Origin: Alphaproteobacteria bacterium
GTDB lineage: Bacteria > Pseudomonadota > Alphaproteobacteria > Bin95
DNA: 64,000 bases
Assembly (NCBI GenBank): GCA_964291285.2
Contig: OZ219787.1
Coordinates: 448,001 to 512,000, forward strand
Direction: 5' to 3'
The notes beneath the pieces were generated by a model. That model made no database searches. It was not told where the DNA came from and saw only the letters and a program-made list of their open reading frames with translations. Of the stretch, positions 1 to 64,000 are shown piece by piece. Position 1 is the first letter of the stretch. Each line of letters begins with the position of its first letter. A program made the translations under genes and the position numbers.

Positions 1-3000
1 CAGCAGGACGGCGGCGCGCTTCGAGCGCGCGTTGACCACGAGGCGGGGCTTTCGGTCCGGCCCCGGGTCGCGGCTTCCGATCTCCAGCGCGGCATCGGCC
101 GTGAGCGGCATGAGCCTGTCGCGGCGGACGATCCCGACCAGTTCGGTGGCGGCCCCGGCGCCGGGATGCTCATGGAGCGTCTCCCTGCCGGCGACGGCGA
201 GCGAGTCGGCGGTGACGGTCTCGACCCCCCGCTCGTAGCTGCCGGCCTCGATCGCCTGCTCGATATTGGCGGCGATGCGCTCCTCCAGCGCGGCGAAGAG
301 CCGGTTCTGCTCGGCGATGGGGAGCGCCAGCAGCCGGTTGAGGAACTTCGGCATCGGCGGCAGGTCGTCCTTGAGACTGCCCTCGTGGACGATCCTTAGG
401 CCGGTCGACTCCTGGAACCGTTCCGCGTTCCAGCCCTCGATGGCGCCGCGCCAGAGCGCGCCGTAGAACTGCCTGAGCGCCGCCTTCGCGTAGGCGCTCT
501 CCAGGTTGTCGCTCTCGCGGAACAGCGCGGCGTCGCCCATGGCGGTCTGGCTGTCGCGCTGGCCGCGGGTGATGGCGCCCAGGCTGTCGAGCCGCCGGGC
601 GATGGTGGCGATGAAGCGGCGCTCGCCCTTCACGTCGGTGGTAACGGGCCGGAAGAGCGGCGCGGAGGCCTGGTGCGTCCTGTGGGTGCGTCCGAGCCCC
701 TGGATCGCCTGGTCGGCCCGCCAGCCGGGCTCCAGCAGGTAGTGGATGCGCCGCTCCGTGTTCCCGCAAGCGAGGTCGGCATGGTAGCTGCGCCCGGTGC
801 CGCCGGCCATGGAGAACACCAGGATGCGCTTGCTCCCGTCCATGAAGGCGGCGGTCTCGGCGAGGTTGGCGGAGGCGGGCCGCGAGCGCAGCGAGAGCCG
901 CTCGCCCTTCCCGTCCACAATGCGCAGCACCCGCCGCGACCGGCCGGTGACCTCGGCGACGGCCTCGTGCCCGAAATGCTGCACGATCCGGTCCAGCGCC
1001 GTCGGCACCGGCGGCAGCGCGGCAAGCTTTTCGATCAGGGCGTCGCGCCGCTCCTCGGCCTCCCTGCAGACGATCGTGTTGCCGTCGGCGTCCCTGGCGG
1101 GGCGGCTGAGCAGCTTGCCGCCGTCGTCGGTGAAGGGCTCCTGCAACTGCACCGGGAAGGCGTGCATCAGGCAGGAGAGGATGGCGTCCCGGGGCGTGAG
1201 GTCGATATTGAGGTCGTCCCACTCGGATGCAGGGACCTCGGCGATGCGCCGCTCCATGAGCGCCTCGCCGGTCGAGACCAGCTGGACCACGGCCGAGCGC
1301 CCGGCTTCGAGGTCGGCCTCGATCGCGCGGATCAGGCTCGGACACTTCATGCCGGTGAGCAGATGGCCGAAGAAGCGCTGCTTCGTGCCCTCGAAGGCGC
1401 TCAGCGCTGCCGCTTTTGCGCTCCTGTTGAGCGTGTCCTCGCCCCGGACGATGCCGGTGGCCTTCAGCGCCTCCCCGATATTGTGGTGGATCACCTTGAA
1501 GGCGCCGGCATAGGCATCGTAGATGCGCCGCTGCTCCGGGGTGAGCGAATGTTCGAGGATGTCGACCTCGATCCCGTCATAGGCGAGCGCCCTTGCCTGG
1601 TAGAGGCCGAGGGCCTTCAGGTCGCGTGCGACGACCTCCATCGCGGCGACGCCGCCGGCCTCCATGGCGGAGACGAAGGCGGTGCGGGTCTCGAACGGCG
1701 TCTCGCCGGCGGCCCACAATCCCAGACGCCCCGCATAGGCGAGGCCGGGGAGCGTGGTGGCGCCGGTGGCGGAGACATAGGCGATGCGGGCGTCGGGCAG
1801 CGCGTTCTGCAGGCGCAGGCCGGCCCTTCCCTGCTGCGACGGCTTCGTCTCGCCGCGTCCGCTCTTCGAGCCGGCGGCATTCGCCATGGCGTGGGCCTCG
1901 TCGAAGACGATGACCCCGTCGAAGGCGTGGCGGCCGTCTTCGTCCAACGAGCCGGCGAGCCACTCGACGATCTGCTCCAGCCGCGAGGGCCTGCCCTGGC
2001 GGGAGGGCGAGCGCAGTGTCGCGTAGGTGGCGAACAGGATGCCCTCGTCGAGGGGTATCTCCATGCCCTGGCGGAAGCTGCCGAGCGGGATGACGTCGCT
2101 CTCCAGCCCGCCCAAAGCGGTCCAGTCGCGCCTTGCGTCCTCAAGCAGCTTGTCGGACTGCGACAGCCAGAGGGCGCGCTTCCGGCCCCTCAGCCGGTTG
2201 TCGAGGATGATGGCGGCGACCTGGCGTCCCTTGCCGCAGCCGGTGCCGTCGCCCAGCATCCAGCCCCGGCGGAAACGCACCGGTTCCGACAGGGTCTCGT
2301 CCCCGGATCCGGTCCGGGGCAGGCTGTCCCGGGTAGCCGGAGACGCGCCGGGTTCTTCAACTTCGCCGTCCTGCGGGCAGCGGTGGACGGTCTCCCAGCC
2401 GGAGCCGATGCGGTATTGCGCGGCGAGATGGCGGGAATGGGCCTCGCCCGCCAGCACGACGCTCTCGAGCTGGGCGTCGGACAGCAGGCCCTCGGTCACC
2501 ACGCGCTCCGGCAGCATGGGCCGGTATGCCGGCGCCGGATGGGGCACGGCGGCCATGGCGGCGGACTGCACCAGCGGCGTCGGATGCTCGACCGCCCCCG
2601 GCACCCGCACCGCGCCCGGCCGCCAGGGCGCCCAGGGGCCGGTGTCGGCGGCCGAGCCGGCGTCGGTATCGGAGGGTTCGACCGGGCCGGTCTCGACGGC
2701 CAGTTCCGTAACCGGCCCCCGGTCGTGGGCCTGCCGGTCCTCGGGCGTCGATGCGGACTTCGGACCCCGCAGCTTCGCGGGCGCCACCGCCTTGCCGAAC
2801 AGGTCGCGCGCGGGTCCGGCGGGAACGGATGCGATGGGCTGGCGCTTCGGCACGCGCGCGATGACGGCATCGAGCAGTTCGGCAGCGTTCGCGGCGCGGG
2901 CGGTCGTGTCCAGCTCGACTTCAGGTCCGGCGCCGCGCTCCAGCACGGTGAGGCGGGTGTCGAAGCCGGTGCCGCGCCTGGCATAGGCCCGCCCGTCGAT

Positions 3001-3870
3001 CGCCATGGTGAAGAGGCAGCGGGCGTCGTCGAGCGAGCCGAAGGCATCGCGCCATGCGGTGCCGCCGGGCGCGCAATGGGCCGAGGTGACCGCGACCAGC
3101 CGCCCGCCCGGCGGCAGCATCGAGGCGGCCGAGCGGACATGGCGCAGATCGGCGCCGCGGGCGGTGCGGTCGACGCCGGGCGTCGCCGAGAAGGGCGGGT
3201 TCATCAGCACCACGGTCGGCCGGACGTCGCGCAGCCGGTCCGCGATCGCCTCGGCGTCGAACGCGGTGACGGCGACCCCGGGGAAGAGCCGCGTCAGCAA
3301 CCGCGACCGCGTGGGCGCGTATTCGTTGAGATGGAGCGCGCCTGCCGCCCGGTCGCCCAGCGCGCACTGCGCCATGACGGCCAGCATGCCGGTGCCGGCC
3401 GACGGCTCCAGCACGGTATCGCCCGGCCGGATGGCGGCGGTCTGGAGGGCGGCATAGGCGAGCGGCAGCGGGGTCGAGAACTGCTGGAGGCGGACCTGCT
3501 CCTCCGAGCGCCTGGTGTGGGAGGGCTCCAGCGCGGCGACGGCCTCCAGCATCGCTAGCATGCGGCGCGGTCCGCCCGCATTGCGGCGCATGGCCCGGGC
3601 GTAGCGCTGCATGAAGATCACCACGGCCGCCTCGGCGGCTTCATAGGCGTCCTTCCAGACCCAGCCGCCCCCGGCGTCGGTGGCGCCGAAGGCCTTTGTC
3701 ATGGCGTCGCGCAGCGTCGCGGCATCGAGCGGCCGTCCGGCCTCCAGCACCGGAAGCAGGGTTCGGGCGGCGGCGAAGAGCGCATCGCCCTGGACCGGGC
3801 GGGCCGGCGGGTTGGTGGCGAGCGCGGGAAGAAGAGGACGCGCGTCCCGCGCCGTGGGGGCGTCGAGCAT
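1..3870 (-). CDS. Strawberry-notch-type fused N6-adenine methyltransferase / SF2 helicase (partial, runs off left edge, >1290 aa)
   Basis: Not in the ORF track because there is no stop in the window. Hand translation from ATG 3870 (GGAG RBS) gives, all in one frame, VLEPSAGTGML (SAM binding), MNPPF (3204), MLGDGTGCGKGRQ (Walker A, 2259) and VFDEAHAMAN (Walker B, ~1890). Confidence 0.9.
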   Translation of the reverse strand, partial: MLDAPTARDARPLLPALATNPPARPVQGDALFAAARTLLPVLEAGRPLDAATLRDAMTKAFGATDAGGGWVWKDAYEAAEAAVVIFMQRYARAMRRNAGGPRRMLAMLEAVAALEPSHTRRSEEQVRLQQFSTPLPLAYAALQTAAIRPGDTVLEPSAGTGMLAVMAQCALGDRAAGALHLNEYAPTRSRLLTRLFPGVAVTAFDAEAIADRLRDVRPTVVLMNPPFSATPGVDRTARGADLRHVRSAASMLPPGGRLVAVTSAHCAPGGTAWRDAFGSLDDARCLFTMAIDGRAYARRGTGFDTRLTVLERGAGPEVELDTTARAANAAELLDAVIARVPKRQPIASVPAGPARDLFGKAVAPAKLRGPKSASTPEDRQAHDRGPVTELAVETGPVEPSDTDAGSAADTGPWAPWRPGAVRVPGAVEHPTPLVQSAAMAAVPHPAPAYRPMLPERVVTEGLLSDAQLESVVLAGEAHSRHLAAQYRIGSGWETVHRCPQDGEVEEPGASPATRDSLPRTGSGDETLSEPVRFRRGWMLGDGTGCGKGRQVAAIILDNRLRGRKRALWLSQSDKLLEDARRDWTALGGLESDVIPLGSFRQGMEIPLDEGILFATYATLRSPSRQGRPSRLEQIVEWLAGSLDEDGRHAFDGVIVFDEAHAMANAAGSKSGRGETKPSQQGRAGLRLQNALPDARIAYVSATGATTLPGLAYAGRLGLWAAGETPFETRTAFVSAMEAGGVAAMEVVARDLKALGLYQARALAYDGIEVDILEHSLTPEQRRIYDAYAGAFKVIHHNIGEALKATGIVRGEDTLNRSAKAAALSAFEGTKQRFFGHLLTGMKCPSLIRAIEADLEAGRSAVVQLVSTGEALMERRIAEVPASEWDDLNIDLTPRDAILSCLMHAFPVQLQEPFTDDGGKLLSRPARDADGNTIVCREAEERRDALIEKLAALPPVPTALDRIVQHFGHEAVAEVTGRSRRVLRIVDGKGERLSLRSRPASANLAETAAFMDGSKRILVFSMAGGTGRSYHADLACGNTERRIHYLLEPGWRADQAIQGLGRTHRTHQASAPLFRPVTTDVKGERRFIATIARRLDSLGAITRGQRDSQTAMGDAALFRESDNLESAYAKAALRQFYGALWRGAIEGWNAERFQESTGLRIVHEGSLKDDLPPMPKFLNRLLALPIAEQNRLFAALEERIAANIEQAIEAGSYERGVETVTADSLAVAGRETLHEHPGAGAATELVGIVRRDRLMPLTADAALEIGSRDPGPDRKPRLVVNARSKRAAVLL

Positions 3871-4208
3871 GGACAGGCTCCGTTCTGGAAGGGCGTGACG
3901 GCGGCCGGCGGCGCAAGTCCTCCCGCGCCGCCCGCCGGACCGCCCTCGGACGGCTGACCGGACTCCCGCCGGCGGGACGCACGAAGACGCGAAGATGGAG
4001 GGAATTGGCCGGAACAGCGGACGGTCCGCCCGGGCCGTGTCAGTGGGGCTGCGGAGGGCGCTCAGGCATGAAGACGGATAAGTACGGCCGCGGCAAAATC
4101 GGCCGCAGCGTTGCCGATAGCAGCCGGAATTCTCGAATCGTAGTCAGGCGATGATTGAGCCGATGAACGAAAGATGGAGCCGGCGCCGTTCAGGGCGGGC
4201 GGACCGGA

Positions 4209-4835
4209 TCAGCCGAACCGTTTGCCATCCCCGGTAAAGGTGAAGGAGTTCACGGCGAGGGCCTCGTCGCCGGCCGGGTCGGAGATCTCGGCCTCTCAGG
4301 CGTCGCGCAACTGCCTGTAGAGCCAGCGGGCCAGGTCGCGGAGGGCGACGGTATCGCCGGCACCCGCCGCGATCGGCTGCCGGGCTGTCGCGCTCGACGC
4401 GGATTTCCATGCTGTTTGCGTGGAAATGACGGCCGACACGGCGGAAAGTTGTGTGCAGGGAATGGAAGTTGCGGTGCAGGGCGTCCTGGAGGGCGTCGAC
4501 GATGCCGTGGAGTTCGGTGTCCTCGGGCGCGTGGGCGCGGACGGCCTTCGCGGCGCCGCGGGCATGGCTGTACCGGCCCTCGAACGAGGCGCCGTCTTCC
4601 TGGCTGCCGAACCCGCTGAACCATATGTTCGACCGTTCCCGGGTTCCGCCGCCATGGAGGTGCACGGCATGGGTGTCGAGCGTGATGCCGACGATCCGGC
4701 AGACGGTCTCGAAGTCGTCGAGGACATGGTCGTACCATTCGTCGAAGAGGCCCTCGTCGCGATACCGGGCGCGGGCCCTCTCCTTCGCTGCGTCCGAAAG
4801 CTCGTCGATCGTGCAGATCGTGATCTCGATGACCT
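4209..4835 (-). pseudogene. Degraded conserved ICE protein (family often auto-annotated 'antitoxin of toxin-antitoxin stability system')
   Basis: VIEITICTIDELSDAAKERAR...IWFSGFGSQEDGASFEG...ERDSP, then a frameshift near 4385 to ALRDLARWLYRQLRDA*, then in frame NSFTFTGDGKRFG*. No ATG after the AGGAG RBS. Family name is from recall. Confidence 0.65.
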
Positions 4836-4837
4836 GG

Positions 4838-5356
4838 TCAGCTCTCCTGCGGACGGGCGTTGCGGGGGATGCCGGTGACGCGCACGAACCTGACCGCCTC
4901 CCGGACGCGGCGGAGCGCGACGCGGTCGTGGTCGGCGCGGGACCAGCGGGCGGGCCGGCGCGAGAACCAGGCAGAATCCGCGACGAAGCCGTCCGCACAG
5001 GCCACGAAGTGGCGGCTCGCGGAGATCGCCCAGGTTCCGGCGGGCGCGGCGTCGAGGAACGCGCCCAGCGTGATTGCGCGCTCGTCGAAGGGGACGCCGG
5101 CGAAGAGACGCTCCCATTCCTGCTCGCGCCGGGCGAAACGGCGGTTCCGGTATTTCGGATGGCGGAGCGCGTAGTCCGGCGCCCAGCCGAACGTTTCGAG
5201 CGCGGCGGCGAGTTCGTCGATGAAGACGCCGTTCACCGAGGGCCGGTCGAACAGGCGGCGGATGACGGCGGCGGCCTCGTGGGTCGGCACGCCGGCGATC
5301 GCGGAAATCGCGGACGGGCCGCACTTCGTGGCGCGGCCGGTGATCCGGTGGAGCAT
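4838..5356 (-). CDS. Hypothetical protein, possible papain/C39-like peptidase fold (172 aa)
   Basis: ATG preceded by GGAG. KCGPSAISAI ... WAISASRHFVAC ... VAD gives a Cys-His-Asp order typical of minimal papain-like domains. Confidence 0.6.
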   Translation of the reverse strand: MLHRITGRATKCGPSAISAIAGVPTHEAAAVIRRLFDRPSVNGVFIDELAAALETFGWAPDYALRHPKYRNRRFARREQEWERLFAGVPFDERAITLGAFLDAAPAGTWAISASRHFVACADGFVADSAWFSRRPARWSRADHDRVALRRVREAVRFVRVTGIPRNARPQES

Positions 5357-5440
5357 GGCGGTCTCCGGGCTGGGTGGCGGGGGATCGGCCCGACGCGGCC
5401 GGGGGCGCACCGGGGAGGCCCGTCGGTTCGCCGGGTCCTT

Positions 5441-6181
5441 TCAGAGCAACCCCCTCTCGTGGAAGCTCACGGAGCCGGTCGGTGTGACGATCAGATGGTC
5501 GAGCAGCGTGACCTCGATGGTCTTCAGCGCGTCGCGGAGGCGGTCGGTCATGGCGATGTCGGCGCGGGACGGTTCGGGCGAACCGCCCGGGTGGTTGTGG
5601 ACCGCGATGACCGCGCTGGCCTGAAGCTCCAGGCAGCGGATGCAGACCTCCCGGGGATAGACCGGCGTGTGGCAGACGGAGCCTTTCTGGTGGCACTCGT
5701 CGGCGAGGAGTGCATTTTTCCAGTTGAGGTAGAGCACATGGAATTGCTCGACCTCGCGGTGGCCCGCCAGCGTGCGGCAATATTCGATCACCCTGTCGTA
5801 GCCGGCGAGGGACGGGCGCAGGGTGTCGGGCATTTCGGCCCGCGCCATGCGGATGGCGAGCGCTTCGGCGGCCTTGAGGGCGGCGATGGCGTCTTCCGGC
5901 AGGCCCGGCACGGTGCGCAGGCGGTCCGGGCGGGCGGCGAGCGCGCGCGGTGCCGTGCCGAAGGTGTCCAGCAATGCGCGGGCAAGCGCCCCGGCATCGT
6001 CCACCGCCGGGCGCCCGGAGAGCAGCAGTTCGAGCAGGTCGCGGTCGTCGACCGCCTCGCGCCCGGCGCGGAGGAAACGGCGCTGGAGCCGGCGGCGGTC
6101 CACGGCCTTCCGGACCGATGCCGGCGCTGCGGGCATGTCGTGGAGCGGCATTTCGTCGAGAGCTGGCGAGGAATCGGGCAT
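5441..6181 (-). CDS. radC: RadC family JAB-domain protein
   Basis: HhH-like N-terminus, EVEQFHVLYLN, VYPREV and intact HNHPGGSPEPSRAD motif. Confidence 0.93.
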   Translation of the reverse strand: MPDSSPALDEMPLHDMPAAPASVRKAVDRRRLQRRFLRAGREAVDDRDLLELLLSGRPAVDDAGALARALLDTFGTAPRALAARPDRLRTVPGLPEDAIAALKAAEALAIRMARAEMPDTLRPSLAGYDRVIEYCRTLAGHREVEQFHVLYLNWKNALLADECHQKGSVCHTPVYPREVCIRCLELQASAVIAVHNHPGGSPEPSRADIAMTDRLRDALKTIEVTLLDHLIVTPTGSVSFHERGLL

Positions 6182-6286
6182 GGCGGCGTCCTCCGCGGGT
6201 TTGAAGGCAAACGCCCCGGCTGCGGCAAGCGGGAACGGGGCCGATGGCGGAACGGGGCAGCGTCGGGGCGAACGGATCTCGGGCGG

Positions 6287-6476
6287 ATCGGCGGGCCGGA
6301 ACTTCCGGGTCCGGGCCGAGTTCGACCCTGCCGTCGATGACGGCGATGGTGACCGTGCGGTCCGGCGGCATCAGCAGGTCGATCCACACGGCGTCGGCGA
6401 CGGCGCGCTTACGCGCCTCGTCGCCGGGGCTCTGCGGAGCGGTCGCTTCGGAGGCGGGCATGGCGGCGAGCGTCAT
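6287..6476 (-). pseudogene. Short ORF or remnant paralogous to the C-terminus of the upstream GHKL ATPase
   Basis: GGGAG RBS + ATG 6476. DEARKRAVADAVWIDLLMPPDRTVTIAV resembles DDACRASIAEAVRRELMWLAPRNRAVDIRI. There is no in-frame stop where one is expected (CGA at ~6288). Confidence 0.45.
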
Positions 6477-6556
6477 GGTTGAGGGTCTCCCTCGATGGCG
6501 AGCCGTCCCGGCGCACGGCGGCGTCGGGACGGATTTCGGGGGAGCGCGGCGGCCGG

Positions 6557-8299
6557 TCAGGCGCCGTCCGCCGCGCTTCCGTCGCCGAGGGTCACGGTGA
6601 CGTCGGGCCGGCGGATGCGGATGTCGACGGCGCGGTTGCGGGGCGCAAGCCACATCAGCTCGCGCCGCACCGCCTCGGCGATGGACGCCCGGCAGGCATC
6701 GTCGTCGGACAGCAGCAGGCGGGTCGCCAGGTGCAGCGCGTCCTCCTCGAAACGGGCGCGCTGGGTCTCCCAGCTGTCGGCGTCGGCATCGTCGGAGGGC
6801 GAGAAGAACCCCGCCATGAGCAGCGCGGCGAGCTCGTGCGGCTGAAGTGGGCTGTCTTCGGTGACCAGCGGCATGGCCTCGTCGATCCGGGACCAGGCCT
6901 CGCCGGCGAACGCCATGTCGGCCGGCAGGTCGAGGGTGCGTTCCGGCCCCGACGCCGGGCGGACGGCGAGCGCGATGCGGATGGCGGCGGGGCGGGCCGG
7001 CAGCGGCGCGGCGCGAGACGGCCCGGGCAGCGGATACTCCGCGAGCGTTGTCCAGTCGTCCCCGGCGGCAACCCGGACGGCTATATCCGTCACCCGGTCG
7101 AGCGCGTCGTACCAGGCGTAGCCCTCCAGCCGCCGGTCGGCCTCGAAGAGCCGCGGCGCGATGCCGGCGCGTTCGGCGGCGCGCCACAGCGCCTGCGCCT
7201 CCGGCGGTTCCGGGTCGCGGTCCATGACCAGGGCGTCATGGCCGGCATCGGCCGGCTTGCCCGGTTCGCGCCAGTCGTTGCAGTCGGCGATCATGGGCCG
7301 CCAGGGCCGCAGGGTGGCCGGCGGCGGCGCGATGGCGATGCCGGCCTTGCGCGCCCGCGTCCAGTCCCCGAAGGCCGGGCGCGGCGAGGGGTCGGCCGCC
7401 ATGGCGCGCCAGACCGCCAGCCGCGCGGCCTCGCGCATCTCCCCGGGAAAGGCGTTCTCGACCGCTTCCTTGCGGGCCGGCAGGACCAGTTCCAGGTCCG
7501 GGCAGTCTTCCAGATCCGCCAATACGGTCCAGGTCGCGCCGTGGACGGTCTCGACCGTGGGCAGGCGGAGCGCCAGGGTGAGGCCGAAGACATTGAGGTC
7601 GGGGTCGTTGTAGCCGCTGCGGCGGTCCTTGAAGACCCCGAAGACGAGGCCGCGCCAGGGCTCGACATGGACCGCGCCGTCGAGGAAGCCGCGGCGCGGC
7701 AGCTCTTCGGCAGTTGCGGCCCCGCCGTCCTCGAAGATGACCGGAAGCGGGTAGTGGCGGGCGGCATTCCCGGCCGCGTTGCGGATGGCCAGGGCGGCCT
7801 CGGTGGCCTCGAACGAGACTGCCGTCCCGCAGGGATACGGGGCCTCGTTATCGCCCTGCACCCCGGCGTCGGCCTCCCCGAGGAAATGCGCCGGTTGCAG
7901 CGCGACGCGCCAGCCGGGCGCCATCTGCCCGTCCGGCGAGCGGGGCCTGGACGAGACGGCGCAGTTGCGGCGCGCGAGGCTGGCGAAGCCGAAGCCGGCG
8001 GCGTCCTCGCGGCGGACCAGCGCGTCGTCCCAGCCGTTCTCGCCGAAGCTCAGCAGCACGGCGGGGTCGGCGATGCCTGAGCCGTCGTCGGAAACGGTGA
8101 CGGTGAGCGGCGTCTCGCCCGCAATGGCGGCGGTTTCGTGCGCCCGGGCGGCGGCAACCGAGATGCGCACCCGTGTGGCGCCGGCGCGGCGGCTGTTCTG
8201 CAGGGTCTCGGCGAAGATGTCGGCCAGGGTTGCGGCGTAGATGCGGGTGACCCGCTTCACGGCGGTTTCGTGGATGCGGGCGCGGATCGTCCGGTTCAT
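6557..8299 (-). CDS. GHKL (HATPase_c) ATP-binding protein, 580 aa
   Basis: Bergerat motifs ETLQNSRRAGA, VSDDGSGI, AAGFGFASL and GTAVSF. GGAGG RBS before ATG 8299. Confidence 0.85.
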   Translation of the reverse strand: MNRTIRARIHETAVKRVTRIYAATLADIFAETLQNSRRAGATRVRISVAAARAHETAAIAGETPLTVTVSDDGSGIADPAVLLSFGENGWDDALVRREDAAGFGFASLARRNCAVSSRPRSPDGQMAPGWRVALQPAHFLGEADAGVQGDNEAPYPCGTAVSFEATEAALAIRNAAGNAARHYPLPVIFEDGGAATAEELPRRGFLDGAVHVEPWRGLVFGVFKDRRSGYNDPDLNVFGLTLALRLPTVETVHGATWTVLADLEDCPDLELVLPARKEAVENAFPGEMREAARLAVWRAMAADPSPRPAFGDWTRARKAGIAIAPPPATLRPWRPMIADCNDWREPGKPADAGHDALVMDRDPEPPEAQALWRAAERAGIAPRLFEADRRLEGYAWYDALDRVTDIAVRVAAGDDWTTLAEYPLPGPSRAAPLPARPAAIRIALAVRPASGPERTLDLPADMAFAGEAWSRIDEAMPLVTEDSPLQPHELAALLMAGFFSPSDDADADSWETQRARFEEDALHLATRLLLSDDDACRASIAEAVRRELMWLAPRNRAVDIRIRRPDVTVTLGDGSAADGA

Positions 8300-8330
8300 G
8301 GACGGACCTCCATGGATTGCTGAAACGGAA

Positions 8331-8387
8331 ACGCCCCGCCGGCGCTGCCCGGGGCCTGAAGCCCGGAGCAATGCGCCGGCGGGGCGT
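8331..8387 (-). terminator. Long hairpin between the ParB and GHKL genes
   Basis: ACGCCCCGCCGGCGC (8331-8345) pairs with GCGCCGGCGGGGCGT (8373-8387), with an inner CCGGG/CCCGG stem. Followed on the minus strand by TTCCGTTTC. Confidence 0.55.
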
Positions 8388-8407
8388 CTTGCGGGGTCTG
8401 CGGTCGC

Positions 8408-10792
8408 CTACCGGACCTGGCGCAGGAACTCGGGGATCTCCGTCGGGTGGGCGGCATGCCCGTTGACCGGACCGGTCGCCCCGATGTCGTCCGGCCCGTT
8501 CGCGGCGACCGTGCCGGGATCAATCTCCCCGGCATCGCCCGGATCGGTCTCAGGAGCGGTATCGCCCGCGTCGGCGGCGCCGTTGCCGGCCTCCGCCGCT
8601 GCGCCTTTCGGGGATTCCGGTTCGGCAGCGGTCTGCGTCGCATGACCGTTGCCGGCCGGCGCCGTTGGACCGGTTCCGGAGGTCGCTTCGGCGGGTTCCG
8701 GGGTTGCGGCGGCGTCCGTCGCCGCATCCCCGGCGCCGCCGACCGTGCGCCCGGTGTCGAACGCGGTGAAGCCGGGCGGCGTCCAGGCGAGCGCGGCGGC
8801 GTGCATCGCGGCGCTCACCCCGACCGGCGGGTCGCCGGCGGCGAAGGCGGCATCCATCGCCTCGGCGAGCGCGGGCTTCCTGTATTTCGACCGCGCCGAG
8901 GCCCAGTTGATGCCGAACACCGTGCGGGCGATGTCGAGGATGCGGCTCTTTGCGATACGCGACCACAGCATCGCCGCCGTCGGGCGGACATGCTGCGCGA
9001 AGTCGATGCCGAGCCGGGCCACCGTGGCTTCGAGCTCCGGCCGCGCCTGCGGCTCGAAGGCGAGCTGGCCCTTCGCCGTGCGCGCAACGCAGGCCGCGAA
9101 CAGCGCCTCCTTCTCCGCCTCGGACAGCGCCCGGAGCGCCGCGAAGGATCCGCCGTCGTCCTCGATGGTCAGCCAGTCGAGCGACAGGTGCGAGCGGTCT
9201 GCCAGCATGGCCTCGCCCGGCGACCAGGCCGCGAAACCGGCATCGTTCATGCGGGTCATGGGCCTGTCGGGGGTTTCCCTGACCGCGATGTCGAGGGCGT
9301 GGCCGTGACGGCCCGGCGCGAACACGGCGCGGCCCATCCGGAACAGCGCGAGGTCGAAGGCGGCCTCGAAGTCGCCGGCGAGATGCGCCTTGACCAGCGC
9401 GGTGCGGATCGCGCGCAGGTCGTCGGCGAGCCCGACGCCGACGCCCGCCTCCCTGCGCGCCTCGGATTCGGGGTCCTTCGGCGGCGCCATGGGCGTCGAG
9501 ACGCACGGGCCGGTGGTGTGAACGCCGTGACCGGCGGTGTGGGCATGGGCATCTTGCGCGGCGGCGTGCGCGTCGTGGCCGTTGCCGGCGGCGCCGGTTT
9601 CCGCCGGCATGTCCTCGGGCTTCACCAGGCCCTGGATGACCTGCATCGCGCCGTCATGGCCGACGGTGACGATGCAGCCGGCGATCGCGAAGTCCTCGCG
9701 CCGGAACACCGCGCGCGCCTCGACGGCGGCCTCGATCCCGTCGATCCGGGCCTCGACGGCCTCCGCTTCGGCGGCCAGTTCCTCGGTCCACTCGTCGTCA
9801 TCGAGATTGACGAGTTCGTCGTGGCGGGTCGTCAGCTTGTCGATCTCGGCCCGCTCCGCGTCGGTCGGCGTACCGGGCCGGGGCTCGATGCGCCCGTAAC
9901 GGGCGGTGTCGCTCCAGTCGACCTCGACCATGGGGACAGCCCACTTCCAGCGCGTCGCCAGCTCGTCGGCGGCGGCCCGGAGCTTCTCCGCCGCGAGCTT
10001 TTCCAGCAGCACCGGGTCCTCGAACCAGACGCCGTGCTCGTATTCGTCGGCGAACAGGTCGCGCATGACCTGGCCGCCCGCGGCCTCGTAGGCATCGACC
10101 CCGACGAAGCGGGCCACGGCCGAGGCGCCCGGCACGCGCTCTTCGGTCAGCAGGCGCTTCACCTGCCAAGCCGACGGGCGGGCGGCCTGTCCGGAGAGTT
10201 GTTCCCATACCGTCATCTGGCGCGCGCGGTCGGCGGTGACGGCGAAGGCCTTGAGCACTTCGAGGTCGATCCCGCCGGCCCGGTAGGCGTCCAGAAGCTC
10301 GGGCGCGGCGTTGCCGAGGCGCAGGCGCTGCTCGACGGTGCGCTCGGAGGCGCCGAACCGCGCCGCGATGGCGGCAACCGGCTGGCCGGCGTCGGCCAGC
10401 TTCGTGAACGCGACCACCTGGTCGGCCGGGTGCATGGCGATGCGGACCACGTTCTCGGCGAGCGAGAGTTCGGCCGGCTCGGCGTCGCCGGTCCTGACCA
10501 GGCAGGGCACCGGGTGGTCGGCGTCGAGCGCCTTGTCCCCGACGAGCGCCTGCATGGCCTTGAGGCGGCGCCCGCCGGCGACCACGGCATAGCGCCCGAT
10601 GCCGTCCGAACCGGGCTCCTCGGGCCGGACGACGAGGTTCTCCAGCAGGCCGAGGGCGGCGATCGAGGCCTTGAGCTCGGCGTCGGCCCGGGCATCGGGC
10701 GGGGTCTTGCGGACATTCTCGGGGGCGAGGCCGAGCCGGGCGAGCGGGATGTCCCGGATCAGCGGCGCGGCCCCGGGGGCGATGAAGTTCAT
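8408..10792 (-). CDS. Long ParB/RepB/Spo0J-family protein of ICE type (794 aa)
   Basis: ENVRKT, LKASIAALGLLENLVV, VVAGGRRLKA (CTP-box), SLAENVVR and an HTH. The ORF-track start at 11752 overlaps the vWA gene, so the likely start is 10792 (or 10804). Confidence 0.9.
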   Translation of the reverse strand: MNFIAPGAAPLIRDIPLARLGLAPENVRKTPPDARADAELKASIAALGLLENLVVRPEEPGSDGIGRYAVVAGGRRLKAMQALVGDKALDADHPVPCLVRTGDAEPAELSLAENVVRIAMHPADQVVAFTKLADAGQPVAAIAARFGASERTVEQRLRLGNAAPELLDAYRAGGIDLEVLKAFAVTADRARQMTVWEQLSGQAARPSAWQVKRLLTEERVPGASAVARFVGVDAYEAAGGQVMRDLFADEYEHGVWFEDPVLLEKLAAEKLRAAADELATRWKWAVPMVEVDWSDTARYGRIEPRPGTPTDAERAEIDKLTTRHDELVNLDDDEWTEELAAEAEAVEARIDGIEAAVEARAVFRREDFAIAGCIVTVGHDGAMQVIQGLVKPEDMPAETGAAGNGHDAHAAAQDAHAHTAGHGVHTTGPCVSTPMAPPKDPESEARREAGVGVGLADDLRAIRTALVKAHLAGDFEAAFDLALFRMGRAVFAPGRHGHALDIAVRETPDRPMTRMNDAGFAAWSPGEAMLADRSHLSLDWLTIEDDGGSFAALRALSEAEKEALFAACVARTAKGQLAFEPQARPELEATVARLGIDFAQHVRPTAAMLWSRIAKSRILDIARTVFGINWASARSKYRKPALAEAMDAAFAAGDPPVGVSAAMHAAALAWTPPGFTAFDTGRTVGGAGDAATDAAATPEPAEATSGTGPTAPAGNGHATQTAAEPESPKGAAAEAGNGAADAGDTAPETDPGDAGEIDPGTVAANGPDDIGATGPVNGHAAHPTEIPEFLRQVR

Positions 10793-11124
10793 GCCAGTCT
10801 CCATGGAGGGTTGCGGACGGTCGGCGCGGGCGGCCCACTCCGGCTGCCCCGCGCCTGCCCGGACCGCCGCCCCGCTCCGGCTCCGGGCGGTGCGGTCCGG
10901 CGGGCGCCGGCGCCGGATACGGGCCGACGGCGCGGTGCGGCGGTATCGGAAACGGCGGCAGACGGCGCGCGGCCGGAAGTGGTCCGGCCGGCGCTGCTGC
11001 GGGCGGGGAGCGGCGGTCAGCCCCGCGTCACGGGGTCGGATGCGCAGGCGGCCGGCAGCGCCGGGGGCCGCCGGCAGACGAAGGCGCCGTGGAGGGTCGG
11101 GAAGCGGCGCGCCGCCGTCGGAGG

Positions 11125-12438
11125 TCAGGCGGCGATGTCGATGCGCTCGCCCCAGGGCGCGGGTCGCCGCCACGGGCTGTCCCCGTGGTCGCACCACAGC
11201 ACCGGGAACGATGGTTCCGTCTCCGGATAGCGGGAGCATTCCATGTCGGTGAAGTAGAGGCACACGCCCGGCTGTATCCCCTGCTCGTCGAGCCATGCGA
11301 AGCCCGGGCGGAAGTCGGTGCCGCCCCGGCCCCTGACGGCGATCTCGCCGGGAAGCTCGTCCGGCGCGTATTCCGCCGCGTCCTGCACCGCTGCATCGAC
11401 CTGGAGCACGACGACGCGCCCGGGCCGGATGTCTGCCGCGACCTCGCGCAGTTCGGCCCAGAACGCGGCCAGCGTCTCCGCCGGCAGCGAGCCGGAGGTG
11501 TCGACGATGACGGCGATCGTATCCATGCCCTCGGAACGGATCGAGGGGAGATAGAGGCCGGAGTCGATGAAGCGCCGGTTGGGGACGCTCCAGCTGTAGT
11601 CGCTCTTCGCCGCGTCGGTCATGTGGCGGCGCAGCAGCGAGCGCCAGTCGAGCGCGCCCGCATGGGCGCCGCGGACGGTTTCCTCGACCGCGCCGGGCAA
11701 CCGGCCTTCGGCCCTGGCGAGACCGAGCGCCTGGTGCATGGCCTCGTCCCATGCCTGTTCCTCCCGCGTCATGTTGCCCGGCGAAGGCGCGGCGTCCCCG
11801 GCGCCGCCCGCCGGCGCGTCCATGACCTCGCCGGTGCCCGACGGATCGCAGCTTGCGTCGCCGCCGTTGCCATTGCTCGGCGCCTCCGCCGTGCCGTCGT
11901 CTCTCCCGGCATCGCCGTTACCGGATTGCTCGCCGTCATCGCCCCCGTCGGCCGTTGGAGCTTCGGCTCCATCGGTGCTCGAACCTCCTCCGGCGTCCGG
12001 CGGATTGCCGCCGCCGGATCCATCTTCGTCCGACTCCGGCAATTGCTCGTATGCTTCCTCGACGCTGATCCCGTCCCATGCCTCCGCGTCGGGCGGCAGG
12101 GTGAAGCCGGCATCGCGCAGCAGGCCGTGGGTGACGAGCTGCGAGGCCAGCTGCCAGCGCTCCGGTTCGCGTTCGCCCCGGCGCGTGTGGTGCTTCAGCG
12201 CACAGGCCAGCACCACCCGGGCGATCGCGGTCTCGATAAGGTGCGCCCCGGTCTCCGCGACCCATTGCGGCGAATAGCGGATCTCCCGCCCGTCGCTCGC
12301 CAGCGTCTTGCGGCCGGTGTCGGCGCGGACCGGCAGGCGGAGCGCCAGGCTGCCGAAGAAGGGCTGCTCCCGCAGCAGCGCGGTCACGCAGCGGCTCACC
12401 CGCTGCGCCGACTCCGGGCAAGGGCGGGCGCCCATCAC
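11125..12438 (-). CDS. DUF2201-type metallopeptidase-like + vWA protein (zinc motif lost)
   Basis: LLREQPFFGSLALRL...TLASDG N-domain, acidic Gly-rich linker, vWA MIDAS VDTSGS / GGTDF / YFTD. The expected HExxH position reads ARVVLACALKH. Confidence 0.85.
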   Translation of the reverse strand: MMGARPCPESAQRVSRCVTALLREQPFFGSLALRLPVRADTGRKTLASDGREIRYSPQWVAETGAHLIETAIARVVLACALKHHTRRGEREPERWQLASQLVTHGLLRDAGFTLPPDAEAWDGISVEEAYEQLPESDEDGSGGGNPPDAGGGSSTDGAEAPTADGGDDGEQSGNGDAGRDDGTAEAPSNGNGGDASCDPSGTGEVMDAPAGGAGDAAPSPGNMTREEQAWDEAMHQALGLARAEGRLPGAVEETVRGAHAGALDWRSLLRRHMTDAAKSDYSWSVPNRRFIDSGLYLPSIRSEGMDTIAVIVDTSGSLPAETLAAFWAELREVAADIRPGRVVVLQVDAAVQDAAEYAPDELPGEIAVRGRGGTDFRPGFAWLDEQGIQPGVCLYFTDMECSRYPETEPSFPVLWCDHGDSPWRRPAPWGERIDIAA

Positions 12439-13334
12439 GCGGCCTCCCGCGCCGGGGAGACCTCCGCCGCGAAATATCCCGCGAACCTCTCCGCCAGCGC
12501 ATCCGCGTCGCGCTTCACCCGCGCGCGGGCGACCGGATCGAAGTTCCGGGACGGCCTGAGCGCGTCCGGCTCGACGGCGGCGATCTTCTCCTTCACCTGC
12601 CCGCAGAGCCGGGCGAGTTCGTCGTCGCCGAAGATATTCAGCCGCGGCACGATGTCGACAAGGTCGCGGATGTTGCCGATCATCGAGTCCCGGAACACCA
12701 GCGGCTTGCCCTCGCCGTCCTCCCGCAGGCGTTCGGAGACCCGCTCCACGGCCTCGCCCAGGCGCCGGTAGAGGTCGCCCACCGCACCGTGCAGCCGTTC
12801 CTCCACCTGGCTCTCGATGTCGCGCTTCACCCGGTCGGCGTCGTCGGAGGCGAGCTTCGCCATGAAATGGTCGGCGTCGGGCACCGGGACGATCCGCCAG
12901 CGCAGGCCGAACCTGTCCCGGAGGTCTTCCTTCGAGGGATAGTCCCCGATGCGGAACAGCTTGCCGAGGTCGAGCCGGGCCTTTTCGATATTGTCGTCAT
13001 AGTCCTCGATGAAGCGGGCGCGCTCGCGCACCATGCGCTCGCGCAAGCCGTCCATCAGCCCGGTGTAGCGCTCGTGGTTGGCGACGGGGAGCAGCCGGCA
13101 TCCCCGGTCGTCCCAAGGCAGGGTCTGGGCGTCATGGGCCGCGCGCGCCGCGCTGACGGTGGCATTGAGCGCGGCGAAGGCGGCCCTTGGCAGCAGGCAC
13201 TTGTTGTAGCGCCCGGCGGTGACGCTCGCCTCGTGGTGGACGGCGACATGGGTGCTGGCCTGCCGGTCATGGAGCCGGCCCGACCAGGCGGCGATGCGCA
13301 GGCTGACCAGCATGGCGTCGTGGCTGAGGTTCAT
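12435..13334 (-). CDS. DUF3150-like conserved MGE protein (299 aa)
   Basis: AGGAG RBS. MLVSLRIAAWSGRLHD...GRYNKCLL...TLPWDDRGCRLLP...YPS...FRDS...LNIFGD pattern. Overlaps the start of the vWA gene. Family assignment is from recall. Confidence 0.65.
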   Translation of the reverse strand: MNLSHDAMLVSLRIAAWSGRLHDRQASTHVAVHHEASVTAGRYNKCLLPRAAFAALNATVSAARAAHDAQTLPWDDRGCRLLPVANHERYTGLMDGLRERMVRERARFIEDYDDNIEKARLDLGKLFRIGDYPSKEDLRDRFGLRWRIVPVPDADHFMAKLASDDADRVKRDIESQVEERLHGAVGDLYRRLGEAVERVSERLREDGEGKPLVFRDSMIGNIRDLVDIVPRLNIFGDDELARLCGQVKEKIAAVEPDALRPSRNFDPVARARVKRDADALAERFAGYFAAEVSPAREAA

Positions 13335-13356
13335 GGGTGTTCTCCTGAAGGGGCGG

Positions 13357-14364
13357 TCATTGCGTGCGCGCGGCGGCCCAGCGGATGAAGGCGGGCGAGT
13401 GCTGGAGGGCGGGGTCGCGCCGGATGCAGGACCCGACCAGGAACTCGCCGACCTCGCGGCGCAGCCGCCCGGCATAGGTGACGATGGCGTCGAGCGTGAT
13501 GTCGTCGGCCATGCGGTAGAGCGCGATCAGGGCGCTGGCGTTGTCCGGCACGACCGCGTTCCCGGGATCGTCCAGCACGGCCCGGGGATGGGGCAGTTCG
13601 CGCCACACCTTCAGGAAGGCCGAGAACTCGACCGCCGCCGCCTCGCCCACCGTGCCCCGGAACAGCGCCCGCTCGACCGAGGGGTCGGGACCGGCGCGCC
13701 GGTTGACGATGCCGGAGACCATCTCCCAGGTCCGGGGGCAGCAGAACGCCTTCTCCTTCGCCTGCGGATCGAAGCTGTGCAGCAGGTCCGGGCGCATCCG
13801 GATGTAGAACAGCACCTCGGGTGCGATGCCGTTGGCCGCCCCCCAGGCAAGCCAGTCTTCCGCGTCCACCCGGACCTCCAGATGGACGAAGCGGGAGGCC
13901 AGCGGCGTCGGCATCCGGTGGACCACGCCGCGGTCGCTCTCGCGGTTGCCGCAGGCGATCAGCGAGGCGCCCCCGGGCAGCTCGTATTCGCCCACCTTGC
14001 GGTCGAGCACCAGCTGGTAGAGCGCCGCCTGCACCATCGGCACGGCGGACGGCAGTTCCTCCAGGTTGACGAGCCAGCGGCCGGGGTCGTCCGCCGGCGG
14101 CAGAAAGGCCGGCGGCGCCCAGCGGGTGCGCCCGTCGGCATCGCGCCACGGAATGCCGCGCAGGTCCACCGGGTCGAGCAGCAACGCGCGCACGTCGACA
14201 TAGCGGCGCGAACCCTCGGCGGCGGCCTGCTGCGCGAGCGCGCTCTTGGCGCAGCCCGGCGCGCCCCACAGGATGCAGGGCTGGCGGGCCTCGACCAGCA
14301 GCGCCAGGGTCGGCGCAAGCTCGCTCGGACGCAGCGTGTAGTCGGCGGAAACGGTGTCGGTCAT
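13357..14364 (-). CDS. MoxR/AAA_5-type AAA+ ATPase with variant Walker motifs
   Basis: WGAPGCAKS (Walker A), DPVDLRGIP, LVNLEEL (Walker B), ACGNR (sensor 1), PLASRF (Arg finger). GGAGG RBS. Confidence 0.9.
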   Translation of the reverse strand: MTDTVSADYTLRPSELAPTLALLVEARQPCILWGAPGCAKSALAQQAAAEGSRRYVDVRALLLDPVDLRGIPWRDADGRTRWAPPAFLPPADDPGRWLVNLEELPSAVPMVQAALYQLVLDRKVGEYELPGGASLIACGNRESDRGVVHRMPTPLASRFVHLEVRVDAEDWLAWGAANGIAPEVLFYIRMRPDLLHSFDPQAKEKAFCCPRTWEMVSGIVNRRAGPDPSVERALFRGTVGEAAAVEFSAFLKVWRELPHPRAVLDDPGNAVVPDNASALIALYRMADDITLDAIVTYAGRLRREVGEFLVGSCIRRDPALQHSPAFIRWAAARTQ

Positions 14365-14559
14365 CGGCGGCCTCCGGAATGGCGGAAATGCGGCGCGGGC
14401 TCCCTCCGGGCGCCCGGCCGTTCACCCGAACCTCCGCGGCCCTTTCCTCATCGTGCCGGGGAAGCTTGTGCCGGCGCGCCGCACGGGGGGCCGGCGCAGG
14501 GCGGCAGTGTGCGGTCAGGCGCCGACCGGGTCCGCCAGGGTCTTCGAGGTCGCCGCCGC

Positions 14560-14830
14560 CAGCCAGGGAAACGCCGGTCAGTACCGGAAGCGGCCTGCCC
14601 GTAGGCGACAGCGTGTGGCCGCTGCGTTCGGTCCGCGCATGGCGCCGGTTAAAGACCGGGCGGAACCCGGCCGCCGTCCGCCGGTCCCCGGGCGACGGGA
14701 AAATGCAGAATGAGCAGCTGCACCGCGACAGATGGCGGTAGATCCGGTGTGGCAACTGGCCGGCGTTCCGGATGACGCGGAACACGTCGTTTGCAGGATT
14801 CTGTCGGCTTGTCCCTGCATCCAGCCTCGT
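14560..14830 (-). pseudogene. C-terminal remnant of a PAPS-reductase-family gene
   Basis: DVFRVIRNAGQLPHRIYRHLSRCSCSFCIF...GHTLSPTGRPLP matches the C-terminal SCxxC region of MGE PAPS-reductase-like proteins. It is cut by IS630 and no intact N-terminus is visible. Confidence 0.6.
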
Positions 14831-14832
14831 TA

Positions 14833-16000
14833 TACCAGCGGGCATAGTTCAGAACCCATTGGCCCATTTTCGGGTTCCGATGGAGGCGATGCGTTCTGGT
14901 TGTGAGACGAGATTGTTCCAGGCCTGGCAGCAGTGATCGAGTATGTCGTCGTAGTTCTGGAAGACGCGGTTCGAGAGCCAATTTTCGCGCATGAACTGCC
15001 AGACATTCTCGACGGGATTGAGTTCGGGGGACCGGGGCGGGAGCGGCATCAGGGTTATGTTGTCGGGGACTTTGAGGGCCGGGGATGTGTGCCATCCGGC
15101 CCGGTCGAGCATGACGAGGGCATGGGCTCCGGGTTCAACGGTGAGGGCGACCTCGGCGAGGTGGGCGTTGAGTGCCTCCGTGTTGGCGTGGGGCATGACG
15201 AGGCCGGCGGCCTTGCCCTTCTGCGGGCATATGGCGCCGAAGATGTAGGCCGAGATGGTTCTCTGGTCCTTGGGCGCTGACGGTCGGGTGCCGCGTTTAG
15301 CCCATCGCCGGGTGATCTTGTTCTTCTGCCCGACGCGCGCCTCGTCCTGCCACCAGACTTCGACCTCGACGCCGTCGCCGAGTGCAGCGCGGATCTCCTT
15401 CAGGCGGTCGGGGAAGTTTTTTTGAACCCTGCCAGCGCGGCTTCGTCCTGGGCATAGTGGCGCGGGCGCGCAGAGAGCCTGGCGTAGCCCATCCGGCGCA
15501 ACTCCCGCCCGACCGTCGTCTCCGCCAACGAGATGCCGAACTGCTCGCTGAGCCATGCCGCCAGGTCGCAGCGCCGCCACCGCACCACGCCGTGGATCGC
15601 CGGGTCCGGACCGCTCTCCACAACCGCCGCCAGCGCCGCGCGCTGCTCCCCGTTCAACTTGCGCGGCGGACCTGAGGCCTTGCGATCCTTCAATCCCTCC
15701 GGGCCTTCCGCGTTGAAGCGAAGAACCCAGTCCCGGATGATCTGCAAGCCCACCCCCGCAAAACGCGCCGCATCCGAACGACGGTAACCGTCGTAAATCA
15801 CCGCAAGCGCAAGAAGGCGACGGTTCTGCGAACCATCCCGGCTCCGCTGCGCCAAGCCGCGCAACTGCGCCGCATCAAAATCCTCCCTCAAGGGGATTGC
15901 TGCCCTCATAACGACCCTCCAATCGCAGAATCGCTATTGAGTCAGAACTCGATAACCTTGGGAATCCCCTCAATGAGTCTCAACCCTCAACCGCTGGTAT
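14833..16000 (-). mobile_element. IS630-family insertion sequence (~1.17 kb)
   Basis: TA at 14831-14832 and 16001-16002. Terminal IR TACCAGCGG / CCGCTGGTA(T). Two-ORF transposase inside. Confidence 0.92.
14849..15909 (-). CDS. IS630 transposase, orfA (15400-15909) + orfB joined by -1 frameshift
   Basis: HTH orfA. A7C slippery run at 15416-15423 (FKKT / KNF). DDE motifs WQDEAR, MLDRAGWH and SPELNPVE. Confidence 0.92.
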
Positions 16001-16194
16001 TACGGCCCAGTCGTGGGAATCGCCTGATCCCGCCGCGACAGATGCGATGCACCTGGACACCCTGACGGACGAATCCACGCTCAAGCGGAGGGGTCTTCTC
16101 CCCCGCGACCCCAGGAGCACCGGGATCACCGTCGAGCACAGGACCATAGGAGCACCGGGAACACTACGATCCCGTGGCAATCCCTTGATCTCCG

Positions 16195-16345
16195 GCCATT
16201 ATTTCCGACTGCGCATTCCAATTCATATCTTGGATTGACACTATATTTTTCTGATTCATATATCAAATCGATCTAATAAAACCTCCGGCCGGAAAACCTA
16301 TTTAGTATTAAGTCCTTGATTTACTGTGTTTTTCTATTATGTTTT
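16195..16345. promoter_or_regulatory. AT-rich divergent control region
   Basis: Abrupt AT-rich tract between the leftward ICE array and the rightward operon. Perfect TTGACA at 16235-16240 followed by an imperfect -10-like CATATAT. Confidence 0.45.
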
Positions 16346-16504
16346 CCAGCAACGGACATTTGCAGCGGATGTGTCGATTCCAAACGGCCTATTCCGGTGC
16401 GCGGCACGGAGCGGAGCGAAGCACGTGCGGGCAAGATTGTTCCGCAGGGCCGGGCGTCCACACCCCGGCCCGATCTTTCGGCCAAACGCCAAGAGGAGCA
16501 AGAC

Positions 16505-17086
16505 ATGGCGACGGAAAGCAAGAAACGCCTCAGCAAGATCGCCCGCCAGAAGCTGCGCATGCGCGATACGCTGTGGCCCGAACTTGACGAGGCGCGATTG
16601 TGGTCGCGCGAGCGGTCGGACGGCTGGCTCAGCATGCCACGGCCGATGCCGCTGCTCATGAAGGTCATGGACAGCCTGTCCAAGGGTAAGCCGGTTTCCT
16701 CGACCTATCTCGACCTCTGGTGCCGGACTTACGACGACTCCTTCGTTATCGCCAACAAGGACCGCGAGATGGCGTACTTCTCAGGGTTCAGCGGCGAGCG
16801 GGCCGTACGCACTTGGACAATGCGCATGCGAACCCTCAATGACCTCGGCTTTATCGATATCAAGAGCGGACCGAACGGGCCGATCAGCTACGTCCTGATT
16901 TTCAACCCCTACCTCGTCGTGCGCCAACTCTATGAAGCCGGCCAAATCAACGAAACCTTCTTCAACTCCCTCGCCCAGCGGATGATCGAGATCGGCGCTC
17001 ACGACCTCAGCGACCCGCCTGACGAGGAAGAGGCGAAACCCCCATCCGTCCGACGCCGTCGCCGCGCCGGAAAGGCAACAGCATGA
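16505..17086 (+). CDS. Conserved hypothetical protein, probable winged-helix DNA-binding protein (193 aa)
   Basis: GAGGAG RBS before ATG 16505. EMAYFSGFSGERAVRTWTMRMRTLNDLGFIDIK resembles a wHTH recognition helix plus wing. Basic termini. Confidence 0.65.
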   Translation: MATESKKRLSKIARQKLRMRDTLWPELDEARLWSRERSDGWLSMPRPMPLLMKVMDSLSKGKPVSSTYLDLWCRTYDDSFVIANKDREMAYFSGFSGERAVRTWTMRMRTLNDLGFIDIKSGPNGPISYVLIFNPYLVVRQLYEAGQINETFFNSLAQRMIEIGAHDLSDPPDEEEAKPPSVRRRRRAGKATA

Positions 17087-17349
17087 GCACAGAAAACAAG
17101 GAATCGAGCGCCGAAACGGATGACGACAATCCGGCCGACGCGACCAATGGTGGAGAACCTGCCACGCCGCAGACCAACTTTGACCGGCTGATCGCGCATC
17201 TGCCCGAGGACAGCCTCGCCGCGAAACTCGTGACCGCCTACGCGGCGTCAGGCGAGGCAGCACCCGCCGATGCCATCGCAGAGGTCGCCGCAAACCGTCT
17301 CGATGAACTGAAGCAGAGCCATGACAACACTGAAGATCAACAAGATTGA
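17083..17349 (+). CDS. Small acidic hypothetical protein (88 aa)
   Basis: ATGA overlap with the upstream gene and overlap with the downstream ATPase start. Confidence 0.6.
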   Translation: MSTENKESSAETDDDNPADATNGGEPATPQTNFDRLIAHLPEDSLAAKLVTAYAASGEAAPADAIAEVAANRLDELKQSHDNTEDQQD

Positions 17350-17965
17350 GATGCAGGGCTTCCGGGCTTTCGGCCGGAAGGCACAGACGCTGTCCTTCGG
17401 CTCGTCACTGGCCGCCATCTGGGCACCGAACAGCCAGGGCAAGACCAGCCTTGCCGAGGCGTTCGAGTTCCTGCTGACCGGACAGATCGTCCGTCGCCAG
17501 CTCTTGGCCAGCACCCAGGACGAATTCGCTGACGCCCTGCGCAACGCCCATATGCCAGCCGCCATACCCACATACGTCGAGGCGGAGATCACCGGCATTG
17601 ACGGCCGGACGCACAACGTCAGGCGGACACTGATCTCGGACTACGCCAAGCGGAAAGACTGCCAGTCAGCCCTGCAGATCGACGGCGTCGAGGCTAATGA
17701 AAGCGATCTCGCCACCCTCGGCATCGTGCTCTCGCAACCGCCCCTCGCGGCGCCGGTCCTCGCTCAGCACACGCTCGGTTATCTCTTTTCCGCCCGGCCG
17801 CAGGACCGCGCCACGTATTTCAAGAGGATCCTTGAAGTCACGGATCTGGAAGAACTGCGAGGCGCGGTGGCGGGGCTCGACGCCGGGTTCAAGCCCGATG
17901 ACGGCGACCGCCACTTAAGCCGGCTTGCTGCTGCCGCAGCCATCGAGAACGCGGAGCCACTTCTA
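17321..17965 (+). pseudogene. SMC/RecF/Rad50-like ABC ATPase, N-terminal 215 codons, truncated by IS5
   Basis: KINKIEMQGFRAF, Walker A WAPNSQGKTSLAEAFEFLLTG, Q-loop VLAQ. The sequence switches to the IS end after CTA at 17963-17965 and the remainder is absent from the window. Confidence 0.85.
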
Positions 17966-18038
17966 GGTCGTGTACCCATAAGGGGTTTCTTCTTCAGCGC
18001 AGCTGTGATTCAAGCTCCCAACTTCAGGGAACGAGGAC

Positions 18039-18530
18039 ATGGGCCGGTACGATCTGACGGACTTCGAATGGCGGGTGATCAAGCCGTTGCTGCCGAACAA
18101 GACCCGTGGGGTGCCGCGGGTTGACGACCGGCGGGTGTTGAACGGCATTCTGTGGGTGCTTCGCGCGGGGGCGCCGTGGCGAGACCTGCCGGAGCACTAC
18201 GGGCCTTGTACGACCTGCTACAACCGGTTCAACCGCTGGCGCAAGAAGGGCATCTGGGATCAGTTGATGGATGCGGTGGTGGAGGCTCACGACGGCAATG
18301 TGCAGATGATCGACAGTTCGAGCGTCCGGGTTCACCAGCATGCGGCGGGATCAAAAAAGGGGGTCCGGATCGTTGCATGGGCCGTTCCCGTGGCGGACTG
18401 ACCACGAAGATCCACGCCGTGTCGGACGTGAGCGGCCTGCCGGTCCGCTATGACCTCAGCCCTGGCCAGGCGCACGACACCACGGCCGCCGGTGCCATGC
18501 TGGCGACCCTGCCGCCCGACAGTTTCCTCA
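18039..18530 (+). pseudogene. IS5 transposase (orfA 18039-18401 + frameshifted orfB), disrupted
   Basis: RYDLTDFEW, GAPWRDLPEHYG, MIDSSSVRVHQHAAG. A6G slippery site at 18353-18359, then GRSRGGLTTKIHAV. Confidence 0.92.
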
Positions 18531-18770
18531 TGTAGGTGACGGTCGTAAAAGGCGCTTATTTGCTGGCGTTGCGCGTTTTTGCGGGGCGTGATGATCGCAG
18601 TGATTGTGGTGCGGCGGTGTTTGTGACGGGGGCCTGGGACGGAAGGAGGGCGTAGCCCGACTGGAGTCGCCGGCCCCCGTCGCGTTGATATTTTCGCCTG
18701 CCGAGGGGAGGGTGTCCTGGCGCTGTCGGCGGGGGTCGCCGGGCTGCGCGAGGGGGTAGACTGGGGCTGC

Positions 18771-18899
18771 TGAGAACGATGCGGCGCCGGCCCCGTTTGC
18801 TAGGTGGCAACGACCGGCGCCGCACCCCCCGAGCCATGCAAGGCACGGCCCGTATGCGCAGTATCGTAGGCGTTCGGGCGTGGGTCCACCCCGTTCTCA
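18771..18899 (+). ncRNA. Putative structured leader RNA in the IS21-like element
   Basis: Closing stem TGAGAACG/CGTTCTCA encloses hairpins TGCGGCGCCGG/CCGGCGCCGCA and CACGGCCCG/CGGGCGTG. A TAGACT -10-like box lies at 18757-18762. Structure was judged by eye only. Confidence 0.4.
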
Positions 18900-19182
18900 T
18901 CGGTCTTTGCGATGAGGAACGCCGCCCGCCTGTTCACCTGCGCTTCGTGCCATCGCCAGGTTGTGCTGTGCCGGCGGTGCGACCACGGCAACATCTACTG
19001 CTCGCGTCCGTGCAGCGGCCGGGCGCGGCGGCGCTCGCTGCGCCTTGCCGGGCGTCGCTACCAGAACAGCCGGCGGGGCCGTCACAAGCATGCCGAACGC
19101 CAGCGGCGCTACCGCGAGCGCCGTCGCGTCCGTGCGCCTGAGGAGGGGCGCCGTGCGCAGAAAGTGACGCATCACCCTTTGA

Positions 19183-21089
19183 CCCAACTTGAACAGTCGG
19201 TGTCGATTTTTGCCGGGCGCGGTTTCGCCAAGTTGTTGAAATGATTGGATAGTGAGGTGATGATTGGCGCGGGTTGAGAAAAATGTAGTGAAACATTTTT
19301 GCTGATTTGGCCTTGTTTTCTTGATTGGTCGATATCGAAGACATACAACGCGGTCATGTTCGTGCGCGAAACGACCGCCCGGGGCCACCGCTATCTCTAC
19401 CTCGTGGAGAGCGTGCGCGAGGGCAAGCGGGTGCGCCAGCGCACGATCCGCGCGCTCGGCCGCAAGGACGTGTTGCAGGCGAGCGGGGAGCTGGACCGTC
19501 TGATCGCGTCCCTGGCGCGCCATTCGGAGCGGTCCGTGGTGCTGGAGGACATGGAGGCGGGCGCGCTGGCCTGCGTGCGGGTCGGCGGTCCGCTGCTGTT
19601 CGGTCGGCTGTGGGATCGGCTGGGCGTGGGCGCTGTCGTGAAGGAGCTTCTGGACGGTCGCGGCTTCGGGTTCGCCGTCGAGCGGGCGGTGTTTGTGAGC
19701 GTTCTGCACCGTCTGTTCGTGTCGGGTTCGGACCGGTCGTGCGAGAAGTGGATGGCCGACTACGCGATCGAGGGGATCGAGGGGCTGCGGCTTCATCAGC
19801 TGTATCGGGCGATGGCCTGGCTCGGGGAGGAGCTGGAGGCGCCGGCGGAAGGCGCGCTTGCGCCGCGCTGCGTGAAGGACGGGATCGAGGAGCGTCTGTT
19901 CGAGCACAGGCGGGACCTGTTCACCGACCTGTCTGTGGTGTTCATGGACACCACGACGCTGTCGTTCCACGGCGCGGGCGGCGAGACGCTGGGCGCGCAC
20001 GGCTACTCGAAGGACCATCGCCCGGACTTGCGCCAGATGGTTCTGGCGGTGGTGCTGGACGGCGAGGGCCGGCCTGTGTGCACGGAGATGCTGCCGGGCA
20101 ACACGGCCGACACCAGGGTGCTGCTGCCGATCGTGGACCGTCTTCGGTCACGCTTCGGGATCGGTCGTGTGTGCGTGGTGGCGGACCGGGGGATGATCTC
20201 GGCGGCGACGATAGCGGCGCTGGAAGAGCGGGGGCTGGACTACATCCTGGGCGCGCGCGAGCGGCGCACGAAGGTGGTCCGCGAGGTGGTGCTGAAGGAC
20301 ACGAAGCCCTTTGTGCCGCTGCTCCTCAAGCGTCCGCGCGGCGAGACGCAGCTGTTCGTGAAGGAAGTCACGGTGGGCGGCGCGCGCTACATCGTGTGCC
20401 GCAACGAGGCGGAGGCACAGAAGGACCGCGCCGACCGGCAGGCCGTGGTGGACGGCCTCCAGCGCCGCCTTGCGGACGGCGAGAAAGCGCTGATCGGCAA
20501 CAGCGCCTACCGGCGTTATCTGCGCCGCACGGGCGCGGGCAAGGCGTTCGAGATCGACGCCGGCAAGCTCGCCGAGGAGGCCGGCTTCGACGGCATCTTC
20601 GTGCTGCGCACCAACGCCGGCATGACGCCGCTCAATGCCGTGCTCCGCTACCGGGAGCTGCTCACGGTGGAAGACCTGTTCCGCCGGGCGAAGGCCCAGT
20701 TGCGCACCCGCCCGATCTACCACTCCTGCGACGCCGCGATCCGCGGCCACGTCTTCTGCTCCTTCCTCGCGCTCGTCCTCCAGAAGGAACTGGCCGACCG
20801 CTGCGCCGCCGCCAACGTCAACGTCGAATGGGACGACCTGATCCGCGATCTCGACCGCCTGCAAGAGGCCACCATCGAGAAGGACGGCAAGCGCATCACC
20901 ACCCGCACCCATGTCGAGGGCCAGGTCGGAAAGGTCTTCCAGGCCGTCGGCATCGCGCTGCCGCCGAACTGGCGCGAACACAAAGCCTGACCGTCCCCAA
21001 AATCAACGAAATGTAGTGGGTACACCCGGCGATGCCGGTGTAACTCCCTGTTCTATCGAATACTTTTAATCGTCACTGTTGAAGTTGGG
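19183..21089 (+). mobile_element. IS1634-family insertion sequence (1907 bp)
   Basis: IR CCCAACTTGAACAG / CTGTTGAAGTTGGG. 5-bp duplication TTTGA (19178-19182 and 21090-21094). Confidence 0.92.
19356..20990 (+). CDS. IS1634 transposase
   Basis: YLYLVESVREGKRVRQRTI, FMDTTT, GYSKDHRPDLRQ, VVADRGMIS, VEDLFR, RPIYH. Confidence 0.93.
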   Translation: MFVRETTARGHRYLYLVESVREGKRVRQRTIRALGRKDVLQASGELDRLIASLARHSERSVVLEDMEAGALACVRVGGPLLFGRLWDRLGVGAVVKELLDGRGFGFAVERAVFVSVLHRLFVSGSDRSCEKWMADYAIEGIEGLRLHQLYRAMAWLGEELEAPAEGALAPRCVKDGIEERLFEHRRDLFTDLSVVFMDTTTLSFHGAGGETLGAHGYSKDHRPDLRQMVLAVVLDGEGRPVCTEMLPGNTADTRVLLPIVDRLRSRFGIGRVCVVADRGMISAATIAALEERGLDYILGARERRTKVVREVVLKDTKPFVPLLLKRPRGETQLFVKEVTVGGARYIVCRNEAEAQKDRADRQAVVDGLQRRLADGEKALIGNSAYRRYLRRTGAGKAFEIDAGKLAEEAGFDGIFVLRTNAGMTPLNAVLRYRELLTVEDLFRRAKAQLRTRPIYHSCDAAIRGHVFCSFLALVLQKELADRCAAANVNVEWDDLIRDLDRLQEATIEKDGKRITTRTHVEGQVGKVFQAVGIALPPNWREHKA

Positions 21090-21259
21090 TTTGACCCGTT
21101 CACCGCGCCGTCCTGTTGTGGCGGGCATGCCGGCGGGGCGCTCGGGAAGGAGGCCCTTCGGACCCGACCGTCCCGCCGGAGTGTTCCGCTGCGATCACTG
21201 CGGGCGGTTCTGCGCCCGGGCGGTCTATCCGGGCCTGCGCCCGGCGCGAAGGGAGTGAG

Positions 21260-22765
21260 ATGGCGATCGACCAGCAGACCCGGGCCGAGATCCTGCGGCT
21301 GTATTTTGCCGAGAAGTGGCGGATCGGCACGATCGCGCGCCAGCTCGGCGTCCACCACGGCACGGTCGAGCGCGCGGTGGCGGCCGCCGGGGCGCCCACG
21401 CCTGAGAAGCGGCGCAGATCTTCGATGATCGATCCGTTCCTGCCCTTCGTCCGCCAGACCCTGGCGGTCTGGCCGAAGTTGCCCTCCAGCCGGCTCTACC
21501 GGATGGCGGTCGAGCGCGGTTACCGGGGGTGCGAGAGCCACTTCCGGCGCATGATCGCGCCCGAGCGTCCGCGGCCGGTGGCCGAGGCCTATCTGCGCCT
21601 CAAGGCCCTGCCCGGCGAGCAGGCCCAGGTCGACTGGGCCCACTTCGGCAAGGTGAGGATCGGGCGTGCGGAGCGCCCGCTGATGGCCTTCGTGATGGTG
21701 CTCGGCCACTCGCGCCGCCTCTTCCTGCGCTTCTACCTCAACGCCGGGATGGACAACTTCCTGCGCGGCCATGTCGAGGCCTTCGAGGCTTGGCAGGGCG
21801 TGCCCCGCGAGCTCTGGTACGACAATCTGAAGAGCGTCGTGCTGGAGCGGCGCGGCGACGCCATCCGCTTCAATCCCCGGCTTCTCGACTTCGCAGGCGC
21901 CTACCGCTTCCTGCCGAAGCCGGTCGCGGTCGCCCGAGGCAACGAGAAGGGCCGCGTCGAGCGGGCCATACGCTATGTGCGCGACAGCTTCTTCGCCGCC
22001 CGCGCCTGGCGTGACCTCGACGATCTCAACGCCCAGGCCCGGGAGTGGTGCGAGGGCGTCGCCGCCGACCGCCCCTGGCCGGACGACCGCTCCCTCACCG
22101 TGAGCGAGGCCTTCGAGCGCGAGCGCGGCTCCCTGATGGCGCTGCCCGACGACCGTCCCCCCGTCGACGAGAGGGTCGAGGTCAGGATCGCCAAGACCCC
22201 CTATGCCAGGTTCGACCTCAATGACTACAGCGTCCCGCATACCCATGTCCGGCGCACCCTCACCGTGGCCGCGACGCTGGAAGAGGTGCGCATCCTCGAC
22301 GGCATGGAGGTCATCGCCCGCCATCCGCGCAGCTTCGACAAGGCGGCCCGCATCGAGAACCCCGAACACATTGAGGAGCTGGTCAGGCGCAAGCGTCACG
22401 CCCGCAGCCTGCGCGGGCAGAGCCGGCTGCTCCAGGCCGCGCCCAACAGCGAGCGCCTGATCGCCGAGGCCGCCCCCCGCGGCGCTTATATCGGCGCCAC
22501 CGTCGCCGCCCTGCTGCGCCTGCTCGACCAATACGGCGCCGCCGAGCTCGAAGCCGCCATCGACGAGGCCCTCGAACGCGGCGTCCCCCATCCCAATGCC
22601 GTGCGCCTCAGCCTCACACGGCGGCGCGAACTGCAGGACAGGCCGCCGCCGATCCCCATCGACCTGCCCAGGGACCCGCGCGTGCGCGACATCGCCGTGC
22701 GCGATCACGATCTCGGCGGATACGACGGGCTGGCCGGCTACCATGAAAAGGACAGCGAAGAATGA
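21260..22765 (+). CDS. istA: IS21 transposase IstA
   Basis: N-terminal HTH, PGEQAQVDWA, WYDNLKS, EKGRVERAIRY. Confidence 0.95.
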   Translation: MAIDQQTRAEILRLYFAEKWRIGTIARQLGVHHGTVERAVAAAGAPTPEKRRRSSMIDPFLPFVRQTLAVWPKLPSSRLYRMAVERGYRGCESHFRRMIAPERPRPVAEAYLRLKALPGEQAQVDWAHFGKVRIGRAERPLMAFVMVLGHSRRLFLRFYLNAGMDNFLRGHVEAFEAWQGVPRELWYDNLKSVVLERRGDAIRFNPRLLDFAGAYRFLPKPVAVARGNEKGRVERAIRYVRDSFFAARAWRDLDDLNAQAREWCEGVAADRPWPDDRSLTVSEAFERERGSLMALPDDRPPVDERVEVRIAKTPYARFDLNDYSVPHTHVRRTLTVAATLEEVRILDGMEVIARHPRSFDKAARIENPEHIEELVRRKRHARSLRGQSRLLQAAPNSERLIAEAAPRGAYIGATVAALLRLLDQYGAAELEAAIDEALERGVPHPNAVRLSLTRRRELQDRPPPIPIDLPRDPRVRDIAVRDHDLGGYDGLAGYHEKDSEE

Positions 22766-23556
22766 CCGACACCCTCATGAACCGCGCCCGCGCGCTGGGC
22801 CTGCACGGCCTCCTCGCCCATTGGGGCGAAGTCGCGGAGCGCGACTGGCTCGCCTCCCTGATCGCGTGGGAAGAAGATGAGAAGCGCGCCCGAAGCCTCA
22901 AACGCCGCCTCGCCGACGCCCGCCTCGGACAGTTCAAGCCGCTCGCAGACTTCGACTGGGACTGGCCAAGGCGCTGCGACCGCATGGCCGTCGAGGACCT
23001 CATGACCCTCGACTTCCTCAAGGAGGCCGCAAACCTCGTACTGGTCGGACCCAACGGCGTCGGAAAGTCCACCATCGCCGCCAATATCGCCCACCGCGCC
23101 GTCCTCGAAGGCCACATCGTGCGCTTCGCAACCGCCGCCAGCCTGCTCGGCGAACTCGCCGCCATCGACTCCGACACCCTGCTCCAGCGCAGGCTGCGCT
23201 TCTACGCCCGACAGCACCTGCTGGTCATCGACGAAGTCGGATATCTCTCCTACTCCAACCGCCACGCCGACCTGCTGTTCAACATCGTCTCAAGCCGCAG
23301 CCAGCAGAACTCAACCATAATCACCACGAACCGCCCCTTCGCCGAGTGGAGCGAGGCCTTCCCAAACGCCGCCTGCCTGGTCGCCCTCGTCGACCGGCTC
23401 GTCCACAACGCCGAGATCGTCGCCATCGACGGCGACTCCTGGCGCCGCAAGGAAGCCGAGGAACGTCAGAAGCAGCGCAGCGCCGAACGCCGCCGCCGGC
23501 GCGGACCGAAAGCCGGGCAAAGCACTGGAAAGGCGAACCCGGTCCCGTCGCCATAG
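22762..23556 (+). CDS. istB: IS21 helper ATPase IstB
   Basis: GPNGVGKS, LLVIDEVGY, ITTNRPFAEW, VDRLVH, GDSWR. ATGA overlap with istA. Confidence 0.95.
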   Translation: MTDTLMNRARALGLHGLLAHWGEVAERDWLASLIAWEEDEKRARSLKRRLADARLGQFKPLADFDWDWPRRCDRMAVEDLMTLDFLKEAANLVLVGPNGVGKSTIAANIAHRAVLEGHIVRFATAASLLGELAAIDSDTLLQRRLRFYARQHLLVIDEVGYLSYSNRHADLLFNIVSSRSQQNSTIITTNRPFAEWSEAFPNAACLVALVDRLVHNAEIVAIDGDSWRRKEAEERQKQRSAERRRRRGPKAGQSTGKANPVPSP

Positions 23557-23558
23557 CC

Positions 23559-24431
23559 ATGCATCCCTCCCGCCCCCGCGAGCGGCGGGTGCGGGCCGAG
23601 AGCCTGCGGGGCTATCCCCTCGAACCCGTCGCCCGAGCCCTCGGCTACCGCAGCGATCCCGACAATGCCGTGCGCTGGAGACGGCCAGGATCGGTCCTCT
23701 CCATCAACCGCTTCATGTTCTACGACCATCTGCGCGCAGAGGAGGGAGCCGGGGCTATCGAACTGGCGGTCCATGCGCTCGGATGCACCCCGCCGGACGC
23801 CATCGACTTCCTCGCCGAACTGTCCGACCTCTCAATGCCCCCAGGCGGCCGCCGGCAGGCGCCGGCCAAGGACCCCCGCTGGCCCAACCTCCGGCGATAC
23901 CTCGTCGAGCGGCGCGGCCTCGCGGACGCGCTCGTCACCCTGTGCCGCGACCTCGGCCTGGTCCATGCCGACCCTCACGGCAACCCCGTGTTCGTCCGCC
24001 GAAACGCCGCCGGCGAGGCTACCGGCATCGAAACCGTCACCGCTGACCGCAAAACGACCGCGGGCGGCGGCTTCTGGATGTCCTGGGAGACCGAATGGCC
24101 ACACGCCGTCATCCTGGCCGGCAACGCCCTCGACGCACTCTCCATCCTCTCCCTCCACCTCGGCCCGGTAAAACGCACCGAATGCGCCACCGTCTCCACC
24201 GGCGCCGTCGCCACCAAAGTCCCCAAATGGATCGAGGCATGGAACCCGCGCCTCATCTTCTGTGCATACGACGCCACCACAAACGGCGATCACGCCGCAA
24301 GGCGCCTCGCCCGCAACGACACCAGAATCGTCCGGCTGCGACCCGCACTCGACAACCGGGACTGGAACGACATGCTCATCCGCGACCGAGCCGGCGAACC
24401 AATCGAAACCGATGACCAACAGATCAACTGA
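23559..24431 (+). CDS. DUF3991/Toprim-like passenger protein (290 aa) with degenerate catalytic acids
   Basis: FYDH...GAGAIELAVH primase-like N-region, RRYLVERRGL, ILAGNALDALS, VSTGA, FCAYDATTNGD, RDWNDML. Starts 2 nt after the istB stop and ends inside the right IS end. Confidence 0.8.
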   Translation: MHPSRPRERRVRAESLRGYPLEPVARALGYRSDPDNAVRWRRPGSVLSINRFMFYDHLRAEEGAGAIELAVHALGCTPPDAIDFLAELSDLSMPPGGRRQAPAKDPRWPNLRRYLVERRGLADALVTLCRDLGLVHADPHGNPVFVRRNAAGEATGIETVTADRKTTAGGGFWMSWETEWPHAVILAGNALDALSILSLHLGPVKRTECATVSTGAVATKVPKWIEAWNPRLIFCAYDATTNGDHAARRLARNDTRIVRLRPALDNRDWNDMLIRDRAGEPIETDDQQIN

Positions 24432-24652
24432 AAAACCGCAACCGGCCGAAAAATGTCAGCGAATAGGCGCGCTCTGTAACCGTCGCTAACACCTCATCGC
24501 CGACAAGGCCTGTGACGCCAAATGGATCCGTGACCTGATCGAGCAACACGATGCCGTCCCGATCATCCCCGACCGCGAAGGCGCGAAGACCAGGCACGCT
24601 TTCTCCAAACCCTTGTATAAATTCAGACTTCCTGACCTCTGCTAATTTTGTT

Positions 24653-25679
24653 CCTGCTTATTCTCAAGGATCATCCTGCAATGAGTAGTTGATATGGGAT
24701 GGGTTGTGTTCTGACGGCGCTGTGAAGGAAGCGTGGGATCATGGAGTTGAGTTGGTATCGTCGGTTGTATCGCCATGCGAAGCTGGCGAGGTAGCGTTCG
24801 GCATGGTCGGGACCGAGCTTTCGGTAGGTTCCGGCGATGGCGCTCTTGATGTTGCCGAGGGTCGTGTTGACCCATTTGAAGGGGGCCATGCGGGCTGCCC
24901 GGCGGCCTGAGCCGGTACGGATGGCGCTGTGGCTTGCGGCGATGCCGTCGAGGGCGTTCCAGCAGTGCAGGGCATCGGTGACGACCTCCGTCCCCGGGGC
25001 CAGCCAGCGTTTGGCGCCGCGCGCGATCTCGCGCTTGCGGAAGCCCCTGACCGGGACGAGCTTGACCTTGCGCGGAGCCCCTTCGGCGCTGGTCGAGACC
25101 GCCGCCACGAAGGGCGTCTTGCCCGGCGCGCCCCGGCCGCGCTTGCCGCCGGAGCGCGACCCGCCGAGATAGGCGTCGTCCATCTCGACCCGTCCTTCGA
25201 GCCGCGTGTCGGCTTCGCGCCGGGCCATCACCGCCATGATCTTCTGCTTCATGCTCCAGGCGGTCGGCTGCCTGACCCCGAGGCGGCGACCGAGTTCCAC
25301 CGACGAAATGCCGTTCTTCGCCGTCACCACAAGGTGGATCGCCGCAAACCACAACGTCAGGGGCAGCTTGGTCGAGTGGAAGATCGTCCCCGACGTCACC
25401 GAAACCTGCTTCTTGCAGCGGTTGCACTGGTAAAGCCTGCGCCCGGCAAGAATGCAGTGCCCCCGATGCCCGCAGGAGCCGCACTCGAAACCGTTCGGCC
25501 AGCGCAATCGGGCTAGCACCGCCCGGCACTGATCCTCCGTGCCGAACGACGCTCGGAACGCATCGTCGCTCAAGCCACGAACACGCGATGCAACCTTGAA
25601 TGCCATATCCATGACCTCCCGATAACAGAAACCCTTCCAAACCTACAATCTCACAAGATGACTCTCAAGAATAAGCAGG
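24653..25679 (-). mobile_element. IS1595-family insertion sequence (1027 bp)
   Basis: IR CCTGCTTATTCTCAAGGATCATC vs CCTGCTTATTCTTGAGAGTCATC. 8-bp duplication ATTTTGTT (24645-24652 and 25680-25687). Confidence 0.93.
24671..25612 (-). CDS. IS1595 transposase
   Basis: Zn ribbon CGSCG...CNRC, SVTSGTIFH, VEMDDAYLGG, VTDA, WVNTTLGNIK, RYNRR. Confidence 0.95.
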   Translation of the reverse strand: MDMAFKVASRVRGLSDDAFRASFGTEDQCRAVLARLRWPNGFECGSCGHRGHCILAGRRLYQCNRCKKQVSVTSGTIFHSTKLPLTLWFAAIHLVVTAKNGISSVELGRRLGVRQPTAWSMKQKIMAVMARREADTRLEGRVEMDDAYLGGSRSGGKRGRGAPGKTPFVAAVSTSAEGAPRKVKLVPVRGFRKREIARGAKRWLAPGTEVVTDALHCWNALDGIAASHSAIRTGSGRRAARMAPFKWVNTTLGNIKSAIAGTYRKLGPDHAERYLASFAWRYNRRYQLNSMIPRFLHSAVRTQPIPYQLLIAG

Positions 25680-28010
25680 ATTTTGTTTGGCACCGGTGCG
25701 CGCGGATTTTGGGGTTATGCCGACCTCGTAGACCATGCGCATACGGTTGCCGGGGAAGTGCGTTTCGGTGGCGTTGAGTTCGGCCAGAAGAGGCTTGATC
25801 TGGCGGTCGCAGGCGTCATTTGCGAGGCCGAGAATGCGGACCCGCAGGACGCCGTTGGCAGGGTCCGGCAGGATGTCGGCATCGGCGGTGAAGAGTGCCT
25901 GAAGCAGTTTCCGGGGGTGGGGCTTGTGGCCCTGCGCCTGCATGACGGGAAGCATCAAGCGGGTTTCAGCGCGGTAGGCGATCATGCGGATGATGTCGAG
26001 TAGGAGGCGCTCGCGTGAGGGCAAGGCATTGAGCTGTCCGGCTTCGTCGAGGTCGCCGGCCCGGCAGTGCGTGGGCACCTCCCTGCGGCTGGATCTGACA
26101 ATCTCACGGCCGCCCTCGAGGTCCCTGAGTTCCCTCTTGAGTTCGCCCGTCGGCTGCTTCCTGTGGGCGGCGTCGGCGATGCGGTTGCGCAGGCGGCCAA
26201 GCTGGTGGTCGAGGCGGCGGATTGCCTTGTCGTAGGCCCGCCGCAGCGGGCTGACGACCATGGTATCGGCAGCGAGAGGCTCGATCTCGTGGGTCGGCAG
26301 GGCGTCGAGATTGAACTCGTCGCGCATGTATTTGAAGAAGTTTTCCTGCGACCAGCGCGAGAACAAGGCGCCTGCGGCCTCCGCCACCGGCTTGTGCGGA
26401 TCGGTGGTGACCAGCGGAACCTGACGGCCGTTGTCGAGCAGGCGGCGGATCTGGCGCACCCTGAAGCCGTTCTTCAACGTCACCGGCTTCTCGGCCAGCA
26501 GCATGGTGGCGCTGGCGTTCGCCGCGGGTCCGTGAATGGGAACGATCATCGCACTGAAGTCCTCGGCCGGCCAGTCCCCGCCCCTGAAGTTCTTGTGCCA
26601 GGTCAGGCAGGCAATGCCGCGCCTGGCCAGCCGGCGAAACAGCTCCGGGCTCCAGCCCTCGCGGTCGAAGACCAGTGTGAGCACGGGCTGGCCGGGCTGC
26701 CCGGCGGTCAGGTCCGCTGCCCCGGCGTCGACGATCCCGAGCGCCTGCAACGCCGGCACCACGTCGGATTCGATCGCGGCGACCATCTTCGGGTCCAGCG
26801 GCTTGTGCAGGCACAGCAGGGGCTTGCCGCCCAAGGCGTTGATCCAGTAGCTGGTGCTCGCCGGCAGGCACAGCTTCTCGCGCGAGACGAAGTGTTTGGG
26901 CAGGCGCCCCTTGCGGCCGGCGTAGACCTTGACGTGCCCGTCAACGGCCAGCGTCGCCCAGAGCTCGGGCTCCTCCTCCTGCCAGCGTCTCGCAAGAGCG
27001 AGCTGCCACGCCTGCACGCTGGCTTCGTCGTTGGCCATGAGCCCGATCTTGCGCCGTAGCGTCTTGACCTCGGGGCAGCGGTCGAGACCGAGAACCGCAC
27101 CCCATTCGCCCGGTGCCTGGTAGCGCAGGCTCTCGGGGTTGCGCACCCGCGCCAGGGTCATGAAGGCCAGGAAGAGCAGGATCGTGGGCAGGCCGTAGTA
27201 GCCCTTCGACAGCAACGGCAGGAGGCCGGTCTCGCAGAGCAGGCCTTCCTTCAGCAGGGCCGGCAGGGCGGCGAGAACGCCGCCAAAGCGCACGCCGCGG
27301 GCGGCGGCGGTGAACTGCGGTTCGACCGGTCCCGCCTGCCCGCAGCTGGCCAACACCCGAGCCCGGACATCGCAAGTCGCGCGCCCCATCGGCGCCTGCC
27401 GGTCCCGCCGGTCGCGCGCGCTGCGATCCGTCTGCGCCTCCAGCCCCGCTGCCGTCGCCGGCCCGGCGGCACCGGCACTCTCGTCATCGACACTGCCCTC
27501 GGGCGCCCCACCCGCGTCAGGCGGCACCGCCACTGCCGCGCTGCCGCGCTCCCGACACGCCTCCGCGTTGCCGATCACCCCCTGCCGCCGCCACTTGTTG
27601 ACCGACGGCGCTGACACGCCGAGAACTCGGGCCACCGCAGAGCCGCTCAGGCCCCCTTCCAGCAACGCCGTCGCTTTCTCCGCCAGCTCCGGCGTGAACA
27701 CCGAAGGTCCCCGACCGCGCCGGGGCTTCAGAAACTCCGCTTCGCCCTCGGCCAGGTAGCGCCGTCGTGCGCGCTGGACCGTTGCACGCGAGACACCGAA
27801 AGCGTCGGCCAGATCCTGCCGCGAGACCGCGCTGATCGCAGCCAGGCGGCCGATCCGCAACAGCATGGCCGCGCGGTCATCGGCGGCGTGGCTGTCAAAG
27901 GGAACGAGGTTGGAGAAGTAGGTGAAGCTGTCGTCCGAAATCAGAATGGCGAAACAACTGCTGCCGATCGGAACCGCCTCCGGAGGGCTCAGGGGAAGGG
28001 TAATCGACAT
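25665..28010 (-). CDS. Large putative DDE transposase (781 aa; native end ...KQN*)
   Basis: Two N-terminal HTHs, AVDGHVKVY, VFDREGW, SRWSQENFFKY, coiled-coil insert. Fills the IR-bounded element. Confidence 0.85.
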   Translation of the reverse strand: MSITLPLSPPEAVPIGSSCFAILISDDSFTYFSNLVPFDSHAADDRAAMLLRIGRLAAISAVSRQDLADAFGVSRATVQRARRRYLAEGEAEFLKPRRGRGPSVFTPELAEKATALLEGGLSGSAVARVLGVSAPSVNKWRRQGVIGNAEACRERGSAAVAVPPDAGGAPEGSVDDESAGAAGPATAAGLEAQTDRSARDRRDRQAPMGRATCDVRARVLASCGQAGPVEPQFTAAARGVRFGGVLAALPALLKEGLLCETGLLPLLSKGYYGLPTILLFLAFMTLARVRNPESLRYQAPGEWGAVLGLDRCPEVKTLRRKIGLMANDEASVQAWQLALARRWQEEEPELWATLAVDGHVKVYAGRKGRLPKHFVSREKLCLPASTSYWINALGGKPLLCLHKPLDPKMVAAIESDVVPALQALGIVDAGAADLTAGQPGQPVLTLVFDREGWSPELFRRLARRGIACLTWHKNFRGGDWPAEDFSAMIVPIHGPAANASATMLLAEKPVTLKNGFRVRQIRRLLDNGRQVPLVTTDPHKPVAEAAGALFSRWSQENFFKYMRDEFNLDALPTHEIEPLAADTMVVSPLRRAYDKAIRRLDHQLGRLRNRIADAAHRKQPTGELKRELRDLEGGREIVRSSRREVPTHCRAGDLDEAGQLNALPSRERLLLDIIRMIAYRAETRLMLPVMQAQGHKPHPRKLLQALFTADADILPDPANGVLRVRILGLANDACDRQIKPLLAELNATETHFPGNRMRMVYEVGITPKSARTGAKQNPAYS

Positions 28011-28165
28011 GGTTGAAATCTCGTATCCAGTGTCAAATTAAAATACCCGAACCTGGACACGGCAGCCAGCGAAAATCAGCCGAAACAGACGAAAAATGAA
28101 CCGAACTCAAAAAGTTCCCAGAACGCCGCCCGCAACAAACATCGTCACGAGGTCAGGAAGTCTGA

Positions 28166-28489
28166 GGCTATCTCCGGGATAATCCGAAGGTGTTCCTGAA
28201 CGCCGCCCGCAAGATCACGAGGCTTGGCCTGCATATCGGCCGCCCGCTCCGGTGCCAGTTCCGGGACTTGGCTCATCCCCGTGCCCGGCTGCTGTGGGCG
28301 CTGGCAATGCCCGGCGGTCTTTTCGGATATATACGCGACCGGCTCCGGGGCCTGCGGGCGCCTGTTGCCGATCCCGACATGTCGGCATGGGGCCCGGCCG
28401 CACCCCCGGAAACTCCGGTGCTTCATCCACCGCCCGAACGGTTCGGCAGGCCGTATCGAACGGGTGTTGAAAGCAGCCTTGGCGCATGA
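28166..28489 (+). pseudogene. 3' remnant of a gene (possibly a GT2 glycosyltransferase C-terminus) cut by the IS end
   Basis: The frame YLRDNPKVFLNAARKITRLGLH... is open right up to the IR. It lies directly upstream of, and co-oriented with, the glycan cluster. Confidence 0.35.
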
Positions 28490-28578
28490 CCTCCCTCCGG
28501 CTAATCATCCCGAGACACCTGCCGCCCCCCACGGCCTACCCGATCAGAGCGCACCAGTTACGCAAGGAGGCTCGCCGG

Positions 28579-29868
28579 ATGACGATTGAATGCGGATCGT
28601 CCGTTCCGCCTATCGGAATCGTTCTGCCGAACCTCGACGGGGGCGGAGCGGAGCGGGCGACGCTGACGCTGGCGGCGTCCCTCATCGAGCGGGGGCACCG
28701 GATCGACCTCGTGCTGATGCGCCTGAAAGGGCGCTACAAGACGACGATCCCGGACGGAATCCGGCTGTATCACCAGCGCTTGGGGAGGCCCGACAAGGCG
28801 CTCGCCGCGCATTGCCGCGAACGCGGTATCGACGCGCGGGTGCTGGCCCTGGAACCGCTCGGGACGCTGAGGGCATGGCACGTTCTGCGGCGGCGATTTC
28901 CGGAAATCGAAGTCAGGCTGTCCCATGCCCGGGCGGCCCACGGCGTCGCCCGCTATGTCCGCGAAGCGAGGCCCCGGCTTCTGCTGTCCGCGCTTCCGTT
29001 CGCGAACGACGCATCCGCACTCGGGGTGACGCTGGCAGGGCATTCCGTTCCGCTGGTCGTTTCGCTTCGCGTCAATGTCGGGACGAGCTACAGCGAGAAG
29101 AGGAAGTCCGCCGCCCGGGTCTTGACCCCGGTGGCGGATGCCACGGTCGCTATATCGAAGGGCGTTGCTGCGGACGCCATCGAAACGCTTGGCCTGGATG
29201 AACGAAGCGTGCATGCAATTTATAATGCGCAGCCGCTCGCGGATATCCGGCGCCTCGCCGAAGAGGAGGCGGCCCATCCCTGGTTCGCAGACTCCGCTTC
29301 CCCGGTCATCCTGACGGTGTTGAGGGAAGGGCGTCAAAAGGACCCGGCAACGCTTGTCGCCGCGTTCCGCCATGTCCGCGACGAGCTGCCCGCCCGCCTT
29401 GCCATCCTGGGCAACCTCTCCGATGAATACAGGGCGGAAACCATGGCGCTGGCCGCAGGCTTCGCAGTGGAGAAGGACGTGGCGTTTCTGGGCTTCGACG
29501 AGAACCCTTTCCGCTATATGCGGCGGGCCGGGGTATTCGTACTCTCATCGCGCTATGAAGGATTTGCGAACGTGCTCACAGAGGCGATGGCTTGCGGAAC
29601 GCCGGTGGTGAGCACCGATGCGCCTTATGGCCCGGCCGAGATTCTCGAAGGCGGCCGATGGGGCCAGCTGACTCCGGTCGGCGACGCGCCGGCGCTCGCC
29701 GCGGCGATAATCGACGCCTTGAAAGGAAAGGCGATTGCGGCGGAAGCGCTCCGACGCCGGGCCGACGACTTCTCCGCCGACCGCGCGGCCGCGGCCTATG
29801 AGGCGTTGTTCTCCTCACTGATCGACCGGCGCGCCGACGCCGCGGCCGTGGACCGGGATGTTCGGTAG
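28579..29868 (+). CDS. GT4 (GT-B) glycosyltransferase
   Basis: AAGGAGG RBS. LDGGGAER, QKD, SSRYEGFANVLTEAMACGTPVV. Confidence 0.92.
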   Translation: MTIECGSSVPPIGIVLPNLDGGGAERATLTLAASLIERGHRIDLVLMRLKGRYKTTIPDGIRLYHQRLGRPDKALAAHCRERGIDARVLALEPLGTLRAWHVLRRRFPEIEVRLSHARAAHGVARYVREARPRLLLSALPFANDASALGVTLAGHSVPLVVSLRVNVGTSYSEKRKSAARVLTPVADATVAISKGVAADAIETLGLDERSVHAIYNAQPLADIRRLAEEEAAHPWFADSASPVILTVLREGRQKDPATLVAAFRHVRDELPARLAILGNLSDEYRAETMALAAGFAVEKDVAFLGFDENPFRYMRRAGVFVLSSRYEGFANVLTEAMACGTPVVSTDAPYGPAEILEGGRWGQLTPVGDAPALAAAIIDALKGKAIAAEALRRRADDFSADRAAAAYEALFSSLIDRRADAAAVDRDVR

Positions 29869-29871
29869 GCC

Positions 29872-30732
29872 ATGAAAGAAAAATGGAGATGGAAGCTCCT
29901 GCCGAAGACCCCCTGGGGAGACAGGTTCTTCGGTCGATATCGCTTCTACAGGAGGCTCAGGCGTTTCCCGGAGAATCCTCCGGTTGGGTTCAACGACCAT
30001 CTTTTTGCCCTGAAAGCGGGCGGCACGGCTTACGATCCCCGGATTCAATATCTGACGGACAAGGAGTATGCGAAACAATATATTTCGTCGGTCGTGGGCA
30101 ACAATTACACGACGGAGACCTACCGTATCCTACACAACAGGGAAGAGTTGAAGGCCTATATCCCGGATCGGTTCCCGTGCATTTTCAAGCCGACGCATTC
30201 GAGTGGTCAGGCGGTGATTTGTGCGGATGATTCCGTTTCTCTGGACCGTGAAGAGCTTGGGACATGGTTTTCCATCGACTATTATTCACGTTCCCGGGAA
30301 CAGAATTACCGCCATCTGGTCCCGAAAATCATCGTTGAGGAATTCTTTTCCAAAGACGGTCGAACGGTGCCGGACGACTACAAGGTCTTTTGCTTTCGGG
30401 GCGTTCCGAAATTGATACAGGTCGACTCGGGCCGTTTCTCCCAACATACCCGAAATCTTTACGATACATCGTGGGTCCGGCTTCCCGTGACTTACGTCTA
30501 TCCGAACAGAACGAAGGACGATCCGAAGCCCGCGCTACTCGGCGAGATGCTTCATGTAGCGCAGCAACTGTCAGCGCCCTTTCCTTTTGTACGAGTGGAC
30601 ATGTACTCCACCGAATCCGAATTGCGAGTGGGAGAATTGACATTCTTTCCAGAAACCGCTTCGGGATTGCTGAGTCCTGTCGAGGCGGAATTCACCCTGG
30701 GCGAGTATTTCCGCTGTCAGGATTCGGAATAG
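29872..30732 (+). CDS. TupA-like ATP-grasp amidoligase
   Basis: TDKEYAK, FKPTHSSG, KIIVEE, DYKVFCF, FVRVDMY, GELTFFP. Lower GC than its flanks. Confidence 0.9.
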   Translation: MKEKWRWKLLPKTPWGDRFFGRYRFYRRLRRFPENPPVGFNDHLFALKAGGTAYDPRIQYLTDKEYAKQYISSVVGNNYTTETYRILHNREELKAYIPDRFPCIFKPTHSSGQAVICADDSVSLDREELGTWFSIDYYSRSREQNYRHLVPKIIVEEFFSKDGRTVPDDYKVFCFRGVPKLIQVDSGRFSQHTRNLYDTSWVRLPVTYVYPNRTKDDPKPALLGEMLHVAQQLSAPFPFVRVDMYSTESELRVGELTFFPETASGLLSPVEAEFTLGEYFRCQDSE

Positions 30733-30847
30733 CTGCCAAGCTAGGCAGATGTGTAAGGCTAAACTAATGGGAATGCGAGCTTCCCCGTGTTCTACAGGCT
30801 TTGGTTCGGGACACTTACCAGTTACTGATTTGAGAATCACCGCAGTA

Positions 30848-31090
30848 GAACTCGTGGCTCGCGAACAGCCGAAGCGGTATAGTCAGCCGCCAAATGAATT
30901 ACGAATACATGCGGTACGCTTATCGTGGCCTACATCGCAATGCTCATCCAGAAGCTCAAGGGTGGCGGGCGGAACGGAGCGTGTTCAGAACCGCCGGCGG
31001 GCTGGTGGAACGGGGCACGACGCGGATATCGTGCTCTTCTCGCCGAGCTCCGTTTACCCCAGGGAGTTGCTCTGGTCGTGCTGCGCGGCC
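30848..31090 (+). repeat. Degenerate direct copy of 32120-32378 (upstream region + 5' end of the GT4 gene), frameshifted
   Basis: ATGCTCATCCAGAAGCTCAAGGG and GGATATCGTGCTCTTCTCGCCGA are shared. This copy has single-base deletions. Confidence 0.85.
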
Positions 31091-31109
31091 CCTCCCCCTT
31101 CCAAAGTGC

Positions 31110-32009
31110 TCAGCTCCACGCCTCGGCGCAGGCCCGCGCATCAAGGTGGTAACCGGGGTCGAAAAGCTTTGCGAGTTCTATGTCGGCGGCGGGCGGAAGC
31201 AGCAAGTCGCTCGCGCCTCTCGGGCAGAATGTCAACTCGCCGACCCTTATATCCGCTTCGCAAACATACAGGTCCACCCGAACGAATGGAAACGGCGAGG
31301 CGAGAAGCGATGCAATCCTCAAAATCTCGCTCAATCGTCGGGGCATTTCGTCGTCTTCCGGCCCGGTCGGGACTCCATAGGTGATCGGTAGTCGGTTCCA
31401 CTCAAGGTCGTAGAAGTTCTGCGTGTGCTTTCCGAACCGATCCGAGTCCACCTGGATCAGCTTCGGGACGCCATGGAAACAGAACAACTTGTAATCCTTC
31501 GGCACGGACACGCCGTCCTCGGAAAGGAATTCCTCGACGATGATCTTTGGGCGGAGATGGCGGTAATTGCCTTCCCTTGTACCTCTATAGTGGTTCTTCT
31601 CAAGCCATTTGCAAAGGAAGTTGCGGCCGATGGCCTTGTCCGGGTCGGTGTGGAGGAGTATCGGGCCGCTCATATGCGTCGGTTTCAGCACGCAGGGCAC
31701 GCGGTCTGGGACAAACGCCCTTATCTCGTCGGGGCTCCTAAGGACCCGGTAGGTCTCCGGCGCATAACCCGGCCCGACCGTGTTCTCGATATAGAGCTTT
31801 GCCAACTCCTTGTCTGTGACGAACTGGTATAGTGGATCCAGCAGTGAACCGTCCGTCTTGATCCGGTAAAGCAGGTCGGTCAGCCGCCCCGCACCTTCGG
31901 GGTCTGGCTGCCGGCCTTGCCTGCGCGCGAACCGCCGCCGGCAGAACTCCCGGTCCCCCCAAGCATTGCGCGGTAGCCGGCGCCGCGGGATCAGGCGGAG
32001 AGGGTTCAA
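31110..32009 (-). CDS. TupA-like ATP-grasp amidoligase (second paralog)
   Basis: TDKELAK, LKPTHMSG, KIIVEE, DYKLFCF, FVRVDLY, GELTFCP. Confidence 0.9.
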   Translation of the reverse strand: MNPLRLIPRRRLPRNAWGDREFCRRRFARRQGRQPDPEGAGRLTDLLYRIKTDGSLLDPLYQFVTDKELAKLYIENTVGPGYAPETYRVLRSPDEIRAFVPDRVPCVLKPTHMSGPILLHTDPDKAIGRNFLCKWLEKNHYRGTREGNYRHLRPKIIVEEFLSEDGVSVPKDYKLFCFHGVPKLIQVDSDRFGKHTQNFYDLEWNRLPITYGVPTGPEDDEMPRRLSEILRIASLLASPFPFVRVDLYVCEADIRVGELTFCPRGASDLLLPPAADIELAKLFDPGYHLDARACAEAWS

Positions 32010-32196
32010 TGTCCTAGCCGCTCTGATTCGGCTTGCATGTTCGATCCGTTCTCAACGCGGGTTACTCGCCCGCATTGCTTATCCCGTTCCAAGCCGCAAC
32101 GAAAGACAGTTGCATCTCCGAACCCGTAGCTCGCGACCGGCCGAACCGGTAGAGTCAGCCGCCGAATGGATCGCGAATACATACAGTAAGCTCTTC

Positions 32197-33414
32197 ATGG
32201 CCCACATCACGATGCTCATCCAGAAGCTCAAGGGCGGCGGGGCGGAACGGAGCGTGTTCAGGACCGCCGGCGGGCTGGCGGAACGGGGGCACGACGTGGA
32301 TATCGTGCTCTTCTCGCCGACGTTCGTTTACCCCGGGGAACTGCCCCGGTCGGCGCGGCCGGTCGTGCTGTGCGGCCGTTTCGGCTGGATGCGGCGCGCC
32401 CGGAACGATGTCCCGCAGGGAACGCTGTGGCGGCCCGGGCTGGCGTCGCCTTTCCGCCTGGCAGGCTTCGCGGCCGGCCTGGTGCGCGAATTCGGCACCG
32501 CCGCCCGGGTGCTGGTGCGCCCGGCTTCGCTCGGCCATGCGCTGCGCCTTGCCCGCTATTTCGAGCGCGAACGGCCGGACATCGTCTTCGCCAATCTGGC
32601 GGCGGCGGAATATGCGGCATTCTTCGCCGCGCGCCTCGTGTCCTCCCCCCCGCCGATCGTCCCGATCCTGCGCGGCGCCGACAAGCCGGGCGCGAAATCG
32701 ACCCGGCGCCGGCGGTTGCTGTTCCCGAGGGCCGCCCGCCTCGTGGCGGTGTCCCGCGGCGTGTCGGAGAACATCGCCGCCATTGTCGGGACACCGGAGG
32801 CGGGAATCGCGACGATCCACAACCCGGCGTTCGCGCCGGAGATCGCCCGCCATGCCGAGGCCGCGCCGGACCATCCCTGGTTCCGGGACGGCGGCCCGCC
32901 CGTCGTGCTGGGCGTCGGGCGCCTCACGCCGCAAAAGGACTTCCCGACCCTGGTGGAGGCGTTCCGGCTCGTGACCGCCGAGCATCCCTGCCGGCTGCTC
33001 ATCCTGGGCGAGGGTTTCGACCGCGCGGAACTGGAAAGCCGGGTCCGGGCGCTCGGCCTCGAGGACCGCGTGTCGCTGCCGGGATGGGCCGACAACCCCT
33101 GGGCTTTCATGGCCCGGGCGGCGCTGTTCGTGGTGTCGTCGCGGTACGAAGGCCTGAGCAATGCGCTGGTCGAAGCGCTGACCTGCGGCTGCCCCGCGGT
33201 CTCGACGGACTGCGCCGGGTCGCTGGAAATCCTGGGGGACCCCGGTCTGATCGCGCCGATGGGCGACCCGGAGAGGCTGGCGGAAGCGATGCTGCGGGCG
33301 CTCGCCCGCCCGGCCGACAAGGCCGCCCTGCGCGCCCGCGCCGCCCGGTTCTCCCTGGAAAGCGCGGTGGACGGATACGACAGGCTGATTGCCGAGGTGC
33401 TGGCCGAGGGGTAG
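32197..33414 (+). CDS. GT4 glycosyltransferase
   Basis: LKGGGAER, GRLTPQKDF, SSRYEGLSNALVEALTCG. Likely start is ATG 32197. Confidence 0.92.
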   Translation: MAHITMLIQKLKGGGAERSVFRTAGGLAERGHDVDIVLFSPTFVYPGELPRSARPVVLCGRFGWMRRARNDVPQGTLWRPGLASPFRLAGFAAGLVREFGTAARVLVRPASLGHALRLARYFERERPDIVFANLAAAEYAAFFAARLVSSPPPIVPILRGADKPGAKSTRRRRLLFPRAARLVAVSRGVSENIAAIVGTPEAGIATIHNPAFAPEIARHAEAAPDHPWFRDGGPPVVLGVGRLTPQKDFPTLVEAFRLVTAEHPCRLLILGEGFDRAELESRVRALGLEDRVSLPGWADNPWAFMARAALFVVSSRYEGLSNALVEALTCGCPAVSTDCAGSLEILGDPGLIAPMGDPERLAEAMLRALARPADKAALRARAARFSLESAVDGYDRLIAEVLAEG

Positions 33415-33476
33415 GCGTATCCGATTCCTTCACACGCTCCTTCGCGGCGGTGTTGCGGCGGGAGCCGTTCCGCCGG

Positions 33477-33812
33477 TCATGCGGCGCGCCGGCCGGCGAC
33501 TGCCTCCCTTAGCCCGTCGAGGAGGCCTTCCAGATGCGCCATGCGCTCGCGCAACTGCCCGATCTGGGCGTTCGTTTCCTCGAACTGCGCGCGCACATCC
33601 TCGAACTGCTTCGCCGTCTGCGCGCGCACGTCCTCGAACTGCTTCGCCGTCTGCGCGCGCGCTTCCTCGAACTTCGCCGCCGTCTGCGTGCGGAACTCTC
33701 CAAGCTCGCCGCGCACCTCGCGGATGTCGGCGCGCAACCAGGCGAAGAGGCCGATATTTATGGCCGCCAGCGCGATTGCGGCCCCGGCGACGGTCCAGAT
33801 GCCGGCGGCCAT
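33477..33812 (-). CDS. Small membrane-anchored coiled-coil protein with 11-residue repeats
   Basis: GGAGG RBS, N-terminal hydrophobic helix, about 3 copies of (AQTAKQFEDVR), then LRERMAHLEG. Confidence 0.75.
   Translation of the reverse strand: MAAGIWTVAGAAIALAAINIGLFAWLRADIREVRGELGEFRTQTAAKFEEARAQTAKQFEDVRAQTAKQFEDVRAQFEETNAQIGQLRERMAHLEGLLDGLREAVAGRRAA
33579..33695. repeat. 33-bp tandem repeat (~3.5 copies) inside the CDS
   Basis: CCTCGAACTGCTTCGCCGTCTGCGCGCGC recurs at 33599 and 33632, with variants at 33578 and 33665. Confidence 0.85.
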
Positions 33813-33866
33813 GGAATGCCCTCCCTCCGGCGCGGCCCCTACGATGGCCCCGAAGGACGCGCCCGG

Positions 33867-35012
33867 TCAAGGCCCGCCGCCCCGCTCCGTCAGCAATTCC
33901 GCATAAACCGCAAGCGTCTTCGCGCACATCAGGTCCCGCGTGAAACGGGCGAGGACATGCGCGCGCGCGCCGGCTGCGAGGGCGGGGCCGGCGGCGGCGA
34001 GCGCGCTGCGGATACCTTCGGCGAGCGCGGCCGGGTCGCCCGGCGGGACCAGCCATCCGGTCTCCCCGTGGCGGACGATTTCGCGCGCGGCGCCGTGGTC
34101 GCCGGAGACGACCGGCAGGCCCATGGCGCCCGCCTCCGCCAGCACCCGCCCGAACGACTCCGGGCGGACGGACGCGGAAACGACGACATCGCTTGCCGCA
34201 TAGGCGGCCGCCACACCGTCGGTATGGCCGGCGAAGCGCACCTGAAGGCCGCGCGCCTCAGCTTCCAGTTCCCGCCGGTAGGCGTCCCGGTCCCGGTCGG
34301 AGCCGACGAACACGGCGACCAGCTTCGGGTCCGCGAGCAGCCGCATCGCCTCGATCAGCACGGCATGGCCCTTGAGCCGGGTGAGCCGCCCCGGCAGCAG
34401 CACGACCCGCGCCTCTTCCGGGACGGCCCACTCCGCGCGCAACACGGTCCTCTCGCGCGGCGGGACGGCGGCGGGATCGAACGCCGCCGGATCGATGCCC
34501 TGATGCACCACGCGCAGGCAGCCCGGCGGGCAGCCATAGCGTTCCTTCACATGCGCCGCGACAAAGTCGGAGACGGCGATCACGCGGTCGCCGCGGACCA
34601 TGATGCGGTTCCAGGCGCGCTTGGCGGCGCTGCGGGCGCCGTAGGCGCCGTGGACGGTCGTGACGAACGGCACGCCCGCGCGCCGGGCCGCCGCGCGGGC
34701 GCTCCACGCCGGCGCGCGCGAGTGGGCATGGACGAGACTCACGCCTTCCCGGGCGATCAGGGCTTCGAGCCGGCCCGCATTCCGCCAGAGCCCGACGGGG
34801 TTCTTGGTGTTGACGGGCAGGCACACATGGTCCGCGCCGAGGCCCGCGGCCAGCCGCCCGCCCGACGAGGCCACCAGCACCCGCGCGCCGGCGCCGCGCA
34901 AGGCGGCGGAAATGTCCAGCGTACCGAGTTCGGCGCCGCCCGCTTCGAGCGCCGGCAGCACCTGGAGCACGGTCCTGCCCTGCAACCCGGCCCCGGCCCG
35001 GGGCGATGTCAT
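33867..35012 (-). CDS. GT4 glycosyltransferase
   Basis: VLQVLPALEAGGAE, HAHSRAPAW, PGRLTRLKGH, PESFGRVLAEA. ATGA overlap with the upstream gene. Confidence 0.92.
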   Translation of the reverse strand: MTSPRAGAGLQGRTVLQVLPALEAGGAELGTLDISAALRGAGARVLVASSGGRLAAGLGADHVCLPVNTKNPVGLWRNAGRLEALIAREGVSLVHAHSRAPAWSARAAARRAGVPFVTTVHGAYGARSAAKRAWNRIMVRGDRVIAVSDFVAAHVKERYGCPPGCLRVVHQGIDPAAFDPAAVPPRERTVLRAEWAVPEEARVVLLPGRLTRLKGHAVLIEAMRLLADPKLVAVFVGSDRDRDAYRRELEAEARGLQVRFAGHTDGVAAAYAASDVVVSASVRPESFGRVLAEAGAMGLPVVSGDHGAAREIVRHGETGWLVPPGDPAALAEGIRSALAAAGPALAAGARAHVLARFTRDLMCAKTLAVYAELLTERGGGP

Positions 35013-35623
35013 GCTTCCACCATGCGCGAAAGCCGCCGGTCGAACTTGCGCAGCTGGCGGACGATCAGCCGGTCCTTGACGAAAGGATGCAGCGGCGCCA
35101 GCCACCGGTATTTGCGGTTCTCCCAGCCCTCGATGATCATCAGCGTCCAGCCGCCGCCCGAACGCACGGCCACGACATTGTAGGGAGCCGTGTCCGTGGT
35201 AAGCAGGCGCTCCTTCCGCAGCCACCGCTTCATCCCGTCGATCGCCCGGACCAGGGAAGGCGTCAGGCCGTGTTCCCGGATAACCTGGGACAGGTTGCGG
35301 GATATGCGGCCGTCGCGGTCCCGGTACAACTGCATGACGATGCCCCGGCCGAGATCGGTGTCGACGACGCCTGTGATCGTCGGGACGCGGTCGAACACCG
35401 AGTCCGTCCCGCGCGCCCTCAGCCGCTCGTAACCCTCAAGATCCCGCCTTTGCTGGCGAAGGCACTCTGCATCGGCGTGGGCCGGCACCTTGACGCACAG
35501 ATCGGGATCGTCGGGGTGGACGTAGCAATGCCGCTTGCTGCCCCTCGCGAACGGTTCGCACCCTGCCAGCGCGAGCGGGCGTGCGAGAAGCTTCGAAGGT
35601 CCGGAAATCTTGGACGGCGGCAT
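35009..35623 (-). CDS. YrbL-family (PhoP-regulon, kinase-like) protein
   Basis: FARGSKRHCYVHPDDPDLCVKV, GVVDTDLGRG, IIEGW. Start is uncertain. Confidence 0.75.
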   Translation of the reverse strand: MPPSKISGPSKLLARPLALAGCEPFARGSKRHCYVHPDDPDLCVKVPAHADAECLRQQRRDLEGYERLRARGTDSVFDRVPTITGVVDTDLGRGIVMQLYRDRDGRISRNLSQVIREHGLTPSLVRAIDGMKRWLRKERLLTTDTAPYNVVAVRSGGGWTLMIIEGWENRKYRWLAPLHPFVKDRLIVRQLRKFDRRLSRMVEA

Positions 35624-35689
35624 GACCGGTCCCGGCTGGCTTATCCTTCGGAGTGTTAGCATTCCGCCCGCGTTCCCGGCAAACCCGGC

Positions 35690-35890
35690 GGCGCATCCGG
35701 GCGCCCGGCGGTCACGCCCAGGGTCTGGCTCGGCCTGCCGGTCTTCTTCCTCCGGAACTACCTGCTGCGCCGCCAGTGGCGGGAAGGCCGCTCCGGTTTC
35801 CTCTTCGCGCTGACCACCGCATGCAATCACTGGCTGCGCTACGCGATTCTGTATGTGCGCCAGCGCGCGACGCGAGGAGCGCGGCGATGA
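35690..35890 (+). pseudogene. C-terminal remnant of a WaaE/KdtX-like GT2 glycosyltransferase
   Basis: Hand translation gives GLPVFFLRNYLLRRQWREGRSGFLFALTTACNHWLRYAIL...*, with no start and no N-domain. Confidence 0.6.
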
Positions 35891-36032
35891 GTAATTGTCG
35901 ATTCTATTTCCTTGACGGCCGCGCCGTATGGACGCAGGCTTTCGCCTTCACGGTGCCAGAGCCTGTATCTACCGCGTTGTTAATGCGGTCGTTGAAGGCC
36001 CGCGCCGAAGCGAGGAGTGAGGAGGACTTTCG

Positions 36033-37139
36033 ATGACAGGGTTGAAACGAATTACGGTCTGGTGCCTGGCGCTGTTCGCTGGCGCGCTGATCGCAATGGC
36101 GCCGGCAAGGGATGCTTCGGCGCAGGAAATCAAGCTGCAATTCCAGACGGCGTTCCCGTCTTCGTTCTACACCCACAACAGCTTCCTGTATTTCGCAGAA
36201 CGCGTGAACGCGTTGTCGAACGGACGCGTCGAGATCATCGTCCAGCCGGGCGGCGCGATCGTGCCCTCGTTCGAGCTTCTGGACGCGACGGCCCGCAAGG
36301 TCCTGGACGGCGGATTCTCGGCATCGGCCTACTATGTCGGCAAGAACCGCGCCGCGGCGCTGTTCGGCCCGGCGCCGGGCGGCCCGTGGGGCTTCGACTG
36401 GATCGACTATTGGGGCTGGGTCTATGACGGCGGCGGCCTCGAACTGCACAACCGGCTCTTCACGGAAATCCTCGACCGCGATGTCGTCGTGTTCCCGATC
36501 TCGCCGGTGGGCAACCAGCCGCTCGGCTGGTTCAACCGCGAGGTAAAGAGCTGGGAGGACCTCGCCACGATCAAGTGCCGAGCCACGGGCATTACCGGCG
36601 AGGTGATGTCGAAGTCGGGCATGAAGACCGTCAACATGTCCGGCGGCGAAATCCTGCCCGCCGTCGAGCGCGGCATCATCGACTGCGCCGAGTGGGCGGG
36701 TCCGGCCGCCGACATCGACATGGGCTTCTACCAGATCCTGAAGCACTATTACCTGCCGTCCGCGCATGAGCCGGCGACGCTGATCGAACTCATCATCAAC
36801 GGTGAGGTGTGGCGCTCGCTGCCGAAGGACATCCAGGAGATCATGAAGTCGGTGAGCTGGGAGGCGACGCTCTGGCAGGTGATCCAGACGCACAGGCTCA
36901 ACGCCATTGCGATCAAGAAGCTGAAGGAAGCGGGCGTCCAGTTCCACAAGACCCCGGACAGCATCCTCGACGGCCAGATGAGGGCCTGGGAGGAGATCCG
37001 CGATCAGGCGATCAAGGAAAACCCCTTCTTCGCCGAGGTGATCGAATCCCAGCGCGTCTATGCCGAGGAGATCGTGCCTGCACGGCAGTTCTCGCAGGTC
37101 GATTACGACTGGCTGGCGGATTACTACTGGAAGAAGTAG
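36033..37139 (+). CDS. dctP: TRAP transporter substrate-binding protein (TakP-like)
   Basis: Signal peptide, NQPLGWFNREV, GIIDCAEWAGP. GAGGAGG RBS. Confidence 0.92.
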   Translation: MTGLKRITVWCLALFAGALIAMAPARDASAQEIKLQFQTAFPSSFYTHNSFLYFAERVNALSNGRVEIIVQPGGAIVPSFELLDATARKVLDGGFSASAYYVGKNRAAALFGPAPGGPWGFDWIDYWGWVYDGGGLELHNRLFTEILDRDVVVFPISPVGNQPLGWFNREVKSWEDLATIKCRATGITGEVMSKSGMKTVNMSGGEILPAVERGIIDCAEWAGPAADIDMGFYQILKHYYLPSAHEPATLIELIINGEVWRSLPKDIQEIMKSVSWEATLWQVIQTHRLNAIAIKKLKEAGVQFHKTPDSILDGQMRAWEEIRDQAIKENPFFAEVIESQRVYAEEIVPARQFSQVDYDWLADYYWKK

Positions 37140-37157
37140 CGGCGACAGCCTGACGGG

Positions 37158-37196
37158 CCGCCTGCCTCCCGCTCCGTGCGGGAGGCAGGCGGTTTC
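37158..37196 (+). terminator. 15-bp perfect hairpin after dctP
   Basis: CCGCCTGCCTCCCGC-TCCGT-GCGGGAGGCAGGCGG-TTTC. Confidence 0.65.
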
Positions 37197-37244
37197 GTCC
37201 GGTCCGGCCCGGACACGCAGGCGATCCCGTATGGAGGCAGGCGC

Positions 37245-38288
37245 ATGAAGGCCGTGGTGTTTCTCGGCGACCGCCAACTCGAACTCGCGGAGTTTCCCGA
37301 TCCCGTTCCCGGCCCCGGCGAGGCGGTGATCGAGATCAAGGCTTCGGGCATGTGCGGGAGCGACCTCAAGATGTACCGGGCCAAGGGCGGGGCCGCGGCG
37401 CTCGGCCTGGGCGGCCCGGGCGGGCCGGTGATCGCCGGGCACGAGCCCTGCGGTGTGGTGGCGGCAGTCGGCGAAGGCGTGCCGGAAGCGCTCGCCAGGG
37501 TGGGCGACCGCGTCATGGACCACCATTATGACGGCTGCGGCGTGTGCAAGCATTGCCGGCAGGGCTGGTCGCAGATGTGCCTCGAAGGCACAACCGTGTT
37601 CGGCGCAACGGGACACGGCGCGCATGCGGCCTACATGAAGGTGCCGGCGCACACGCTGGTGAAGCTGCCGGACGAGCTTTCCTACAAGACGGGCGCCGCG
37701 ATTTCCTGCGGCACCGGAACCGCCTACGGCGCGCTGAAGCGCCTCGCGCTGGCGGGCGATGATACCATCGCGATCTTCGGCCAGGGCCCGGTGGGCCTGA
37801 GCGCCACGCAACTCGCCAAGGCGATGGGCGCCCGCGTGATCGCGCTCGACATCGGCGAGGAGCGGCGCGACCTCGCGCGCGCTTTCGGCGCCGACGAGGT
37901 CGTCGATCCGCGCTCCAACGATGTCGTCCAGGCGATCCGCGACCTGACCGACGGCGAGGGCGCGCAGAAGTCGCTGGATTGCAGTTCCAGTTCGGAAGCG
38001 CGCCGCGATGCCGTGCGCTGCGTACGGAGCTGGGGCACGGCCTGCTTCGTCGGCGAAGGCGGCGATGTCACCATCGACGTATCGAACGACATGCTGCGCC
38101 GTCAGGTGACGGTTGTCGGCTCATGGACCTTCTCCAAGAACGGCCAGGCGGAATGCGCGCGCTTCGTCGCCGAGCGCGGGATCGATGTGGACGCGCTGTT
38201 CACGCATGAGTTCGCGCTCGACCAGGCCGTGGACGCCTACAAGCTTTTCGACACCCAGACGACCGGCAAGGGCGTATTCCTGATGTGA
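37245..38288 (+). CDS. Zinc-dependent medium-chain alcohol dehydrogenase
   Basis: CGSDL, GHEPCG, CGVCKHC...C, GQGPVG. Confidence 0.93.
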   Translation: MKAVVFLGDRQLELAEFPDPVPGPGEAVIEIKASGMCGSDLKMYRAKGGAAALGLGGPGGPVIAGHEPCGVVAAVGEGVPEALARVGDRVMDHHYDGCGVCKHCRQGWSQMCLEGTTVFGATGHGAHAAYMKVPAHTLVKLPDELSYKTGAAISCGTGTAYGALKRLALAGDDTIAIFGQGPVGLSATQLAKAMGARVIALDIGEERRDLARAFGADEVVDPRSNDVVQAIRDLTDGEGAQKSLDCSSSSEARRDAVRCVRSWGTACFVGEGGDVTIDVSNDMLRRQVTVVGSWTFSKNGQAECARFVAERGIDVDALFTHEFALDQAVDAYKLFDTQTTGKGVFLM

Positions 38289-38347
38289 CGGCCGGCGCCG
38301 GAGCAGACGGCGCGGGTTCCGCCAATTCGAGAGGGAACGAGGCTGCG

Positions 38348-38914
38348 ATGAACGAAACGATTGAAATGTGGATACGCCGCATCGTCGCATTCATCGACGG
38401 CGTGTCCGACTGGATCGGGGCCTGGATCCTCGCGTTCCTGGCGCTGCCGCTGCTGTATGTCGTCTGCCACGAGGTGATCGCGCGCTATGTGTTCAATGCG
38501 CCGACCAATTGGGCGTTCGAACTCACCTTCATGACCTACGGCGCCTTCTTCATGCTGGGCGCCGGCTATACCCTGCTCAAGGGCGGCCATGTCCGCACCG
38601 ACATCTTCTACAACAACTGGTCGTTCCGCACCCGCGGCATCATCGACACGACGCTCTACATCGTCGCCTTCTTCCCCGGCATGATCTTCTTCTTCATCGT
38701 CGGCTGGGAAGAAATGCTCCACGCCTACAACACCGCCGAACGGTCGGACATGACACCGTGGGGGCCGTCTATCGTGCCGTTCAAGGCGACGATACCGGCG
38801 TCGGCGGCGCTGCTGTTGTTCCAGGGCGTCTCGGAACTCTGCAAGAGCTTCTACGCCATGGTGGAAAACAAGCCGCTCCTTGAGGATGCTGAGCTGATAG
38901 GGAGCGAAGTATGA
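38348..38914 (+). CDS. dctQ: TRAP small permease
   Basis: 4 TM segments. EVIARYVFNAPTNWAFEL, GGHVRTD. Confidence 0.92.
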   Translation: MNETIEMWIRRIVAFIDGVSDWIGAWILAFLALPLLYVVCHEVIARYVFNAPTNWAFELTFMTYGAFFMLGAGYTLLKGGHVRTDIFYNNWSFRTRGIIDTTLYIVAFFPGMIFFFIVGWEEMLHAYNTAERSDMTPWGPSIVPFKATIPASAALLLFQGVSELCKSFYAMVENKPLLEDAELIGSEV

Positions 38915-40230
38915 GCACTGACATTCTCGGCCTGGTCCTGCTCTGCTCGCTCATCGCAGGCATCTTCGTCGGCTTCCCTATCGCCTTCACGCTGATCATC
39001 CTGGCGACCGGTTTCGGCTATGCCGTCTTCGGCGATTCGGTCTTCTACCAGATGTACTTCCAGACCCTGGGCATCATGAAGGCAAGCGAACTCGCCGCGG
39101 CTCCGCTGTTCATCTTCATGGGCCACATTCTGGAACGCGCCGGGTTGATGGCGCGGCTCTTCCGATCGTTCCAATTCATATTGGCCCCGGTGCGGGGCTC
39201 GCTCTATCTGGGCGTGCTCGGCACCGCGACGCTCTTCGCCACGGCGACCGGCATCATCGGCGCGTCGATCACCGTGATGGGCATGATGGCGGCGCCGGCC
39301 ATGACCCGCGCCGGCTACGATCCGCGCATGTCTGCAGGCGTCATCGCCGCCGGCGGCTGCCTCGGCATTCTCATCCCGCCAAGCGTCATGCTGCTGGTCA
39401 TGGGCCCCATCATCGGCGTCTCGGTCATCGACCTGTTCGCCGCCGCGCTCATTCCGGGCCTGATCCTGGCCGGCCTCTATATCGGCTACGCGATGATCCG
39501 CTCCTTCCTGAACCCGGAGCTCGGGCCGCCGCTGCCGCCGGAAGACCGCGCGACTTCGATCGGCCAGATCTTCCGGGAATTCTTCTCGGGCATCGTGCCG
39601 CTGGCCGTCATCATGTTCTCGGCCCTGGGCAGCATCATCGTCGGCATCGCGACGCCGACAGAGGCCGCCGGCATGGGAGCGCTCGGCGCGACCCTGCTGA
39701 CGGTGGCCTATCGCCGGCTGACCTGGCGCATCCTGCTCGACGCCTGCCGCCACACGCTCACCACTACGAGCCTGGTGCTGTTCCTGGCCGTCGCCTCGAA
39801 CATCTACGGCGCGGTGTTCACCCGGCTCGGCACCGGCAACCTGCTGACCAACTTCATGCTCGGGCTGCCCGTGGACCCGCTGTTCCTGCTCGCCATCCTG
39901 ATGGTGGTCATCTTCATTCTCGGATGGCCGCTGGAATGGCCGGCGGTGGTGTTCATCTTCCTCCCGGTCTTCGTGCCGGTGGTGCAGAAGCTCAACTTCG
40001 ACCTGGTCTGGTTCAGCACGCTCGTGGCCGTCAACCTGCAGACGGCGTTCCTGTCGCCGCCCGTTGCGATGGCTGCATATTATTTGCGCGCCGTGGCGCC
40101 ACACTGGTCGCTGGGCGACATCTACCGCGGCATGGCGGCCTTCATGTGTCTGCAGGTGATCGGCCTGGCGATCGTGTTCTTCTTCCCGGGAACCGCGACC
40201 TGGCTGCCGAGCATCCTGTTCGACCGTTGA
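38911..40230 (+). CDS. dctM: TRAP large permease
   Basis: GFPIAF, PLFIFMG, LGILIPPS, ATPTEAA, FLSPP. Confidence 0.95.
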   Translation: MSTDILGLVLLCSLIAGIFVGFPIAFTLIILATGFGYAVFGDSVFYQMYFQTLGIMKASELAAAPLFIFMGHILERAGLMARLFRSFQFILAPVRGSLYLGVLGTATLFATATGIIGASITVMGMMAAPAMTRAGYDPRMSAGVIAAGGCLGILIPPSVMLLVMGPIIGVSVIDLFAAALIPGLILAGLYIGYAMIRSFLNPELGPPLPPEDRATSIGQIFREFFSGIVPLAVIMFSALGSIIVGIATPTEAAGMGALGATLLTVAYRRLTWRILLDACRHTLTTTSLVLFLAVASNIYGAVFTRLGTGNLLTNFMLGLPVDPLFLLAILMVVIFILGWPLEWPAVVFIFLPVFVPVVQKLNFDLVWFSTLVAVNLQTAFLSPPVAMAAYYLRAVAPHWSLGDIYRGMAAFMCLQVIGLAIVFFFPGTATWLPSILFDR

Positions 40231-40335
40231 TCCGCTGACCTGACGACGCTTCGCCTCCGCCCTGCCCGGCTTGCGCCGGGGCGGGGCGGCGGCAATACTC
40301 GGCCGCGGACGATGAAGGAAGCGGGAAGAGCCCAT

Positions 40336-41610
40336 ATGAAACACCTGTGGTTCCACCTCATGCCCTATACCGAGTTGCCGGACGATTTCCGGGAGCATAA
40401 CCCCTCGGTCTGGGTCGATATCCATTCGCGCCTCTTCGACCCCGAGCGCGCGCACTACATGTACAACGACTTCATGGACGAGATGGAGTTCGCGGCGGAG
40501 GTGGGCTTCGACGCCGTGTGCTGCAACGAGCACCACTCCAACGGCTACGGGCTCATGCCCTCGCCCAACCTGATCGCGTCGGCGCTCGCGCGCCGCGCCA
40601 ACCCCGACACCGCGCTCTGCGTCATGGGCAACAGCCTCGCGCTCTACAACCCGCCGACCCGCGTCGCGGAAGAGTTCGCGATGATCGACTGCATATCGGG
40701 CGGGCGGCTGATCGCCGGCTTCCCGGTCGGCTCGCCGATGGACACCTGCTACGCCTACGGCCAGAACCCGAGCCTGCTGCGCGAGCGCTATCTTGAGGCC
40801 CACGATCTCGTGATGCGCGCCTGGACCGAGCCCGACACCTTCGCTTTCAACGGCCGCTTCAACCAGCAGCGCTATGTCAATATCTGGCCGCGGCCGGTGC
40901 AGAAGCCGCACCCGCCGGTCTGGATCCCGGGCGGCGGTTCGGTCGAGACCTGGCGATGGTGCGCCGAGATGGACTATGTGTACTGCTACCTCTCCTATTT
41001 CGGCTACAAGGCCGGCCTCCAGACCATGCAGGGCTTCTGGGAGGAGATGGAGCGGCTCGGCAAGGAGCCGAACCCCTACCGCGCCGGCTTCCTGCAATTC
41101 GTCGGCGTCGCCGAGACCGAGGCGGAAGCCTATGAGCTCTACCGGGAGCCGGCGGAATACTTCTACGGGCGCTGCCTGCATATCGACCCGCGCTTCGCCG
41201 CCCCGCCGGGCTACACTACCGAGGCGACGCAGCGCGCCGGCATCCAGAGCCAGGTCGCCAATGCCGCGCTGCAGAACCGCAAGGCGCTCCAGGTCTCCAA
41301 GTCCGCGCGCGAGTTCGACGCCATTCTGGACAATGGCTATGTCATCATCGGCACACCGGACCAGGTGGCCGAGAAGCTGCGCCAGGTGATCCACGATCTG
41401 CGCTTCGGGCAGCTCATGCTGCTGCTGCAATTCGGCAACATGGACAAGCAGCTGGCGAAGTACAACTCCCGCCTCTATGCCGAGCAGGTAATGCCGCAGT
41501 TACAGGATGTCTGGAGCGAATGGGAGAACCACTGGTGGCCGACGCCGATGGCCGCCGCGGACCGGGCCGCGCCCGACCCCATCGCCTATTCTTCGCTCGC
41601 CGCGGAATAG
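40336..41610 (+). CDS. LLM-class (luciferase-like) flavin-dependent monooxygenase
   Basis: GFDAVCCNEHH, RVAEEFAMIDCISGGRL, WPRPVQKPHPPVW. Confidence 0.93.
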   Translation: MKHLWFHLMPYTELPDDFREHNPSVWVDIHSRLFDPERAHYMYNDFMDEMEFAAEVGFDAVCCNEHHSNGYGLMPSPNLIASALARRANPDTALCVMGNSLALYNPPTRVAEEFAMIDCISGGRLIAGFPVGSPMDTCYAYGQNPSLLRERYLEAHDLVMRAWTEPDTFAFNGRFNQQRYVNIWPRPVQKPHPPVWIPGGGSVETWRWCAEMDYVYCYLSYFGYKAGLQTMQGFWEEMERLGKEPNPYRAGFLQFVGVAETEAEAYELYREPAEYFYGRCLHIDPRFAAPPGYTTEATQRAGIQSQVANAALQNRKALQVSKSAREFDAILDNGYVIIGTPDQVAEKLRQVIHDLRFGQLMLLLQFGNMDKQLAKYNSRLYAEQVMPQLQDVWSEWENHWWPTPMAAADRAAPDPIAYSSLAAE

Positions 41611-41624
41611 GGGCTGCTGAGGCA

Positions 41625-42422
41625 ATGGACTCCATTTCCGTCCCGCCCGCCATCGACCATGTGGATGTCAATGGCGCCCCCTGCCGTGTCTGGCGCAAGG
41701 GGTCCGGCCGGCCGCTCGCCTTCCTGGCCGGCCATGGCGGCCTGCCGAAATGGCCGGCCTTCCTCGACCGGCTGGCGGAGACGCATGAGGTCGTCGTGCC
41801 CTCGATCCCCGGCTATCCGGGAGGCCTCGGGCACACGAAGCTCGACAGCCAACTGGACTGGATACTGGCCGTTCGCGACCTGCTGAACGGCTGCGGGCTC
41901 GAAGCGGGCGACACCCTTCTTGCCGGCTCGGGCCCCGGCGCATCCTTTGCGCTGGAGGTCGCCGCGCTCTGGCCGCACAAGGTCGGCCGGCTTGCACTCA
42001 TCGCGCCATGGGGCCTGTTCGACGAAGCCGAGCCGATGACCGACCCCTGGGCCCAGCGACTGCCGGAACTGCCGGGCATGCTCTGCGCCGACCCGGAGAA
42101 CTGGAACACGCTCAAAGCGGCCCCGGAGGGCGCGAATTCCATCGAGTGGCCGATCGAGCAGACGCGCGCGCTGGAGGCATCCGCGCGGGCTTTCTGGCCG
42201 CTCGGCAACAGCGGGCTGGAGAGACGCCTCGGCCGGGTACGGGCGCCTGCCCTGCTGCTCTGGGGCGCGGAGGACCGTATCCTGCCGCGCTCATATGCAG
42301 AGCGGATGGCGGCAGGGCTCGGCGGCCCGGCGCAGCTGGAAGTCATCGAGGGCGCCGGCCACCTCGCCGAGCTCGACAAACCGGCGGCAGTGGCGCGAAG
42401 CATCGAAGCATTCTTCGCCTGA
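41625..42422 (+). CDS. Alpha/beta-hydrolase-fold protein lacking the nucleophile Ser
   Basis: GSGRPLAFLAGHGG, elbow LAGSGPGA, LLWGAEDRI, GAGHLAELDKP. Confidence 0.85.
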   Translation: MDSISVPPAIDHVDVNGAPCRVWRKGSGRPLAFLAGHGGLPKWPAFLDRLAETHEVVVPSIPGYPGGLGHTKLDSQLDWILAVRDLLNGCGLEAGDTLLAGSGPGASFALEVAALWPHKVGRLALIAPWGLFDEAEPMTDPWAQRLPELPGMLCADPENWNTLKAAPEGANSIEWPIEQTRALEASARAFWPLGNSGLERRLGRVRAPALLLWGAEDRILPRSYAERMAAGLGGPAQLEVIEGAGHLAELDKPAAVARSIEAFFA

Positions 42423-42455
42423 ATTGCGGCATCCGGCGACAGGGAGGGCGCCCGG

Positions 42456-43049
42456 TTGGTCTTCCCCGAACTCCCGAAGCGGGTCTTCGAGATCGTCTAT
42501 GCCGATCCGCCCTGGGACTATAAGGGCCAGTTGCAGCATGCCGGGGCCGGGTCCGGCGATTCCGGCGGCGCGGTCCGGCACTATCCGACCGTCACGCTGG
42601 AGGACCTGAAGACCTTGCCGGTCGCACGCATTGCGGCGCAGGATTCGCTGCTGTTCCTCTGGGCTACCAATCCGCATCTGGACCAGGCCATCGAACTCGG
42701 GAAGGCTTGGGGCTTCAGCTGGGCGACGGTCGCCTTCGTATGGGACAAACGAAAGACCAATCCAGGCTTCTACACGCTCAGCCAGTGCGAACTCTGCCTC
42801 GTCTTCAAGCGGGGCAGGATTCCGCAGCCCAGGGGTGCGAGGAACATCCGCCAGCTTGTGAGCGCCGAGCGCGGTCCGCACTCCGAGAAGCCGACGGAAG
42901 TCCGGCAGCGCATCGAGGCGATGTTCCCCGGCCAGTCGAAAATCGAGCTGTTCTCCCGCGACCGGGCTCCGGGCTGGACGGCCTGGGGGCTGGAGACCGA
43001 GGACGCCGGACCGGACGGCGTGGGCCTGGGAAGAGCGGGCGATGAGTAA
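42456..43049 (+). CDS. MT-A70-family adenine methyltransferase
   Basis: IVYADPPW, HYPTV, LFLWAT, FVWDK, ELCLV, HSEKP, KIELFSR. TTG start with GGAGG RBS. Confidence 0.9.
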   Translation: MVFPELPKRVFEIVYADPPWDYKGQLQHAGAGSGDSGGAVRHYPTVTLEDLKTLPVARIAAQDSLLFLWATNPHLDQAIELGKAWGFSWATVAFVWDKRKTNPGFYTLSQCELCLVFKRGRIPQPRGARNIRQLVSAERGPHSEKPTEVRQRIEAMFPGQSKIELFSRDRAPGWTAWGLETEDAGPDGVGLGRAGDE

Positions 43050-43461
43050 CATGAGCATCCCGGTTCGCGCGCTCGGCGAGGTCGTGCTGCGGACGAGCCG
43101 GCTGGACGAGATGCGGGCCTTCTACCGGGACATCATCGGACTTGAGGTCATGCGGGTCTTCGAGGACGGCATGACCTTCTTCCGCCTGGCGCCCGGCTTC
43201 GAGGGCCACACGGCCGTGCTCGCCCTCTTCCCTGCCGACCGCGGCGAGGGCTGGCAGGGGCATGACCAGCCGCGTTCCACGCTCCACCATTTCGCGCTCA
43301 GCATTCCCCATGCCGAACGCCCCGCCGTGCTGGCCGCGCTCACCGCACGGGGCCTCGAACCCTGGACTGCCTTTCACGAGTGGGTCGGCTGGCACTCCAT
43401 CTATATCCATGACCCCGACGGCAACACGGTCGAACTCGTCAGCGCCCCGGACCCGGCATGA
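43042..43461 (+). CDS. VOC/glyoxalase-family protein
   Basis: LGEVVLR, FYRDIIGL, LHHFAL, YIHDPDGNTVEL. Confidence 0.9.
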   Translation: MSNMSIPVRALGEVVLRTSRLDEMRAFYRDIIGLEVMRVFEDGMTFFRLAPGFEGHTAVLALFPADRGEGWQGHDQPRSTLHHFALSIPHAERPAVLAALTARGLEPWTAFHEWVGWHSIYIHDPDGNTVELVSAPDPA

Positions 43462-43874
43462 CGGACCGCACCCCCGCCGCTCATCTCCATCATGTGCATC
43501 TCTTTGCGGCCGATATCGATGCAACCGTGGCGTGGTGGCGGGAGAAGCTTGGGGGCGTTGTCGCGTTTGACGGCGAGTTCGGCGGGGCGCGCAATGTGTT
43601 CATGGAGGTCGGGCGCGGCCGCCTCCACCTTTACGACCAGCCGCCGCGCGGGGTGCCCGGCGGTTCTGTGCATCATGTCGGCATCCAGACCGACGACCTT
43701 CCCGCGCTTCACCGCCGGCTGACCGCGCTCGGCGTGCCGTTCCGCTCCGGCATCCGCGAGTTCGGGTCGTGGCGCTACATCATGTGCGAGGCGCCCGACG
43801 GCGTGCTGCTGGAGTTGTTTCAGATCGATACGGAGGACATGCCCCCTGCCCTCGCCCGCTATTTCTCCCTTTAG
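43458..43874 (+). CDS. VOC/glyoxalase-family protein
   Basis: LHHVHL, VHHVGIQTDDL, APDGVLLELF. Confidence 0.9.
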   Translation: MTDRTPAAHLHHVHLFAADIDATVAWWREKLGGVVAFDGEFGGARNVFMEVGRGRLHLYDQPPRGVPGGSVHHVGIQTDDLPALHRRLTALGVPFRSGIREFGSWRYIMCEAPDGVLLELFQIDTEDMPPALARYFSL

Positions 43875-43917
43875 GTCAGCCTCCGTCGCGGACGGCGATA
43901 TCAGGCCCAGGAGCACC

Positions 43918-44796
43918 TTACTCGAAGGCCTGGTCCCAGCTCTCCGGCAGCAGCCGGTAGCCGCCATTGTCGCGGACCAGATGCGAGAAGCCGGGAAAGT
44001 GCAGATGCATCCCGGCGATCAGCAGCCGGTCGCTGGCGGCCATGTCGAAAAGCCGCAGGCGCGAGGCGGCGGCGCGCTCGGGATCGGTATCGAAGGCGAT
44101 GGTCACTTCGGGATGCGCCACCTGGATATCGGGCACATGCACCGTGTCGCCCCAGATCAGCAGGCTACGGTCTCCGGACGCGACCAGATAGGCCGTGTGG
44201 CCGGGCGTGTGCCCGTGGGCGGGCAGCGCGGTCACGCCGGGGAACACCTCTCCGGACCCGAAGAGCCGCATGGCGCTCTTGTAAGGCGCGATCTGATCCC
44301 GGCCGGCCTGGAAGTAGAGCAGCTGCTCGCGTTCGGTCGCCCGGCTCATGGCGGCATCGTCCGCCCAGTGCACCGGCTCGTTCTCGTGCATGACGAGTTC
44401 GGCATCGGGGAAGAGGCGCGCGCCCGTCTCGCGGTCCGAGAGGCCGGCGGAATGGTCGGGATGCATATGCGTGAGCAGGATCGTGTCGATGTCGGAGGGG
44501 TCGATTCCCGCCGCCTTCAGGTTGCTGCCGAGCCATCCCGCGGTCGGGCCGAGATAGGTGCCGGAGCCGGTGTCTATCAGCGCGATGCGGCCGGCCGAAT
44601 GGACGATGAAGGTGTTGACCGCAGTGCGCCGCGCCGGCTGGAACACGGCGGCCATCTCGGCCTCGCCGACGGCGGGGTCGATGCCCTGAAGGACGGTAAG
44701 GTCGCCGTCCAGATAGCCGTCGCTGAGGGCGGTGACGGTGATGTCGCCGATGCGTCGGTGGTAAACGCCGGGAATCTGGCTGGTCGGTACGGGCAT
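43918..44796 (-). CDS. MBL-fold metallo-hydrolase (lactonase / methyl-parathion-hydrolase-like)
   Basis: LIDTG, THMHPDH, GHTPGH, WGDTVH, GMHLHFPG. Confidence 0.92.
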   Translation of the reverse strand: MPVPTSQIPGVYHRRIGDITVTALSDGYLDGDLTVLQGIDPAVGEAEMAAVFQPARRTAVNTFIVHSAGRIALIDTGSGTYLGPTAGWLGSNLKAAGIDPSDIDTILLTHMHPDHSAGLSDRETGARLFPDAELVMHENEPVHWADDAAMSRATEREQLLYFQAGRDQIAPYKSAMRLFGSGEVFPGVTALPAHGHTPGHTAYLVASGDRSLLIWGDTVHVPDIQVAHPEVTIAFDTDPERAAASRLRLFDMAASDRLLIAGMHLHFPGFSHLVRDNGGYRLLPESWDQAFE

Positions 44797-44871
44797 GGGA
44801 TGGCGGCTCTTTCTCGCTGCGGGCGCTCGGATACAATCATACCGGATGTGCGCATGAAGAGGGGATGCCCG

Positions 44872-45201
44872 ATGGCCACGCAGACACCGCCCGACCGGGA
44901 CGCGGTCCGCAGTTTCGTTCCGAAGATGATCGAGATGACCGAGAAGGTCGTCTACGGCGACGTCTGGGAGCGCGAAGAACTGTCGAAGCGCGACCGCAGC
45001 CTGATTACCGTGGCGACGCTGGTGGCGCTCGGCCGCGAGCGGCAGTTGAAGGGCCATGTCGGCCGCGCGCTCGACAATGGCGTGACGCCGGAGGAACTCT
45101 CCGAGCTCATCACCCATCTGGCGCTCTATGCCGGCTGGCCGGCGGCGATGACGGCGGCGCTGGTCGCCAAAGACGTGGTCGCCGAGCGCGGGGCCGAATG
45201 A
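44872..45201 (+). CDS. Carboxymuconolactone decarboxylase-family protein
   Basis: YGDVWER, LSKRDRSLITVA, HLALYAGWP. Confidence 0.92.
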   Translation: MATQTPPDRDAVRSFVPKMIEMTEKVVYGDVWEREELSKRDRSLITVATLVALGRERQLKGHVGRALDNGVTPEELSELITHLALYAGWPAAMTAALVAKDVVAERGAE

Positions 45202-46148
45202 AGCCGGCAGAAGGCCCGCATGTCTGGCGGGCCGCAGACCTCGCCGCCGACCGGTCCTGGGCCTTCGATCTTGAGCCGGCGGATATAGCGTCGCTGGAGG
45301 CAGGCCGCTTCGACCTGCCGCGCCTCGACGGGGTGCGCGCCGGGCTGGATCGCGGCCGCGGCCTCGCCCTGGTCCGGGGCCTGCCGGTCGCGCGCTACGG
45401 CGAGGAGACGGCGGCGGCGATCTTCACCGGCATCGGCGATGCGCTCGGGATCGCCGTATCGCAGAGCTACAGGGGCGACCGGATCGGCCATGTCCGCGAT
45501 ATCGGGGAAGCCGGGCGCTACTACACGGTCGGCGGCGCGCTCGAAATGCACATGGACCCGGTCGATGTCGTCGGGCTGCTCTGCCTGAAGAAGGCCGTCC
45601 GCGGCGGGGAAAGCCGTGTCGCCAGTTCGGCGGCGATCCACAACGCCGTGCTGGCGGAACGGCCCGACCTCGTTCCGGTGCTGCGCAGAGGCTTCCGTTA
45701 CACCAGCCGGCAGGAGGACAAGGCTGCCGGCGCGCCCCCGGTCACCCCGCACCGGGTGCCGGTGTTCGGCGAAATCGACGGCCGGTTCGCGGCCTTCCTG
45801 CTGCCGATCGCCATCCGCAATGCCGAGAAGGCGGGGGCGCCGCTCTCGCCGCTGGAGCGCGAGGCGCTGGACGCGGTCACCGGGACAGCCGCGCGGCCCG
45901 ACCTCGCCTATGAGATGGACCTTGAACCGGGCGACATGCAGTTCCTCAACAACCGGCTCATTCTTCACGGCCGCACCGATTACCGCGATGCGCCGGAGCC
46001 GGAGCGCAAGCGCCACATGCTGCGCCTCTGGCTGATGATGCCGGACTGGCCGCCGCGCCCGGAAACCATGACCATGCACGCGAGGCATGACCGCGCCGGC
46101 GGCGGCATCGCGCCGAAGACATCCGTTGCCACCGGGGGCCGTCCATGA
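45198..46148 (+). CDS. TauD/TfdA-family Fe(II)/2-oxoglutarate dioxygenase
   Basis: HMD facial motif, NNRLILHGR, RHMLRLWL. ATGA overlap. Confidence 0.9.
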   Translation: MKPAEGPHVWRAADLAADRSWAFDLEPADIASLEAGRFDLPRLDGVRAGLDRGRGLALVRGLPVARYGEETAAAIFTGIGDALGIAVSQSYRGDRIGHVRDIGEAGRYYTVGGALEMHMDPVDVVGLLCLKKAVRGGESRVASSAAIHNAVLAERPDLVPVLRRGFRYTSRQEDKAAGAPPVTPHRVPVFGEIDGRFAAFLLPIAIRNAEKAGAPLSPLEREALDAVTGTAARPDLAYEMDLEPGDMQFLNNRLILHGRTDYRDAPEPERKRHMLRLWLMMPDWPPRPETMTMHARHDRAGGGIAPKTSVATGGRP

Positions 46149-47323
46149 CCGGACACCGAATTGCGCCGCTTTCCGTCGAGGAGGCCGTCGCGCGCGGCGG
46201 CGAGGTGCGCATCCATCCCGACCTTGCGCGTCTCGAAGTCATGCGGGCGCTGCTGCACCATCCGCCGCTCGCCAAGGCCATCCAGACCTTGCTCATCATG
46301 CTGCTCTACAAGGGCCGGATACTGGACGAGCGGCTGCGCGAACTCCTCATCATGCGCATCGCCTGGCGGACGGCGTCCCTCTACGAGTGGACGCAGCACT
46401 GGCGCGTCGCCCGCGACCTCGGCATGGAGGAAGCCGACATTCTGGGCGTGCGCGACTGGCGCCGTTTCGCCGGCTACGGCCGGCCGGAGCACGCCGTGCT
46501 CGCCGCCGTCGACGAGACGCTCGACACCGGCGCCGTATCGCCCGCAACGATGGCGGAATGCCTCGAGGTCCTCGGCGGCCCCGCGCAGGGGATCGAGCTT
46601 CTGGCGGCAATCGGCAATTGGCGCATGTTCTCGCAATTGCTCCGGACCCTGCGCATCCCGCTGGAGGAAGGCGTGGTGCCCTGGCCGCCCGACGGCGGGA
46701 CGCCGCCCGAGCCCGCGATCGGCGTCTCGGGCGGCCTGGCGGGACGGGAAGGGGTGGACGGCGGCCCCGTTCTGCCGCTGCTCCCGCCCGACGAATCCGC
46801 AGCCCGAGGGAGGGAACTCGGCCTCGACGACGGACAGGCGCGGCGCGCGCCCTACCGGCTGCTGCTGCAGCATCCGCCGCTTGCAAGGGCGTTGAACGGC
46901 CTGCTCTCGCGCCTTCTCTATAACGGCGTGCTGGATGCCCGCGTGCGCGAGCTGGTCATCATGCGGACCGCCTGGCGCACCGGTTCGGCGGTCGAATGGG
47001 CGCGCCATGTGCCGTTCTGCCGGCGGATCGGCGTCAGCGACGCGGACCTGCTCGCGGTCAGGGGGCCTCTGGAGGACGCGGATTTCACCGCAGCCGAGCG
47101 CGCTGCGCTCATGGCGACCGACGACACGCTGGAGACCGGCGCTGTCGGGGACCAGGCCTGGGCGGCCTGCGAGGCGGCGTTCGAGACCGTGCCCGAACTG
47201 CTGGAACTGGTGGCGGCGATTTCCCACTGGCGCATGTACTCGCAAATCCTGCGCAGCAGCGGCGCGCCGCATGAGGAAGGCGACACGGTCTGGGCGCCGG
47301 ACGGCCGGTTCCCGGCAGGCTGA
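46145..47323 (+). CDS. Tandem-duplicated CMD/AhpD-like protein
   Basis: Two copies of LLxHPPLA...LDxRxRELxIMRxAWRTxSxxEWxxH. Confidence 0.88.
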   Translation: MTGHRIAPLSVEEAVARGGEVRIHPDLARLEVMRALLHHPPLAKAIQTLLIMLLYKGRILDERLRELLIMRIAWRTASLYEWTQHWRVARDLGMEEADILGVRDWRRFAGYGRPEHAVLAAVDETLDTGAVSPATMAECLEVLGGPAQGIELLAAIGNWRMFSQLLRTLRIPLEEGVVPWPPDGGTPPEPAIGVSGGLAGREGVDGGPVLPLLPPDESAARGRELGLDDGQARRAPYRLLLQHPPLARALNGLLSRLLYNGVLDARVRELVIMRTAWRTGSAVEWARHVPFCRRIGVSDADLLAVRGPLEDADFTAAERAALMATDDTLETGAVGDQAWAACEAAFETVPELLELVAAISHWRMYSQILRSSGAPHEEGDTVWAPDGRFPAG

Positions 47324-47339
47324 GGCGGAAGGCAGGCGC

Positions 47340-47978
47340 ATGCACCCGTCGCCGCTGTTCCGGCAGGCTTCCCGGGAGGCCAACCTGGCCTTTGCGGGAG
47401 AGCGCGGCTTCGGCGTTCTCGCCGTCGGCGCGGGCGATACCGGCGGGCCCCTGCTCAGCCACATCCCGTTCCTGCTGGCGGAGGACGGCAGCGCGGTCCA
47501 CGCCCATCTCGCCCGGCCCAACCCGATCCTGCGGTGCCTGGAGGACGGGGAGCGGCCGGCCGTGCTGGCGGTCGGCGGCCCGGACGGCTACATCTCGCCG
47601 GACTGGTACGAGGCCGGCCCCGGGCTGGTGCCGACATGGAACTATGTGGCGGTGCATCTGCGCGGCGTGCTGAGGCTCCGACCGGAAGAAACCCTGCGCT
47701 CCCATCTGGATGAACTGGCGGCGCAATTCGAGGGCCGGCTGCATCCCAAGCCGCCCTGGCGGACTTCCAAAGTGCCGGAGCGTCAACTGGAGGCGCTGAT
47801 GCGGACGATCCTGCCGGTCGAGCTTGTCGTGGAAAGCGTGGACGGCACTTGGAAGCTCAACCAGAACCGGCCCGATGCGGCGCGGCTGACCGCCGCCGGC
47901 CATGTCGAGGCAGCGGGCTTCGGGATGGAGACTGCGCTGCTTGCGGGCCTGATGCGCAACCCGCCGGAGACGGACTGA
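47340..47978 (+). CDS. PaiB-like FMN-binding protein
   Basis: SHIPF, HLARPNP, GPDGYISPDWY, VPTWNY, KLNQNR. Confidence 0.92.
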   Translation: MHPSPLFRQASREANLAFAGERGFGVLAVGAGDTGGPLLSHIPFLLAEDGSAVHAHLARPNPILRCLEDGERPAVLAVGGPDGYISPDWYEAGPGLVPTWNYVAVHLRGVLRLRPEETLRSHLDELAAQFEGRLHPKPPWRTSKVPERQLEALMRTILPVELVVESVDGTWKLNQNRPDAARLTAAGHVEAAGFGMETALLAGLMRNPPETD

Positions 47979-47981
47979 CCC

Positions 47982-48704
47982 ATGCTGCGATTCGACGGCT
48001 ACAGGATATTGGTGACCGGCGGGTCGAGCGGCATAGGCAACGCCATGGCGACGGCATTCCGCGACGCTGGTGCGGAAGTGGCGGCGACGGGGACGAGGCC
48101 GCGCGACGCCTACGAAACCGACCTCGACGGGATCGAGTTCTACACCGTCGACGTCGGCGGCGAGGAACAGCGGCGCGCGCTGGCGGCGCGGTTCGACCGG
48201 CTGGACGTGCTGGTCAACAATGCCGGCATGGTCGCCTACCGGCGGGCGGAATACGAGCCGGAGACCTTCCGCCGGGTGCTGGAGGTCAATCTCGGCGCCG
48301 GCCTGCATCTGGCGACCCTGCTGCATGACCGGCTCGCGGCGCGCCCCGGTTCGGTCATCAACCTCTCCTCGATGACGGCCTTTTTCGGCAGCCAGGGCAA
48401 TCCGGGCTACGGGGCGAGCAAGGCCGGCATCGTGCAGATGACGAAGACGCTGGCCGTGGCCTGGGGCGGCGACGGCATTCGCGTCAACGCCGTCGCGCCG
48501 GGCTATGTCCACACGCAGATGACCGACCGCTTCAAGCAGAACGAAGAGGCGGACCGCGGGATCGTCGCGCGCACGCCGCTCGGCCGCTGGGGCCTGCCGG
48601 ACGACATGGCGAAGGTCGCGCTCTTCCTCGCCTCCGACCTCGCCGGCTTCGTCACCGGCCAGACGATCTCCGTGGACGGAGGCTTCGGCTGCGCCATCGG
48701 GTGA
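47982..48704 (+). CDS. Short-chain dehydrogenase/reductase
   Basis: TGGSSGIG, NNAG, YGASK. Confidence 0.95.
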   Translation: MLRFDGYRILVTGGSSGIGNAMATAFRDAGAEVAATGTRPRDAYETDLDGIEFYTVDVGGEEQRRALAARFDRLDVLVNNAGMVAYRRAEYEPETFRRVLEVNLGAGLHLATLLHDRLAARPGSVINLSSMTAFFGSQGNPGYGASKAGIVQMTKTLAVAWGGDGIRVNAVAPGYVHTQMTDRFKQNEEADRGIVARTPLGRWGLPDDMAKVALFLASDLAGFVTGQTISVDGGFGCAIG

Positions 48705-49198
48705 AATGAGCCGGAGCAGCATTTTGTTCCTAATTAGAGAAATATTTCGTGATTTGATATTGATTTTCTGAAAATCAGTCGCCAGATTAGGGCGGAGGAA
48801 TGAAGCGCCATCCGCGCGGGGCCCTTGCATTTCCCGTGTCGCGCCGGCGCGAAAAGGCCCCCGAGAAACGGACGGGAGGCGTGCGTCCTGCGCGCGCGGA
48901 CGCCCGCAGGCGCAATCAGGCGCGCGAACCGCGCCGGCGCAAACACGCGCCCGCGCCCGCACGCAGGCGCGCATTACACGCGAAACAGTGTCCCGCTGCC
49001 GGGAGGCGGGGAACGGAAAGGAGGAATGATGCAGGAGAGACCGGGCATGGAAAGGCAGGCGGGCCCCGGAACATGACAAAACATGACACTCCACATGACA
49101 CCCTGCGGGAGGCCCGGCAGCCCTGCCGCATTGCCTCCGCTGAAGTCCGGCGACAGGCAACCCTGCCCCGGATCCGGAAGACCGTCGATTCATCCGGA
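48705..49198. other. Unexplained 495-bp element between convergent genes (candidate MITE, dispersed repeat or sRNA)
   Basis: AT-rich block with palindrome TGATTTTC-T-GAAAATCA (48761-48777), a CGCG-rich tract, and ACATGACA x3 (49071, 49081, 49093). Confidence 0.45.
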
Positions 49199-51526
49199 TC
49201 AAACCGCGCTCCGGCTGCTGCTGCACTGCGCGTCCCGGATGGCACGCCACACCCGCTCGGGCGTCAGCGGCATCTCGATGTGGCGGACGCCCAGCTCCCT
49301 CAGCGCGTGGCAGACGGCGTTGACGAGGAGGCCGAGCGCGGGCGTGGTGCCGCCTTCGCCGCCGGGGCGGATGCCGAAGGGATGCGAGCTTGCCGGCACC
49401 TCGGTTATCAGCGTGGCTATCGGCGGCACCGTGTCGGCGCGCGGCATGGCGTAGTCCATGAAGGAGCCGGTGAGCAGCTGGCCGTTCTCCGGCGTGTAGC
49501 AGACCGCCTCCATCAGCGCCTGGCCGAGGCCCTGCGCCACCGCGCCCTGCGCCTGTCCGTGCAGGATCAGCGGATTGACCGCAAGGCCCACATCGTCGAG
49601 AGCGGTCCAGGCGGCGACATGCACATGGCCCGTCTCGGGATCGACCTCGACCTCGCAGACATGCGCGCCGTAGGGATAGCCGCCGGACCGGTCGGTGATG
49701 TCGCCGATGCCTTCCAGCGGCCCGTCGGCGAGGGACGCGGCCTCCGCAAGGCCGAGGCTGGCGCCGCCCGCCGCATGGAAGGCGCCTCCGCGCCAGACGA
49801 TGTCCTCGGGTGCAGCCTGCAGCGCACGGGCGGCAACGGCCCTGCCCCGCTCCAGCAATGCGGCGACCGCCCTGTCGATGGCGATGCTGGCGAGCCGCAT
49901 GGAGCGGCCCGAATGCGAGCCGCCGCCGACCGACACCCGCTCCGTGTCGTTGCAGATGTAGCGGATGCGCTCGAAAGGCACGCCCAGCCAGTCCGCGGCC
50001 AGCTGCGGAAAGCTGGTCTCGTGGCCCTGCCCGCTGCTCATCGTGCCGACGACGAGTTCAATCGTGCCGTCCGCCAGCGCCCGGAGCTCCGCCCGCTCGC
50101 GGGGAATGCCGCTCGTCACTTCGATATAGCTGGCGACCGCGATGCCCCGGCGGAGCCCCCGCCGGCGGGACGCCGCGCGGCGCGCCTCGAAGCCCGCCCA
50201 GTCGGCCGCCTCGAGCGCCCCGTCCATGCCGGCGGCATAGTCGCCGCTGTCATAGGTGACGCCGACGGCGTTGGTGAACGGCATGGCGTCGGGCGCGATC
50301 AGGTTCCGCCGGCGCAGTTCGACCCGGTCGAAGCCGTGCTCCTCGGCCGCGCGGTCGATCAGCCGCTCGATCGTGTAGATGGCCTCGGGCCGGCCGGCGC
50401 TGCGATAGACGGCGGTCGGCGCCGTATTGGTCAGCACCGCATGGCCCCGGAAATGGACGGCGGGAATGCGGTAGGTCCCCTGCATCATCGAGAGGCCCTT
50501 GCGCAGCGGCCAGAAATAGACCGTGTAGGCGCCGAGATTGAGCGTGTTCACGCCCCGGAGCGCGAGGAAATTGCCGTTACCGTCGAGCGCCAGCGCCGCC
50601 TCGGAACGGAGGTCGCGGGCCTGATAGTCGGTCAGGAAACATTCGCGCCGGTCGGCCGTCCACTTCACCGGCCGCCCCGTTCGCCGCGCCGCCCAGGGCA
50701 TGAGCGCGAATTCCGGCGAAAAGGCGTTCCTGGTGCCGAAATTGCCGCCCATGTCGCCGAACACGGCCCGGCAGTTCTCCAGCGGCGCGCCGAGCACCGC
50801 CGCAAGCCGCTCGCGCGTCTGCACGGCGCCGCGCCCGGAGGCCGCCCGCAGGGTGTAGCGGTCCGCCGAGGGATCGTACTCGCCGACAACGGCGCGCGGC
50901 TCCATGGGCACGCCGTTGACGCGGTGGATATGGCTTTCGAGCGTCACGACATGGGTGGCTTCCGCAAAGGCCGCGTCCGCCGCCTCGCGGTCGCCGACCT
51001 CGCAGGTGAGCGCCAGGTTGTTCGCGCAGCCGGGCCAGAGTTGCGGCGCCCCGCCGCCCATGGCGGCCCGCGCATCCGTCACGGCCGGCAGGGGCTCGTA
51101 GTCCACCGCAACCAGCTCTGCCGCGTCGGCCGCGAGCGCCGCGGTTTCGGCCACGACCAGCGCCACGGCCTCGCCGCAATAGCGCACGGTATCGACCGGC
51201 AGGGGCAGGTTCGGCACAAGCGCAACCTCGAAGCCGTCCGGCAGGCTGAGTTCGACATCGGGTCCGCCCTGCCAGTCCGGATTGTGCGGGATCGGCCCCA
51301 TCCCGTCGGCGGCCGCATCGGCGCCCGTCAGCACGGCGAGCACGCCCGGCAGGGCCGCGGCGCGCGAGGTGTCGATCCCGCGCAGGCGGGCATGGGCATG
51401 GGGGCTGCGCAGGACGAAGGCATATGCCGCCCCTTCGGGCGTGAAGTCGTCGGCATAGCGGCCCTGGCCCGTCACCAGCCGGCTGTCCTCCACCCGTCTT
51501 CTCGGCTTGCCGATTTCGCTCAACAC
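49199..51526 (-). CDS. Xanthine dehydrogenase/CoxL-family molybdopterin-binding large subunit
   Basis: RVEDSRLVTGQGRY, MGGNFG, VYRSAGRPEA, GQGHETSF, GQAQGAVAQGLG, GGEGG. GTG/TTG start after GGGGAG. Confidence 0.93.
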   Translation of the reverse strand: MLSEIGKPRRRVEDSRLVTGQGRYADDFTPEGAAYAFVLRSPHAHARLRGIDTSRAAALPGVLAVLTGADAAADGMGPIPHNPDWQGGPDVELSLPDGFEVALVPNLPLPVDTVRYCGEAVALVVAETAALAADAAELVAVDYEPLPAVTDARAAMGGGAPQLWPGCANNLALTCEVGDREAADAAFAEATHVVTLESHIHRVNGVPMEPRAVVGEYDPSADRYTLRAASGRGAVQTRERLAAVLGAPLENCRAVFGDMGGNFGTRNAFSPEFALMPWAARRTGRPVKWTADRRECFLTDYQARDLRSEAALALDGNGNFLALRGVNTLNLGAYTVYFWPLRKGLSMMQGTYRIPAVHFRGHAVLTNTAPTAVYRSAGRPEAIYTIERLIDRAAEEHGFDRVELRRRNLIAPDAMPFTNAVGVTYDSGDYAAGMDGALEAADWAGFEARRAASRRRGLRRGIAVASYIEVTSGIPRERAELRALADGTIELVVGTMSSGQGHETSFPQLAADWLGVPFERIRYICNDTERVSVGGGSHSGRSMRLASIAIDRAVAALLERGRAVAARALQAAPEDIVWRGGAFHAAGGASLGLAEAASLADGPLEGIGDITDRSGGYPYGAHVCEVEVDPETGHVHVAAWTALDDVGLAVNPLILHGQAQGAVAQGLGQALMEAVCYTPENGQLLTGSFMDYAMPRADTVPPIATLITEVPASSHPFGIRPGGEGGTTPALGLLVNAVCHALRELGVRHIEMPLTPERVWRAIRDAQCSSSRSAV

Positions 51527-51617
51527 CCCGACTCCCCCGCGCATCGGGTCATTCTTGGCAATGCCGGACGCTCCGGCAATGATGCGCTTCGTCCCGATTC
51601 ACGAACGGAGTGCCCCG

Positions 51618-52598
51618 GTGAAGGTCATCGACTCGCATGCCCATTACGTTCCCCAGACGGTGTTCGACACGCTTGCCAGGGGAGCGGCCCGCTTCGACGG
51701 GGTCGAATGCCTGCATGAGGACGGGCGCTTCCGCCTCGCCTTCGGGGGACGGGAGCCGACGCGGCCCGTCAATCCGAAGCTGCGCGAAGCCGATCAACGC
51801 TTGGCCTGGATGGACGGGCAGGGGCTGGACCGGCAGGTGGTCGCGCCCTGGACCGACAGCTTCGGCTACGAGCTGGAAGGCGGGACCGGGGCGGACTGGA
51901 ACCGCTTCTGCAACGAGGCGCTCTGGCGTGCCTGCGAGGGCGAGGAACGCCTGATCCCGCTGGCCGGCGTGCCGCTGCAGGACGGCGAGCGCGCCGCCGA
52001 GGCGCTCTGCGAAGCGCTCGACCACGGCTTCCGCGGCTTCATGATCGGCACGCAGCCTCATGGCGATTCCGGCATGCTCGACGACCCGTCGCTGGAGCCC
52101 TTCTGGGCGGCGGCGCATGAGCGCGGGGCCGTGCTCTATATCCACCCGATGTATGTGACGAGCGACCCGCGCGTCGTGGATTACGACATGGTCAATGCGG
52201 TCGGCAGGCTGGCGGACACGACGGTGGCCGTGGCGCGGATCCTGTTTTCGGGCCACGTGCTGAAATATTCGGGCGCGAAGCTGATCCTGAGCCATGGCGG
52301 CGCGGCGCTGCCCTTCGCGCTCGGCCGGCTGGCCAGGAACGTCGAGGCCCATCCGGGCCAGTACGCCGACCCGGCGGAAGGCCTCTCGCGGCTCTTTGTG
52401 GACAGCTGCGTGTTCCGGCCGGACGCGCTGCGCTTCCTGGTGGACCTGATGGGGGCGGAGCGCGTGATGCTGGGCTCCGACTATCCCTTCCCGATCGGCG
52501 ACCCGGAGCCCCGGAAGGTCGTGGACGACACGCCGCTCACGGAAGCCGAACGGGCCGAAATCCTGTCCGGTTCGACAGCGCGTTTGCTCGGGTTGTGA
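51618..52598 (+). CDS. Amidohydrolase_2 family (ACMSD-like decarboxylase)
   Basis: IDSHAH, YIHP, SHGGAALP, LGSDYPF. Confidence 0.9.
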   Translation: MKVIDSHAHYVPQTVFDTLARGAARFDGVECLHEDGRFRLAFGGREPTRPVNPKLREADQRLAWMDGQGLDRQVVAPWTDSFGYELEGGTGADWNRFCNEALWRACEGEERLIPLAGVPLQDGERAAEALCEALDHGFRGFMIGTQPHGDSGMLDDPSLEPFWAAAHERGAVLYIHPMYVTSDPRVVDYDMVNAVGRLADTTVAVARILFSGHVLKYSGAKLILSHGGAALPFALGRLARNVEAHPGQYADPAEGLSRLFVDSCVFRPDALRFLVDLMGAERVMLGSDYPFPIGDPEPRKVVDDTPLTEAERAEILSGSTARLLGL

Positions 52599-52656
52599 GG
52601 TGACATCCCGGCAAACCGCACTAGATTCCGGGAGATGGCTACCGGGAGGCCCGACG

Positions 52657-54240
52657 ATGCACCAGGGCTGGATCAGGGCCGTCAGCGTCGAGGAGCTTCG
52701 CCGCAAGGGCCGGACGGTCTTCCGGCTGGACGGCCGCCAGATCGCTCTCTTCGACACCGTGAAGGGCATCCGCGCCTGCAACAACCGCTGCCCGCATGAG
52801 GGCTATCCGCTGCGCGAAGGCACGCTCGACGCCGACTGCCTGCTCACCTGCAACTGGCACAACTGGAAGTTCGACCTGGAAACGGGAGAGAACCAGCGCG
52901 ACGGCGACAGGCTGCGCGTCTATCCGGTCGAGGTCCGCGACGGCGATGTGTGGGTCGAGATCGTCGATCCGCCCGTCGAGGAGCGCCTGTCGAAATCGCT
53001 TGAGGACCTGAAGCAGGGCTTCCGCGACCACGACTACGAACGGCTGGCGCGCGAGATCGCCCGGATCGCGCAGCTTGGCGTCGATCCCGCACGCGCCGTA
53101 AAGGAAGCGATCCGCTGGTCGCATGACAGGCTGGAATTCGGCTGGACGCATGCCTATGCCGGTGCGGCGGACTGGCTGACGCTTTACGACGAGCATGAGG
53201 ACGGGTCCGAAGACCGCCTCATCTGCCTGCTGGAGTCTGTCGGCCACATGGCCGAGGACACGCTGCGGGAGCGGCGCTACCCCTATGCCGAAGGCGTCGA
53301 GGCATGGGACGAGGAGGCTTTCTGCCGGGCGGTCGAGGAGGAAGACGAGGCGCGCGCCATCTGCCTGACCCGCGGCGCGGTCGCGACCGGCGATGCCTGG
53401 GGCGCCATGGAGCGCGGGCTGGCCCGGGCCGCGCTCGCCCACTATGCCGATTTCGGCCACTCCGCCATCTATGCGACCAAGGCCGGCGCACTGATCCGCC
53501 GGCTGGGCAAGGACATCGCCGAGCCGGTCCTGCTTTCGCTGGTAAGGGGGCTGGTGTCGGCCTTCCGCGAGGACCTGATCCCCGAATTCCGCGGCTACGG
53601 CGCGGCGCTGGAAAAATTCGGATCGGAACCGAACGGGGCGGCGCCCGCCGCGGCCGACTATGACGGCCTGAACGCCGACAGGGCGATGGCGTTCACCGCC
53701 CGGCACGGCAGCGCGCCGGCGCTCGACCTTTTCCGCAGCCTGCTCGGGGCCAATGCACTCAACATGGTGCGCTTCAACATCAGGCACCTGGACGACCTCG
53801 ACCAGCCCTATGGAAGCGATTTCGGCTGGCTCGACCTGACCCACGGGCTGACCTTTGCCGAAGCGGTGTTGGGTCTCTGTTCCAGATTTCCGGAGCTGTG
53901 GCCGTCGGGACTACTGCAGATGGCCTGTTTCGCCGGCCGCAATATCGGGCATCAGGACGAGCAGGTGGACCCGGACGACTGGACGATTGCCGACCCGGAC
54001 GCCTTTTTCGCCGAGACCGGGCGCACGCTCCTCGACCACGGCCAGGACCGGTACATCGTCTCCGTCCATCTGGTGAAAACGGCGTCATCGGTGCGCCGCC
54101 TGCTGGCTTCGGGCGAGGCGGGACGGTCCGGCGAACTGGCGCTCGCCGCCCTCAACCGCCTGCTGCATTCGCCGGTGCGCCGCAAGATGGTGCGCCGCAC
54201 GGCGCGCCAGGCCATGCGCTTCGTCGAGACCGACATTTAG
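52657..54240 (+). CDS. Rieske [2Fe-2S] (NirD-like) domain fused to an uncharacterised helical domain (527 aa)
   Basis: CPHEGYPL...CNWHNWKFDL. The C-terminal ~400 aa carry GWTHA, DFGHSAIY, LTHGLTF and SVHLVK. GGAGG RBS. Confidence 0.88.
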   Translation: MHQGWIRAVSVEELRRKGRTVFRLDGRQIALFDTVKGIRACNNRCPHEGYPLREGTLDADCLLTCNWHNWKFDLETGENQRDGDRLRVYPVEVRDGDVWVEIVDPPVEERLSKSLEDLKQGFRDHDYERLAREIARIAQLGVDPARAVKEAIRWSHDRLEFGWTHAYAGAADWLTLYDEHEDGSEDRLICLLESVGHMAEDTLRERRYPYAEGVEAWDEEAFCRAVEEEDEARAICLTRGAVATGDAWGAMERGLARAALAHYADFGHSAIYATKAGALIRRLGKDIAEPVLLSLVRGLVSAFREDLIPEFRGYGAALEKFGSEPNGAAPAAADYDGLNADRAMAFTARHGSAPALDLFRSLLGANALNMVRFNIRHLDDLDQPYGSDFGWLDLTHGLTFAEAVLGLCSRFPELWPSGLLQMACFAGRNIGHQDEQVDPDDWTIADPDAFFAETGRTLLDHGQDRYIVSVHLVKTASSVRRLLASGEAGRSGELALAALNRLLHSPVRRKMVRRTARQAMRFVETDI

Positions 54241-54394
54241 GTGCTTTGAACCGCTCCCGTCGCGCAATCGGCTCGGGTGGATTGCGGACGCCCGGGTTCC
54301 GGCGTGTAATGCCTCCGGGAGGATATCGCAGCAGCAGCGGCGGTCGGCCGGTAGTGCGGCGGAATCCAAGCATAACCCGGAAGGAGACAGGACC

Positions 54395-55990
54395 ATGCCG
54401 AACCCACCTCGCAACTGGTTGGCCCGAAGGGCGCGGGGCGTCGTGCCGGCGGCTGCGCTCAGCCTCGCTCTCGCCTTCCCGGCAGCGGGACAGACCGAGC
54501 TCAATGTGGCCATCCACGCCGACCTGAAGAACATCGACCCGATCTGGACCACCGCGCTCATCACCAGCAATCACGGCTACGCGGTCTACGACACGCTGTT
54601 CGCCACGGACGCGGATTTCAACGTCCAGCCGCAGATGGCGGAAGGCTACACGGTGAGCGATGACGGACTCGTTTACACCATCACGCTTCGCGAGGGCCTC
54701 AACTGGCATGACGGCACCCCGGTGACCGCGAAGGACTGCGTGGCGTCCATCAGGCGGTGGGGCCAGCGCGACGTGTTCGGACAGCTCCTCATGGAGCGGG
54801 TCGACACGATGGTGGCGGCGGACGACCGCACCATCGTGATGACGCTCAAGAACCCCTGGGCTCTGGCCATCGCCGCCCTCGGCAAGAAGAACGCGAATGT
54901 GCCTTTCATGATGCCGGAGCGGGTCGCGATGACCGATCCGCATGAGCAGATCAAGGAGATGGTCGGCTCGGGGCCCTTCAGGATTCTGGAGGATGAATGG
55001 GTGCCCGGCAGCAAGGTCGTTTACGAGAAGAACGCGGACTATGTGCCGCGAGACGAACCTGCAAGCGAGACGGCGGGTGGCAAGGTCGTCCATTTTGACC
55101 GCCTTGTCTGGCAGTACATTCCCGACTCGCAGACCACGGCGAACGCGCTCGTCGCGGGCGAGATCGACCTCATCGAGAACGTCCCGGCAGACCTCGTGCC
55201 ACAGCTCAACGCCGCCGAAGGCGTCACCGTGGAGCCGACGGACGGGCTCGGCTGGCAGCCCTGGCTGGTCATCAACCACCTGCACCCGCCCTTCGACAAT
55301 GTGAAGGCCCGCCAGGCCCTCCAGCTCATGGCGGACCAGGCCACCTACCAGCTGGCGAACAGCTCGCTGGAAGGCTCGTGGCGCACTTGTCCAGCGATGT
55401 TCATCTGCGACACGCCGCATGCCAGCGACCTCGGGTCCGAACGCCTCATGCAGCAGAATCTCGAGGAAGCGAAGAAGCTGCTCGCCGAGTCCGGCTACAA
55501 CGGGGAGCCCGTCGTTCTGCTGCACCCGACGGACATCCCGCAGCTCCACTCCGCAAGCCTGGTGAGCGCCGCCCTCCTCAGGGAAATCGGCGTCAATGTG
55601 GACGACCAGGCGATGGACTGGTCCACCCTCACCTCGCGCCGGGCCGAGAAGAAGGCCCCGGCCGACGGCGGCTGGAACCTGTTCCACACGGCCTGGCCGG
55701 CGAACATGCTGCTTAACCCGATGATGCACAACGGCGTCTCGGGCGCCTGCGACGCCGCCTGGTTCGGTTGGCCCTGCGACGAGGAACTCCAGGAACTCAG
55801 GGCGAAATTCTCCAATGAAGCCGACCCGGAGACGCTGGTCACGCTTTCCCGGCGGATGCAGGAGCGCGCGATGGAATATGTCACCTACATTCCTCTGGGG
55901 CAGTATTTCTTCTACCGCGCCTACCGGAACGAGGTGAGCGGAGTCATCCCCTCCACCGACGCCTTCTTCTGGAACATCCGGAAGAATTAG
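54395..55990 (+). CDS. ABC transporter substrate-binding protein (family 5, peptide/nickel)
   Basis: Signal peptide, IDPIWT, VYDTLF, WHDGTPVTAKD, GSGPF. Confidence 0.93.
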   Translation: MPNPPRNWLARRARGVVPAAALSLALAFPAAGQTELNVAIHADLKNIDPIWTTALITSNHGYAVYDTLFATDADFNVQPQMAEGYTVSDDGLVYTITLREGLNWHDGTPVTAKDCVASIRRWGQRDVFGQLLMERVDTMVAADDRTIVMTLKNPWALAIAALGKKNANVPFMMPERVAMTDPHEQIKEMVGSGPFRILEDEWVPGSKVVYEKNADYVPRDEPASETAGGKVVHFDRLVWQYIPDSQTTANALVAGEIDLIENVPADLVPQLNAAEGVTVEPTDGLGWQPWLVINHLHPPFDNVKARQALQLMADQATYQLANSSLEGSWRTCPAMFICDTPHASDLGSERLMQQNLEEAKKLLAESGYNGEPVVLLHPTDIPQLHSASLVSAALLREIGVNVDDQAMDWSTLTSRRAEKKAPADGGWNLFHTAWPANMLLNPMMHNGVSGACDAAWFGWPCDEELQELRAKFSNEADPETLVTLSRRMQERAMEYVTYIPLGQYFFYRAYRNEVSGVIPSTDAFFWNIRKN

Positions 55991-56000
55991 GCCGCCTTTG

Positions 56001-56052
56001 TTGCCGCCCGTCCGCCGCCGCCGAAACCGCGGGCGGCGGGCGGGTCCGGCAA
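56001..56052 (+). terminator. GC-rich hairpin after the SBP gene
   Basis: TTGCCG-CCCGTCCGCCGCC ... GGCGGCGGGCGGG-T-CCGGCAA. No U tract. Confidence 0.4.
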
Positions 56053-56073
56053 GTGAAATTGGAGAACGACGCC

Positions 56074-57486
56074 ATGCAGGACGAGGACCTCTGTTTTCGC
56101 TCCGCGGTCGATCTCGCCGCCGACATCCGCGCCCGCCGCCTCTCGCCGGTGGAGCTTGCACAAGCGGTGATCGCCCGGATCGAAGCGCTCAATCCGGCCC
56201 TCAACTGCTTCTGCACGCCGACGCCGGAAATCGCGCTGGAGCAGGCGAAGGCGGCGGAAGAGGCAGTCATGCGCGGCCGGCCCCTCGGCCTGCTGCACGG
56301 CATTCCCTATTCGATCAAGGACATGCAGCCGACACGAGGCGTGCGCACCATGCGCGGTTCGAAGATTCTCGAGAACAACGTCCCGGAAGACGACACGCCG
56401 CTTGAGCGGCGCCTCGGGGAGGCCGGGGGTGTCTTCCTCGGCAAGACGACGACGCCGGAGTTCGGCTGGAAGGGGGCGACCGACAGTCCCGTCACCGGCA
56501 TCACCCGGAACCCATGGAACCTGGAGCGCACGCCCGGCGGGTCGAGCGGCGGCGCCTCGGCCCAGATTGCGGCGGGCCTGGGGCCGCTCGCGCAGGGCGG
56601 CGACGGCGGCGGCTCGATCCGCATACCGTCCTCCTTCGCAGGCATTTTCGGCATCAAGCCGACCATCGGCCTCGTGCCCTATGTGCCTATGCCGCATAAC
56701 GGCCTCCTGTCCCATCTCGGGCCGATGACCCGCACCGTGTCCGACGCCGCTCTCATGCTGAGCGCCATCGCCGGCTACGACCCGGCCGACAGGTTCAGCC
56801 AGCCGGGGCCGCAGCAGGACTTCCTTGCCGGCCTGCATGACGGGGTCGCCGGCCTCAGGGTGTTCTGGAGCCCGACCCTGGGCTATGCGGAAGTGGACCC
56901 GGAAGTCGCGGAAGCGACGGCGCGGGCGGCCGCCCGTTTCGTGGAACTCGGCGCCGAGGTGGAGGAAGGCGACCCCGGCATCGGCAATGCGACCGATTTC
57001 TTCGTCGTGCTGTACCAGAGCGCCGTCGCCGGTGGCCTGGTGCAGTATCTCGACGAGTGGGAGTCCGAGATGGACCCCGGCCTCGTGCATATGGTGCGCC
57101 GGGGGATGGAATACAGCGCGGTCGACTATGTGCAGGCGCGGATCGAGCGGCTCGCCTTTTGCGACCGGCTGGCCCGGTTCTTCGAAAGCTACGACCTGCT
57201 TCTCACGCCTGCGACCGCCGTTCCGGCATTCCCGGTGAGCCAGGTGGCGCCCGAGCCCGGCCGGTTCGAGGCCGAAGACCTGTTTGCGTGGACTCCGTTC
57301 AGCTTCCCGTTCAACGCCTCAGGCAATCCGGCAGCGAGCGTGCCCTGCGGCTTCACCCGGGACGGGCTGCCCATCGGCCTCCAGATCGTGGGCCGGCTCC
57401 ATGAGGACCAGCGGGTGCTGCAGGCCGCCGCCGCTTTCGAACGTATCGCGCCCTGGGCCGACCGCCGTCCCGAAATTCCGGCCTAG
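56074..57486 (+). CDS. Amidase-signature family amidase
   Basis: SIKD, GKTTTPEFG, PGGSSGG, DGGGSIRIP. Confidence 0.95.
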   Translation: MQDEDLCFRSAVDLAADIRARRLSPVELAQAVIARIEALNPALNCFCTPTPEIALEQAKAAEEAVMRGRPLGLLHGIPYSIKDMQPTRGVRTMRGSKILENNVPEDDTPLERRLGEAGGVFLGKTTTPEFGWKGATDSPVTGITRNPWNLERTPGGSSGGASAQIAAGLGPLAQGGDGGGSIRIPSSFAGIFGIKPTIGLVPYVPMPHNGLLSHLGPMTRTVSDAALMLSAIAGYDPADRFSQPGPQQDFLAGLHDGVAGLRVFWSPTLGYAEVDPEVAEATARAAARFVELGAEVEEGDPGIGNATDFFVVLYQSAVAGGLVQYLDEWESEMDPGLVHMVRRGMEYSAVDYVQARIERLAFCDRLARFFESYDLLLTPATAVPAFPVSQVAPEPGRFEAEDLFAWTPFSFPFNASGNPAASVPCGFTRDGLPIGLQIVGRLHEDQRVLQAAAAFERIAPWADRRPEIPA

Positions 57487-58109
57487 TAGATCGTCTTCTC
57501 CAGCTCGGCCGAATAGGCGCGATCCCAGGATTTCGCCTCGAACTCGCCCTCGGTGTCGAGCGCTTCCATGATCTCGCCGAGAGTCGGCAGGGAGTCGCGG
57601 GGCACGCGCGTTTCCGGGCGCCAGAGGCGGGAGCGGACGAGCGCCTTCGGACACTGGATATAGACCCGGTCCACGGCGACCGAGAGCACGCTGCGCGGCA
57701 ACTGCCCCCTCATCTCGAAACGCGCCAGCAACTCCGGGTCCGTGCCGATGCGCCCGCGTCCGTTGATGCGCAGCGTCTCGCCGACGCCCGGAATGAGGAA
57801 GAGCAGCGAGACGCGCGGGTCACGGACGATATTGCGCAGGCTGTCGAGCCGGTTGTTGCCGCGCCGGTCGGGCAGCAGCACGGTCTTCGAATCCTGCACC
57901 TGCACGAACCCGGCCGGGTCGCCGCGCGGGCTGCAGTCGAGCCCTTCCGGCCCGACCGTCGCCAGCACGACGAAGGGCGCTGCGTCGATGAAGGCGCGGT
58001 AGTGGTCAGAGATATGGTCGATCTCCTTGAGGATCGCGCGCCGCCTGGGAGGCATCTCGTAGAGCGCCTCCAGTTCGGCCTCGCTCCTGATCCATCCGTT
58101 CGACTGCAT
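57483..58109 (-). CDS. Pyridoxamine-5'-phosphate-oxidase-like flavin-binding protein
   Basis: DCSPRGD, PDRRGNNRLDSLRNI, ETLRING. Confidence 0.92.
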   Translation of the reverse strand: MQSNGWIRSEAELEALYEMPPRRRAILKEIDHISDHYRAFIDAAPFVVLATVGPEGLDCSPRGDPAGFVQVQDSKTVLLPDRRGNNRLDSLRNIVRDPRVSLLFLIPGVGETLRINGRGRIGTDPELLARFEMRGQLPRSVLSVAVDRVYIQCPKALVRSRLWRPETRVPRDSLPTLGEIMEALDTEGEFEAKSWDRAYSAELEKTIY

Positions 58110-58141
58110 GGCGTTTCCTCCTCCCTGGGGCGCGCCGCGGC

Positions 58142-59062
58142 TCAAGCCATCGGCATTCCCGCATGGACGCTGCGGGAGTTCGCGATTTCGTAGAATTGGC
58201 CCGAAAGCGACGGCATGGCGACCTCGGCAATGCTCTCCGGCGTCCAGTTGCCGTTGCGGTGGACCGTGCGCACGGGGCGGGAATGGCCGTAAAGCGTGAG
58301 TTCGCCCGCGCGCTGGTGGAACACCTGGCCGTTGACATAGCCCGCCTCTTCCGAGGCGAGGAAGGTGCAGAGCGGGGCGATGGCGTCCGCGCGGCTGAGC
58401 CTCAGGCGCTCGTCCCGGATCGCTGCCGCCGCGGGGTCCTTCGGCGTTGGCACGCTGCGGGTCATGCGGGTGTCGGCCGAGGGCGCGATGACATTCGCGG
58501 TCACGTTCTTCGATGCGTTCTCCATCGCCACGATGCGCGCGAGCGCCACGATGCCGAGCTTCGCCGCGCCGTAGTTCGCCTGGCCGATATTGCCGAGCAG
58601 GCCGGAGGTCGAGGAGACCATGATGATGCGCCCGTATTCCTGCTCGCGGAACAGGTTGATCGCCGCCCGGTTGACATTGAAGTGGCCGGTCAGGTGGACG
58701 TCGATGACCGCCTGCCAGTCTTCCGGCGACATCTTGTGGAACATGCGGTCGCGCAGGATGCCGGCGGGATTGAAGACGATATGCAGCCCGCCGAACTCGT
58801 CGCGGGCCTGCTGCACCATGTCGAGGCAGTCCTCGAATTTGGCCACCGAGCCGAAATTGGCGGCCGCCTGGCCGCCCGCCGCCCTGATCTCATCGGCGAT
58901 CTCCTGGGCCGGTGTCCGGTCGCCGCCCTCGCCGCCGCCGCCGACGCCGGGATCGTTGACAATGACGCTCGCGCCGTTCGCGGCCATCATCTTCGCCACT
59001 TCGGCGCCGACGCCGCGCCCCGAACCGGTGCAGATCGCAACCCGCCCTTCCAGCATTCCCAT
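58142..59062 (-). CDS. SDR oxidoreductase (3-hydroxyacyl-CoA dehydrogenase-like)
   Basis: TGSGRGVG, AGILRD, GQANYGAAK. Confidence 0.93.
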   Translation of the reverse strand: MGMLEGRVAICTGSGRGVGAEVAKMMAANGASVIVNDPGVGGGGEGGDRTPAQEIADEIRAAGGQAAANFGSVAKFEDCLDMVQQARDEFGGLHIVFNPAGILRDRMFHKMSPEDWQAVIDVHLTGHFNVNRAAINLFREQEYGRIIMVSSTSGLLGNIGQANYGAAKLGIVALARIVAMENASKNVTANVIAPSADTRMTRSVPTPKDPAAAAIRDERLRLSRADAIAPLCTFLASEEAGYVNGQVFHQRAGELTLYGHSRPVRTVHRNGNWTPESIAEVAMPSLSGQFYEIANSRSVHAGMPMA

Positions 59063-59151
59063 CGAACCGTCTCCCCTCCATATTTCCGGCAGCCCAATGC
59101 CCCGCCGCGAATGTGCGGGCTATTGCACCGCCTGTCAAAACCCGCTGCGCC

Positions 59152-60318
59152 CTACCGCAGCGAACTTCCGAACAGGTCGCGGGCGACGATGTGGCGCTGG
59201 ACTTCGTTCGGGCCTTCGCCGATGCGGCGGATGCGCATTTCGCGGTACCAGCGCTCGAACGGCAGGTCCTTGGTGACGCCGTAGCCGCCATGGATCTGCA
59301 TCGCCCGGTCCACCACCCGGCCCGACGCCTCGGTCGCCACGATCTTGGCGAGCGCGGAGTCGGTGCGGAAGGGCTCGCCGCGCCGCGCCTTGTCGGCAGC
59401 GGCAAGCGTGATCCAGAGCGACTGGCGGATGTCGATCTCGTTCTCCACCACCATCCACTGGATTCCCTGGCGATGCGCCAGCTTGTCGCCGAAGGTCTCC
59501 CTTATCCCGGCATATTCGACCGCCAGTTCCTGCGCCTTGACGGCGACGCCGATGCAGGTGGCCGCATAGGGGATGCGCTGGCGCGACACGCGGTCATTGG
59601 CGATGGCGAAGCCGCCATTCACCTCTCCCAGCACATTGGCGTGCGGCACCCGCATGTCCTCGAATTGCAGCTCTGTCGCATAGCGCGCCGCGCGCAGCGT
59701 GTGGACGATGCGCCGCACATGGAAGCCCGGCGTGTCCGTCTCGACGATGAAGCAGGTGACGCCGGCCCGCCCCTTGCCCGGGTCGGTGCGGGCGAAGACG
59801 AGGCCGAAATCCGCCCGGTCGGCACCGGAGATGAACATCTTGGCACCGTTGATGACCCACTCGTCGCCGTCGCGCACCGCGCGGGTCTGGATGGCGCGGG
59901 CCGGGTCCGAGCCGCCGGAAGGCTCCGTCAGGCCGAAGAAGGTCTTCTTCTCGCCCCTCAGCATCGGAAAGAGGAAGCGCCGCTTCTGGTCGTCATTGGC
60001 CTCGAACATCTGCGCCAGGCCCGCGCCGCCGAACACGTTGTAGCAGGGCGCGTAGAGGCCCGCGCGGTGCTGCGACATCTCGATGGCGAGCAGGGTGCGG
60101 GTCATAATATCCACGTCCGGCCCCCCGAATTCAGGCGGAATGTCGAGTCCGTAGAGACCCATCTCCGCTACCCGGCCGGCAAGGCGCTCATGGTCCTCCG
60201 GCGGCAGGCTGTCGGCGTCGGGGTCCAGGTCATCCTCCAGCGGCACGATCTCCTCGCGCACGAAGCGGCGCACCTGGTCCACGATCAGTTTCTGCTCGTC
60301 GGTAAGAGACAGGTCCAT
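59152..60318 (-). CDS. Acyl-CoA dehydrogenase
   Basis: LTEPSGGSD, INGAKMFISG, QIHGGYG, IGEGPNEVQ. Confidence 0.95.
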   Translation of the reverse strand: MDLSLTDEQKLIVDQVRRFVREEIVPLEDDLDPDADSLPPEDHERLAGRVAEMGLYGLDIPPEFGGPDVDIMTRTLLAIEMSQHRAGLYAPCYNVFGGAGLAQMFEANDDQKRRFLFPMLRGEKKTFFGLTEPSGGSDPARAIQTRAVRDGDEWVINGAKMFISGADRADFGLVFARTDPGKGRAGVTCFIVETDTPGFHVRRIVHTLRAARYATELQFEDMRVPHANVLGEVNGGFAIANDRVSRQRIPYAATCIGVAVKAQELAVEYAGIRETFGDKLAHRQGIQWMVVENEIDIRQSLWITLAAADKARRGEPFRTDSALAKIVATEASGRVVDRAMQIHGGYGVTKDLPFERWYREMRIRRIGEGPNEVQRHIVARDLFGSSLR

Positions 60319-60361
60319 AAGTCTTGCGCTTTCCTGATTCCGAAAATTCTGTCGGGGCCCG

Positions 60362-60697
60362 TCAGGCCGGACTGAGCCGCCCGAGGCCCTCGCCGTCCTC
60401 CCGCGGGTTCCACGCCGGCAGCCCGCCATGGTCGGCGCGGTAGGCCATCATCAGCTCGAGCCAACGGGTGCGCGGCTGGTGGTTGACCTCCAGGCGGAAG
60501 AACAGCCCCTCGCCGCGCTCCTCCAGTTCGCGCCCGAGCTCGCCGCGCAGGCCGAACAGCGAGCGGGCATCGACCCTGTGGATGGCCCGCACCGTCGCGC
60601 CGTCGTCGGAGAGCTGATAGATGCCGAGCTGGCCGCTGAGCCCGGCCACGGCCTCCGCGTCGAGCCGCCGCCAGGGCTTGTCGAGTCGCACGGCCAT
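60362..60697 (-). CDS. Hypothetical protein (111 aa)
   Basis: Abuts the hydratase stop codon. Pattern GQLGIYQL...SLFGLRGEL...FRLEVN...LPAWN. Confidence 0.7.
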   Translation of the reverse strand: MAVRLDKPWRRLDAEAVAGLSGQLGIYQLSDDGATVRAIHRVDARSLFGLRGELGRELEERGEGLFFRLEVNHQPRTRWLELMMAYRADHGGLPAWNPREDGEGLGRLSPA

Positions 60698-61453
60698 CTA
60701 TTCCCCGGTGAAGTTGGCCGGGCGCTTCTCCAGCCGCGCCGCGATGCCTTCCTTCGCGTCTGCGGAAAGGCGGACGGTGCGCAGCACGGGCAGCAGATCC
60801 TCATGCGGCGTCGCGTCGCGGAAGGCCATTTGCCGGAGCATGACGGCCTTCATCGCCTTCATCGCGAGCGGCGCATTGGCGGCAAGGCGCCGGGTGACGG
60901 CCTCGACCGCCGCTTCCAGCCCGGCGTCGGGCACCGCCTTGTAGATCATGCCAAGCGCATGCATCCGCGCGGCCGGCAGCGGGTCGCCGAGCAGCAGCAT
61001 TTCGCGCGCCGCAACGGGACCGCCGGTCTCGACGATCTTCTTGGCGAGGAACCAGGTCGGCACCAGCCCGATCTGGGCAAGCGACATGCCGAAGCGCGCG
61101 CTCTCCGCCGCCACCACAAGGTCGCAATGCAGCGCCAGCTCGTTGCCGCCCGCGATCGCATCGCCGTGCACGACCCCGACCACGGGCAGGGGATAGTGCT
61201 GCACGGCGTCCAGAACCGCCTCGATCGGGCTTTCGGTGTCGAGCGTGCCGGCCCGCTCCCGCAGGTCCATCCCGGCGCAGAAGACCGGCCCCTCGGCGCG
61301 GATCACGGTCAGCCGCTCGGCGCTCTCCGGCTCGCTCCGGAAGGCGGCGAGGAGCGCGTCGAGCATCTCGCGGTTGAGCGCGTTGCGCTTTTCCGGGCGG
61401 TTCAGGCGCACGGTACGCACCGGACCCTCGCGTTCGACCAGGACAATCGGCAT
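60698..61453 (-). CDS. Enoyl-CoA hydratase/isomerase
   Basis: LNRPEKRNAL, FCAGMDL, AGGNELALHCD, EGIAARLEKR. Confidence 0.93.
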   Translation of the reverse strand: MPIVLVEREGPVRTVRLNRPEKRNALNREMLDALLAAFRSEPESAERLTVIRAEGPVFCAGMDLRERAGTLDTESPIEAVLDAVQHYPLPVVGVVHGDAIAGGNELALHCDLVVAAESARFGMSLAQIGLVPTWFLAKKIVETGGPVAAREMLLLGDPLPAARMHALGMIYKAVPDAGLEAAVEAVTRRLAANAPLAMKAMKAVMLRQMAFRDATPHEDLLPVLRTVRLSADAKEGIAARLEKRPANFTGE

Positions 61454-61551
61454 CGATTCCTCGAATTGTCATTTTTTCGGCTGGAAAGTCTTGCACGGGC
61501 GCGCGCACTATCCAACCATGCCCCGCTTTGGGGAGAAGCAGGGGACATGGC

Positions 61552-61968
61552 ATGAAACCATCGCTGGCGCCCGACCTGAAAAGCGTCCGCCGGTTCGATG
61601 TCACGGCGGACCAGACCATCGATTTCATGGGCGAGGACCTGCGGGTGCTGGCGACGCCGTTCATGCTGGCGCGGGTGGAGCAGACCTGCCGCGACCTGGT
61701 GGTGTCCCATCTCGACGACGGCGAGGACACGGTCGGCATGCGGGTGGAGATCGACCATCTGGGGCCGACGCTCGCCGGCATGTGGATCGAGGTCTCGGCC
61801 CGCGTCCTGACGCTCGACGGCCAGCGTATCGAGCTCGCCGTAGACATTTGCGATGCGCTCGGCCAGGTCGGCCGCGCCCGCCATACCCGGTTCGTCATCG
61901 ACAAGGGCCGCCAGCGCGAGCGCCTTGCCGCCCGCCGGGCCAAGGCGGAGGCCGCCGGCGCGCTCTAG
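61552..61968 (+). CDS. FlK-like hot-dog thioesterase
   Basis: VLATP, E, TVG, HLGPT, HTRFVI. Confidence 0.88.
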   Translation: MKPSLAPDLKSVRRFDVTADQTIDFMGEDLRVLATPFMLARVEQTCRDLVVSHLDDGEDTVGMRVEIDHLGPTLAGMWIEVSARVLTLDGQRIELAVDICDALGQVGRARHTRFVIDKGRQRERLAARRAKAEAAGAL

Positions 61969-62273
61969 CGGTCGAGAACCGACTCGAACCCTTCGAATTG
62001 CGGATGGCCGAGATAGAGGTCGCGCCGGCCGCCGGCGCCCGCATGGGCCTTCCGGAACGCTTCCGACCGCGTCCAGTCGGTGAAGGCGTCCCGGTCGCGC
62101 CAGATCGAGTGCGAGGCGTAGAGCGTGTGGTCTTCCTCCTCCGGTCCCCTGAGGAGGCGGAATTCGACGAACCCCGGCACCCCGTCGAGATGGGAGTTGC
62201 GCTCCGACCAGAGCTGCTCGAAATCCGCCTCGCGCCCGCGCACGATGCGAAAGCGGTTCATTGCAATGAACAT
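61965..62273 (-). CDS. Antibiotic-biosynthesis monooxygenase / IsdG-like heme oxygenase
   Basis: MFIAMNRF, VPGF, YASHSIW, WTRSEAFRKAH. Confidence 0.9.
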   Translation of the reverse strand: MFIAMNRFRIVRGREADFEQLWSERNSHLDGVPGFVEFRLLRGPEEEDHTLYASHSIWRDRDAFTDWTRSEAFRKAHAGAGGRRDLYLGHPQFEGFESVLDR

Positions 62274-62405
62274 CGCCTTCCCGTCCTTCCCCGCCGCCAC
62301 CGACGTCGGGGCAAGAATACCCGGCTGCACCGGCAGGGGAAGCCGCGTTGCAGGCCTATCGGCGGCTGCCTATGATGCGCGGCTTCCTGCTAACGGCCCG
62401 TTCCC

Positions 62406-64000
62406 ATGCTGACCTCGCTCCGAAAAGGCGCCGCTTCCTGGCTCGCCAAAATCCTCTTTGCCCTGCTCATCCTGAGCTTCGCCGCGTGGGGCGTCGGGGA
62501 CTACCTGTCGCCGGAAGTGGACGACGCCGTGGCGACGGTCGGCGAGTCCGAGATCGGCGCCGAGGAGTTCAGGCGCGAATACTCCCGCCAGTTCAATGAA
62601 TGGCGCCGGCGCCTCGGCGGCAACATCACCCCGGAAATCGCCGCACAGCTCGGCCTGCCCCAGGAGGTGCTCCAGGCGACGGTCCGCCGCCGGCTGGTGG
62701 AGCTCGAGGCCGGCCGGCTGGGCCTTGCGGTCGGGGACGGCCAGGTCCGCCGCACTATCGAGGAGGATCCGAATTTCGGCGGCCGTCTCGGCGGCTTCGA
62801 CCGTGCGCTCTTCGAGCGGGTCCTGCTGACCAACGGGCTGAGCGAGGGCGAGTTCGTCGCCATGCTGCGCCGCGACATATCGAGGCGCCAGGTTGACCGT
62901 TCGGTCGAACGCAATGTCCGCGCGTCGCGGAGCATGGCAGAGGCGGTGCACCGCTACCGGAACGAGAGCCGCAGGGCGGTGCTGATCCGGGTGCCGGAGG
63001 CCACCGCCCTCCCGGAAGACCCGGGCGAGGGAGAGTTGCGCGCCTGGCACGAGGCGAACCGGGACAACTTCATGGCGCCCGCCTACCGGGCCGTCACGGC
63101 GATCGTGCTCGACCCCGACCGGTGGCTGGACCGGGTGGACGCCGACCCCGTCCTGGCGCGGGAGGCCTATGAGGCGCGCATCGCGGACTTCACCGTGCCG
63201 GCGACCCGGCGCGTCCGACAGGTGCTCTTCGACGGCGAGTCGAAGGCGCAGGAGTTCATGACGGCGCTGGCCACCGGTGCCGAACTGGAACGGGCGGCCG
63301 GGAATATCGGAGCCGCAGTCAGCGACCTCGGCCCCGTTTCCCGCAATCAGCTGCCTCAGCCGGCCCTGGCCGAGGCGGTGTTCTCCCTCGGGGAAGCGGG
63401 CATAGCGGGCCCGGTGGAGACGCCGCTCGGCTGGCATGTGCTGGCCGTGGACCAGATCGCAGAGGAAAATGTGATCCCGTTCGAGGACGTGAAGGAAGGC
63501 CTGGAACGGGAGGTCGCGCGCGAGATCGCGATCGAGCGGCTGGCGGACCTGGCGAACGACCTGGACGACCAATTGGGCGGCGGCGCGACCTTCGAGGACG
63601 CGGCGCGCGCGCTTGACCTGCCCCTGCTGACGATCGCGGCCGTGGACGCTTCCGGCCGCGACCGCGCCGGCCAGCAGCCGGAGGGCCTGCCGGCCGAAGC
63701 GAACTTCCTGCGGACAGCCTTTTCCACGCCCGTGGGCGAAGACAGCCTTCTCGGCGAACTCGGGGATGGCGGCTATTTCGTGCTCCGGGTGGAAAGCGAG
63801 ACGCCGCCGGCCGTGCGCGGCTTCGAGGAAGCGAAGCCGCTGGTGCTTTCGGCCTGGCGCAGGGAGCGGCTCGACGAAGCGGCGAAGGCAAGGGCCGATG
63901 CCCTGGCGGAGAAGCTGCGCGAGGGCCGCACGCCCGCCTCGGTCGCCGGCGGGCTCGCGGTGACCGAAACCGGGCCGTTCACCCGCACGGAGGCCGAGCC
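62406..64000 (+). CDS. ppiD: PpiD/SurA-N-domain periplasmic chaperone / peptidylprolyl isomerase (partial)
   Basis: Not in the ORF track (no stop). Hand translation gives MLTSLRKGAASWLAKILFALLILSFAAWGVGD...VATVG...GPVETPLGWHV. Confidence 0.88.
   Translation, partial: MLTSLRKGAASWLAKILFALLILSFAAWGVGDYLSPEVDDAVATVGESEIGAEEFRREYSRQFNEWRRRLGGNITPEIAAQLGLPQEVLQATVRRRLVELEAGRLGLAVGDGQVRRTIEEDPNFGGRLGGFDRALFERVLLTNGLSEGEFVAMLRRDISRRQVDRSVERNVRASRSMAEAVHRYRNESRRAVLIRVPEATALPEDPGEGELRAWHEANRDNFMAPAYRAVTAIVLDPDRWLDRVDADPVLAREAYEARIADFTVPATRRVRQVLFDGESKAQEFMTALATGAELERAAGNIGAAVSDLGPVSRNQLPQPALAEAVFSLGEAGIAGPVETPLGWHVLAVDQIAEENVIPFEDVKEGLEREVAREIAIERLADLANDLDDQLGGGATFEDAARALDLPLLTIAAVDASGRDRAGQQPEGLPAEANFLRTAFSTPVGEDSLLGELGDGGYFVLRVESETPPAVRGFEEAKPLVLSAWRRERLDEAAKARADALAEKLREGRTPASVAGGLAVTETGPFTRTEAE

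What the first reader, a model, noticed from the sequence alone, without database searches (positions are those of the whole stretch)
18531..24491. Candidate new system: four-gene IS21-like element with structured leader, zinc-finger protein and pseudo-Toprim
Seen: within one pair of TGT...ACA ends and a 5-bp duplication lie a 380-bp structured leader, a 144-aa ORF with 9 Cys and an Arg-rich helix ending 1 nt before istA, istA, istB, and a 290-aa Toprim-like ORF starting 2 nt after istB. Known: canonical IS21 elements carry only istA/istB. IstB is related to TnsC/MuB, which in Tn7-like elements is steered by accessory target selectors (TniQ/TnsD contain zinc fingers; TnsE recognises replication structures). 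Inference: the extra ORFs may be integral regulators or target-selection factors, making this a minimal Tn7-like targeting transposon rather than a simple IS.
Basis: partly seen in the sequence, partly recalled or inferred. Interest (0 to 1): 0.78.

Follow-up and report, generated by a model that had tools for sequence, protein, structure and literature searches.

The report
Four-gene IS21 element with leader RNA
This is one broken copy of a very active jumping gene of the IS21 kind that, unlike the textbook two-gene form, always carries a conserved folded RNA leader, a small zinc/arginine-rich protein and a dead primase-like protein whose roles are untested.

Summary
Window 18531-24491 is one copy of a 4,049-bp IS21-family element (TGT...ACA ends, 5-bp duplication CCTCA). 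It sits inside an IS5-family element, and an IS1634-family insertion in ORF1 breaks it. The genome holds 22 near-identical copies, 16 of them intact.

All four genes move together. ORF4 lies directly after istB in 79 of 79 related loci. The primase-like elements form one IstA branch (100/100).

ORF1 (zinc-ribbon-like plus Arg-rich helical hairpin, no Pfam, NCBIfam or PDB relative) and a ~170-nt leader with compensatory base changes mark a much larger IS21 subgroup. ORF1 has 3,832 representative clusters. The leader's last hairpin buries ORF1's start codon.

ORF4 has the DnaG-primase fold but lacks the zinc ligands and key Toprim acidic residues. Its nearest kin are plasmid MobV-relaxase DUF3991-Toprim modules. 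Sister elements carry, in the same slot, a ~70-aa protein that often has an SSB-like acidic C-terminal tip.

Insertion sites show no sequence consensus, so Tn7-like site targeting is unsupported. My best reading is that leader and ORF1 control expression, and that ORF4 is a non-catalytic adaptor to replication-linked DNA or proteins. Both functions are inferred. It is a new variant of a known kind.

The parts
18526..18530 (.). left copy of the 5-bp target-site duplication CCTCA
18531..18570 (+). left terminal inverted repeat (TGTAGGTGACGG...GCGCTTATTTGCTGG), with a terminator-like hairpin plus T-run at 18551-18570
   Evidence: Alignment of 16 elements. Terminator-like site in the identical copy L009 at 521-540 (1 found against 0.4 expected, so not significant).
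18747..18920 (+). conserved structured leader (5' UTR of ORF1). P1 is 18780-18790 paired with 18814-18824. P2 is 18835-18839 paired with 18843-18847. P5 is 18894-18902 paired with 18910-18918 and buries the ORF1 AUG.
   Evidence: Covariance model R1 gives a single hit in the 64-kb window, 115.6 bits, E 6e-29. Pair counts. Per-sequence folds. No Rfam family at E<=1.
18912..19182 (+). ORF1, 5' part (codons 1-90): Cys-rich zinc-ribbon-like N-terminus and Arg-rich helical hairpin; broken here by the IS1634-family insertion
19183..21089 (+). secondary insertion, not part of the element: IS1634-family IS (transposase 19356-20990), flanked by TTTGA at 19178-19182 and 21090-21094
   Evidence: comparison with the intact copy. 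NF033559 373 bits. About 20 further copies in the genome.
21095..21258 (+). ORF1, 3' part (C-terminal CxxCxxxC knuckle); its stop TGA at 21256-21258 lies 1 nt before the istA ATG
21260..22765 (+). istA, DDE transposase (501 aa)
   Evidence: NF033546 244.4 bits, cut-off 160. Mu-transpos_C_2 and rve.
22762..23556 (+). istB, AAA+ helper ATPase (264 aa); overlaps the istA stop by 4 nt
   Evidence: PF01695 186 bits. NF038214 208.1 bits, cut-off 200.
23559..24431 (+). ORF4 (290 aa): DnaG-primase-fold protein (degenerate zinc-binding domain, then DUF3991, then Toprim) that lacks the Toprim Glu (G188) and the second Asp of DxD (T240)
24450..24491 (-). right terminal inverted repeat (...GCGAATAGGCGCGCTCTGTAACCGTCGCTAACA)
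24492..24496 (.). right copy of the 5-bp target-site duplication CCTCA

Best explanation
SHOWN. The locus is one inactivated copy of a 4,049-bp IS21-family insertion sequence that transposes as a single unit. The unit consists of the inverted repeats, a structured ~170-nt leader, ORF1, istA, istB and ORF4. The four genes are packed head to tail (1 nt gap, 4 nt overlap, 2 nt gap). The leader and ORF1 are an old module shared by a large, so far undescribed IS21 subgroup. ORF4 was acquired once, within one branch of that subgroup. It comes from the DUF3991-Toprim (DnaG-like) lineage that is otherwise fused to or beside plasmid MobV relaxases. In this branch ORF4 has lost the residues a primase needs.

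INFERRED. (a) The leader is the 5' UTR of the ORF1-istA-istB-ORF4 message. Its last hairpin pairs the ORF1 start codon, so translation is off by default. ORF1 is a zinc-ribbon protein with an arginine-rich helical hairpin and probably binds nucleic acid, most likely this leader RNA and less likely the element's ends. Because ORF1's stop abuts the istA start, ORF1 would set how much IstA and IstB is made. That would make it a post-transcriptional regulator of transposition.

(b) ORF4 acts without catalysis, as an adaptor made together with IstB. It would tie the IstA/IstB machinery to replication-type DNA (single-stranded or primed DNA) or to replisome proteins. Its role would lie either in choosing where to insert or in getting the gapped insertion product repaired. 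The same slot in sister elements holds a ~70-aa protein whose acidic C-terminus often resembles the SSB tip, which points to the same interface.

No sequence-specific targeting is involved.
For: Unit and mobility
- 22 copies, 16 of them exactly 4,049 bp and about 100% identical; 14 of 22 have a perfect 5-bp duplication.
- IstB lies just upstream of ORF4 in 79 of 79 loci from 21 assemblies, and the four-gene order is complete in 64 of 79.
- On the IstA tree the ORF4-type elements form one branch with 100/100 support.
- dN/dS is below 1 for all four genes.

Leader
- RNAalifold finds P1 with all 7 pairs compensatory.
- 23 pairs are 87.2% paired against 23-43% when slid, and 17 pairs change on both sides.
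- On 38 matches, 37 of them not used to build the model, 88.9% are paired and 20 of 23 pairs change on both sides. That alignment is fitted to the model.
- The model hits 44 of 57 held-out ORF1 or IstA loci on the + strand.
- Per-sequence folds place the AUG in the last stem, with the Shine-Dalgarno often in the loop.
- A sigma70-like CTGACA-16-TAGACT lies just upstream of the leader in a relative.

ORF1
- Invariant C10, C13, C20, C23, C30, C34 and the RRYQ..RGR.KHAERQRRYR motif.
- AF2 gives beta hairpins plus a helical hairpin at 32-74 with pLDDT above 90.
- IstA starts within 500 nt downstream in 62 of 67 loci with room.
- ORF1 is present but unannotated upstream of istA in named plasmids.
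- 3,832 representative clusters at E<=1e-3.

ORF4
- AF2 pLDDT 82.6.
- Foldseek top hits are the Aquifex DnaG zinc-binding plus polymerase domains (E 9.8e-6), E. coli DnaG core, Twinkle and T7 gp4.
- Loss of catalytic residues.
- 86 plasmid records at under 30% identity, mostly MobV relaxases or 'DUF3991 and TOPRIM' proteins.

Slot equivalence
- Small ORFs overlapping the istB stop in 8 of 8 named plasmid loci.
- 17 of 19 metagenomic small ORFs end in F, and 13 of 19 in PF after acidic residues.
- Endings such as NDEIPF resemble this genome's own SSB ending, DLDDDIPF.
Against: - No experiment or transcript map exists. The only RNA-library trace is one 243-nt contig over ORF4 in a metatranscriptome, and that could be DNA.
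- In the window's own element the -35 of the putative promoter is not recognisable.
- ORF1 binding to RNA is inferred from composition and position only. It could equally bind DNA.
- ORF4 evolves fastest of the four genes (dN/dS 0.55) and is confined to one branch, as cargo would be.
- The SSB-tip likeness holds only for part of the small ORFs; other endings are SSL, PND and AIT. ORF4's own conserved tip (ETDDRxI) is different.
- Neither orientation bias nor a target motif was seen.
Confidence: 0.55

Rival explanations
1. ORF1 (TniQ/TnsD-like zinc finger) and ORF4 (TnsE-like sensor of replication structures) are target selectors that steer IstB. The element would then be a minimal Tn7-like targeting transposon.
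For: - ORF4 is made right behind IstB (2-nt gap) and has a DNA-template-binding primase fold without catalysis.
- The 4th slot is modular across relatives: an SSB-tip-like peptide, a dead primase, and a ParB-HTH ORF in L124. This recalls the modular Tn7 selectors.
- 9 of 22 insertions touch DNA present in 5 or more copies, against 99 of 600 random windows.
Against: - No target consensus at 14 clean sites.
- Duplications are 5-7 bp at unrelated sequences in four other genomes.
- No orientation bias against GC skew (9 of 22; the skew is weak, so the test has low power).
- ORF1 has no Pfam match in 23 of 23 members and no PDB sequence match at E<=10.
- ORF1 sits upstream behind a regulatory-looking leader rather than next to IstB.
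- The enrichment in repeats used an 'either flank' criterion and can come from selection against insertions in genes.
Confidence: 0.2
2. ORF4 is a passenger gene with no role in transposition, for example a plasmid-biology or defence-related factor picked up from a mobilisable plasmid. It is kept because it helps the host or the element's carrier.
For: - Its relatives outside the element are plasmid MobV or DUF3991-Toprim proteins.
- It is confined to one IstA branch.
- It has the highest dN/dS of the four genes.
- The IS21 subgroup works without it elsewhere.
Against: - It always takes the same position, 2 nt or a few tens of nt after istB, in 79 of 79 loci.
- It took the place of another istB-coupled gene rather than being added elsewhere.
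- Its catalytic residues are lost yet the fold is kept under purifying selection.
- It is retained in all 16 exactly 4,049-bp copies of a burst of 22.
Confidence: 0.15
3. ORF1 is a DNA-binding transposition cofactor or repressor that recognises the element's ends or subterminal repeats, as small upstream proteins of other IS families do (recalled: IS1 InsA, IS911 OrfA). The leader would then be only a translational brake against read-through transcription.
For: - Zinc-ribbon plus basic helices fit DNA binding as well as RNA binding.
- The start-codon hairpin alone explains a brake function.
- A terminator-like hairpin sits in the left end.
Against: - The leader keeps about 170 nt with several helices and conserved single-stranded motifs (CACCCC, AGUAU). 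That is far more than a start-codon hairpin needs.
- The leader and ORF1 stay together even where IstA is only 29% identical and a ParB-HTH gene intervenes (L121, L123, L124).
Confidence: 0.25

Closest known systems
Canonical IS21 family elements (IS21, IS5376)
   Same: IstA DDE transposase and IstB AAA+ helper in the same order with overlapping reading frames. Terminal inverted repeats ending 5'-TG...CA-3'. Short duplications of variable length. NCBIfam equivalog scores above cut-off for both proteins.
   Different: Papers describe the family as two ORFs. [quoted passage not shown] PMC11208146 (passages read) says 'encodes two essential proteins'. This element is 4,049 bp and adds a conserved structured leader, ORF1 upstream and ORF4 downstream. 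In plasmids its IstA clade is set off by a gap: 52-63% identity, then at most 38%.
Sister IS21 subgroup elements in named plasmids (Aromatoleum aromaticum EbN1, Alicycliphilus denitrificans BC, Methylotuvimicrobium alcaliphilum 20Z, Burkholderia, Mesorhizobium)
   Same: Same leader motif, same ORF1 abutting istA, and IstA 56-63% identical.
   Different: The fourth gene is a 61-73-aa 'hypothetical protein' overlapping the istB stop, not the 290-aa primase-like ORF4. In these records ORF1 is unannotated or only partly annotated.
DnaG-type primases and plasmid MobV-relaxase DUF3991-Toprim modules
   Same: ORF4 shares the fold: a zinc-binding-domain-like sheet, the polymerase N-subdomain (DUF3991) and Toprim. 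It is 25-30% identical over about 95% of its length to the plasmid proteins.
   Different: No Cys/His zinc ligands in the N-terminal domain. The Toprim Glu is G188 and the second Asp of DxD is T240. There is no C-terminal helicase-binding domain (290 aa in all) and no relaxase. It lies inside an IS.
Tn7 target selectors (TnsD/TniQ, TnsE)
   Same: Accessory proteins encoded beside a transposase plus AAA+ regulator pair. TnsE senses replication-linked DNA structures (recalled), a role a dead primase could also fill.
   Different: No sequence or profile similarity was found. There is no attachment-site-like target and no TnsA.
Translational-control hairpins in IS10/IS50 leaders (recalled, not checked here)
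   Same: A stem that buries the transposase-operon start codon.
   Different: Here the stem is only the last element of a longer, multi-helix leader that is conserved with covariation. It precedes a dedicated small protein rather than the transposase. There is no Rfam match.

Membership tests
IS21 family insertion sequence | IstA-type DDE transposase | tested here: met
   NF033546 244.4 bits against cut-off 160. Mu-transpos_C_2 2.2e-24.
IS21 family insertion sequence | IstB AAA+ helper encoded directly downstream of istA | tested here: met
   PF01695 186.2 bits. NF038214 208.1 bits against cut-off 200. istB starts 4 nt before the istA stop.
IS21 family insertion sequence | terminal inverted repeats and short target duplications at independent insertion sites | tested here: met
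   TGT...ACA ends are identical in 22 copies. Fourteen of 22 have a perfect 5-bp duplication and one has 7 bp. Duplications are 5-7 bp in relatives.
IS21 family insertion sequence | only two ORFs (as the family is described in print) | tested here: not met
   Four conserved ORFs plus a leader. Printed description in PMC10122671 and PMC11208146. This departs from the usual description; it is not a defining mechanistic feature.
DnaG-type (Toprim) primase | zinc-binding domain plus polymerase N-subdomain plus Toprim fold | tested here: met
   Foldseek hits 2au3 at E 9.8e-6 with 352 aligned columns, then 1eqn, 5w33 and T7 gp4, on a model with pLDDT 82.6.
DnaG-type (Toprim) primase | Cys/His zinc ligands in the N-terminal domain | tested here: not met
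   No Cys in residues 1-75 of P0002. The invariant residues there are W40, R41, F54, H57, G63 and G65.
DnaG-type (Toprim) primase | Toprim metal-binding Glu and DxD | tested here: not met
   The Glu position is G188 (E in 4 of 20 aligned relatives). The second Asp is T240 (D in 3 of 20). The assignment of the motif positions is recalled.
Pfam DUF3991 (PF13154) / Toprim_2 (PF13155) | score above the gathering threshold | tested here: inconclusive
   DUF3991 scores 28.0 against 24.5, which is met. Toprim_2 scores 19.3 against 22.1 and Toprim_3 scores 16.5 against 27.2, both below cut-off.
Tn7-like transposon with target selector | TniQ/TnsD-family protein | tested here: not met
   ORF1 has no Pfam family in 23 of 23 members at E<=0.01 except one stray Eapp_C hit. 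No PDB sequence match at E<=10. No significant Foldseek hit.
Tn7-like transposon with target selector | insertion at a defined attachment site or with a fixed orientation to a target feature | tested here: not met
   Diverse targets without consensus. Orientation against GC skew is 9 of 22 (low power).
Any Rfam RNA family (leader) | covariance-model match | tested here: not met
   0 matches at E<=1 on the intact copy L009.

The most novel reading that the evidence does not exclude
The leader RNA and ORF1 form a ribonucleoprotein that takes part in transposition itself, not only in expression. For example, it might license transpososome assembly. The gene slot behind istB would hold interchangeable adaptors (an SSB-tip mimic, a dead DnaG-like primase, a ParB-HTH protein) that couple the IstB target-capture machine to replication forks, incoming conjugative single-stranded DNA or partition complexes. 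That would be an IS21-based counterpart of the modular target selectors of Tn7, with an RNA component.
Probability: 0.12. Interest if true: 0.85.

Novelty: new variant of a known kind. Interest (0 to 1): 0.62.

Why it matters
IS21 is the structural model for transposases controlled by a dedicated AAA+ ATPase, and in print it is treated as a two-protein system (PMC10122671 and PMC11208146, passages read).

This work shows a large, unannotated IS21 subgroup with three further parts:
- a structured RNA leader supported by covariation;
- a dedicated zinc- and arginine-rich protein family without any Pfam or NCBIfam model (3,832 representative clusters);
- a swappable fourth gene linked by ancestry or motif to priming and SSB biology.

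If the parts act as inferred, they give a tractable case of how a simple IS tunes its own expression through an RNA-protein pair. They also show how an IstB-type machine can be connected to the replisome. That question is open for Mu and Tn7 relatives as well.

In practice, genome annotation misses ORF1 in all 8 named plasmid records inspected: it is unannotated in 6 and only partly annotated in 2. The element has expanded to 22 copies in one genome, so it is active and available for experiments.

Tried and rejected
- Co-fold of IstB with ORF4: the verdict was 'no answer' (score 0.12, mark 0.32). It is not evidence either way.
- RNA evidence: only one RNA-library run held any of the element. 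It had a single 243-nt contig over ORF4 at depth 3.2. It cannot show transcription, a start site or a strand.
- Orientation of the 22 copies against the GC skew of 100-kb flanks: 9 of 22. The skew in this genome is weak, so the test has little power.
- Enrichment in repeated DNA: 9 of 22 insertions have a flank in DNA present in 5 or more copies, against 99 of 600 random windows (binomial p about 0.006). The 'either flank' rule inflates this, and selection explains it as well as targeting does.
- Search for more distant ORF4 relatives with intact catalytic residues in genomes of the class: only the own genome matched (1 of 401). The genomic context of P0091, P0093 and P0094 therefore stays unknown.
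- Repeats between the leader and the element's ends, to look for a guide-like match: nothing convincing.
- Rfam search: no match.
- ORF1 against PDB by fold (best hit YacG, E 1.6), against PDB by sequence and against Pfam: nothing.
- The ESM Atlas shows only unnamed clusters.
- Literature searches:
  - 'IS21' with 'DUF3991': 0 papers.
  - 'IS21 family' with 'passenger gene': 5 papers, none relevant by title or abstract.
  - IS21, istA and istB with 'additional ORF', 'third ORF' or 'accessory gene': 7 papers, none relevant.
  - 'DUF3991' with 'Toprim': 1 paper, on Bacteroidales transfer.
- ISfinder could not be consulted, so named entries with these ORFs may exist there. Supplementary files of the IS21 structure papers were not seen.
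- Earlier findings of this scan: nothing to show.
- The sigma70 scan found no promoter in the window's own left end.

Full report
WHAT IS AT THE COORDINATES

The element runs from TGT (18531-18533) to ACA (24489-24491). It is flanked by CCTCA on both sides, at 18526-18530 and 24492-24496. It sits inside an IS5-family transposase gene (NF033580).

Inside the element, 381 nt precede a Cys-rich ORF that starts at 18912. In the window that ORF is cut by a 1,907-bp IS1634-family element at 19183-21089. The insert's own duplication is TTTGA, and its transposase scores 373 bits on NF033559.

Downstream lie three genes:
- istA at 21260-22765 (NF033546, 244 bits);
- istB at 22762-23556 (PF01695, 186 bits; NF038214, 208 bits);
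- a 290-aa ORF at 23559-24431 that matches DUF3991 above its threshold and Toprim models below theirs.

IT IS A MOBILE UNIT, AND A VERY ACTIVE ONE

The window's own genome (five contigs, 6.1 Mb) holds 22 copies. Sixteen are exactly 4,049 bp and about 100% identical. Two are 4,058 bp. Four, including the window's copy, carry secondary insertions.

Fourteen of the 22 copies have a perfect 5-bp duplication, each with a different sequence. One has a 7-bp duplication.

I read the intact gene set from a natural IS1634-free copy 46 kb away (L009):
- ORF1 is 144 aa with 9 Cys. Its stop lies 1 nt before the istA ATG.
- istA and istB overlap by 4 nt.
- ORF4 starts 2 nt after the istB stop.

IS THE FOUR-GENE LAYOUT CONSERVED?

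A scan of one genome per species with an ORF4 profile returned 79 loci from 21 assemblies. Most are alphaproteobacterial MAGs, several with 8-20 copies each.
- IstB lies directly upstream of ORF4 in 79 of 79 loci.
- The complete ORF1-istA-istB-ORF4 order is present in 64 of 79. The other 15 are cut by contig ends, interrupted or frameshifted.
- Median pairwise dN/dS over 15 elements (105 pairs) is 0.39 for ORF1, 0.34 for istA, 0.22 for istB and 0.55 for ORF4. It never exceeds 0.70.

The element is sporadic. An ORF4-like gene was found only in the own genome among 401 genomes of the class. It was absent from the same-genus and same-family genomes searched.

ORF1 AND THE LEADER DEFINE A MUCH LARGER IS21 SUBGROUP

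ORF1 has no Pfam match, no NCBIfam match, no PDB sequence match at E<=10 and no significant fold match.

Its family is nevertheless large. A profile search finds 3,832 representative clusters at E<=1e-3 and 2,568 at E<=1e-10.

The alignment shows:
- invariant C10, C13, C20, C23, C30 and C34;
- near-invariant C123 and C126;
- a basic motif, RRYQ.SRRGR.KHAERQRRYR.

AlphaFold places beta hairpins at the N-terminus and a confident helical hairpin at residues 32-74.

A metagenome scan gave 531 relatives, of which 80 loci were kept. In 62 of the 67 loci with at least 500 nt downstream, an IstA N-terminus (52-68% identical to ours) starts within 500 nt.

Three of the five exceptions (L121, L123, L124) carry the ORF1 homologue with a distant IstA/IstB pair, about 29% and 33% identical. 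In L124, the one inspected, a ParB-HTH ORF lies between them.

In plasmids, IstA relatives fall into a separate group at 52-63% identity. The next best is 38%.

In 8 named plasmid loci of that group:
- ORF1 is never properly annotated. It is nevertheless present, abutting istA, in 6 of the 8.
- The two exceptions have a replaced upstream region or a broken istA.

In an even sample of the phylum, ORF1 was found in 2 of 400 genomes besides the own genome.

THE LEADER IS A REAL CONSERVED STRUCTURE

Among close relatives, the ~170 nt before the ORF1 ATG are more conserved at the nucleotide level than the proteins. With distant members added, compensatory changes appear.
- RNAalifold recovers helix P1, with all 7 predicted pairs showing double changes.
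- Per-sequence folds give a shared architecture: a long P1 hairpin, a CACCCC linker, a short CGUGC/GCACG hairpin, a hairpin around an invariant AGUAU, a variable hairpin, and a final stem that pairs UCAUCG with CGAUGA. That last stem buries the ORF1 start codon, often with the Shine-Dalgarno in the loop.
- For 23 named pairs on 40 sequences, 87.2% of cells are paired against 23-43% with slid partners. Seventeen pairs change on both sides. None of 500 shuffles reaches the observed values.

A covariance model built from these sequences gives the following:
- It hits the window once, at 18747-18920 (115.6 bits).
- It hits 44 of 57 loci not used to build it, always on the ORF1 strand just upstream of ORF1.
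- On 38 matches, 37 of them held out, 88.9% of cells are paired and 20 of 23 pairs change on both sides. This alignment is fitted to the model, which favours the structure.

Rfam has no match. A sigma70-like CTGACA-16-TAGACT lies just upstream of the leader in a relative. In the window's element only the -10 hexamer is kept.

ORF4 IS A DEAD DnaG-TYPE PRIMASE OF PLASMID ANCESTRY

The AlphaFold model has pLDDT 82.6 and pTM 0.82. Its best structural matches are the Aquifex primase zinc-binding plus polymerase domains (E 9.8e-6), then the E. coli and M. tuberculosis DnaG cores, Twinkle and T7 gp4.

The residues a primase needs are missing (the motif positions are recalled):
- The N-terminal sheet has no Cys ligands.
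- The Toprim glutamate position is G188. It is E in 4 of 20 aligned relatives.
- The DxD motif reads D-A-T. The second Asp is kept in 3 of 20, the most distant ones.

Outside IS21 elements, the nearest relatives are 86 plasmid records at under 30% identity. Most are the C-terminal parts of MobV relaxases or stand-alone 'DUF3991 and TOPRIM domain' proteins.

On an IstA tree the ORF4-carrying elements form one branch (100/100) and the small-ORF elements lie outside it. The only outgroup is a very long branch, so the direction of change (small ORF replaced by ORF4) is the parsimonious reading and is not proven.

THE FOURTH SLOT IN SISTER ELEMENTS

In the wider subgroup, a 61-81-aa ORF overlaps the istB stop.
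- It is annotated as 'hypothetical protein' in 8 of 8 named plasmid loci.
- It carries the motif DW(S/T)PEQALAV.EL.DDLR..IW followed by an acidic tail.
- Seventeen of 19 metagenomic examples end in F, and 13 of 19 end in PF. Examples are DDIPF, DEIPF and DDPF.
- These endings resemble the C-terminal tip of this genome's own SSB, DLDDDIPF.
- Other examples end differently.

This is a lead, not a demonstration. It makes the slot look like an interface to SSB-binding or priming proteins. Replacement by a primase-fold protein fits that picture.

TARGETS

The 14 clean sites in the own genome show no consensus. Relatives make 5-7-bp duplications at unrelated sequences. Orientation does not follow GC skew (9 of 22; the skew is weak).

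Nine of 22 insertions have a flank in DNA present in 5 or more copies, against 99 of 600 random windows. This is suggestive, but it is also what selection against gene disruption would produce in an IS-rich genome.

Sequence-specific, Tn7-attachment-like targeting is therefore not supported. Structure- or replication-linked preference remains untested.

HOW IT MOST LIKELY WORKS

Shown: one transposing unit, four tightly packed genes, a conserved leader whose last stem pairs the first start codon, and an inactive primase fold.

Inferred:
- The leader holds translation of the operon down.
- ORF1, a zinc-ribbon protein with an arginine-rich helical hairpin, binds nucleic acid. Because it stays with the leader even when the transposase lineage changes, the leader RNA is the most likely ligand. 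ORF1 would thereby set IstA and IstB output.
- ORF4, made with IstB, serves as a non-catalytic adaptor to replication-type DNA or proteins. Its role would lie in target capture or in repair of the insertion product.

COMPARISON AND NOVELTY

The element meets the defining features of the IS21 family and departs from its printed two-ORF description (PMC10122671 and PMC11208146, passages read).

My searches of the paper library found no description of the extra genes or the leader. ISfinder and supplementary files could not be consulted, so curated entries listing these ORFs may exist.

I rate it a new variant of a known kind. It comes with one new RNA motif and two unmodelled protein families (ORF1 and the small fourth ORF).

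Noticed in passing
L092-L160 (metagenome loci); L169:7260-7451; L170:7194-7412; L182-L187 around 4033-4290: Sister IS21 elements carry a 61-81-aa ORF overlapping the istB stop. It has the motif DW(S/T)PEQALAV.EL.DDLR..IW and an acidic tail that often ends in DDIPF, DEIPF, DDPF or PPF, like the SSB C-terminal tip. No Pfam family matches.
   Followed up: partly
own genome G000, 39 places (e.g. C2:1258047-1258346; C3:445309-445611, just upstream of the window): 39 matches to the SSB family PF00436 above cut-off in one 6.1-Mb genome. This is an unusually high number and probably reflects many integrated mobile elements.
   Followed up: no
L124:625-4404 (also L121, L123): A variant layout: leader, an ORF1 homologue, a 341-aa ParB-HTH ORF (PF17762, 1.7e-7), then a distant IstA (29% identical) and IstB (33%). 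The leader-ORF1 module therefore travels with more than one IS21 lineage.
   Followed up: partly
window 18039-18530 and 24497-24640; 24671-25612 (-); 25665-28010 (-): A nest of insertion sequences. The element sits in an IS5-family transposase gene (NF033580). Next to it lie an IS1595-family transposase (179.5 bits) and a 781-aa ORF with only an IS630-like HTH match.
   Followed up: partly
window 19183-21089 and about 20 other places in G000: The IS1634-family element that breaks ORF1 is itself multi-copy at 99.6-100% identity, with about 20 full or partial copies. At least two IS families are therefore recently active in this genome.
   Followed up: partly
G000 C2:421955-426292: An older, diverged copy (86-95% identical) of the same element type, with an internal deletion from istA into istB.
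   Followed up: no
G000 C1:441022-445079 and C2:1199413-1195356: Two copies are 4,058 bp. They carry a 9-nt insertion and about 98.3% identity in the left 660 nt, which suggests a second sublineage of the element.
   Followed up: no
window 17321-18124 (+): A 267-aa ORF with a RecF/SMC-type N-terminal ATPase signature (weak NCBIfam hits, E about 1e-5). It appears to run into the IS5-family element, so it may be a gene truncated by insertion.
   Followed up: no
A1 alignment, last 10 residues of ORF4 (window 24402-24431): ORF4 ends in a conserved acidic tip, (E/Q)(T/I)DDR.(I/L)x. The model predicts this tip to be disordered (pLDDT below 50), so it may be a docking peptide.
   Followed up: no
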